Below are positions 1 through 64,000 of a DNA stretch of 64,000 nt, piece by piece (the first letter of the stretch is position 1; each line of letters opens with the position of its first letter). The stretch lies in NCBI RefSeq assembly GCF_009914755.1, contig NC_060943.1; one strand, given 5' to 3'. The translations under genes and the position numbers were made by a program. The notes under the pieces are model-generated. The model was not told the origin of the DNA, made no database searches, and saw nothing but the letters and a program-made list of their open reading frames with translations. Source of the stretch: the human T2T-CHM13v2.0 reference genome, Homo sapiens.

Positions 1-96
1 CCTGTACAACCTTGCGAGGCACCCAGAATACCAGGAGCGCTGCCGACAGGAGGTGCAAGAGCTTCTGAAGGACCGCGATCCTAAAGAGATTGAATG
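1..96 (+). CDS. CYP4F12: Cytochrome P450 4F12, internal coding exon (probably exon 9; 5' part outside window)
   Basis: Frame from nt 2 reads [32 protein letters not shown] (CYP4 J-helix region); phase-2 donor TG|GTGAGT at 97. Confidence 0.93.
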
Positions 97-149
97 GTGA
101 GTGCAAGTTCTTCTGGCCTGTTCCTGAGCCCATCATTGGTTCTGCTCCC

Positions 150-725
150 CAAGTGAGGAGGGGTGGAGGAGTTGTTTTGTGGATTCTTCCACTATTGCTT
201 AGTGGGTATAAAAGCAGAGGACCACAGGCAGGGCTTGATACCAAGCCTGGCTGTCAGGGGAAAAGTTGCAGGCCTTTAGGACCGAAAGACCCGGGCTGCT
301 AAGAGAATTGGTGACAATGTGTGAGGACAGATAATGCTACTTTGCACATGTTCAGCAAATGAACTTCCCCTCCACTCTGTTTCTGTTCTCCCAGAAATAT
401 CAGTTTTTTCGAAAATCCTCACTTCTTGAATGTTTGCTCAGGTGGGGAGGGGGAAGTTGTTTTTGTCAATTCTTCCATTATTGCTTAGTAGTACTAGGAG
501 CAGAGCACAGAGGCAGAACTTGGTATCCAACCTGGCTAGCAGGGGAAAGTTTTCAGACTTTTGGGACAGAGAGTCCTAGCCCGCTGAGAGAACTAGGGAC
601 AATATATGAAGGCAGACGATGACATCTAGACATGTTCAGTCAATGAATTTTCCCTTCACTCCTTTCTTGTTTACTCTGAATTATCATATTTTTTTCAAAC
701 ATCTTTACTTCCTGAATGTTTACTC
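150..725. repeat. Diverged ~290-bp tandem duplication in the CYP4F12 intron
   Basis: 150-439 and 440-725 are colinear (ATTCTTCCAYTATTGCTTAGT ... ACATGTTCAG ... TGAATGTTTRCTC). Confidence 0.8.
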
Positions 726-1069
726 TTCTGTTCCCTAATTCCTACCCTCCGGTCCAGTCCAGGGAGTCCTAAGGGAGACCTGGGGGTAAAAGTCATCTAT
801 CTTTTGTCTAGAACACCTGCATCGTTCATCCATTCAGTCTTCATTCAGCAAACTCTTCCACATGCCTTTCCATTGCCAGTTCTGTTCCCAGCACCTTTCT
901 GTGCTCTGGAGACCTGGAAAGAACCCTGCCTATGGATGTGTTTTCCAGGTACTCCCAGCCTAGTAGGAACAGTCCCCCACAAGACATTCCCAGTCCACAT
1001 AGGCAAGGATGGAGTTGAGAGCAAGAGAAGCATGGCTGGGAGTACAGAAAGTGTGATAGAAAGTGTTTC

Positions 1070-1205
1070 AAGCCAGATCTGGTGGCTGTCGCTTGTGATA
1101 CCAAGTACCGAGGAGGCTGAAGTGGGATAATCACTTGAGGTCAGGTTTAAGATCAACCTGGGCAATATAGAAAGAACCCATTTCTAAAAAAGTAAAAAAC
1201 CAAAA
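1070..1205 (+). mobile_element. Alu monomer (FLAM/AluJ-like)
   Basis: Diverged left-arm Alu motifs (GAGGCTGAAGTGGG...ATCACTTGAGGTCAGG...CCTGGGCAA) and an A-rich tail. Confidence 0.7.
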
Positions 1206-1910
1206 TAATAAAGTGCCTCAACTGAAACCCTGAATGGTGATCAGTAGGTGTTTGGATGCAGTAGTGCCCTAGGTCAAAAAGAAAGTCTGGGCAAAAATGC
1301 AAAAAGAGGGAGCAGGAGAGAGGGAGAAGAGGGAAAGAGAGGTTTGTGTGTCAGGGAAGGAGATGGTTATAAAGGGAGGGAGAAGTAAGAGGGAGGAAAA
1401 GTGAGGGAGAGCAAGATAAAGAGAGGAGGGAAGACAGAAGGAGACAGAGAGAGAATGAGAGAGAAAGGAACTGAGTTGTGATGAGATAATAACTATGGTA
1501 GTGAAAGCAGAGTCTGGCTGTGGAAAATATGGGAAAATGGTAATGGCTTCCATTTTAACCCAAAGGCAATGGGAAGCCATAACAAGTGGTTGAGCAGGGG
1601 AGGGGCAGGTCATATCTGGGCACCAGAAAGATCTTTTCAGAGCTACTGTGGAGAGAGGACCAGCTGTAGAATGAAGTCCCAGTGAAGACATTCTGGGACC
1701 TGAGCCAGGGCAGGGGCTGGGGATGGAGAGGAGGCAATGGACTGGACATGTGTTTTGGAGGCCGTGTCCTCCCGTCCAAGCCTTTGCTCAGCACAGCAGT
1801 CCTAAAAGGTGGCAACACTTTTTATGCTTTTAAAAACCAAGATATCAAGTAATACTGTGCACTTTGTAAACAAAAAAAAGTGTCTAAAACATTTATAAAA
1901 ATGAGCTTTC

Positions 1911-2202
<292 letters not shown>

Positions 2203-2344
2203 TTAACTGTCACCCTAGTAGTTTCTACCATCAATGGTTTTGTGTGTCCCTCCAGAAGATGGCTATCTTGATGCCCACTTTATAAGAACACAGACTTCTT
2301 CTATACAAATAAGAGTGTATAAAATAGACACAGTACTTTTTCCC

Positions 2345-5010
2345 AAGATGGTGGGTTGGAGGCAATGTCAGTGTGCCTCTCCCATGTGGAAGGACAGAAT
2401 AGTGTGTAGAGATTCACAGTGTAAGCTTTCTTTTCCCAAGAAACAACACAGGGACTTAACAGGAAAACCAGAAGAATCCACAAACCCTTCAAAAGAAGCT
2501 ACAGGCTGCATTCTACTCTGTGAGACAGGTGAAAAACTGTGAATCCTCAGAGTAAGAGGGGGAGAGACTGCTTCCTAGGTACACATCTTCACTGGGGAAT
2601 CTGAAAATTCAGACCACAGGAGAAGGCCTTAACTCTATCCAGGGCTTGAACTGATTTAGGGAGTGGTAAGAAATATAAAAGTAGAAGCAGCAGCAGGAAG
2701 TCCCTTGCAGGCATTCACAATCTCCAGCATGGACTGAGGGAAGCCATTCCTTATTGTATCTCACAGGGGACCTTGGGGAAGTCAGACAACTAGCTCAGGT
2801 GAGGTCACAGGTTGAACGAAATGCCCAAATGAATTTCTTGATATAACCTCGAGTGGGGATGAACTCCCTTGACCAGAACCCGGGAGGCAAGCAGGAAGTG
2901 TGCTGCAGACAGGAGTTCAGAAGCTGGGTGCCTGGCCTTGGACAGGGACAAAAAAGGACATGGCCTGAAAGCATTGCTATTTCTGTGGGAAAAGCTTATG
3001 GCCTGGGGCAGGGCTGAGTTCTGTGCACAGACTGCCTGGATCTAAATCCAGTGCTATGAGTGGAACACTGCATGTGTGAGACCCACCTTGTGCCAACTGC
3101 ATGGGAGCTAGATGAGGCTTACTGCCACCTGCTACTCTCCACTCCCTTGTCAAACTCTTCTGTGAGGCAGAGGCAGTTATACTCACCTCTGGATCATTAC
3201 CCCAGTGACCTAAGAACCACCCTCTGACTCTCACAGGGCAAAACAAACAAACAAAAAAACAGTTGCAAAAAAAAAAAATACCTAGGAATATACTTAACCA
3301 AGGAGGTTAAAGCTCTCTACAAGGAGAACTACAAAACAGTGCTGGACAAAACCATAGATGACACAAACCAATGAAAACACATCCCATGTTCATGGATTGG
3401 AAGAATCAATATTGTGAAAATGATCATAGTGCAAAGCAATCTACAGATTTAACGCAATGCCTATGAAAATACCTTCATCATTTTTCACACAACTGGGAAA
3501 AGCAATTCTAAAATTCATATGGAACCAAAACAGAGCCTGTGTAGTCAAAGCAATACCAAGCAAAAAGAAAAAATTTGGAGGCATCACATTACCGGACTTC
3601 AAATTACATTACAAGGCTACAATTACCAAAACAGCATGGTACTGGTATAAAAGTAGGCATTTAGATGAATGGAACAGAAAGGAGGACCCAGAAATAAAGC
3701 CAAATACTTACAGCCAACTGATCTTTGACAAAGCATACAAAAACATAAATTGGGGAAAGACACCCTATTCAATAAATGGTGCTGGGAAAACTGGACAGTC
3801 ACATGTAGAAAAATGAAACTGCATCCCCATCTCTCACCTTGTACAAAAATCAAAGGCTTAAATCTAAGACAGAAACCATAACAATTTTATAAGATAACCT
3901 TGGAAAAACTCTTTTGGACATTGGCCTAGGCAAAGAATTCGTGACCAAGACCACAAAAGCAAATGCAACAAAACCAAAAATAAATCAGTGGAACTTAATT
4001 AAACTAAAAAGCTTCTGCACAACAAAATAATAATAATAATAATAGCCGACTTAACAGACAACCTACAGAGTGGGGGAAAATATTTGCAAACTATGCATCT
4101 GACAAAGGGCTAGTATCCAGAATCTACAAGGAACTCAAACAACTCAGCAAGGAAAACAAACAAACAAACAATTAGTTCCATCAAAAAGTGGGCAAAGGGC
4201 ATGAACAGATAATTCTCAAAAGAAGATACACAAACAGCCACGAAACATATGAAAAAATGCTCAACATCACTAATCATCAGGGATATGCAAATTAAAACCA
4301 CAATGAGATACCATCTTGTTTCTACAAGAATGGCCATAATTAAAAAGTCAAAAAACAATAGATGTATGTTGTGGATGTATTGAAAAGTGAATGCTCATAC
4401 ACTGCTATGAAAATTAACATAACCTCTGTGGAAAACGATAAGGATATTCCTTAGCGAACTAAAAGTAAATCTACCATTCCATCCAGCAATCTCACTACTA
4501 GGTATCCACCCAAAGGAAAAGTGATTATATGAAAAAGACACATGCACATGCATGCTTATAGTAGCACAATTCACAATTGTAAAGGTACGGAACCAACCTA
4601 ACTGCCCATTGACCAATGAGTGGATAAAGAAAATGTGGCATATATACACAATGGAATACTACTCAGTCATAAAAAGGAATGAAATAATGTCTTTTGCCGC
4701 AACTTGGATGGAGCTGGAGGCCATTATTCTAAGTGAAGTAACTCAAGAATAGAAAACCAAATACCATATATTTTCACCTATAAGTGGGAGCTAAGCTGTG
4801 AGGACACAAATACATACAGAGTGATATAATGAGCTTTGGAGACTCGGAGAGCAAGGTTGGGAGCCGGGTAAGGGAGAAAAGACTGCATATTGGGGACAGT
4901 ATACACTGCATGGGTGATGGGTGCACTAAAACCTCAGAATTCACCACTATAGAAATCATCCATGTAACCAAACCACTTATATCCCAAATGCTATTGAAAT
5001 AAAAGGAAGT
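2345..5010 (+). mobile_element. Old primate L1 (L1PB-like): 5'UTR joined directly to ORF2 3' part and 3'UTR
   Basis: 2345-3237 resembles the L1 5'UTR at 16350; ORF2 fragments at 3457-3816 and 4552-4752; L1 3' end near 5000. Confidence 0.8.
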
Positions 5011-5089
5011 AAAGAAGAGACAGATCTGCACATTAACAATATATCTTTGGGAGCTTTTCTTTTTCTAAAAATATGAGTTTTGGAAAATT

Positions 5090-5605
5090 AGTTCGTTTTT
5101 ATTTTTAATTGGCAAATTTTAATTATATATGTTTATGGGGTGCAATGTGATATTATGATATATGTATACAACGTGGAATGATTAAGTCAATTTAATAAAC
5201 ATACCCGTCATCTCATATACTCATCATTTTTGTGGTGAGAATATTTGAAATTTGCTCTCTTAGCAATTTTGAGAAATTTATTATTATTAACTGTAGTCAC
5301 CATGCATGCAATAGATCTCAAAACTTATTCCTTCTAACGGAAACTTGTACCCTTTGACCAATGTCTTTCCATTCTTTCTTCCTCCCTTCTCTGGTAACCA
5401 CCATTCTCTTCTTGGTTTCTATGATTTCTGTGTTAATTATTTCAGATCTCACAGGTAATTAAGGTTATGTGCTGTTTGTCTCTTTGTGCCTGGCTCATTT
5501 CACTTAGCATAATGTCCTTTAGGTTCTTGCAGATTGCCACAGATGAAAGAATTTTCTTCTGTTTTAAGGCTGACTAGCATTCCATTTTGTATATATACAC
5601 CACAC
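5090..5605 (-). mobile_element. L1M 3' fragment
   Basis: Antisense L1M 3'UTR motifs (CTGGCTCATTTCACTTAGCATAATG). Confidence 0.7.
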
Positions 5606-6844
5606 GGAAAATGAGTTTTGAATTACAAAAGCAATGATGAGAACAGTTTCTTCTTGCACTCAATGAGGCATCACAGATAGACAAGGGTTATTCTTGACAT
5701 TCCTGCTATCCCACCTAATATCCTCCCTTTCTCCAAGGGGGCCTGTAGAGATACTTATTTGTCATCTATCTGTCTGTCTGTTTACATCTATCTACATATC
5801 TTTCTATCATCGATCTCTTCTTATATTCCTTATATTTTTTGTCCTATGGTATTTACATATATGGACATTTGGGAACATGTTTTTTTCCACTCAATACTGT
5901 GTCTGACAGATATTTTTTCTGAGTGCTGAATAGCATTCCATGTTTTATTTGGCCCATCCCTTTGTTGAAGACACTTGCGTAAACATTTCCAATCATTGGA
6001 GGTATGGCCAATTTGCATTCCAGAGTCTCTGTACTGATTTAGCTTCTGGTCTGCATTGTGTGACAGGACTAGTGATCCTTTTTTTCTCCTTTTGTGTAGC
6101 TGTATACTATTCCATTGTGTGGATGTTTATCTAAACATCTCCCCATCCATGTATATTTGGCTTGTTTCATCCTTTTGCTAAATTAAACTTGTGCAATCGG
6201 CATGTGTGTACAGTGAGCATTGCTCATATGTATAAACATCACTGCAGGACAAATTCCCAAAAGTGCAATTGTTGAACCAAAGACCATTTGCATTCTACAG
6301 TTGTAATAATGATTGCAAATCCATCTCTATATTAGGTGAGTTTGATGGCACTAGCTTTCCCACAAATTTGCCAATAGTATTATTGTATTATTAAATTTAA
6401 ATTTTTTGTCCATCTTCATATTTCATCTTTTAATGAGCATTTTCTTAAATAAGAGTGAGAAAGAACATCCTTTGCCCAAGTTGATAAGCCATTTATTTTC
6501 TTTCTATGGGAGTGGTCATCTGATATTTTCTGCTGTTTTTCTTTGGGTTCTTTTTTCTTATTTACTTATAAGAATGTGTATCACAATTAATGTTTTTTTT
6601 TTCTGTTTTTTTGTTGCAAAAGATTGCCTTTTGACTTTTTTGGGGGGTGCTTTTGGTTAATTACATTTGTTCGTATTTTCTTTTGTACCACACTACCCAG
6701 CTATTTCCCAGAGTTTTGTGGGGCTTCCTTTGGCAGATGGGAAGTTTCCACTTATTCACATGTCCGTCTCTGACCTTTTTAGTCTTTTGAATGCATCCGT
6801 TTTTATGGCATTGCCAGACTATTTTTTCTTACTGTGACTTTTCT

Positions 6845-7105
6845 TTTCTTTTTTCTTTTTTTGAGATGGAGTCTAGCTTTGTCGCCCAGGCTGGAGTGCA
6901 GTGGTGCGATCTCAGCTTACTGAAACCTCCTGCCTCTCTGGTTCAAGCTATTCTCCTGCCTCAGCCTCCCGAGTAACTGGGACTACAGGCACCCTCCACC
7001 ACGCCTGGCTAATTCTTGTTTTAGGTAGAGATGAGGTTTCACCACATTGGTCAGGCTGGTCTCAAACTCTTGACCTCAAGTGATCCACCCACCTCGGCCT
7101 CCCAA
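6845..7105 (-). mobile_element. Alu (S-like)
   Basis: T-tract followed by GAGATGGAGTCT...CAGGCTGGAGTGCAGTGG. Confidence 0.88.
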
Positions 7106-7679
7106 TACTCTGACTTTCTAATGGGTTTTAATATCTGGCAGAGTGGCTTTTTTTGTTGTTAAATCAACCCTTGCAAACATTTGTTGTGTGATAAAGTGTA
7201 TGTTTTATTTGGATTGAGGGAAATTTATAATGAAATACAGAGATTTCATGTTTCTTTTTAAGTTTAATCCAGGTATTTTATATTATTATGACTAGTATCT
7301 TTTCTTTTATTATCTTTTCATTTGATGGTTATTTCTATATGGTAAAACTAATGATTTATGCATATAAATTCTATGGCCAATGAACATAGTATATGCTAAA
7401 GATGGTATCTGTATCAAGAGAAAAAATATAGATAATTAAGTAAAAGCTCTTGGGGCAACTGGAAAGCCTTCTGGAAAAAAGGCAACTGAACCTGGTTCTC
7501 ATATCTTATGACAAGATAATGTTCAGATTAATCATTTTTTTCTAAAAGAGTCCTAAAAGCTCTAGAAGGAACCATGAGAAAATTATTTCATAGCGCCAGA
7601 GTAGGGATAACCTTATTTTGACGTAAGTCCCAGGGGCTATGAAAAAGTGATAAACTGTTAAATGAGAGAAAAGATACAC

Positions 7680-7978
<299 letters not shown>

Positions 7979-8275
7979 GATACAGAATAGTGTCTACAGT
8001 AGATGGTGTGCTCCTATATAATTTTTTAAGATGCTTAAAATCAGCCCAGAAAGCATACATTAAAAAAATAATAACCTGGCAACGTGTGGGGAGAAGTAAA
8101 TGGCATTGGGCCATAGGAGTGAATTATGTTTTATAGTTTTCAAATTCTGAACCAGATAATTGTAGACGGTATGAAAATTTTAAATAGCCACTGCAAAAGA
8201 AGAAAGATTAAGCAGAGAATTCAGCTCCTTTGCTCGATCTTAAATGTTTATAAACGTTTTCCAGTGGGGCCTCTA

Positions 8276-10401
<2,126 letters not shown>

Positions 10402-10820
10402 CAAATTGCATGACTCTCCTTTTTTCCCTTGCCTAATTGCACTTGCTGGTATCTCTAGCATCACGCTAAATAAGAGCAAAACATTGGATCTGGGTATTTT
10501 GTTTGTTATTCATTTGCATTTGAGTTTGCTTTCTTGCCATAGACAATATTTATTTTTATGTGAGTTTGTTAATTTTTTACCGCTGGCTTCTGGGTGTTTT
10601 CCTCAGAGTATTTATTTTTATCTATTTGGCTAAATTTTCTCTGGTACTTTTCTAATTCTCTGCTTCTCTAATTGTTTTCTGCTTTTTAAAATTCTCAAAT
10701 GTTTGATCCCCGTGGAGTTTATTTTGTGATAGGGAGAAAAGGTCTCATTTGCAAATAGAAAAGGTGGAGAGTTGTGTATTTGTTCCCTTGATAATGACTG
10801 GGGCTGGGGTGTTTCCTTAG

Positions 10821-10954
10821 GGACGACCTGGCCCAGCTGCCCTTCCTGACCATGTGCGTGAAGGAGAGCCTGAGGTTACATCCCCCAGCTCCCTTCATCT
10901 CCCGATGCTGCACCCAGGACATTGTTCTCCCAGATGGCCGAGTCATCCCCAAAG
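10821..10954 (+). CDS. CYP4F12: CYP4F12 coding exon (134 bp, K-helix ExxR)
   Basis: Acceptor TTTCCTTAG|; reads [44 protein letters not shown]; donor AG|GTGCCC; phase matches the previous exon. Confidence 0.95.
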
Positions 10955-11045
10955 GTGCCCACAGCCTCAGGGGGAGAAGCCTCCCGGGTAGGAAGATGGT
11001 TCCCTCAGGGGATCCTTGTCCTGACTGCCCCTTTCTCTCCCACAG

Positions 11046-11110
11046 GCATTACCTGCCTCATCGATATTATAGGGGTCCATCACAACCCAACTGTGTGGCC
11101 GGATCCTGAG
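11046..11110 (+). CDS. CYP4F12: CYP4F12 coding exon (65 bp)
   Basis: Acceptor CTCCCACAG|; reads [22 protein letters not shown]; donor AG|GTGCTG. Confidence 0.95.
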
Positions 11111-11188
11111 GTGCTGCCTTCCCCATTCACCACCACCACCCCCATCCTCTACTTTTGTGTGTGTGTGTGTGAATTCCAAGGTTCCTAG

Positions 11189-11398
<210 letters not shown>

Positions 11399-11792
11399 TA
11401 AGAGCGCCCTGTGTCTGAGGCAGGGATGGGATGATGGGTGCGGGAGTTAAAAAAAGGGGGACGTTGCAGATGGTCCCAGTTCCAGCTCTCCTTCCCTCCA
11501 TTCCTTCACAGTTTATGGGAAAACGTCCATAGAATGGGGATGAGTAGGTCCTAGAGGGGTCCGCGGAGTGCTCAAAATCCCCTTCTCCATCTGCTGGTCT
11601 GAGCTGGGAGCTGGAGTCAGGCCCAGTCTCCGGGACATACAAGCCCACATGGGAGTCCCAGGCACGCTTAGTCTTTCTCTCTCTCTCTCAGGCTGAGCTG
11701 GGTGCAGTTGGGGGTCCCAGGCCAGGTTCCTGGGTTGATGGGACCCAAATGCGGGTCTTGGGCACAGTCACAGTCCCCACTCCCGCCTGCAG

Positions 11793-11970
11793 GAACTGCA
11801 TCGGGCAGGCGTTCGCCATGGCGGAGATGAAAGTGGTCCTGGCGTTGATGCTGCTGCACTTCCGGTTCCTGCCAGACCACACTGAGCCCCGCAGGAAGCT
11901 GGAATTGATCATGCGCGCCGAGGGCGGGCTTTGGCTGCGGGTGGAGCCCCTGAATGTAGGCTTGCAGTGA
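11793..11970 (+). CDS. CYP4F12: CYP4F12 terminal coding exon (heme-ligand Cys)
   Basis: Acceptor CCTGCAG|; reads [59 protein letters not shown], completing FSAGPRNCIG. The C-terminus matches my recollection of CYP4F12. Confidence 0.93.
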
Positions 11971-12010
11971 CTTTCTGACCCATCCACCTGTTTTTTTGCA
12001 GATTGTCATG

Positions 12011-12016
12011 AATAAA
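12011..12016 (+). terminator. CYP4F12 polyadenylation signal
   Basis: AATAAA 40 nt after the stop codon. Confidence 0.8.
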
Positions 12017-12789
12017 ACGGTGCTGTCACCTCTGCCTGGGCCTCACTGACAGCCTGCAGGGGGCTCTTGGGGACTGGGAGGCTTCAGGGAAGGGGCCTAG
12101 CCTGGGTGGGTTAGGCGGGATGTTTTCCCTGAAACCAAGAACCTGACTGCCTCTTTGGCTGAGCATAGGGCCTCCATGCTTATAGCAGGGTCTCTCAGAG
12201 CCCAAGTATGGACTTTATCCTGTGGACAATGTGGAGCCATGGGAGGTTTTTGAGCAGGAGAGGGACCAGGATTAAGAACGGATTTAAGAGGTACGACTGA
12301 GGCTAAGTGAGAAGCAACCATAGGGGCAGATCCTTTCTTTTGGTCTGGGAGTGTCCCAAGACCGAGGTCCCTGGCCAGTTCAGAACACAAGGATAGAAGG
12401 GTGCAGCTTATACCCTGGCAGGCTCTCAGGAGTTCTGTTTCCTTTCTTGCTAACGTCCCACCCTATGTCTCCCCCTTCCAGTTGATCGCTTTTGTGACCC
12501 CTTTCCCTAACTTCAGGCAGCTCCTATTTTTCCTCTTTTGAGCCCTCTGACTCTGCCCAGGCTGCTTGTCCATCAGCTGCTATCTGAATCCTCCCCCTAC
12601 TCTCTTCTGCTATGTGCCAGGCACTCTCACAAGTGTCAGGGGTTGGGCACGTCTTCACCCTTTCACCTCTAGATTCCTCCTTCATTCCCATCACTGACCC
12701 ATCTTGGGGTGGGGTGCAGTCAGGAACATCCTGTTTGACCCTTGAGATTCAAAGACAGATGACTGGAAACAGAACACCATCCCAAAGGT

Positions 12790-12985
12790 ATGGGATCTGG
12801 AGCCAGACTGTTGGGCTGAAGTCTCATCTTTGCTGTGTGACTTGAGTAAGTTAATTCCCCTCTATGCACTTCAGTTTCCTCAAACATATAATGTGGGCAA
12901 CAACACTACCTAACTCAGGGTTGTCCTGAGGACAAAATGTGGAGAACTCAGAACTTGTTGCCTGGTGCATATTGGATGCTTAATA
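12790..12985. mobile_element. MIR
   Basis: MIR core motifs (CTGTGTGACTTGAGTAAGTTA...TCAGTTTCCTC). Confidence 0.65.
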
Positions 12986-14340
12986 AATGTGGCCATTATT
13001 ACCTCCTCTCTGAGAAAGTCTGGCTAATAAACCATGTTGCCTTTCAAGATAGTTTTTTTCTACCACGACTTTAAAGACTGTCTTGGAACTTACAGGCAAG
13101 AATTGTAATATTTGTGCTCCTTGAATAATCTCTTGCCTTTTAGAGGGCTGTGCATTTAGGAGGCAATTTTTTCTAAGACTGGTTGCGGGCACCTGAAAGT
13201 GCAAGGTGGTAGGAGAAGGAAAGAAGCCTCAGTTAATGTTTTAAAATGATGTCCTGCCACAAACATTGACCTCTGTTCATAGCCTAAGGAATTCTGCACC
13301 GCTGCACCCTGCAGACTTGTCAAATCTTCTCTCCAGCTCATATTCCTCCCTTGTTACACTCAGTCACCTTGTCCTTGATTCTTATCTCCAAATACATTAT
13401 ATTTTCTTGTTTAGGGCCATTGTACTTCCTTGGAACTCTTGTGAAAGATCAGTTGCCTATACTTAACGTGGGTCTATTTTCTGGGATTTGTATTCTGGTC
13501 CATTGACCTATTTGTCTTTTACTAATACCACAACATCTTGATTACTGTAACTTTACAGTAAGTCTTGAAGTGGGATATTGTCATTCCTCAAACAATATTC
13601 CACTTCTTCAACAGTGTGTTGTCTATTCTAGGTCTTTTGTCTCTCCATGTGCATTTTAGAGTTAGTTTGTTGATATCCATTAAAAAAGCTTTCTTAAATT
13701 TTTACTGGGACTGCATTGAATCTACAGAATTACTTGGGAAGAACTGACATCCTGAGAATATTTTCTGCCTTATAAGAAATGCTCAAGGAAGTCCTGCATC
13801 TGGAAGTGAAAATAGGATAACTACCATCATGACAACATACAAAAGTATAAAATTATCTGGCAGAAACTGGAAAAAACTTCACAGTGTGAACCTTTACACA
13901 CTATTTTGTCTTCCAAGTGGAAGAAGCATACTAACAATGCCACCAATCCACCATCTCAGGAAAAAAATTAATAAACTGTCTTTTCTGTAATCCCCTTTTC
14001 AATGGGGGTGAGGTGTTATTTCACTGTGGTTTTGATTTACGTTTTTTGAGAACCAAAAGCAAACAGGAGTAGCTATATTTATATCAGGTAAAATAGACTT
14101 TAAGTTAAAATCTGTAAAAAGAGACAAAGATGTTTATTATATAATAATAAAGGGATCAATTCAACTAGAGGAAATAATTGCAAATGTTGTAAATATTTAC
14201 AATATTATTTACACCCAATAGTAGAGTACCCAGATATCGAAAGCACACATTATTAGATCTAAAGAGAGACATATACTGTGATACAATAATCACTGGGGAC
14301 TTCAGCAACCCACTGTCAGCATTGGACAGTTCATCTAGAC

Positions 14341-14650
14341 TAGCAGTCTCCATCTTTTTTGGCACCAGGGACGAGTTTCACGGAAGCCGATTTTCCCATG
14401 GACGAAGGTAGGGGATGGTTTTGGGATGATTCAAGCACATTACACTTATCATTAGATCCTCATAAGGAGTGTGTAAACTAGACGCCTCATGTTTGGAGTT
14501 CACAGTAGGGTTCACATTCCTATGAGAATTGAATGCTGCTGCTGATCTGCATCCGATCAGCAGGGCAAGAGGTGGAGCTCACCTTTGCTTGCTTGCCCAC
14601 CACTCACCTCCTGCTGTGCAGCCTGGTTCCTAACATGCATCGGATTGGTA
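14341..14650. mobile_element. MER1-like hAT-Charlie DNA transposon
   Basis: CTTTTTTGGCACCAGGGAC...GATGGTTTTGGGATGATTCAAGCACATTACA typical of MER1. Confidence 0.75.
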
Positions 14651-14894
14651 TTCTATACATACATATATTAATTAATATATATTATAATATGTCTTTCCTT
14701 TTTTTGGTGATCTTTTCAGTGTCTTTCATCAGTGTTTTATAGTTTTCCTTGCAGAGATCTTTTGCCCACTTATTTAAATTAATTTCTATGCAATATATAT
14801 TACTAAGAAATAGTATAATACATATGTGTATATATATTATATATATATAACTTAGAAATAAATTTAACCTACTCAGTTAAATTTATTTCTAAGT

Positions 14895-15186
14895 GGCTGG
14901 GCGCTGTGTCTCATGCCTGTAATCCCAGCACTTTGGGAGGCTGAGCCAGTTGGATGACCTGAGGTCAGGAGTTCAAGACCAGCCTGACCAACATGGTGAA
15001 ACCCTGTCTCTACTAAAAATACAAAAATTAGCTGGGCGTGGTGGTGTGTGCCTGTAATCTAAACTGCTTAGGAGGCTGAGGCAGGAGAATCGCTTGAACC
15101 CGGGAGGCGAAGATTTCAGTGAGCCGAGATCGCACCATTGTACTTCAGCCTGGCCTAGAAAAGTGAAATTCCATCTCAAAAAAAAA
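14895..15186 (+). mobile_element. AluSx-like
   Basis: Full dimer flanked by the TSD TATTTCTAAGT. Confidence 0.9.
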
Positions 15187-16349
15187 TATTTCTAAGTAAT
15201 ACAGATTACTAAGAAATAGTATAGTGTATATACATGACTTAAAAATAAAAATAACTAAGCAGATGAAAGAGCTCTGCAAGGAAAACTATAAAATACTGAC
15301 AAAAGAAACTGAAGAGGTCACAAAAAAAAATAGAAAGACATTCCATGTTGGAAGGAACATTATTCCAACATTAGTTGGAGGAACTAATATTGTGAAAATG
15401 ACTCAGCTACCAAGAACATTCTACAGATTTAATGCAATCTCTGCCAAAATACCAGTGACATTCTCTAGAGAAATAGAAAAAAACAGATTCTAAAATTTAT
15501 ATGATATCATAGAACACTACACAGAGTTGAAGCAATCCTGAGTGAAAAGAAGAAATCTGGAAGAATCACACTATCTGACTTCAAATTATACTACAAAGCT
15601 ATAGTAATCAGAACAGTATGATACTGGCATAAAGAGAGACCAATGGAAAAAGACCAATGGAACAGAACATAGAACCCAGAAATAAATCCATGAATTTACA
15701 CCCAGCTGAATTTCAACAAAGTTGCCAAGAATATTCAATGGGGAAAGGACAATCTCTTCAATAAATGATGGTGAAAGAACTGAATGTGTACCTGCAGAAA
15801 ATGAAACTAGATGCTTATCTCTTACCATATTCAAAAATCAAACCAAAATGGATAAAAGACTTAAATGCAAGACCTGAAACTATGAATTACTCGAAGAAAA
15901 CATTGGGGAAATGCTTAAGGAAACTGATACGGGCAAGAAGTTTTTTGATAAGAACTCAACAGCATAGGCAACAAAGGTAAAATGGTGAAATGGGATTAAA
16001 TCCAACAAAAAAGCTTCTTCAGAGCAAAGAAATCAATCAACAAAGTGAAGAGACAACCTACAGAATGAGAAGAAAAATTTGCACGTTTTCAGTCTGACAA
16101 AGGATTGGTAATCAGACCATATGAGGAACTCAGACAACTAATAGCAAAGGAAACCCAAAAATAATTCGAGTAAAAATGGGCAAATGATCTGAATAGACAT
16201 TCCTCAAAAGAAGACATACCAATAGGTATATGAAGAGTTGCTCAACATTACTAACCATCTGGGAAATGGGAATCAAAACCACAGTGAGATAACATCTCAC
16301 CCCCATTGAAATGGGGATTATAGAAAAGACAGTTTATTTATTTTTTTCC

Positions 16350-19300
16350 TGAGATGGTGGATTGGAGGGATTGTTAGCATGCTTCTCCCACTTGGAAGAC
16401 AAAATAGTGTGTAAAGATTCACACTGTGAAGTTTTTTCCAAGAAGTGACACAGGAACTTAACAGGAAAACTGAAAGAAACCACCCTTTGAAAGAAGCATC
16501 AGGCTGCAGCCTACACCACGAGCCAGGTGGACAACTGTAAGTCCCCAGAGTGTGAGAGAGGGTAAAGTGCCTCCAGGATATACAGTCCCACCGGGGAACC
16601 TGGTAATCCAGGCCACAGGGAAGGTCTTAATCTTTCCTTGTGGCAGGCCAACTGGGTGGCTGGGTCTTAATCCTTCTGAGTACTGGAGCTGACTTAGTAA
16701 GTGGTGGGAGTATATGAGAAGTGGCATCAGGGCAGGCATTCCCAGTCTCTGGCATTCCCAGTCTCCAGCAGGACAAAGGGAAGCCATTCCTGATCCTACC
16801 TCACAGGGGACCTCATGGGCGTCTGCCAGCTAACACAGGTGGTGGTCACAGGTTGAGAGAAACTCCCAACTGAGATTCACAATATAATCTCAAGTAGGGA
16901 TAACTCCCCCGTGGTCAGACCAAGAGGCAAGTGGGAAGTGAGCTGCAGCAACCAGCACAGGAGCTTGGTGTTCCTGCTTAATGGGCAAACCTGGAGAGGT
17001 GTGGCCTGAAAGCTGCAGATACTGGCTCAGCATTGGACTTTTGTGTCCCTGCTTAATGGGCAAACCTGGAGAGGTGTGGCCTGAAAGCTGCAGATACTGG
17101 CTCCTCAGGGAAGGCGTATGGCCTGGGGCACATTTGAATTCTGAGCACAGACTGCCTGGAACCTAGCTAGCTGCTGCTAGTGGAACACTGTGGGTGCAAG
17201 ACCTGTCTTGCCAAGAGTGTAGGAGCTGGGTGTGGCTTATTGCCACCTGCTACTCCCCATTCCCCATACAGACTCTTCTGTGAAGCAGAGGCAGCTGTGC
17301 TCCTCCCTGGACATTATTCCTGCAACCAGAGAACCACTCTCTGATCCCCAGTGGGGCTACTGCTTTTGTCCAGAGGTGGAGAGCCAGAGTGCGGACTTGC
17401 CTGATTGAGCTCTCACTTGGCTTTGCCCCTCCACCTGCCCTGATATATTAATACGTAGGGCAGAAATTTTTGGGAGCCCTATGGCCCCCCCGCCCGGCCC
17501 GCCACTGCCTGAGACGCGAGAGTACCTCCTCTGGGTAACATAAGACAGACACAAATTCCACTGCTACCACCACAGCTGGTGTTATTTTGCAAGCGCCACC
17601 TCCTGGCTGTGGGCCAATTGACAGAGTCCATTATAGTATCTGCTTGCAAGCACAATAACAGCCAGCAGGAAGGAGAAAACTTGTGCATGACCTCAGCTAT
17701 CACTATTGCCTGCATCCATCTGGTTAATCAGGAAGTTCTGAGTCTGTCCACATGACCAGTTTGTTAGTACCACAGCTGGCATTTGAGAAAGCCAACACAC
17801 TAAGGCTACTTATAACTGAGCAATCTCACAGAATCTACATCACTCCCCTTCTTCCCCCATCAGAGCTGGGGCTGGTACCACTGCTGGGGGTTTTGAGGAT
17901 CCGTTACTTGATTGGCCCCTTGCAGATATTCTCCAGCACCAGCATAAATTGTGGCAGCCCCACTGGGTGGCTAGACCAAGAGGAGCCGCAGCCCTCATAG
18001 TAGTCTGGCTCTCTGAGACTCCTACTTCTAGGGGGAAGGGGAGTGCACCGTATCAATGGAGCACACCATGGGACAAAAGATTCCAGATGGTAGACCTTGA
18101 GTCCCACTTTCCGCATATGAGAAGTTGCTTTTCTTTTTCTTTTTCTTTTTTTTTGAGACAGACTTTCGCTCTGTCCCCCAGGCTGGAGTGCAGTGGCGCA
18201 ATCTCGGCTCACTGCACCTGGGTTCAGGCAATTCTCCTGCCTCAGCTTGCTGAGTAGCTGGGGTTACAGGCGCCTGCCACCGTGCCCAGCTAACTTCTTG
18301 TATTTTTAGTAGAGATGAGGATTTGCCATCTTGGCCGGCTAGTTTTCAACTCGTGATCCACTCGCCTCAGCCTCCCAAAGTGTTGGGATTACAGGCTTGA
18401 GCCGCTGTGCCTGGCAAGAAGTTTCTTTCAGCAGAGGCATAGGTGCAGTGCTGGGTTCAGTGGCGGAAATGTCTGCAGATCTACTTCAACAGTCAGGCAC
18501 TTCTGGGGATCAATGAAGGGTCTTAGAGAAGGGGACTTTTTCTTCCCCTTGTCCACTACTGCAGACACAGCTGCAGCTTCTCCCATGACAGCTTGGCATG
18601 GCTACACATGTAGACATTCATTCTCTCTGGAATAGTTCAGAGTGACTGCATTCTATAGGAGGAGCACTCTCCAGGTTCAGGCTTGCATGAGTGGCAGAGC
18701 CCCAGTCCCTCTCTACAGGGAATATCAGCATTCCTGCAAATGAAAAGAGGTGCCTATCTGATCTGACTAGTCAGATCACTGGGTCAGGAGTGTATCTGGG
18801 AGGTGGGTAGGTTTCCTGCTGTCCTGGCAGGGGAGCTGAGGAGGCTCCCTCCCTTCCCCTTGAAAAGACCTCCATGTGTTTCCCTGAGAGCTCCCCCAAC
18901 CACATCTGTCAAGGATGGCACCTTTGCCCCCCACTGGGAACTGCATTGACCAAACTGCTTTAACCACAGCTGGTTTTTATTCATGGATACCTCCCTTGAG
19001 CCTTGAGTGGCCTAAAGCCTGAACTGTTCATCCAGGTAAAAAAAAAAAGGTTGGGGGGATATAAATAAATAAATAAATAAATGCATACTACTGGGGAATG
19101 AGATAAGCTTCAAGAGACCTCTGCCCTTCCAACACCAACAGAAACAGTGAACCTGCCCTCACACTGAGCACATTGCTACTACAACTAGCATCTGAGAAAG
19201 CCACCATACAAAGACTCCGTATAACCAAGGAACTCATACAGAGTCTGCACCCACGAAAGCACCCAGAGCCATAGGTTACAATAAACTCTAAACATCAAAG

Positions 19301-20341
19301 TCACATCCTCAAAGGGAAAAAAGATCTAAGAAACATCACAATTAATCAAAAATAAGTTCAAAAATAATTAGAAGAAGCAGTCTAACCAGGTGAGTGGAAA
19401 TCAGAAAAATAATTCTGGCAATATGACAAAACAGGGTTCTATAACAACCATTAGCTCTCCAGCAATAGATCCAAACCAAGAAGAAATCTTTGAAATACCA
19501 GATAAAGAATTCAAAAGATTAATTATTAAGTTACTCAAGGAGATACAAGGGAGAACTGAAAACCAGCATAAATAAATTTAAAAATTAATTCAGGATATAA
19601 ATAAAACTTTTCTAAAGAAATAGCTATTTTAAAGAAAAATCAATCAGAAATTCTAGAAATGAAAGACACATTTAGAGACTTACAAAATGCAGGGGAAAGT
19701 TTTGAAAGTAGGCTTGACCAAGTCGAAGAAAGAATTTCAGAGCTCAAAGACAAGGCTTTGAGTTAAACCAATTAGACAAAAATAAAGAAAAAAGAACTAA
19801 CTTTTTTCTTTCTTTTTCTTAAAAAAAGAAAAGAAATGGAAAGTGTACCCAAGAAATACAAGATTATCTATAATGGCCAAATATAAGTATCACTGATGTT
19901 CCTGAGGAAGAAGATAAACAAAAAGTTTGGAAAACTTAGTTTAGGGAATAACTGAGGAAAACTTTCCTGGTCTTGTTAGAGATTTAGATATCTAAATATA
20001 ATAGGCTCAAAGAACTCCTGGGGAATTATTTGCAAAAAGGACATGACCAAGGCACATAGTCATTAGGATATCTAAAGACAACATCATAGGAAGAATGCTA
20101 AGAGCAGTGAGGAAAAGCATCAGGTACCTATAAAGGAAAACCTATCAGACTAACAAGACTTCTCAGCAGAGACTTTATGAGCCAGAAGGAATTAGGGTCC
20201 TATCATTAGCTACCTTGTACAGAAAAAACTGTCAGCCAGGAATTTTGTATCCAACAAAACTAAGTAAAAACAGAAGGAGAAATAACATCTTTTTCAGACA
20301 AGAAATGCTAAGGGAATTTGTCCTAATAGACCAGTCCTACA
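16350..20341 (+). mobile_element. Old primate L1 5'UTR plus degenerate ORF1, truncated at the ORF1 end
   Basis: ORF1 fragment 19390-19575 (EIPDKEFKRLIIKLLKE); long GC-rich 5'UTR; no contiguous ORF2 follows. Confidence 0.8.
18130..18415 (-). mobile_element. Alu (S/Y-like) nested in L1 5'UTR
   Basis: Antisense Alu with T-tract. Confidence 0.88.
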
Positions 20342-20534
20342 CCAGCTAAAACCTGTTTTGCTAAACTACATTTATGCACAACGAGCACAGAGATAAACTA
20401 AACCAAAAAAAAGTATGAATGAAACCACTGGGATCCTTCTATCCCCACCACCAATGATTGCTAATTACTAATTGCTAAGAGGATTTCTTTTTTTTTTTTC
20501 TATTACCAAAATATCCATTTGGGTTTATTCAAAT

Positions 20535-24903
<4,369 letters not shown>

Positions 24904-25809
24904 GTTTTCATTGTGATTTCACTGAATCTATAGATTTAGTTGGGAAGAACTGACATCCTGACAATATTGAGTTTTTTGTCTTACAAGAAATGTTCAAGGG
25001 AGTCCTGCATCTGGAAGTGAAAAGAAGATCATTACCATCATGACAACATGGAAAAGTATAAAATCCACTGGCAAAGCAGATACACTTAAGAGAAAAGAAT
25101 CAAACCTTATTACTATAGAAAACTACCAAAACCACAATCATAAACAATAAGAGAAGAAGAGAGGAATAAAAGATATACAAAACAACTAGCAAACAATGAA
25201 TAAAATGACAGAAGAAGGTTCTTACCTATAATAACTTTGAATGTAAACAGATTAAATCCCCCACTTCAAATATATAGACTGGCTGAATGGATTTTTTAAA
25301 TGACCCAACTATGTACTTCCTACAAGAAATTCACTTTACCTATCCAGAAACATACAGACTGAAAGTGAAGGGATGGAAAAAGACATTTTACCCAAGTGGA
25401 AACCAAAAGCAAATAGGAGTGGCTATGTTTATATCAGATAAAAATAAAACAGACAAGGGATAAATTCAGCAAGAGCATATAACAATAGTAACTCTATATG
25501 CTCCCAACACTGGAACACCTAAATATAGAAAATAAATATTTTTAAATCTAAAAGGAGAGATAGACTCCAATACAATAATAATTGTGGACTTCAATAAGCC
25601 ACTCTCAACATTGGACAGGTCATCTAGACAGAAAGTCAACAAAGATACATTGTATTTAAATTTAATTTCACTTTAGACCAAATAGACTTAATAGACATTG
25701 ACAGAATGGTTTGTGCAACAGCTGCAGAATACACTTTTTTTCCATTAGCACATGTAGCCCACACATTGGGCTACAAAGGAAGTCTCAAGAAATTTAAATG
25801 TACTGATAT

Positions 25810-26035
25810 CAGAGATCGAGACCATCCTGGCTAACACACAGTGAAACCCCGTCTCTACTAAAAATACAAAAAAATTAGCCAGGTGTGGTGGCAGGTGTCT
25901 GTAGTCCCAGCCACTTGGGAGGCTGAGGCAGGAGAATGGCCTGAACTGAGGAGTCAGAGCTTGCAGTGAGCCAAGATTGAGCCACCGTACTCCAGCCTGG
26001 GTGACAGAGAGAGACTCCGTCCCAAAAAAAAAAAA
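25810..26035 (+). mobile_element. 5'-truncated AluY
   Basis: Starts at GAGATCGAGACCATCCTGGCTAACAC; flanked by GTACTGATATCA repeats (TSD). Confidence 0.85.
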
Positions 26036-27528
26036 GTACTGATATCACGTTAAGTATACTTTCTGCTGGCAAGGAAATAAACCTAGAAATCTGTAACAAA
26101 AATAACTTTCAAAATTGTACAAATACATGAAAGTTAACAACATGCTCCCAAACAACTAATGAATAAATAAAATATTAGGAAGTACATTTAAAATTTGTTG
26201 GATTAAATTAAAGTATAAGCACAATATATCAAAAGCTATGAGATACAGCAAAAGCAGTATTAAGAAGGAAGTGTATAGCAATAAACACCTACATCAAAAA
26301 AGTAGAAAGATTTCAAATAAACAATCTAATAATGCACCTCAAAGAACTAGAAGAGCAAAAGCAAACCAAACTGAAAATTAGTAGAAAAAATGAAGTAATA
26401 AAGATTAGAACAAAAATAAATGAAATTGAAAGTAAAAAATAAAATACAAAAGATCAATAAAACAAAGAGTTGGGTTTAGCTAGACCAAGTGAGAACAAAA
26501 CATTTAGCTAGACCAAGTGAGAACAAAAAGACTCAAATAAATGAAATCAGGAATGAAAAAGGAGGAGACACAACAGAAAATCTAAACAGGCTAATTACAA
26601 GTAATGAAATATAATCAGTAATAAAAACTCTCTCATCAAAGAAAAGCCCAGGACCTGATGGCTTTAAAGATGAATTCTACCAAACATTAAAAAAAAAAAG
26701 ACTCAATACCAATTCTTCTCAAACTATTCCAAACATCAAAGAAGAAGGAATTCTTCTTAACTCATTCTATGAAGCCGGCATTACCCTTATACCAAAACCA
26801 GAATGGGATGCAAGAAGAAAAGAAAACCACAGACCAGTATCTCTGGTCAATAGAGGTGCCAAAATTCTCAGTTACATACTAGCAAACTAAATCCATCAGC
26901 ACGCTACAAAGATAATTTACTATGATCAATTGAGCTTTATCCCAGGGATGAAGGATGTTTTGATACATTCAAATAAAAAATGACATAACATCATATTTAT
27001 TGAAGAGCAACAGAGTGAATAGCAAAAATCATATGATCATCTCAATAAATGTAGGTAAAGCATTTGATAACATTCAAAATTTCTTCATGATAAAAAGCAC
27101 TCAACAAAGTAAGTATAGAAAAAGCATACATAACAAAATAAAGGATAGGCATGACAAATCCACAGCCACTATCACACAAAATGGGCACTGAAAGTTTTCC
27201 TCTAAGAACGGGAACAAGAGAAGTATGTCCAGTTCCACCACTTTTATTGAACATAGTGCTGGAAGTCTTAGCCACAGAGATCAGGCAAGAGAAAGAAAAG
27301 AGTGGGCAAGGATGTCAAATTTTCCCTGTTTGAAGATGACATAATATGTGCATAGAAAACCCTAAGTGCTCCACCAAAAGTCTCTTAGAACTAGTAAACC
27401 AATTCAGGAAAGCAGCAGGATTCCAAATCAACCTACAAAATCACTAGTGTTTCCATACACAAATGATGAGCTAGCAGAAAAAGAAAGAAACCAATGCCAT
27501 TTACATTAGGTAGATATGTATATGTGTT

Positions 27529-27568
<40 letters not shown>

Positions 27569-28154
27569 AAATTTCTTAATAAATTTAACCAAGTAGTTGA
27601 AAGATCTCTGCAAGAAATACTATAAAACACTGATGAACGAAATGGAAAAGGTCACCAAAAAATGGAACATCATCTCCTGTTCATGAATTGGAAGAAATAA
27701 TATTGTGAAAATGACTCTACTACTAAAAGCAATATATAGAGAGAATGCAATTCCTATGAAAATACCAATGAGATTTTTCACAAAATTTCAAAAAATTCTA
27801 AAATTTATGTGGAATCACAGAAGACTCCAAATAGCAAAATCCGTCCTGAGGAAAAAGAACTTAGACGGAGATATTACACTACCAACTTCAAATTATACTA
27901 CAATGCTGTAGTAACCAAAAACTTATAGTACTGGTATAAAAAGAGATGCATAGATCAATGGAACAGAACAGAGAATCCAGAAATACATTCATGAATTTAG
28001 AGCCAACTAATTTTTGACAAAGGTGCAAAGACCATTCAGTTAGAAAAAAACAGTTTCTTCAATAAGTCGTGCTGAAAAAACTGGATCTTCATATTTAGAA
28101 GAATGAAACTAGACCCCTATCTCTCACCCTATTCAAAAATCAAATCATGATGGA

Positions 28155-28756
28155 TGTATTAGTCAGGGTTCTCTAGAGGGACAGAACTAATAGGATAGAT
28201 GTATGAATCCCACTCCTGGTACCAAAATCTGTATTAGTCAGGGTTCTCTAGAGGGACAGAACTAATAGGATAGATGTGTGAACCCCATTTCTGGTGCCAA
28301 AATCTGTATTAGTCAGTGTTCTTTAGAGGGACAGTACTAGTAGGATAGATGTATGCATAAAGGGGAGTTTATTAAGGATTATTGACTCACACGATCTCAA
28401 GGTGAGGTCCCACAGTAGGCCATCTGAAAGCTGAGGAGCAGGGAAGCCAGCCCGAGTCCCAGAGCTGAAGAACTTGGAGTTTGATATTCAAGGGCAGGAA
28501 GGATCCAGCAATGGAGAAAGATGTAGGCTGGGAGGCTAAGCCAGTCTAGTCTGTTCACATTTTTCTGCCTGCTTTTATTCTGGCTGCACTGACAGCTGAT
28601 TAGATTGTGCCCACCCAGATTGAGGGTGGGTCTGCCTTTCCCAGTCCACTGACTCAAATGTTAATCTCCTTTGACAACACCCTCACAGACACACCCAGGA
28701 ACAATACTTTGCATCCTTCAATCCAGTCAAGTTGACACTCAATATTAACAATCACA
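28155..28756 (-). mobile_element. MLT2A (HERV-L) LTR with tandem U5/PBS extension
   Basis: Minus strand begins TGTGATTGTTAATATTGAGTGTCAACTTG and ends ...CTAATACA; 5-bp TSD ATGGA/ATAGA. Confidence 0.88.
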
Positions 28757-29047
28757 ATAGATTACAGACTTAAATGCAAGACATGACACTTTGAACTAGT
28801 AGAAGAAAATATTTGGGAAATACTTCAGAACATTGGTCTGGGCAAAGATTTTTTGGGTAAGACCTCAAAAGCACAGGCAACAAAAACAAATAGACAAATG
28901 TGATCATATGAATCTAAAAAGCTTCTGCACAAGAAAGAAACAAATCAACAAAGTGAAGAGACAACCTACAGAATGAGAAAAAATATTTGCAAATTATCCA
29001 TCTGACAAGGGATTAGTAACTGGAATATATAAAGAACTTTACTCAAT

Positions 29048-29096
<49 letters not shown>

Positions 29097-29941
29097 AAAA
29101 TCATCCTATTAAAAAAATTAGGCAAACTATCTGAATAGACATTTCTCAAAAGAGGAGATACAAATGGCAAATAGATACATTAAAAAATGCTCAACATCAC
29201 TAATCATCCAGGAAATGCAAGTCAAAACCATGGTAAGATATCATCTCACTGCTGCTAACATGTGTAATTCTTTTTATACATTGTTGGATTCGATTTGATA
29301 TTTTGTTGAGGATTTTGCATCTAGGTTTGTGAGCAATATTAATCTGTATAATTTTTTGTTTCTTAATTTCTTCTTTTTTTTCTTCTTTCTCTTTTCTTTG
29401 ATTTCTTGTAATGTCTCTGTCTGTATGTGGCATTAGGGTACCGCTGGCCTCATAAAATGAGTTACAGAATATTCCCCCTGCTTCTGTCTTTCAAAAGACA
29501 CAGAAGAAAATTGGTATAATTTCTTCCTTAAATGTTTGGTAGGATTCATCAGTGAGCCAACTGGGGTCTTGGCTTTCTGTTTTGGAAGGTTATTAATGAT
29601 TGTTTAATAGATATAGGCCTATTTGGATTATCTACTAGCACTTTCCTTTTCTTCCTTTCTTTCCCCTTCTCATATCTTTTGGATAGATGGAAGGTGAATG
29701 ATGGTATATAAATGTGATTCAAAATTATGTAGCTGATAAAAATTGTAACATTGATAGAGAAATATAGGCCCTATATGCATTATTTAAATACCTATATAAT
29801 AAGCATAAAACATGTTTATGCAGTAAGTACAAAGATTAAAGGACAATATGAAAAGTGTAGTTAGGTGAATCTTACAAGTTATTTAGAGAATGTGGAAGGC
29901 TAGTTAAACAGAGTGACATACAGAAAAGAAGACTAGTATTA

Positions 29942-31159
<1,218 letters not shown>

Positions 31160-31161
31160 AC

Positions 31162-31305
31162 TGGCTGGGTATGGTGGCTCATGCCTGTAATCCCAGCATT
31201 TTGAGAGGCCAAGGCGGGAGAATAGGTTGAGGTCTGGAGTTTAAGACCAGCCTGGGCAACAAAGCAAGACTGTATCTTTAAAAAGAAAACAAACAAACAA
31301 ACAAA
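31162..31305 (+). mobile_element. Alu monomer (FLAM/left arm)
   Basis: GGCTGGGTATGGTGGCTCATGCCTGTAATCCCAGC with (AAAC)n tail. Confidence 0.8.
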
Positions 31306-32177
31306 AAGGAAATACCTGAGACAGGATAATTTATAAAGAAAAGAGGTTTAATTGAATCATGACTCTGTAGGCTGTACGGGAAACATAGTGGCATCTGGTT
31401 CTGAGGAGCCCTCAGGGAGCTCTGACTCATGTTAGAAGGCAAAGCAGGAGCAGGCACATCACATGGCATAAGCAGGAGCTAGAGAGCAGGGGCAGGTGCA
31501 ACACACTTTTAAATGACCAGATCTTGTAAGAACTCACTAACCCGAAGGCTGCACCAAGCCATGAGGGATCTGCCCCCATGATCCAAACACCTCCCACCAG
31601 GCACCACATGTAGCACTGGGGATTACAATTCAACATGAGATTTGGGCAGGGACACAGACCCAAACCATATCAACCTCTAATGCCAGTAGAACCACTGACT
31701 AGCTTCAGGATCTCAAGAAAGGATTTTAAAGCTCAAATAGTCCCAGCACTGTAATAATTACAGGAGAAAATGTAACTACAATGTTTGGAAGTAGCGTCTA
31801 CTCAATAATTGTGGTTCTCTGTTCTTGTCCAATCCTATGTTTAATATAAAAACTCAACTAAAGGTAAGTAAAAGCACTGGGGAATGACCTTGCCATGTGG
31901 TATTAAGGAGAAGATTCTCAAGCACAACTGCCTCAGTTGAAATTACCAAATCTGCATATAGAAGGAAGATGTGAGATTTTTTATTCAAAGTTAACTAGAA
32001 ACCCAGCATGAGGCAGATGGCTGGGAGCAGTCCAGGGAGTGTCCAAGATCTGACACAGAAAATCATGTTCGGAGGGGAGGCTTGTTGCTCATTCCCTTTT
32101 GTGTCCAGCTGCCTGGGTTCCCTTCTCCACCGTTTTATTTGATAATAAGCTATCTGGAGAACTTGCTGAGCCCAGTG

Positions 32178-34702
32178 CTGAGCCAAGAAGAGAAATATGT
32201 GAGCTTTGAAGGTGCAGTTTCATTTCGAGGAATAGAGAATATCTGTTCAAAGTTGGGGCAGTTCAGAGCAGAGTGAGCTGCAAACTGTTGTGCAGGTATG
32301 GGGCTGGAAGGCTTCATACAACCTCATAGTCCTGGGACCCAAACTTTTATTCAGACCATGGAAGCAGGTGTGACAAGAGTTGGGCAAGGCAGACCTTTAA
32401 TCCACCCTGATAGGCTGGAGTGTGGGCTTATGGCATTTCTCCTTTGACCCAATTAACCTCCACTCCCAATGTATCTCTGTGCAGAAGGCTCAGCTAGGTG
32501 TGTCAGACATTGTAAATCCTCAACATAAATTATAATTTAACCTAGAATACAGAGACTATGTAGCAGGAGGAGAGGAAATGTGGAGATATTAATCTCTTCT
32601 CCCTTATCTGAAAGGAACCTAGCGTAAGAAATTTCATGCTTAATAGGCCAAAGAGTAAATCAGAAAACTCCATGGGTGATGGTATGCTCATGGTGGTGGT
32701 GGTGGTGGTGGGGAATTCTTTGCCCTGTGACCTCCCTTGGATTAATTTGTCCCCAGCACAATGGGAAAAAACATTTAATCCTCGGAGTTTTTAAAATTTA
32801 TTTATTTATTTTTTTTGCCTGAGAGTGACTCTGATCCTGTTTCTGACGGTCATGTTCGTCAGCATTGTAGTGAGTAAGTCACTGGCCTTGTAGCATCTGG
32901 AGTGATGGGAGTGATCCAAGATCCCCAGTTCCCATGTCACAAATGAGGATCCCACATATCTGGGGCAGCGATGGAAAAGGAGGCATGGCTGGAGGGTTAG
33001 GGTAGGCTAATTGCTGCTGGGATGGGAGAGGATGCAGAGGGAGCTGTGTCCCTCCTCTCTATCCCCAGCTTTGGAGGAATCACGTGTGCTTTGTCAGCTG
33101 AAGTTGGAGCAACATTCAATGGTGAGTGCCCTCTTACAAACAGCTCAATGTGAACATAATGAGAACACCAGGGTCTGCTGGAGGCAGAGTGGCCTGGTGG
33201 TAAGAACTCAGGCTCTGGGGTCAGGCAGAGCTGGTTCAAGTCCTGGCTCTGCATCTTCTAAGATGCACACCTCTTGGTTAGAGCCTTAACCTCACCAAAC
33301 CTCAGTTGCACCATGTTCACAGTATCCCACCTCTGAGGCTGCTGTTGGCAGTAATGAGATGATGTGGACAGTCTCAAGAGGTGGCACATGGTCACCTCTA
33401 GGAGGAAGGGCATCAGGTGTGTGTAGAATGTAGTGTGGGCTTGGGGCAGGAAGTGAGGGAGTGGTGAGAGATGAAGAGAGGTGAGGAGAACTTCTAGAAT
33501 TAAAGGAAGCTACTCTTGTTACAAAAGCAGCTGACAGGCTGTATTAGGGATCTCTAGAGGGACAGAAGTAATAGGATAGATGTATATATAAAGGAGAGTT
33601 TATTAAGGGATATTAACTCACACAATTATAAAGTCCCACAATAGGCCGTCTGCAAGCTTAGGACCAAAGAAGCCAGACCTAGTCCCAAAGCTGAAGAACT
33701 TGGAGTCCGATGTTCAAGGGCAGGAAGCATCCAGCATGGGAGAAAGATGTAGGCTGGGAGGCTAAGCCAGTCTAATCTCTCCACATTCTTCTGTCTGCGT
33801 TTTATTCTGGCCACTCTGACAGCTGGTTAGATGGTGCCCACCTGGATTGAGGGTGGGTCTGCCTCTCCCAGTCCACTGACTCAAATGTTAATCTCCTTTG
33901 GCAACACCCTCACAGACACAACCAGGACCAATACTTTGCATCCTTCAATCCAATCAAGTTGACACTCAGTATTAACCGTCACAAAGGCCCACAGAGCTGG
34001 ACCCCATCCCAGACGCTGACTGCATGGCCCTCTCCTACCTCTGAGGTTGTCTTGACCACCTCACCCTCAAAACCCCTAGAGTCAGCCACCGCAGTGCAGC
34101 TGAGCTCACTGGGGGTGCTTCTGGCGTTCTGAGTCAGGGGATAGCGGGCCTGATGTCAGGGGTGAGGAGAGCTGGTCCTGGGGGCAGTGTGCTGCAGTGG
34201 GAGCTGGACACATCCCCTGATCCTTGGGGGCTGAAACAGGAGCTGGAAGGAGCCTGTGTCAAAACATGGACCTGGGAGCGTTTCCAAGTTTAGAGAAGCC
34301 TGGAGCCCGCTTGAGGACTGGGGATCAGGCATTTGACCTCCTCCACCACCCAGTAGCCTCTGAGACACTGACATAGCTGCGGGAAGAGCTAAGTAGCAAT
34401 AATGAGCATAATTTGGAGACTCAGGAGACACCACCCTAGGGACCCAGGTCGTCCTCACCGGCCCCTGACAGCTCCTTGCTTGGGTCTCCCAGTGACCTAG
34501 GAACAGGCTGATGTGAAGTGCAACCCAGACTTCATCCTGTGCCAAGTATTCTGGGAAGTGAGAGGAGGGTGCAGGGGTCATAGAGGGTCTGCCTCATTCA
34601 GCACCAGGGACAGCGATCGACCCCGGACTCCTTGGCCTCTGTGGCTGCAGGGACACTGGCTCAGGTGCATCCCATACACTTCTGCAGTTCAGAGTCCAAG
34701 GC
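32178..34702 (+). pseudogene. Unprocessed pseudogene relic of a type II membrane C-type-lectin-like gene (cytoplasmic, TM and neck exons)
   Basis: Six candidate exons with splice sites: ~32178-32295, 32757-32873 (TM, VTLILFLTVMFVSIVV), 33069-33121, 34354-34401, 34493-34557, 34651-34702. They carry stops and frameshifts. No lectin-domain exon was found. Confidence 0.5.
33540..33983 (-). mobile_element. MLT2A (HERV-L) solo LTR
   Basis: Closely similar to 28305-28756; TG...CA ends; TSD CAGGC/AAGGC. Confidence 0.88.
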
Positions 34703-36279
34703 GTGAGCACCTTGCAGGGTCCCACAGAGTGGGGGCTTGGGAGGAAAGATGACACCATGGACTTGAGCAGAGCATGAGTTGATGAGGACAGGACCACAGC
34801 TAGGATATATAGCAAATGTCCAGTCCAGAAACCATGGAACCAGAGTTAAGGAAGAAGCATTGTGCTGAAGGAAGGCAAATGTACTCAAGAATCCCCCAGA
34901 AGGATGGAGTGAAGTTCTGGTAAAGGGAATGGAAATCAAGGAAAACTCAAAGACAGAAGGGAGCCAGAATATGGGTGCCATTGAATGTCCTGCTGAGGAA
35001 TTAGGACTAAATCTTCTAGACAGTGTTTCTGCCAGTGTGCCCTTTGGGATGCTAGACACCTCAGATAATATATATTCAGAGGACTCTGGATATCACTAAG
35101 CTTGGCAAAATGACACATTGTCCATTATCCTCCTAAAAATTCACAATTATTATAACATATTAAAAGTATTATGACTCCCTGCAGTAAAGAACTTCCTGTT
35201 TCGTATTGCTTGATCCATAATTTAGACACACACACAGACACACACACTTGCAATTTAAAAAAATAACAGTAGGCATGACAATAGGAGAAATGACAGCCAG
35301 TTTGGTTTATGCCAAAATTAGACCCTTGAGGCAGCTGAGAAATTGTCTTGTTGGAAAACCTCTCCAAGCTCCAGAAAGGGGAATTTACAAGGTCTCAAGT
35401 ATTCTCAAAGCCCAAAAAGAGTTTCATGTGAAAGTTGAAGCTGAGCCATCTTTCCACTTGTAAATGTCCTTCAGGTACCATCTCCTGAGGTCAGTGCAAT
35501 AATAGTCACCATCTTTAGTTGGAGTGATGAAATTCTGCCTAAGAAAAAGATATGGTCAAGAGATATGTGGGACCATAGCTAAGACCAGGGGTTGGGTCGT
35601 CTTCTAAAAAGAACAAGACACAGTGGACCCCACAGACAGGGGCCATTGTCAATGTCACAGTTGAATGTACTGGCTGAATGCTCTGGCTTGACATCCATCA
35701 GAACCATTATTAAGGCGTATGTGATCATTCAACTCAGACACATATGACACTCAAGCACCTTGTCTGAAAATGGAGAAAACAATGACATTCGCCTCCAAGG
35801 CTCAGTGAAGAAATAAGGGCACAGTGTAGTGCCTAGCTGAGTGTGGGATAAGTGGTAATTAAGAATATTATTAAATGGTATTGATAAAAAGGTAAGGAGT
35901 TTGGCTCTACCCAGTATAAATGGTTAGGTGAATCAACTAGTCCACTGACATATATGGAGTCCTGCTGAGTGTCAACTCAAGTTCCAGGCACTATGGACTC
36001 AAAGGTGAGTCAGATCAAGCCCTTGTCCCTGGAAGATTGCTCATGTGTGGGGTGATGCACCTGTGATCTGACAGCACAGTCCAGAGTTGCATCCTGAAAT
36101 GAAAGCAGGTGCTGTTAACATTAGCCTCCCAATTGGCAGATGGAGGTGCAGAGAGATCAATTCACTTTACCAAAGCCACACAGCCAGGAAGTGGATGAGC
36201 CAGGATTTGAACCTTAGTCTGTCTGAGATGAGTCAGTGCTGTGAAGCAAGGAGCTATCCAGGCTATGCTACAAGTCTCC

Positions 36280-36925
36280 CCTTAATCATTAATCTGTGTT
36301 TAAGAAACTGAAGAGAAACAAACAATTCGCAATGGTGATCAGCTGGTCTCTGTTTAAAGAAGAAAACAAGCCCCTGGAGCATTCAACCGAAGTGATGTCA
36401 TGGGGTCTCCAAACCAGGCAATTAGTAAAATTTATCTGAACCTGCCACCTCCAGCCCTGCTCTAAAGCTCTCAGTGCACATCGTTCAAAGCCCCCAGGTA
36501 TCTTTTCTGGAGGACACAGCAGAGAAGAACATGGTTAGAGCCTTGATTGGTATTAAAGATCCCAATGGGACAACTGTCTGCACAACTCGCCAAACTCCAC
36601 TGCATAACAATCCCCAGGAAGCCAATTCTAAGTTTTGATAGTGAACAAGCCATGGGATTTTCACTAACACCTGGGGACTCATTAAAAGTTGACACACAAT
36701 TTCCATCTCCACTTCATTTTTTTTCTTTTTTTTTTTTTTTGCAAATGAAAGGGTCTCTAAGGATCAGCTACAGAGCTGCAGGGAGGTTAGGTTTGAATGC
36801 ATAGCTCAGGGATTAAGTGGAGACAGAAACACGGCTCATCTTACTCTGGGGAAATGGTCCCAGAGAGTTTTCCATTTAGCCTCAGGTCCAAACTTAGGTG
36901 TCTGATTAGCAGCAAGAGACATAGG
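36280..36925. promoter_or_regulatory. Candidate olfactory-receptor enhancer or distal promoter (Lhx2 homeodomain plus Ebf/O-E motif cluster)
   Basis: Composite AACTTTTAATGAGTCCCCAGG (minus, 36670-36690), plus several TAAT(G/T/C) and CCC(C)AG(G/A) sites in non-repeat DNA 8 kb upstream of OR10H2. Confidence 0.55.
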
Positions 36926-38509
36926 TAGGCATTGGAAGTGGCTCTTTCTTCCCCAAGACACTATAGTCCCAGAGCTCCACATAGCCAAATGTTACAGAAA
37001 GCACCACAGCATCTTGGACATCAGAACCAAAGTATGCAAAGTACTTGGTGCCAAGAGTGGCCCCTGTGAGCATTTTGTGCTGCCGGATGGGATGGAGGGT
37101 AAGGTCTCCAGAGCTCCGAGGTGGGCCAGGCTTCTGCTTCCTCCATCCTAATACTTACCACACTCTCCTTATTATATAAATGACTTGTTCAATACCTACT
37201 ATCTTTCTCTACTCAACGTTCCCCCCAAGAAGATAAGGCCACACTGGATTTGCCCAACCTTGTGTTCTCACTGCTTGGCACCTAATAGATGCTCAATAAA
37301 TACTCGCAGAGAAAACAAACAAATGACTCTCTCATTGCAACCCCATTCCATGTCTGTGAGTTGCAAAACCCTTCTAAAATGTGGATGGCTATTCTCCAGT
37401 TAATCTGAAATTCATTTTGTAGATGTAGTTGACATCATTTGAACCCACCTGCCCTTATGTGTGTATCCCCTGTGTCAACTCAGGTCTGATGGATTATGGG
37501 GAAAGGTCCTTTGGATGCAAACCTCTGCCTGTCTTTTAGGCTCCTTGAGCCACTCCTCACTCCTAGCTTCCCAAGGCCCCTTCCATATTGGCCTTCTTCT
37601 GTTCCTTGGATGAGCAGTCATTTTCCCACCCTAAGTCCTTTGCACATGCCCTTCCCTCTGCTTGGTGCACAACCTTTCCTCTCCCTCTGCAGAATGACTC
37701 AAATGAAGTGCTACCTCCTCCGTGAAGTTCTCTCCTATCAGCCTGTCCTGCTTTCTGAGGATTCGTTTGCCTACTCCTGTAGCCACTACCATCCCTTCCT
37801 TATGCTCCTCCTGCTCTTGTCTGAAATTCAGTTATTCATCATCTACCTTCTCTCCTCCACTGTAAAGTCCACAAGAACAGGCTCTAAGTCTGCACTGGCC
37901 ATTGCAGTGTCCACAGCTCCTGGCTCAGTGATGAGCTCCAATGCTCTGGATACATCTGTTAAGTGTGTGGTAGCTGAGGCTGAACTTCCTCTGAGCTGGA
38001 GATAAGAGTTATCTCATGCACAGTCTTTAGGGGTTGAGGCTGATCACTCTCATCATCTTAAGCAGCCAGTGTGGCTCTTTCTATTTCTCCCTGTTACCAA
38101 AGAGCAGATCAAGCATGAGGTTTCCTGTTTCTACTAATATTTATTGTCAGGCAGTGCTTATCTCAGATGGAGGAGACCTCTTGAGCAAGAAGTTGACCAA
38201 GGCATTGAAGAGCCCTTCAACCCAACTCAGCCCTCCGATCTTTAGTGAAAATGTTATCCTATGAATATTTATGACACACCTAATATGTGCTAGAATGGTG
38301 ACTGCGACCTGGATTCCACCTCTAAGAGCTTCTGGGCAAAGAAGGGAGACAGACCAGTGCATCAGTCATTCAGATACCGCAAGATAAATGCAATGAAAAT
38401 GCTGCAGGCTCCTGCTTACAGCCCTTTTCCCTTCTCTGAAACTCATTGAGGTGAAAAGATCCAAAAAAGGAATTCATCTAGAATAAATTACCATTAATAC
38501 TAAAGAGAA

Positions 38510-39210
38510 CCTGCGTGGCTTGTTTCACTTGACACAATGTCTTCTAGGTTCATCCATGTTGTCGTGAATGAGAGGATTTCCTTCTTTTTCAAGGCTGAAT
38601 AGTATTCCATGTGTATTTATTACCTCATCCATTTATCCGTTGATGGACACTTAGGTTGATTCCATCTCTTGACTTTTGTGAATAGTGCTGCAATGAATGT
38701 GGGAGTGAAGATATCTCTTTAATATACTGATTTCATTTCCTTTGGGTATATACTATACCCAGATTATATGATATGCTGGATATTATATGCTGGATTATAT
38801 GATAATTCCATTTTTAATTTTCTGAGGAACCTCTATACTGTTTTTTATAATGGCTGTACTCATCTACAATCCCACCTACAGTTTACAAGAGTTCCCTTTT
38901 CTTCACATTCTTGCCAACATTTTTTTTATCTTTCATCTTTTTGATGTTGGTCAAAGAACATAAAATTTCAGTTAGACAGGAAGACCAAGAGATCTAGTGC
39001 ATCATGATGACTATAATTAATAACAATCTATTGTATATTTGAAAATTAACGAGAGTAGATTTTGAGTATTGCCATCACAGAAAAGAATGATAACTATGTG
39101 GGATAATGCACATGTTAACAGTCTTGAATGAACCATTCCGCAGTGTATACAGATATCCAAACGTCATGTTGTACAGCATAAATACATACACATTTTGCCA
39201 ATTAAAAAAA
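38510..39210. mobile_element. L1M fragments (antisense, then sense 3' end)
   Basis: L1M 3'UTR motifs in both orientations. Confidence 0.65.
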
Positions 39211-39325
39211 TGAGTATCTGCCAGATTTCATGTATTTGGGATCAGATGGAAGAAACAGAGGAATTTGTCGCACAGTCCCTGACTCAAGGGCAGAATGCAG
39301 TGAAAGGAAGTAGATGGAGAAGATG

Positions 39326-39379
39326 TTTCTTTTTCTTTTCTCTTTCTTTTCTTTCTCTTTTCTTTTTCTTTTCTTCCTC

Positions 39380-39461
<82 letters not shown>

Positions 39462-39498
39462 CTTTCTTTCTTTCTTTTCTTTCTTTCTTTCTTTTTTT
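39326..39498. repeat. (TTTC)n microsatellite derived from an Alu tail; ~45-bp Alu remnant follows to 39545
   Basis: Long perfect TTTC array. Confidence 0.95.
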
Positions 39499-40142
39499 GG
39501 AGATACAGTCTCACTCTGCCACCCAGGCTGGAGTGCAGTGATTTGATTGATCCCGGGTGAAAGTTGCGTGGGGGGGACACCGTCGTGTACCATCCTCGGC
39601 GCGTCTCCGTGAGTGGTGCTGCGAGTGCGCATGTCTGCACGCATCTCCAGGTGTGCATGGTGCCAGGACGCTCTGCAGGTGCGTGTCCACCTCCGCGTGC
39701 AGGGTCTCTGCCTCTGTGAGGGCTCAGGTCTGAACATTCTTGCTAGTGCGCGCGCGTGCCGGTTGGGTGCACGCTTGATGTTGGCGACAGAGCCTGCAGC
39801 ACGTGGGGAGAGGTGGCAGGCGGATGCAGGTACATGGACAGGTGTGTGAGGGACACAGTGGGCACCCGTGTCTCAGTCTGTGGAGGCGGAAGCCGCCCAT
39901 CCCTGAGCTTTCCTGAGGAGCCTCCCCCTCTGCTTTCAGACACAGCTGGGGTGGGGCTCAGCGCTGTCCTGGGCGGGAGCAGGAAGGCTGAGCCGGGACA
40001 GCGCTGTGGGTTCTGCCTCCCTTAGCTCCGGACTGACCCTGGGCACCCCAGGACCCTCTCCCTTCCTGAGCACAGGCTAGGCTGTGAACACAGTGCAGAG
40101 ACAGGGAGAGGTAGAACAAGGCTGAGGGTGGCCCACGGTCCA

Positions 40143-40482
40143 TTTTTTTTTTTTTTTTTTTTGAGATGGAGTTTCGCTCTGTCACCCAGGCTGGTATGCA
40201 GTGGCGCAATCTCGGCTCACTGCAACCTCCTCCTCCCGGGTTCAAGCAATTCTCCTGTCTCAGTGATTCTCCTGTGATTCTCAGTGATTCTCCTGCCTCA
40301 GCCTCCTGAGTAGCTGGGATTACAGGCATGTGTCGCCACGCCCAGCTAATTTTTGTATTTTTAGTAGAGACAGGGTTTCACCAGGTCGGCCAGGCTGGTC
40401 TCGAACTCCTGACCTCAGGCGATTCACCTGCCTCAGCCTCGCAAAGTGCTGGGATTACAGGCGTGAGCCACCGTGCCCGGCC
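40143..40482 (-). mobile_element. AluS with small internal duplication (CAGTGATTCTCCTG repeats)
   Basis: Antisense dimeric Alu. Confidence 0.9.
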
Positions 40483-41049
40483 CCATGGTGTACTTTTTAA
40501 AAATTGAAATAAAATTCTCATAATATTGAATTAAATAGTATAAAGTGTACAATTTAGTGGTGTTTAGTACATTCACAAGGTTGTACAACCACCACCTCTA
40601 TCTAGTTTCAGAATATTTTTGTCCCCACCCTTAAAAACCCGTACCCATGAGCAATCACTCCCCATTCCCCCCTCCCAGCCCCTGTCAACCAACACCTGCT
40701 TTCTGTCTCTATGGATTGGCCTGTTCTGGACATTTCATAGCAATGGGATCAGAATATATGTGACTCTTTTGTCTGGCTTCTTCCACTCAATATCGTGTTT
40801 TCAAGGCTCCTCATTTTGCATGGGTCATGATCCGTGTTGCATGGGTCAGTGCTTTATTCCTTTTTATTTTTTATAGGTATATAGTAGGTGTGTATACTTA
40901 TGGGGTACATGAGCTGTTTTGACAAAGGCATACGATGAGTAATAATTACATCAGGGTAAATACAGGATCCATCACCTCAACCATCACCTCAAGCATTTGT
41001 TGTTTCTTTGTGTTACAAACATTCCAATTATATATATATATATATATAA

Positions 41050-41336
<287 letters not shown>

Positions 41337-41855
41337 TCCAATTATACTTATTATATTAACTAATTATATTTAGCTCTTATAAAATATACATTAAATTATT
41401 GTTGATTGTAATCCCCCTGTTGTGATATCAAATACTAGATCTTATTCATTCTGTCTAACTATACTTTTTTACGCATTAATCATCCCCACTCCCCCCCCCA
41501 GCTATGTGCACTACCCTTCCCAGCCTCTAATAAACATCCTTCTGCTCTCTATGTCCCTGAATGCAATTCTTTTAACTTTTGGCTACCACAAATGAATGAG
41601 AACATGCAAAGTCTGTCTTTCTGTGCCTGGCTTATTTCACTTGACATAATGACCTCCAGTTCCATTCATTTTGTTGCAAAGGACTGGATCTCATTCCTTT
41701 TTTGTGTCTGAGTAATACTCCATTGTGTATATGTACCACATTTTCTTTAACTAATTCTCTGTTGATGGACACTTAGGTTTCTTCCGAATCTGGGCTATTG
41801 TGAATAGTGCTGCAGTAAGCATGAGTGAAGAAATCTCTTCAATGTACTAATTTCC

Positions 41856-42132
<277 letters not shown>

Positions 42133-43108
42133 TTATGATTTTCTTTCTTTAGGGTATATGCCTAGCAGTGAGATTGCTGGATTGTAAGGTAGTTCTATTT
42201 TAGTTTTTGGGAAACTTCCATACTGTTCTCCATAGTGGCTGTACTAATTTACATCGCCACCAACAGTGTATGAGGATTCCCTTTTCTCTGTGTTCTCACC
42301 TGGATTCTCTATCTTTTGGACAAAGCTATTTATTGTCTTCTATCTTTTAGATAAAAGCTGTTTTAACTGGCATGAGCTTTCAAAAATTTAGATTAAATTT
42401 ATTTAACCTGAAATTATCCTTTAAATATTTTAAAGTGGACAATCAGTGGCATTTAGTACATTAACATGTTGTGCAGCTACTACCTCTAGTTACAAGACAT
42501 TGTCACCATTCCAAAAAGAACTTCATATCCATTCATCAGTCATTCCCCATCCCACGCTAGCCCCATTCCCTGACAACCACACATCTGCTTTCTTTCTCAG
42601 TGGATTTAACTATTCTGGACATTTCTTATAAATGGAATTATATACTATGTGGCCTTTTGTGTCTGGCTTCCTTCACTCAGCCTCATGTTCTCAAAGTGCA
42701 TCCACGCTGTTGCATGTATCACTGATTCAATCTTTGCGTGGTTGCATAATATTTCATTGTGTGGTCGGACCACATTTTGTTTATCCATTCATTCATTGAT
42801 CCAGTTTGCATTGTAACATAAACTTTTGTATTTTGCATCTAGCCTGTTTGCAGACTGGCAAGAAAGAGAGTGGGAGAGGAGTCACAGCCTCCTAGTTTAG
42901 TTTGTTGGGGAACTTCCATAAACTAAATAAAGTAGAAGGGCTCCTATTGGTGCAGGGAGGAGAGCTGCCCTGGCAGAGAAATTGGGCAGATCTGACTCTG
43001 TGGCCACTCAGGGAAGGTGATGAGAGAAGCCATGGCTGATAGCCTAGGTTTTTGCTGTTAGGTTTGGGATTGGAGGATTGGGGTTGGGGTCAAAAAGAGG
43101 AGGAGACC

Positions 43109-43180
43109 AGCAGAGTCACGTAGTGGAAGCATGCTGGGCCCATAGCCTAGAGGTCAGTGGACCATAACCATTTTCTGCTA
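43109..43180 (+). pseudogene. tRNA-iMet(CAT) pseudogene
   Basis: 72-nt ungapped match (about 58/72 by eye) to initiator tRNA AGCAGAGTGGCGCAGCGGAAGCGTGCTGGGCCCATAACCCAGAGGTCGATGGATCGAAACCATCCTCTGCTA. The CAT anticodon is retained; A and B boxes are mutated. Confidence 0.88.
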
Positions 43181-43190
43181 AGAAGTTTTT

Positions 43191-44120
<930 letters not shown>

Positions 44121-44674
44121 ATTTTCCAGGGGAGCAATGAGGCTCAGAGAGGGGAAGCAACCTGCCCTGCATCTCACAGCTAGAAAGCAGTGGTGCCGAG
44201 AATTAAACAGAGTCTGGACGTTTCCATGACATAGGGAAGAGATGACTTCCAGCTGAAGGTGGCAATCAGGGAGCAGCTTGCTCATAAAATTCAGGTAGGA
44301 TTTGGACCCATAAAGATAGGGAAAAGCATGAAAAGACCAGCATGAACAAAGGCAGAAAAGCAAGGTGTAGGTGGTGGTGCATGGATCTAATAATCGTGAT
44401 GGCAATAACAATAGCAGAATAATTATTACTATCAACATTTATAATTTATTAAATTCTTACTTTGTGTCAGGACCTGCACAAAGCACTTAAGGTGAGTGAT
44501 CTTATTTAAACTTCAATACATTAGTATTAATGCCTTTCTGCAGATGGAGTAACCATGGCTTGGACAGGTGAAGGAGCGCTCTCAGATGTCCTCCCAGGCA
44601 GGAATCACTAGACACCCCCATGCTCCTAACCACTGGGTCTTCTTTCCTCTCTTCCCCAACTAGGGGTGGCCGTC

Positions 44675-45622
44675 ATGCTGGGGCTAAACCACACCTCCAT
44701 GTCTGAATTCATCCTCGTCGGCTTCTCTGCCTTCCCCCACCTCCAACTGATGCTCTTCCTGCTGTTCCTGCTGATGTACCTGTTCACACTGCTGGGCAAC
44801 CTGCTCATCATGGCCACCGTCTGGAGCGAGCGCAGCCTCCACACGCCCATGTACCTCTTCCTGTGCGTCCTCTCAGTCTCCGAGATCCTCTACACCGTGG
44901 CCATCATCCCGCGCATGCTGGCCGACCTGCTGTCCACCCAGCGCTCCATCGCCTTCCTGGCCTGTGCCAGTCAGATGTTCTTCTCCTTTAGCTTTGGCTT
45001 CACCCACTCCTTCCTGCTCACCGTCATGGGCTACGACCGCTACGTGGCCATCTGCCACCCCCTGCGCTACAACGTGCTCATGAGCCCACGGGGCTGCGCC
45101 TGCCTGGTGGGCTGCTCCTGGGCTGGTGGCTCGGTCATGGGGATGGTGGTGACCTCGGCCATTTTCCAACTGACTTTCTGTGGATCCCATGAGATCCAGC
45201 ATTTTTTATGTCATGTGCCACCTCTGTTGAAGTTGGCCTGTGGAAATAATGTACCAGCTGTGGCCCTGGGCGTGGGCTTAGTATGTATCATGGCACTGCT
45301 GGGCTGTTTTCTCCTCATCCTCCTCTCCTATGCCTTCATCGTGGCCGACATCTTGAAGATCCCTTCTGCTGAAGGTCGGAACAAGGCCTTCTCCACCTGT
45401 GCCTCTCACCTTATTGTGGTCATTGTGCACTATGGCTTTGCCTCTGTCATCTACCTCAAGCCCAAAGGTCCCCACTCTCAGGAGGGTGACACCCTGATGG
45501 CCACCACCTACGCAGTCCTCACGCCCTTCCTCAGCCCCATCATCTTCAGCCTCAGGAACAAAGAACTGAAGGTTGCCATGAAGAGGACCTTCCTCAGCAC
45601 ACTCTATTCCTCAGGCACCTGA
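44675..45622 (+). CDS. OR10H2: Olfactory receptor 10H2 (315 aa, single coding exon)
   Basis: Intact 7TM ORF with GN, LHTPMY, MGYDRYVAICHPLRY, KAFSTCASH and PFLSPIIFSLRN; ATG at 44675 follows a polypyrimidine acceptor (TAG 44661-44663). Confidence 0.95.
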   Translation: MLGLNHTSMSEFILVGFSAFPHLQLMLFLLFLLMYLFTLLGNLLIMATVWSERSLHTPMYLFLCVLSVSEILYTVAIIPRMLADLLSTQRSIAFLACASQMFFSFSFGFTHSFLLTVMGYDRYVAICHPLRYNVLMSPRGCACLVGCSWAGGSVMGMVVTSAIFQLTFCGSHEIQHFLCHVPPLLKLACGNNVPAVALGVGLVCIMALLGCFLLILLSYAFIVADILKIPSAEGRNKAFSTCASHLIVVIVHYGFASVIYLKPKGPHSQEGDTLMATTYAVLTPFLSPIIFSLRNKELKVAMKRTFLSTLYSSGT

Positions 45623-45984
45623 GTAGCTGGTGTGGAAGTGCTGATAGAATATGATAGGAGGATGACCATCACCTTGTCTGCACAGTGTGGCTAGTAATGC
45701 TTACCTTGTAAGGCAGGTGTAAAGATTTCTGTATATGACAATACTCATCACATAGTAGGTGCTCAGTAAATGTTAAAAGCATGTTTACTTCCACAACTCT
45801 TGATCTGTATGTCTTTATCTGAGTTTTAATTTTTGAGTTATAGTAGCTTTATTAAGATGTAATTCACCTACCATACAATGTACCCATTAGAGCGCACATT
45901 TCTGTGGTTTTTGCGTATTCAGAGTTATGCAACCATCATGACAATCTGGCTTAGAGTATTTTAGTCATCCAAAAAAGAAACCCA

Positions 45985-46492
45985 AATCCTAGTGCTTTGG
46001 AAGGCCGAGTGGGAGAATTGTTTGATGTCAGGAATTCACGATCGGTCTGGACAACATAGTGAGATGCCATCTACACACACACACAAACACATACACACAC
46101 ACAAGTTCTTTTTTTTTTAATTTATTACACTTTAAGTTTTAGGGTACATATGCACAACGTACAGGTTAGTTACATACATATACATGTGCCATGTTGGTGT
46201 GCTGCACCCATTAACTTGTCATTTAACATTAGGTATATCTCCTAATGCTATCCCTCCCCACTCCCCCTACCCCACAACAGGCCCCAGTCTGTGATGTTCC
46301 CCTTCCTGACACACACAAAAATTCTGATAATTAGCTAAATGGGGTGGCACATTCCTGTAGCCCCAGCTACTCCAGAGGCTGATGTGGGAGGATTGCTTGC
46401 ATCCAGGAGTTCGAGGCTGCAGTGAGCCATGATCACCACTGAACTCTGACTTGGGCAACAGAGCCAAACCTTGTCTCAAACAAACAAACAAC
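45985..46492 (+). mobile_element. AluJ split by an antisense L1PA 3'UTR fragment (46105-46308)
   Basis: Left arm, (AC)n linker, L1 tail insertion flanked by ACACACACAA, then right arm. Confidence 0.8.
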
Positions 46493-46692
46493 CCATACTC
46501 ATTATCAGTCACTCTCTGTTTCCTCCAAATCTCCATGCCCTCCAGCCCTAGGGAGCCACTAATCTTTCTGTCTGGTTAGAGTTGCTTTTTCTGGACGTTT
46601 CACATCAATGGACAACTATAAATATAATTCTTTTATTTTCAGATGAATTGTTTCACTGAGCATAATGTTTTTGAAGTTCTCCTACATTGTAG

Positions 46693-47005
<313 letters not shown>

Positions 47006-48292
47006 AGTATATCATTTTGATTGCCAAATAATATTCCATTGTATGGAAACACTACATTTTATTTACCCATTTGTCATTGATGGACATTTCAGTGTTTCTA
47101 ATTTTTGCTATTTTGAGTAATACTGCTATGAGTGATCAGTACAAGTGTTGCAATATATGCTTTCATTTCCTTGGGATATATACCTAGGAGTGAAATTGCT
47201 GGGTCAAGTGGTATTTCTATGTTTATTTTTTTAGGAACTTCCAAGCTGTTTCCTAAAGTCTATGCACCATTTTACATTCCCACCAGCAATGCTGCAGGGG
47301 TCTAGGTCTCTGCAACCTCACCAATACTTGTTACTGTCTTTTTGATCACAGCCATCTTCGTGGGTGTGAGGTGGTATCTCATTGTGGTTTTGATCTGCAT
47401 TTCCCTAGTGAGTAAGGATGTTGAACATCTCATCATGTGCTTATTGGCTATTTAGATATGTTCTTGGAGAAATAGCTATTGAGATACTCCACCCATTTTC
47501 CAATTGGGTTGTTTGTATTTTTGTTGTTAAGTTGTAAGAATGCTTTATATTTTTAGTTAAGACTCTTTTATCTGATCTGTGATTTTCAGTTATTTCCTTA
47601 TAGTTTGTGGGTTGTGTTTTCATGGTCTTTTTGGTGTCTTTCTGTAGCACAATAGATTTACATTTTGATAACATCAGTGTACCTATTTTTTTTTTTGTTG
47701 CTTGTGCTTTTGGTGTCACATCTAAAAAAACATTGTATTGCTTTATCTAAGGTCATGAACATCTACGTTGCCTCATAAGAGTTTTGTAGTTTTAGCTCTT
47801 ACATTTGGGTTTTTGATATATTTTGAGTGTCAAACTTTGTGTATGGTGTGAGGTAGGGGCCTAATCTTAGTTTTGGCTGGGTTCAGTGTGGTTGAATGAA
47901 TCCTGTCTGTGAACTTCCATCAGTGACCTATGTCTGTGATTATATAAGTTTGTGAGGATGAGGAAATAATCATCACACACACACATGGCCCTAGGCAGAC
48001 ACATCATTCATACTGAATTAGTAAACACACTTCATTCCCAGCTACTAGGTTGCTTCCCATGCTGTTGCACAGCAATAGTAAAATAATAATGGTAGCCACT
48101 GTATGAGTGTCTACTGTATGTTGAGCTGTATACTATGTCCAGCACCCTTCATAGATCATCTCTTCATTTCTAAAACTGTGTAACAGGTAAAAAGACAAGT
48201 GTGCCAGCAAAAATTGCTTATTATTTTTAATTTCTCAAAGGTTTTGAGGGAGATTGAGTTCTAGAAAGAGATTTCTCTATACAAGCTGTGGA

Positions 48293-48602
48293 AAGTGGGC
48301 ATGGTGGCTCATGCCTGCAATCTTAGCTACTTGGGAGGCTTAGGTGGAAGGTTAACTTAAGTCCAGGAGTTTGAGACCAGCCTTGGCAACACAGGGAAAC
48401 CCCAATTTTACAAAAAAAAAATACAAAATATTAGCTGGGCATGTTTGCACTAGCCTCTAGTCCCAGATACTCAGGAGGCTGAGGCAGGAGGATCACTTGA
48501 GCCCAGGAGATTGAGGCTGCAGTGAGCTGTGATCACATTACTGCAATCCAACCTGGGTGACAGAATGAGACCCTGTCTCAGAAAAAAAAAAAAAAAAAAA
48601 AA
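48293..48602 (+). mobile_element. AluJ
   Basis: GGATCACTTGAGCCCAGGAG...GAGGCTGCAGTGAGC diagnostic of J. Confidence 0.88.
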
Positions 48603-48896
48603 GACTGCCTCAAGCCTAGTTTGCTATATACTACTTGTACTTGCTGACAAATTGGATTGTGCATCTAATTTTATGGCTTTGTGAACAGAACGTGCCTAGT
48701 CCAGGATAAGCATATTGGGTTGTGTCCTTAATGGGGCTCAGAAGTGAGTGAAGCCTTATTGTCCCAGGAAAGAATAGTGATTTCTCGCTCTAACATATTA
48801 AACATTTCCACTGTGGATCTCCTATTGAGCTCTGCAAGGTTTTACACAACATCCTCATTTTCCAGTTGCTCAGAGCACCATTGGGTCTGTTGGATT

Positions 48897-49060
48897 TTGA
48901 GAAATAAAAATAAAATCCTAAGGCCCCCAACCAACTGAACAGACACCCTCTTGAACATAAGAACCCCAGAGAAATCTTAAAAACCGTGTTCCCAGCTGTG
49001 ATGGAAGGAGAGGTTGGCTATCCCTCAGTATGGCCCTTCCTTATCAATCTTTAACCAGAA
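48897..49060 (+). mobile_element. ERV1-type LTR fragment
   Basis: TGAGAAATAAAAATAAAATCCTAAGGCCCCCAACCAACTGAAC resembles MER4-group LTR 5' ends. Confidence 0.5.
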
Positions 49061-49628
49061 TTCTCCATCCCTGTCTCCTTTGAGACTGGAATCTTCCCAT
49101 CCTTTGCATGAGCTAAAATCTCCCTGGGCAGAGAGGTAGCAGTGAGCCCTGTGTGCTGGAGGAAGAGGTGGAGGCTGCAGGTTCCTGAATGCTCCCTGAG
49201 GCTCTTCCTGGCCTCTCCAGACCCAGAGGACAGCCTTTCCAGCGTGGTTTCCTGTAGAGGCCCATGGGAATGATCTGCTGGGAAGGTCACTGCAGGAATA
49301 AAGCTCACAGCACCAGTTCAAGGAGGCCCTGGGTCTGGCTCCTACACTTGCCTGCAGGTGTCCTGTGAAAACACCTAAAAAGGGTGTTTTTTGTGCCTTT
49401 TCCTTAGAGCCACTTCATTGAAGGCAGCCCCAGGTGGAGGTGGACCAAGAGGAGGAGGGTATAAGGGCAGAGTCAGAGAGCTGTGGATGGAGCTGCCCAG
49501 CCTAGAGTTGGGGTGCAGAACTGGGGAGACGAGGAAAAGAGAGAGATCTCAACTTTAGTTGACTTCCTGGGGCCTTCTGTGTTTGCCCACTCAAGATGCC
49601 TGGTTGTTTAGTGAGCCCAGGCACTCAT

Positions 49629-49857
49629 ATCAGTTCTCAACTGGACGTGATTCTGGCCCTCAGGGGTCAATTGGTCGTGCCTGGAGACGGTTTGGTTGTC
49701 AGGACTTGTGTATGGGGGTTGGGGGGATTTTCCTACTAGCATCTAAGAGATTGAGGCCAAGCATGCCACTAAATGTCAGACAATGCATAGGACAGCTCCC
49801 AGCACAAAGAATGATCCGTCCCAAACCTCACGAGTGCTGAGACTGAGAAACGCTGTT
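49629..49857. mobile_element. MER20-like DNA transposon
   Basis: CAGTTCTCAAC...GCCCTCAGGGG...TGAGAAACGCTG terminal pattern. Confidence 0.7.
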
Positions 49858-50231
49858 CTAGGTATATTTTGTCTTCACTGTTGTGCCCCTGCTAACCTGG
49901 GGGCAAGGCTCTGTGGGAGGGCAGGATGCACTCCAGTGCTGTGAGATGTTTGCTCAGCCTGTATGTATGAGCCATCTGCAATGATACCAGAGTAGGCAGA
50001 ATTCTGTCCACTTGTCAGAGGAGATGGGGAAGCCGGGCCTTGAGAGCTGTGGCTGCTCCAGTAAGCAGGAGGTGGGATGTTGGACTGTAGGGGTGAGACA
50101 GGGGCTTGAGGAGAGGGGGAAGGTTAGATGAGACTCTTGGTTGGATCAGACACTGTGTTGTGTCATTGCCAGAAATCCTAAGGACCCTGCTGGGGTCAGA
50201 GAATTAGCCTAGAATGGGGTCAGCAAGTGAC

Positions 50232-50347
50232 ATTTGTAACAGAACAACACAAACAAACCAGCTCAGAAGACCAAAATCATTATCAGTCAATGACAATGAC
50301 TTTTGCAAGGTGGACTCTCACAGTGCTCTGGTTACTCCTGTTTTTCA
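50232..50347 (-). pseudogene. Degenerate type II TM exon (CD23/FCER2-like), possible second lectin-like relic
   Basis: Acceptor CTCTCCCCAAG|; with one frameshift and one stop repaired it reads KNRSNQSTVRVHLAKVIVI(G)LIMILVF(W)AGLFVLFCYK; phase-1 GT at 50231. Confidence 0.35.
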
Positions 50348-51829
50348 CTTGGGGAGAGTAGCCTCGAAGCTGCAAAGTCGTTTCTCCAAAGACACACAGT
50401 GATGGCTGGGGTTTCCACCCTGAGTCTGATGCCTCCACAACTTGTAAACATTTCAGGAAATTCTCTCTGGAAGCCAGAGTGGAGTGTGTGCAGAGGAGAG
50501 GAGATGAGGAGGATGGGGCAGTGGCCCAGGAGAGGGGATGGAGAGGAAGGGAGCAGATGGAGAAGTGCTTAGTAGGAGAGAGGGCGCCCAGCAATGGGAG
50601 GGATGGGGAAGGAAGATGGCTGATGCTGGAGTATGGTTTCTGGGTAGGGCAGCTTCGTGGTCAGAAGACTTTCCTTCCGTGTCATAAGTGTGGTCTTTTC
50701 ATGTGGGATACGTCATCCTCACTCCAGTAAAGTTCCTCACTGTCCGGGTGATTCTGTGTTCTCCAAGCGCCTGACTGACTCCTGCTTTGGTCAGGGGATA
50801 CTTCAGACAATATCCTAGTGAGACTGCTAGGGGGATGTAATGATGAATGGGCCCATCCAGAAAGAAAGATTTCAGAAACTCTTGTAGCAATGTGGCTCAC
50901 ATTATTCATAAAAATATTTGTTTCTTTTATGGTAGAATTCAGGTGCAAAGGTTTGAGTCCATGATATTTTCAGTTTGTGGCTTTTGATTAACATTGATTT
51001 GCGAAAGATCCTTCTCTTATTTCATTTGTTTCACTTTGTTTCCGTTCTTTGACAGGCATTTTCACACACTTAGTATGCACTTTTTGATTTGTATATGTTC
51101 TTGTAAGAAACACATTGCTTTCTGTCTGCACAAAATTTAATGTGACTATTTTAAAATGGTAAATTAATGGACTTAATTTTATTAGAGCAGTTTTAACTTT
51201 ATAGAAATATTGATCAGAAAGTATAGAGAGTTCTCACATACGCTTCACCCCTGCATGTGGGATTGTCTCTCCTATTATTGACATCTTGCATTTCTGTATC
51301 ACCTGTGTTACACTCGATGAACCAATATTGATGCATTGTTATTAACTAAATTTCATAGTTTGTATTAGGTTATGCTCTTTGCATTGTGTATATGGATTTT
51401 GACAAATGACATGGGTTCATTATTACTATATCATTCAGAATAGTTTTATGTACATATATTCTTAATGTGTCCACAAGAGTTCATTCTGTTTTTTTGTTTT
51501 TTTCACTCAATATTATTTTAAAAGTTCATTTATATTACTATGTGTGCATCTAACTCGTGACAAAAGCTCTATATCCTTTTGCCTCTATATCCGTTGTTTG
51601 CCTCTATATACTTTTACCTGCCTTCTCCCCAGTTAGGGACAAGCAGGCTTATCCATCACCCCCACTAAAATAACTGCTGCAGGAAACATTCTTTTACATG
51701 TCCCCCTATAAACAGGTTTCAGAAGTCAAGATAGATATACAGTAGCAAATTTGCTGGTACACAGAGCATGAATCCCATTAAAAATTTTAATTTCCAACAT
51801 TCTACATGCCCACTAATAGTATGTAAGTA

Positions 51830-52178
51830 TTTCCCCTTCCCCTTCCCCTCCTTCTCCTTCTCCTTCTGCTTCTTCTTCTTCCTCTTCCTCTTCCTCTGAT
51901 GGAGTCTTACTCTGTGGCCCAGGCTGGAGTGCAGTGGCGGCATCTCAGCTCACTGAAACTTCCACCTCCAGGGGTTCAAGTGATTGTTATGCCTTAGCTT
52001 CCCAAGTAGCTGGGATTACAGATGTGTACCTCCAGCCTGGCTGATTTCTGTCTTTTTGGTAGAGACAGGGTTTTGCCATGTTGGCATAGCTGGTTTTAAA
52101 CTCCTGGCCTCATGTGATCCTCCTCCCTCGGCCTCCCAAAGTGCTGGGGTTATAGGCGTGAGCCTCCGCGCCCAGCCT
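51830..52178 (-). mobile_element. Alu (J/S) with pyrimidine-rich tail
   Basis: Antisense Alu dimer. Confidence 0.85.
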
Positions 52179-53055
52179 ATAGTGTGTAAATATTTCTTTC
52201 TCCTCATAGCCCAACCAATACTGGACATTTTATAATTTTGGGAATTGCATAGGTATACAGTGAAATTCCACTCTCTCTTTCATTTTCCCCTTCCCTCCAT
52301 TCTTTTCCTTTTTGTTTTCTTTTTCTTTTTTCTTTTTTTTCGAGCATCCTTTCATCTGCCTGAGTAATTCCTGTGCATTATCTTCTCACATCTTTTGCTC
52401 GTTTTTGCATTAAGATACCTACTTCTTCTTGATATAACTGGTTCCTTGTTTGTTCTAGATATAACTCTCTTGTCAGTTTTTAAGAAATTCCCCACACCAC
52501 TGGATGTGCTCCTGTCGGTTTTAGACAATGCAAATAATTTTTCCCCATTTCCCATCTGCCTGTTAACTTCATCCTGGAAATCCTTTGTTGAATGGAAATC
52601 CTCAATGTTGATTTTTTTAATGTTTTAAAAATCATCTTAATGATTGTGCTTTGGAAATTTTGTTTAGGAAGTCTTTCCTCAAGCCTAGATCACAAAGTTA
52701 TTCTCCTATACTTTCTTCTCTTAAATTTACACCTTGATATTTGGTATTTATTTCTTGAATGCATCTGGATCCTCCTTTGTATGTAGAGTTTGGCAGAAAT
52801 TCAGATTGACTTGCTTCATAAAATGAGCAGTTTTCTCACTACAATGGGTGAACAACCTACCTTCTCCTCTTGATTTGTGCCAGTACATTTATCGTGTACT
52901 ATATTAGGTTTTGAATAATGCAGGGTTATTTTCTGAGATTTCCAATCGACTTACCCAGACCTAGGTCTGTTCCACGTTTCATAATTTTAAAAATGACTAT
53001 GACTCTATTGTGTGTCTCAGCGCGTGGGAGGGAACAGCTCTTCCCTTGATTCCAT

Positions 53056-53337
53056 ATTTATTTATTTATTTATTTATTTTAGACAGAGTCTCACTCTGTC
53101 ACCCAGGCAGCACACTGCAACCTCCGCCTCCCAGGTTCAAGCAATTCTTGTGCCTCAGCCTCCCAAGTGGCTGGGATTACAAGTGGGCCATCACACCTGG
53201 CTAATTTTTGTATATTTAGTAGAGACGGGCTTTCGCCATGTTGCTCCGGCTGGTCTTGAATTCCTGACCTCAAGTGTTCTGCCCAGCTCGGCCTCCCAAA
53301 GTTCTGGGATTACAGGTGTGAGCCACCGTGCCTGGCC
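53056..53337 (-). mobile_element. AluS with (TTTA)n tail
   Basis: Antisense Alu with a small internal deletion. Confidence 0.88.
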
Positions 53338-53921
53338 TGATATTTATTTTTCTGAAGGAATTTTCAAATAGTTTTATCAAATTTACAGTTGATTCACTGG
53401 AATTGTAAATATAATACAATATTATATTATTGAGTATTATTAAGTATTGAGGTTATAATTTGAGGATGAATTGACACCATTAGCACATCAGGCCATCCCA
53501 GCCAAGACTCTATACTGCTCCCCATGTGTTCAGATCATCTTCTACATTTTTATTAGTATGTATTTAAAATTTTTTCTTTGGAGCTATGTCATGTTTTTGG
53601 TTAATTCCTAGATATTTTATAGCAGATTTTTTCAAAGTGTGACATGAGGACCTCTGCAGAGTGGTCCCTGAAATCCTTATTTTTCAAATTTACATGTGAG
53701 AATATATTTTCATCATATGCTTCAATATATTGCCACAGACTGAATGAAGAGGCAGATGAAACCATCAAGCTGTTTCCTGCCAAGCTAGGACATATGAGGT
53801 ATTGGCTAAAATGTCAAACAAGGCCACTCTTCTCATGAAATGCTTTTTTCCTAATGTGATTATTTGCCTGAAAATGTTTCCCATATTAGCATTCAATAGA
53901 CTTACTATTGCTCTTTAGAAA

Positions 53922-54211
53922 TTTTTTTTTGAGACGAAGTCTCACTCTGTTGCCCAGGCTGGAGTGCGGTGGCATGATCTCGGCTCACTGCAATCTCCGC
54001 CTCCCGGGTTCAAGTGATTCTCTGGCTCAGCCTCCCAAGTGGATGGGATTACAGGCGCGTGCCCCCATGCCCAGCTAATTTTTGTATTTTTTGTAGAGAC
54101 CTGGTTTCACCATGTTGGCCAGGCTGGTCTCAAACTCCTGACCTCAAGTGATCCACCCACTTCGGCCTCCCAAGGTGCTGGGATTACAGGCGTGAGCCAC
54201 CGTGCCTGGGC
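53922..54211 (-). mobile_element. AluS inserted in a hAT-Charlie-like fragment
   Basis: Antisense Alu; flanks 53620-54355 resemble Charlie/MER-type DNA transposon sequence. Confidence 0.85.
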
Positions 54212-56018
54212 ATGCTTTTTTAAATATACTAATAACTAAATATTTTTAATAATTTTCAATTTTCATTTCCAATATGGTAAAAATGGATAGTTCTAAACCA
54301 CATAAACAAAAGCCCTTTAGAGTGCTTAGTAACTTTGAGGTGTAAAGGGATCCTGAGCGATGTTTCTTTATATTAATAGTTTGTGTTGCTATTGGGACTG
54401 TTCTCTTTCTCTGTATTCAGATTATACTTCTTGAATGCTTGTTACTGGTGTGATACTAGGAGGATCACTGGGGTTTTTGCCAGCTGACCTTGCCTTCTGC
54501 ATCACTGGGCTCTGTTGCTGTTCTAATACATGATGTCATCATTCTTTCATCTTTTCTAGGTAGATGATCACGTCTCTTCCCTTCCAGTCCTTAGATACCT
54601 TAGATAACTTGTTTCTTTCCCTTACCTTATACCATCACTCACGAATTTCAGCTCCATGTTAAAGAACAGCGGAATTAGTGAGTATCCTTGGCTTTTTCTT
54701 GACTCTAAAGTGATGCATGGAAAAGTTTCTTCTTCAGTGTTGTATTTGCTAATTTGTGCTATATATTCTATATCTAGTTAAGAAAGTCTCCTTGGATTTT
54801 GTGTTGTGAAGTGTTTTTTTTTAAATCATAATAGGAGTAGGGTTTTAGAGAATGTATTTATGCCTTGATTGAAATAATCATGATTTTTCTTTTTAAATCG
54901 ATTCCTGTGATAAATTGTATGATAGGTTTTCTGATGTTAACCAATCTTGTCATTTATGGAATAAACCAATGCCACTTGATCATGGTAAACTATTTTTAAT
55001 ACACCATTAGATTTGAATAGGTTATGTTTTATTCTGGAATTTTAAATCTGCCTGGATAGGTGAAGTAGGCCTATAATTGTCTCTTTTTCTCGGTGAAGAT
55101 TCTTGCCTGATTTTAGACAAAGATTGCATTAACTTGAGGAGATGTGTTTGTCAGATTTCCTAACTCTTTTCTATTTTTTTGAAGATCATGTGTAAGATTC
55201 TAACCAACTGTTTTTTTTTTTAACAGTTTAATAGTACTTACCGCACTTTAATAAAACCCACTGGGGCAAAGATTTTAGAGAGACGATCTTTGACTACCGT
55301 TTCAATTTCTTTAAAGCTTATTTGAGCATATAGCATCCCCTTTTTTCTTGCACCAGTTTTGGAATTTTATATTTTTCTAAGTACTTGTTCATTTCATCTA
55401 CAATGTAAATTTGTTATTTCTTTTACTATTTTTATTAATTTAAAAATATCAATTGTCTCTGTAATTATTTCCCATTTGTAATTTTGGGTTCTGTTATTGG
55501 TACCTTCTCCTTGTTTATCTTATTAATTTTTTCCAATAACTTGATTTTGATTTTATTATGCATGATTTTTTTCTTGAGGCAGTTTTTTGATAAAGGTATT
55601 TTGAGCTGTATATTTCCTTCAAAGTACTATTTTAGGTTAAAATGTTGACATTCAATATTTAAATTATCATTTAATTCTAAATATTCCTCCATTTTATGAT
55701 TTACTGTTGAAACTGTAGATTATTTAATTATATAGTTATCTTCCAAACACATGAGATTTGTAAAGCTATTTCTTCCCTATTGATTTTTAATGTTAATTCA
55801 TTATAATCTATATCATATTATTATGCTTTGGAATTAAATAAATTTTTATATTCTAATGAAATGTCCATTTTTGTAAAAGTCGCTGAGTGGTTGAAAGAGT
55901 GTTAATTTTCTTTTTGGTGAAGAGTCTAATATATATAATAGCTAATGTCTGGATATTATTAATTGCTTTGTAATTAATAATTAATAAATTGCATTTCTGA
56001 ACTCTGTTAAAATTTCTA

Positions 56019-56414
<396 letters not shown>

Positions 56415-56597
56415 TTACATGGATTTATAGTATTGATGCTGTTTGCTATGTTCTTTTAATGGGTATAAATGTTATTCTCTGTCCCTTAGTGTGTGTGCAT
56501 GTGTGTGTGTGTGAGATGTAAAAATCTTGGTATGCATTGAAAAACTAAACATTTACCTTCATAGTCAAAATAACCAGATAACACTTACAAAAATAAT

Positions 56598-56896
56598 TAG
56601 CTGAGCATGGTGGCTCATGTGTATAATCCCACCACTTTGGGAGGCTGAGACAGGAAGATTGCTTGAGGCCAGGAATTAGAGACCAGTTTGGGCAACAAAG
56701 CAAAGCCCTGTCTCTACAAAAAAAAAAAAAAAAATGTTTAATTAGACAGGTGAGGTGGCACACATCTGTAGTCCAGCTATTTAGGAGACTGAGAAGAAGC
56801 ATAACTTGAGCCCAGGAGTTCCAGGATGCAGTGAGTCATGATCCTACTACTGCACTGTAACCTAGGGGGCAGAGTGAGACCTTGTCTCTAAAAAAT
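56598..56896 (+). mobile_element. AluJ
   Basis: Diverged sense Alu dimer. Confidence 0.85.
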
Positions 56897-58019
56897 TCAC
56901 AATTAGATCAATAATAATGCTTTAATATTACTCATACGTAATCATTCATTCATACTGTAATCAAAATGTTCTCTATTGCCTTAAAATACTTACAGCTGGT
57001 TATGTAGATCAAGATTCAACTAGTCCCCTATGTTGCATCCAGTTACTATGTCCTGGAATCTCTCTTATCCTTTCAATGTACCTCTATCAGTGAAACCAGA
57101 CCAATTGTTCTGTGGAATTATCCACCTTCTGGATTTTTCTGAAAGCTTTCTCATTATATAATTTAGCTTGTTCCTCCATCTTCTGTACAATGATTATTGT
57201 TTTTGACTAGTGGGCATCTTTTCAATCTGGTACCTGCAGGCTTTTAATATTATCCCATTACTTAGTGAAAATTTCATTTTACACTGGTAGAAGATGTCCA
57301 AGGCTTTCTTCCATGTCCAGACCACAGATCAGCCATGTGTTAAGGAACTCTACTTCCCTGTAGAGGTGTATTGTATTAGAGACCTTGCGATCATTGTTTC
57401 CTTAAATTCCACTTTTTTATTAAGGTTGCAGCCTCAGCTTTCATTTGGTGCATATTCTTCAGACATATATTTACCCATCCTTTTATTTTTGAATTTTCTA
57501 TTCAGATTTATTAGAATAGTAAATGTGTAATTTGAAATAAGATGGCATAAATGAGTATCAATAAATGAGTATTAAAATAAATGTAAACGGGTTAAATAAG
57601 CAATTAAAAGACAAAGACTCTTGGGGAACAAAAATTTAAGGCTCAAGATCAAAATAAATGTTTTCTAGAACTGGCACATTTTCAGGGGAATCTGACCCTG
57701 ATCATCCATGCCTGTCTCTAATGGCTCCAAGTATTGAAACTTTTCTTTATGTTAGTCAGTGTTAATGGAAACCCAATTAGTAGCCAACCTCTGACTTGGT
57801 CATCTAATATATTGATCTCGTTTGATCTTTGTCACATTGCTGAATGTTAAGAACTATTATTATTTACTCCATTTAACAGATGAGGAAAGTGAGACCCAGA
57901 AAGTTCCACCAGTTGTTGAATAGCATAGAGCTGTTGGGTTTCCATTTGGTCTGTGCTAGAGTCTAAGTTTTAACCACTGTCACTTAATTTTGTTTCTGAT
58001 CTCACCAGATACAGTATCC

Positions 58020-58970
58020 ATGCCTGGTCAGAACTACAGCACCATATCTGAATTTATCCTCTCTGGCTTCTCAGCCTTCCCCCAGCAGCTCCTGCCTGTC
58101 TTGTTCCTGCTGTACCTCCTGATGTTCCTGTTCACATTGCTTGGCAACCTTCTTATCATGGCCACAGTTTGGATTGAACGCAGACTCCACACACCCATGT
58201 ACCTCTTCTTGTGTGCCCTCTCCATCTCTGAGATTCTGTTCACTGTTGCCATCACCCCTCGCATGCTGGCTGATCTGCTCTTCACCCATCGTTCCATCAC
58301 CTTTGTGGCTTGTGCCATTCAGATGTTCTTCTCCTTCATGTTTGGCTTCACTCACTCCTTCCTTCTCATGGTCATGGGCTATGATCACTACGTGACCATC
58401 TGCCACCCACTGCATTACAACATGCTAATGAGTCCCCGTGGCTGTGCCCATCTTGTGGCCTGGACCTGGGCTGGTGGCTCGGTCATGGGGATGATGGTGA
58501 CAATGATGGTTTTTCACCTCACTTTCTGTGGGTCTAATGTGATCCACCATTTTCTCTGTCATGTGCTTTCCCTCTTGAAGTTGGCCTGTGGGAGCAAGAC
58601 ATCATCTGTCATCATGGGTGTGATGCTGGTGTGTGTCACAGCCCTGATAGGCTGTTTGTTCCTCATCATCCTCTCCTTTGTCTTCATTGTGGCTGCCATC
58701 TTGAGGATTCCTTCTGCTGAGGGCCGGCACAAGACTTTCTCCACTTGTGTATCCCACCTCACTGTGGTGGTCATGCACTATAGTTTTGCCTCCCTTATCT
58801 ACCTCAAACCCAAGGGCCTCCATTCTATGTACAGTGATGCCTTGATGGCCACCACCTATACTGTCTTCACCCCCTTCCTCAGCCCAATCATTTTCAATCT
58901 AAGGAACAAGGAGCTGAAGAATGCCATAAATAAAAACTTTTGCAGAAGGTTCTGCCCTCTAAGCTCCTAA
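58020..58970 (+). CDS. OR10H3: Olfactory receptor 10H3 (316 aa, single coding exon)
   Basis: Intact 7TM ORF MPGQNYSTISEF...RRFCPLSS with LHTPMY, MGYDHY and KTFSTC; upstream acceptor CTCACCAG (ends 58008). Confidence 0.94.
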   Translation: MPGQNYSTISEFILSGFSAFPQQLLPVLFLLYLLMFLFTLLGNLLIMATVWIERRLHTPMYLFLCALSISEILFTVAITPRMLADLLFTHRSITFVACAIQMFFSFMFGFTHSFLLMVMGYDHYVTICHPLHYNMLMSPRGCAHLVAWTWAGGSVMGMMVTMMVFHLTFCGSNVIHHFLCHVLSLLKLACGSKTSSVIMGVMLVCVTALIGCLFLIILSFVFIVAAILRIPSAEGRHKTFSTCVSHLTVVVMHYSFASLIYLKPKGLHSMYSDALMATTYTVFTPFLSPIIFNLRNKELKNAINKNFCRRFCPLSS

Positions 58971-59416
58971 TGGCCAGTTTGGTGGTGATAAAATATAATA
59001 GAAGGGCTGGGGATAATAATGTGTATCTCCATAGGACTGTTGTAAGGGTTCAGGTATGTGAAAATACCTGAAAATATGTGTTTTGTACCTACTAGCTATT
59101 GTTTTCCCCTTCCTTTTTGCTTAGGCTCATGTGATCATTTATGAGCCATTGTAACGAACTTTATCCCATTATCTGTGCCTAGAAATGTGTTTTCTATCTG
59201 TGGATAGGTGGAGATCATCACGTGGATGTGTCTGGGCATTTATGCACATGGTTCTTCTTAAACAGACAGGCAAAAAAGATTTTATTTTCCCCTAGTGTAA
59301 GAAAAAGCAAGAATAACATCATAGTCATAAATGCCACCAAGCATTGAAGTTTTTCTATGTATCCTGTACTGTGTCCAGTGTTTTACAAATATTATCCTTT
59401 TAATTAGAAGAAATGA

Positions 59417-59830
<414 letters not shown>

Positions 59831-60709
59831 TGAGTGAAGGATATCAGAATGCAAAAGTGGAGAGAGAGCAAGAAGGAGAGAGAGAGAGAGAGATACAGAG
59901 ATAGGAGAAAGAGAGAGAGAGAAAGAGAGAGAGAGAAAGCAGGTGTCAAGTAGTCAAGTAAAAATAGAGTTCTTTACATTTTTTGATCTGTACAAGAAAT
60001 GTAATAACTAAGAATTTGGGGCAAAATCTGGGAAAGGGAAAAAGAGAGAAAAAAAGGAGGTTGGTAAAATAGGGCTTTAATATGTCCTAATAATAGGGCT
60101 GTAATATGTCCTAATAAGACAGGCACGTGTCTCATCCAAGCGTTTTTGACACAGTTGCTCTGCAGTCTCAATGGGTCATTCTAGGATATGTACTCCCTTG
60201 TCTCCAATGGATGCATCAGTTTTCTGGTTTTCTGGTTCTGGTCATTGGTTTCACCAGCTGAGGAATGAATATTATTTTCACAGTGCGGCTACTCTTCTAA
60301 TGCTACTCAGAGAGTCCTCACCTGTGCTTCCTGCTGGTGCTGGAATGTGAAGGTCAACATTGAAAGAGATTTCATTCTAGAAAAGCAGAGATCATGGCCT
60401 TAAAAGGTCAAAAGGTGATATGGTTGGAAGAGGTTTTATTGTATGTTTATGCTATAAAATTCCAAACAAAGCAAGCTTTTCTTGGCATTATCCTGCATAC
60501 TCTGGGCAAGACTTGCATATGTGGTTATCATCAGTGAAGCACCATAGCAACCAGTGAGAGAGCCTCTGGGAATATGGTCACAGATGATAAAGCGACATGA
60601 GTGATGATGGAAAGGGCATTAAGTAAACACTATGCACGTGCTACAGAGGTGGAACTTTCTATACAAATAAATCAGAAATTTTTCCAAGAGCCAAGGTATT
60701 GTGAGTATT

Positions 60710-64000
<3,291 letters not shown>

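What the first reader, a model, noticed from the sequence alone, without database searches (positions are those of the whole stretch)
32178..34702. Fossil multi-exon type II C-type-lectin-like gene between CYP4F12 and OR10H2
Seen: an ordered series of short segments with splice sites that join mostly in phase 1. Exon A (~32178-32295): LSQEEKYVSFEGAVSFRGIENICSKLGQFRAE*AANCCA, donor CAG|GTATGG. Exon B (32757-32873): QWEK..HLILGVF..CLRVTLILFLTVMFVSIVV, a TM helix with donor A|GTAAGT, disrupted by a TTTA expansion. Exon C (33069-33121): TLEESRVLCQLKLEQHS, donor G|GTGAGT. Exon D (34354-34401, 48 nt): VASETLT*LREELSSN, donor mutated to ATGAGC. Exon E (34493-34557): T*EQADVKCNPDFILCQVFWE. Exon F (34651-34702): TLAQVH..TLLQFRVQG. 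The stops are TAG/TGA, one transition from CAG/CGA. Knowledge: a short Tyr-containing cytoplasmic exon, a TM exon and several ~50-65-nt helical neck exons is the architecture of FCER2/CD209/CLEC4G/CLEC17A-type lectins. From memory, a CLEC4O pseudogene lies elsewhere in this cluster. Inference: a decayed, possibly unannotated lectin-receptor gene that may be intact in other mammals. No carbohydrate-recognition exon was found, so the family is inferred from architecture only.
Basis: partly seen in the sequence, partly recalled or inferred. Interest (0 to 1): 0.8.

Follow-up and report, generated by a model that had tools for sequence, protein, structure and literature searches.

The report
Truncated lectin pseudogene copy near CYP4F12
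The stretch is a dead, unannotated front half (start, membrane-anchor and stalk exons, no sugar-binding domain) of a C-type lectin receptor gene, an old duplicate of the known pseudogene CLEC4OP that was copied along with the neighbouring CYP4F genes; it is ordinary genomic debris.

Summary
The lectin reading holds, through CLEC4OP, the lectin pseudogene 136 kb away.

- **Homology.** Profile DNA searches in both directions give three colinear, same-strand matches between the window and the 5' half of CLEC4OP (E 5e-27, 2e-6, 3.5e-4). A reversed-window control gave none.
- **Flank.** Window 36105-38194 matches only the 3' flank of CLEC4OP.
- **Exons.** B (transmembrane), C, D and E align with CLEC4OP exon-like segments at matching splice sites. 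E corresponds to the CLEC4OP exon that matches CLEC4G exon 6.
- **Corrections.** Exon A is misplaced: the homologous first exon is 32265-32367, with an ATG at 32298. Exon F has no support.
- **Missing part.** No lectin-domain exon exists in the window.
- **Other copies.** Fragments lie downstream of other CYP4F genes. Lesions shared with one copy suggest the gene was dead before those duplications.
- **Annotation.** RefSeq annotates nothing here.

Verdict: a new member of a known kind, of low interest. Whether an intact version exists in other mammals could not be tested.

The parts
31867..32264 (+). 5' flank (promoter-equivalent), the best-conserved block of the unit.
   Evidence: nhmmer matches window 31864/31867-32400/32405 to chr19:15993595-15993011(-), E 7e-27 and 5e-27. 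The same CLEC4OP piece matches P1, P2 and P3 at E 1e-10 to 2e-28. In exon A the paralogues carry indels that are not multiples of three. The homologous CLEC4OP stretch overlaps a RefSeq 'silencer' element, 15993113-15993407.
32265..32367 (+). Counterpart of CLEC4OP exon 1 (NR_171052). The ATG is at 32298-32300. The frame is open for 70 nt and ends in phase 1 at donor GT 32368-32369.
   Evidence: Pairwise alignment to 15993158-15993050, with the donors aligned. The open frame MGLEGF...TMEA appears. CLEC4OP exon 1 runs 88 nt from its ATG, also phase 1. The ATG and the donor GT are kept in P2 and P3; in P1 the fragment alignment shows the donor GT, and the ATG lies in the adjoining piece.
32757..32873 (+). 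It is 117 nt and reads in one frame in phase 1. One TAA (32792-32794) sits inside a T-rich/TTTA tract. The donor is GTAAGT.
   Evidence: It aligns with an unannotated hydrophobic exon of CLEC4OP ending at 15991950 before GTAAGG. That exon is split by an Alu flanked by a target-site duplication. nhmmer gives 32808/32812-33133 ~ 15992021-15991687, E 4e-4 and 2e-6. P2 lacks the T-rich tract. CLEC4G exon 2 is 111 nt and FCER2 exon 2 is 114 nt.
33069..33121 (+). P2 is also 53 nt.
   Evidence: Acceptor and donor align with a 68-nt exon-like segment of CLEC4OP, 15991766-15991699. It lies inside the nhmmer hit. CLEC4G and FCER2 exon 3 are 54 nt.
33539..33984 (.). Interspersed repeat of about 445 bp inserted in intron 3, only partly masked in the annotation. 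It is not part of the gene.
   Evidence: Among the 40 of 5986 candidates scored, 35 copies elsewhere in the genome were 86-91% identical. It is absent from the homologous position in P2. Masked stretches are 33549-33660 and 33825-33979. The family name (MaLR-type LTR) is my recollection only.
34354..34401 (+). A TAG at 34374-34376 is shared with P2. The donor is AT in the window.
   Evidence: In the three-way alignment, acceptor and donor line up with a 36-nt exon-like segment of CLEC4OP, 15991374-15991339, and with P2, whose donor is GT. The P2-CLEC4OP nhmmer hit covers D and E, E 2.4e-8.
34493..34557 (+). The TAG at 34498-34500 is specific to the window. The exon is 25 nt shorter than its 90-nt counterpart.
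   Evidence: nhmmer gives 34460/34463-34562/34611 ~ CLEC4OP 15991266-15991162, E 4e-3 and 3.5e-4. The counterpart, 15991231-15991142, lies inside RefSeq exon 15991142-15991263 and matches CLEC4G residues 130-159, exon 6, E 8e-4. P2 has CAG and CLEC4OP has CCG at the stop.
34651..34702 (+). It is part of a duplicated post-exon-E segment (34558-34745).
   Evidence: It is present in P2a, P2b and P4 as part of the same segment. It has no counterpart in CLEC4OP. Its open frame ranks 2283 of 5031 against a profile of lectin-domain exon 1.
34745..36104 (.). Spacer with no copy elsewhere in the genome. It occupies the place where CLEC4OP has 14.9 kb holding its three lectin-domain exons.
   Evidence: The own-genome search found nothing for this part. 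Homology with P2a, P2b and P4 ends at about 34745. tblastn and a profile search found no lectin domain.
36105..38194 (+). 3' flank, paralogous to the 3' flank of CLEC4OP.
   Evidence: Four colinear pieces are 73-78% identical to chr19:15972686-15976286(-), and no other copy exists in the genome. nhmmer gives E 1e-35.

Best explanation
Window 31867-34745 is a non-functional 5' fragment of a type II transmembrane C-type lectin gene of the CLEC4O/CLEC4G (LSECtin-like) kind. It holds the promoter region, the first coding exon, the transmembrane exon and three stalk exons.

The fragment is a paralogue of the 5' half of the annotated pseudogene CLEC4OP. It sits in the same relative place: downstream of a CYP4F gene, on the same strand, and followed by the same 3' flank. 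The three exons for the carbohydrate-recognition domain are gone, and a 1.4-kb spacer stands where they should be.

The fragment belongs to a small family of copies carried passively in the CYP4F duplication units:
- P1 lies upstream of CYP4F2.
- P2 lies downstream of the CYP4F2-like pseudogene.
- P3 lies downstream of CYP4F24P.
- P2b and P4 are shorter pieces.

The window shares frame-breaking features with P2: a 53-nt exon C, a 65-nt exon E and a TAG in exon D. That suggests the gene was already dead before those duplications.

Shown here: homology, colinearity, the lesions and the absence of the lectin domain. Inferred: the order of events, the deletion, and the lack of present function.
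For: **Homology to CLEC4OP.** nhmmer with the window as query against 30 kb around CLEC4OP gave colinear minus-strand hits at E 7e-27, 4e-4, 4e-3 and 1e-35. The reciprocal search of CLEC4OP 5' pieces against the whole 64-kb window gave 31867-32400 (5e-27), 32812-33133 (2e-6) and 34463-34611 (3.5e-4). All were on the + strand and in order. The reversed window gave 0 hits.

**Flank and gene structure.** The 3' flank 36105-38194 is 73-78% identical to the CLEC4OP 3' flank only. Intron lengths match: 389/391, 195/183 and 91/107. Splice sites of exon 1, TM, C, D and E align.

**CLEC4OP is itself a lectin relic.** CLEC4G matches its stalk exon and two lectin-domain exons at E 8e-4, 7e-8 and 5e-7. 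Its lectin-domain exon 1 finds CLEC4G exon 7 as its best genome-wide relative (51% identity, E 6e-6).

**Family architecture.** Every stalk and TM exon of CLEC4G, FCER2 and CLEC17A is entered in phase 1. The window's first exon ends in phase 1.

**Not a dispersed repeat.** The DNA matches only cluster copies, with 7 of 7 and 3 of 3 candidates scored.

**Shared lesions with P2** are shown.
Against: - Direct protein comparison finds nothing in the fossil. tblastn with CLEC4G, CD209, FCER2, CLEC4M and CLEC17A had its best E of 0.12 elsewhere in the window, and only E 1.9-3.2 in the fossil.
- Exon peptides of those genes and of CLEC4OP do not rank the fossil's frames first.
- Pfam finds nothing.
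- The link therefore rests on DNA-level homology to one intermediate, CLEC4OP.
- Exons are no better conserved than introns between the window and CLEC4OP: 60-71% against 50-69%, by a crude measure.
- The 5' part is only about 58% identical to CLEC4OP (K2P 0.62), while the 3' flank is 73-78% identical. Simple whole-locus duplication does not explain this.
- The TM, C-like and D-like exons of CLEC4OP are not annotated by RefSeq. I identified them from sequence alone.
Confidence: 0.85

Rival explanations
1. The fossil does not descend from the same gene copy as CLEC4OP. It comes from a second, older lectin paralogue that once lay beside it. A deletion then removed that gene's 3' half, together with the neighbouring CLEC4O copy, and joined its 5' half to the CLEC4O-type 3' flank.
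For: Divergence changes sharply along the locus. The 5' gene part is 58% identical to CLEC4OP (K2P 0.62), against 76-90% among P1, P2, P3 and the window. The 3' flank is 73-78% identical, like the CYP4F 3' flanks (72-73%). The window also departs from P2a, P2b and P4 at about 34745 and has a unique 1.4-kb spacer.
Against: No remnant of a second lectin domain turned up. None was found in the window, in the 40 kb fetched around P1-P3, or in the 30 kb of extra flanks searched. A genome-wide search with CLEC4OP lectin-domain exon 1 found no second copy in the cluster either. No second 5' unit lies upstream of CLEC4OP. Faster change in the GC-rich CLEC4OP 5' region could give the same picture, and the CLEC4OP branch is long in the tree.
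Confidence: 0.2
2. The block still has a non-coding role, as a promoter or enhancer-like element or as the start of an unannotated transcript, rather than being inert debris.
For: The 5' flank plus exon 1 is the best-conserved block among all five copies. Its CLEC4OP counterpart is the start of a RefSeq transcript and overlaps an annotated silencer element. Its P1 counterpart lies 0.44-3.7 kb upstream of the CYP4F2 start and is 94% identical to the window over 32359-32976, against 85-88% for neighbouring pieces.
Against: RefSeq lists no transcript or functional element at the window copy, at P2 or at P3. No expression or chromatin data were available here. The higher identity can come from gene conversion.
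Confidence: 0.1
3. The series of exon-like segments is a chance pattern in neutral intergenic DNA and has no gene ancestry.
For: No protein-level match was found. Two of the six segments (A, F) fail.
Against: There are colinear, significant DNA matches to the CLEC4OP exons with aligned splice sites and matching intron lengths, and the reversed control was empty.
Confidence: 0.03

Closest known systems
CLEC4OP (C-type lectin domain family 4 member O, pseudogene; chr19:15980190-15993158, minus strand)
   Same: It has the same exon order for the parts both hold: 5' flank, first exon ending in phase 1, transmembrane exon and stalk exons. Splice positions, intron lengths and the 3' flank also match. 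Both lie downstream of a CYP4F gene on its strand, and both are disabled.
   Different: CLEC4OP keeps three lectin-domain exons and is transcribed according to RefSeq. The window copy has none and is unannotated. Identity over the gene part is only about 58%. CLEC4OP's transmembrane exon is split by an Alu, whereas the window's carries a T-rich expansion and a stop.
CLEC4G (LSECtin), the closest intact human relative of CLEC4OP
   Same: Architecture of coding exons: 55, 111, 54, 63, 105 and 90 nt, then three lectin-domain exons. All the N-terminal introns are in phase 1. Its 90-nt exon 6 matches the CLEC4OP exon that aligns with the window's exon E.
   Different: No direct DNA or protein match to the window was found. 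The window's exon sizes are 70 (from the ATG), 117, 53, 48 and 65 nt, and it has no lectin domain.
FCER2 (CD23), CD209/CLEC4M and CLEC17A
   Different: There is no detectable sequence similarity to the window. They lie 1-8 Mb away on chr19.
Paralogous fragments P1, P2, P3, P2b and P4 in the CYP4F cluster (unannotated)
   Same: They come from the same unit. P1 (chr19:16029753-16034915) is 85-94% identical. P3 (15875728-15876772) is 76% identical. P2b (16089961-16090150) and P4 (15757051-15757303) hold only the post-exon-E piece.
   Different: P1 stops after the transmembrane exon, 443 bp from the CYP4F2 start. P3 stops before the transmembrane exon. None has a lectin domain. Only the window copy is followed by the CLEC4OP-type 3' flank.

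Membership tests
Type II transmembrane C-type lectin receptors of the CLEC4G/FCER2/CD209/CLEC4O group | A C-type lectin-like (carbohydrate-recognition) domain encoded by three 3' exons | tested here: not met
   tblastn of five family proteins against the window gave a best E of 0.12, at an unrelated place. A profile of lectin-domain exon 1 gave a best E of 1.5 among 5031 frames of the window and P2. The positive control detected all the expected CLEC4OP exons. The domain is absent, so this is a gene fragment and not a member in the protein sense.
Type II transmembrane C-type lectin receptors of the CLEC4G/FCER2/CD209/CLEC4O group | Short N-terminal cytoplasmic exon followed by a single exon that encodes the transmembrane helix, joined in phase 1 | tested here: met
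   The frame is open from the ATG at 32298 to 32367 and ends in phase 1. The 117-nt exon 32757-32873 encodes a hydrophobic stretch before GTAAGT and has one stop. It aligns to the CLEC4OP counterpart.
Type II transmembrane C-type lectin receptors of the CLEC4G/FCER2/CD209/CLEC4O group | Series of short stalk exons whose lengths are multiples of three (phase 1 at both ends) | tested here: inconclusive
   The family pattern is shown. The window's exons are 53, 48 and 65 nt, so only D is a multiple of three. The other two are frame-breaking, as is usual for a pseudogene, and P2 shares both lengths.
CLEC4O lineage (paralogue of CLEC4OP) | Significant, colinear sequence homology to CLEC4OP, including its exons and flanks | tested here: met
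   nhmmer in both directions with an empty reversed control. The 3' flank is 73-78% identical. Splice sites align and intron lengths match.
CLEC4O lineage (paralogue of CLEC4OP) | Protein-level similarity of the translated exons to CLEC4OP or CLEC4G | tested here: not met
   blastp-short of exon peptides against all 3745 stop-free frames of the window did not rank the fossil's frames first. The peptides are short and decayed, so the test is weak.
CLEC4O lineage (paralogue of CLEC4OP) | Orthology to an intact CLEC4O gene in other mammals | not testable with these tools
   No mammalian genomes were on hand. The protein word search accepts only candidates 0.55-1.75 times the query's length, and no stop-free piece here exceeds 93 aa. 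I did not run it.

The most novel reading that the evidence does not exclude
The window fossil and its copies P1-P4 are relics of a second eutherian lectin receptor gene, distinct from CLEC4O. That gene was lost in the human lineage before the CYP4F duplications and may survive intact in some mammals. Its promoter-proximal block has been kept, and in copy P1 it has been taken over as part of the upstream control region of CYP4F2.
Probability: 0.12. Interest if true: 0.45.

Novelty: new member of a known kind. Interest (0 to 1): 0.25.

Why it matters
It adds an unannotated partial paralogue of CLEC4OP to the map, along with at least four sister fragments. It shows that the CYP4F/OR10H duplication units carried a lectin gene relic with them, which helps in reconstructing how this pharmacogenetically important cluster was built.

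It also shows that the 0.44-3.7 kb upstream of CYP4F2 is made of such a relic. Practical consequences are small: no intact gene, no lectin domain and no evidence of function. The main value is a correct annotation, and a demonstration that the architecture-based reading was right.

Tried and rejected
- **Plain blastn against CLEC4OP.** blastn of window 12001-44600 against 30 kb around CLEC4OP gave only Alu and other repeats plus one flank piece. The homology appeared only with nhmmer.
- **Direct protein matches.** tblastn of five intact lectins against the window gave nothing meaningful. The same was true against P1-P3 and against the regions downstream of CYP4F3 and CYP4F8.
- **Exon peptides.** Exon peptides searched against all stop-free frames of the window gave noise only.
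- **Pfam.** A scan of ten pieces gave nothing above threshold. Even the CLEC4OP lectin-domain pieces gave only weak viral C-type-lectin-like hits.
- **Exon F as the start of lectin-domain exon 1.** I considered this because of a loose C..P..W resemblance seen by eye in P2. I rejected it: the profile ranks that frame 2283 of 5031.
- **Exon E ending at 34582 (90 nt).** I considered and dropped this, because the three-way alignment puts the homologous donor at 34557/34558.
- **Exon versus intron conservation.** No excess was visible, and the measure is noisy.
- **Other lectin loci.** nhmmer of the fossil against 72 kb of other lectin loci gave only one hit, to a dispersed repeat in a CLEC4G intron, and it was not colinear.
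- **Literature.** 'CLEC4OP' gave 1 paper and 'CLEC4O' gave 1 paper. 'CLEC4G+CYP4F+pseudogene' gave 3, and 'CYP4F/OR10H/segmental duplication' gave 53 with 10 listed. I saw only the listings and abstract starts. None concerns a lectin relic in this cluster. Supplements were closed.
Full report
**What is in the sequence**

RefSeq annotates nothing between CYP4F12 (which ends at 12059) and OR10H2 (which starts at 44655). Window 31679-38634 is almost free of masked repeats.

**Where CLEC4OP lies**

RefSeq places CLEC4OP at chr19:15980190-15993158 on the minus strand. It lies downstream of CYP4F2/CYP4F36P and on their strand. That is the mirror image of the candidate's position downstream of CYP4F12.

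**First tests, negative**

- Plain blastn between window 12001-44600 and 30 kb around CLEC4OP found only repeats and one flank piece.
- I spliced the annotated coding exons of CLEC4G, CD209, FCER2, CLEC4M and CLEC17A from the reference. tblastn of these proteins against the window gave a best E of 0.12 at an unrelated site, and only E 1.9-3.2 inside the candidate.
- The same proteins did detect CLEC4OP. The stalk exon 15991232-15991143 matched CLEC4G residues 130-159 (E 8e-4). Lectin-domain exons matched at 15986273-15986160 (E 7e-8) and 15980445-15980311 (E 5e-7).

The method therefore works on a decayed gene, and the window has no lectin-domain exon.

**The decisive test**

nhmmer with window 31676-38630 (interspersed repeat left out) against chr19:15976001-16006000 gave four colinear minus-strand hits:

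| Window | CLEC4OP locus | E-value |
|---|---|---|
| 31864-32405 | 15993595-15993011 | 7e-27 |
| 32808-33133 | 15992021-15991687 | 4e-4 |
| 34460-34562 | 15991266-15991162 | 4e-3 |
| 36090-36381 | 15976300-15976014 | 1e-35 |

In the reciprocal search, the CLEC4OP 5' pieces were run against the whole 64-kb window, both strands. Apart from low-scoring repeat hits, they found 31867-32400 (5e-27), 32812-33133 (2e-6) and 34463-34611 (3.5e-4). All were on the + strand and in order. The reversed window gave no hit at E<=1.

Window 36105-38194 is 73-78% identical, in four colinear pieces, to chr19:15972686-15976286(-), the 3' flank of CLEC4OP. It matches nothing else in the genome.

The fossil's own DNA matches only copies within the cluster, with 7 of 7 and 3 of 3 candidates scored. 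The exceptions are two 40-75-bp hits to a dispersed repeat.

**Exon by exon**

- **Exon 1.** CLEC4OP exon 1 (15993158-15993050) aligns with window 32265-32367, and the donors coincide. The window has an ATG at 32298 and an open frame of 70 nt ending in phase 1. CLEC4OP has 88 nt from its ATG, also ending in phase 1.
It lies upstream of exon 1, in promoter or 5' UTR-equivalent DNA. The copies differ there by indels that are not multiples of three.
- **Transmembrane exon.** It aligns with an unannotated hydrophobic exon of CLEC4OP that ends at 15991950 before GTAAGG. An Alu flanked by a target-site duplication splits that exon.
- **Exon C.** It aligns with a 68-nt segment, 15991766-15991699, and both splice sites coincide.
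- **Exon D.** It aligns with a 36-nt segment, 15991374-15991339.
- **Exon E.** It aligns with 15991231-15991142, the 90-nt exon that matches CLEC4G exon 6.
- **Introns.** Lengths match between the window and CLEC4OP: 389/391, 195/183 and 91/107 nt.
- **Splice sites.** Of the nine sites of exons 1 to E, CLEC4OP has nine canonical ones and the window has eight (the exon D donor is AT). P2 has five. These counts are read.
- **Exon F.** It has no CLEC4OP counterpart. A profile of lectin-domain exon 1 ranks its frame 2283 of 5031.

**The family of copies**

- P1, chr19:16029753-16034915(-), corresponds to window 29083-32976 at 85-94% identity. It ends 443 bp from the CYP4F2 start.
- P2, 16095994-16099106(-), corresponds to window 31676-34743 at 75-80% identity.
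- P3, 15875728-15876772(-), corresponds to window 31676-32701 at 76% identity.
- P2b (16089961-16090150) and P4 (15757051-15757303, 1.2 kb after CYP4F8) hold only the segment that follows exon E.

None of these has a lectin domain. A genome-wide search with CLEC4OP lectin-domain exon 1 scored 42 of 42 candidates and found no second copy in the cluster. CLEC4G exon 7 was its best relative.

Over block A, the K2P distance from the window is 0.105 to P1, 0.228 to P2, 0.294 to P3 and 0.62 to CLEC4OP. With neutral rates of about 1-2.2e-9 per site per year (a recalled figure), these values suggest splits of very roughly 25-50, 50-110 and 65-145 million years for P1, P2 and P3.

The window and P2 share the 53-nt exon C, the 65-nt exon E and the TAG in exon D. 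The gene therefore appears to have been dead before they separated. The TAG in exon E is specific to the window: P2 has CAG and CLEC4OP has CCG.

**What argues against, or stays open**

- No protein-level match links the fossil to any lectin.
- Exons are no better conserved than introns between the window and CLEC4OP.
- The gene part is far more diverged from CLEC4OP (58% identity) than the 3' flank is (73-78%).
- The window leaves the P2a/P2b/P4 alignment at about 34745 and has a unique spacer up to 36104.

The locus may therefore be a mosaic, or the fossil may descend from an older tandem paralogue. I could not resolve this.

I could not examine other mammals, GENCODE or expression data. The four literature searches returned nothing on the subject (listings only).

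**Verdict**

This is a real, unannotated, truncated paralogue of the CLEC4OP lectin pseudogene.

Noticed in passing
window 33539-33984: An interspersed repeat of about 445 bp sits in intron 3 of the fossil. Among the 40 of 5986 candidates scored, 35 copies elsewhere were 86-91% identical. The annotation masks only 33549-33660 and 33825-33979. From memory it looks like a MaLR-type LTR. I did not test that with a repeat library.
   Followed up: partly
L014 (chr19:16029753-16033014), upstream of CYP4F2: The 0.44-3.7 kb upstream of the CYP4F2 start consists of copy P1 of the lectin fossil (promoter block, exon 1 and TM exon). The TM-exon piece is 94% identical to window 32359-32976, while the neighbouring pieces are 85-88% identical. 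Gene conversion or constraint are both possible.
   Followed up: partly
window 34745-36104: This 1.4-kb stretch has no copy anywhere else in the genome. It lies exactly where the CLEC4OP locus has its lectin-domain exons. Its origin is unknown.
   Followed up: partly
L002 (chr19:15992024-15992364): An Alu flanked by a target-site duplication of about 11-13 nt splits the unannotated transmembrane exon of CLEC4OP. RefSeq transcripts of CLEC4OP skip the TM, C-like and D-like exons.
   Followed up: partly
L002 (chr19:15993113-15993407): RefSeq annotates a 'silencer' (K562 tiled region) over the CLEC4OP promoter and exon 1. This is the block homologous to window ~32050-32310, and no such element is annotated in the window.
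   Followed up: no
One lies 1.2 kb after the 3' end of CYP4F8. A duplication breakpoint may therefore lie just after exon E.
   Followed up: partly
window 32690-32712 and 32790-32816: A (TGG)n microsatellite sits in intron 1. A TTTA/T-rich tract sits inside the TM exon. P1 has a plain poly-T there and P2 has neither.
   Followed up: partly
L014 (chr19:16033499-16034466): A POLRMT pseudogene, which RefSeq annotates on both strands, is inserted in copy P1 at the point corresponding to window ~29530-29542.
   Followed up: no
window 37490-38002 (+): A 171-codon stop-free frame, the longest in 31.7-38.7 kb, lies in the CLEC4OP-type 3' flank. It was not examined and is probably chance.
   Followed up: no
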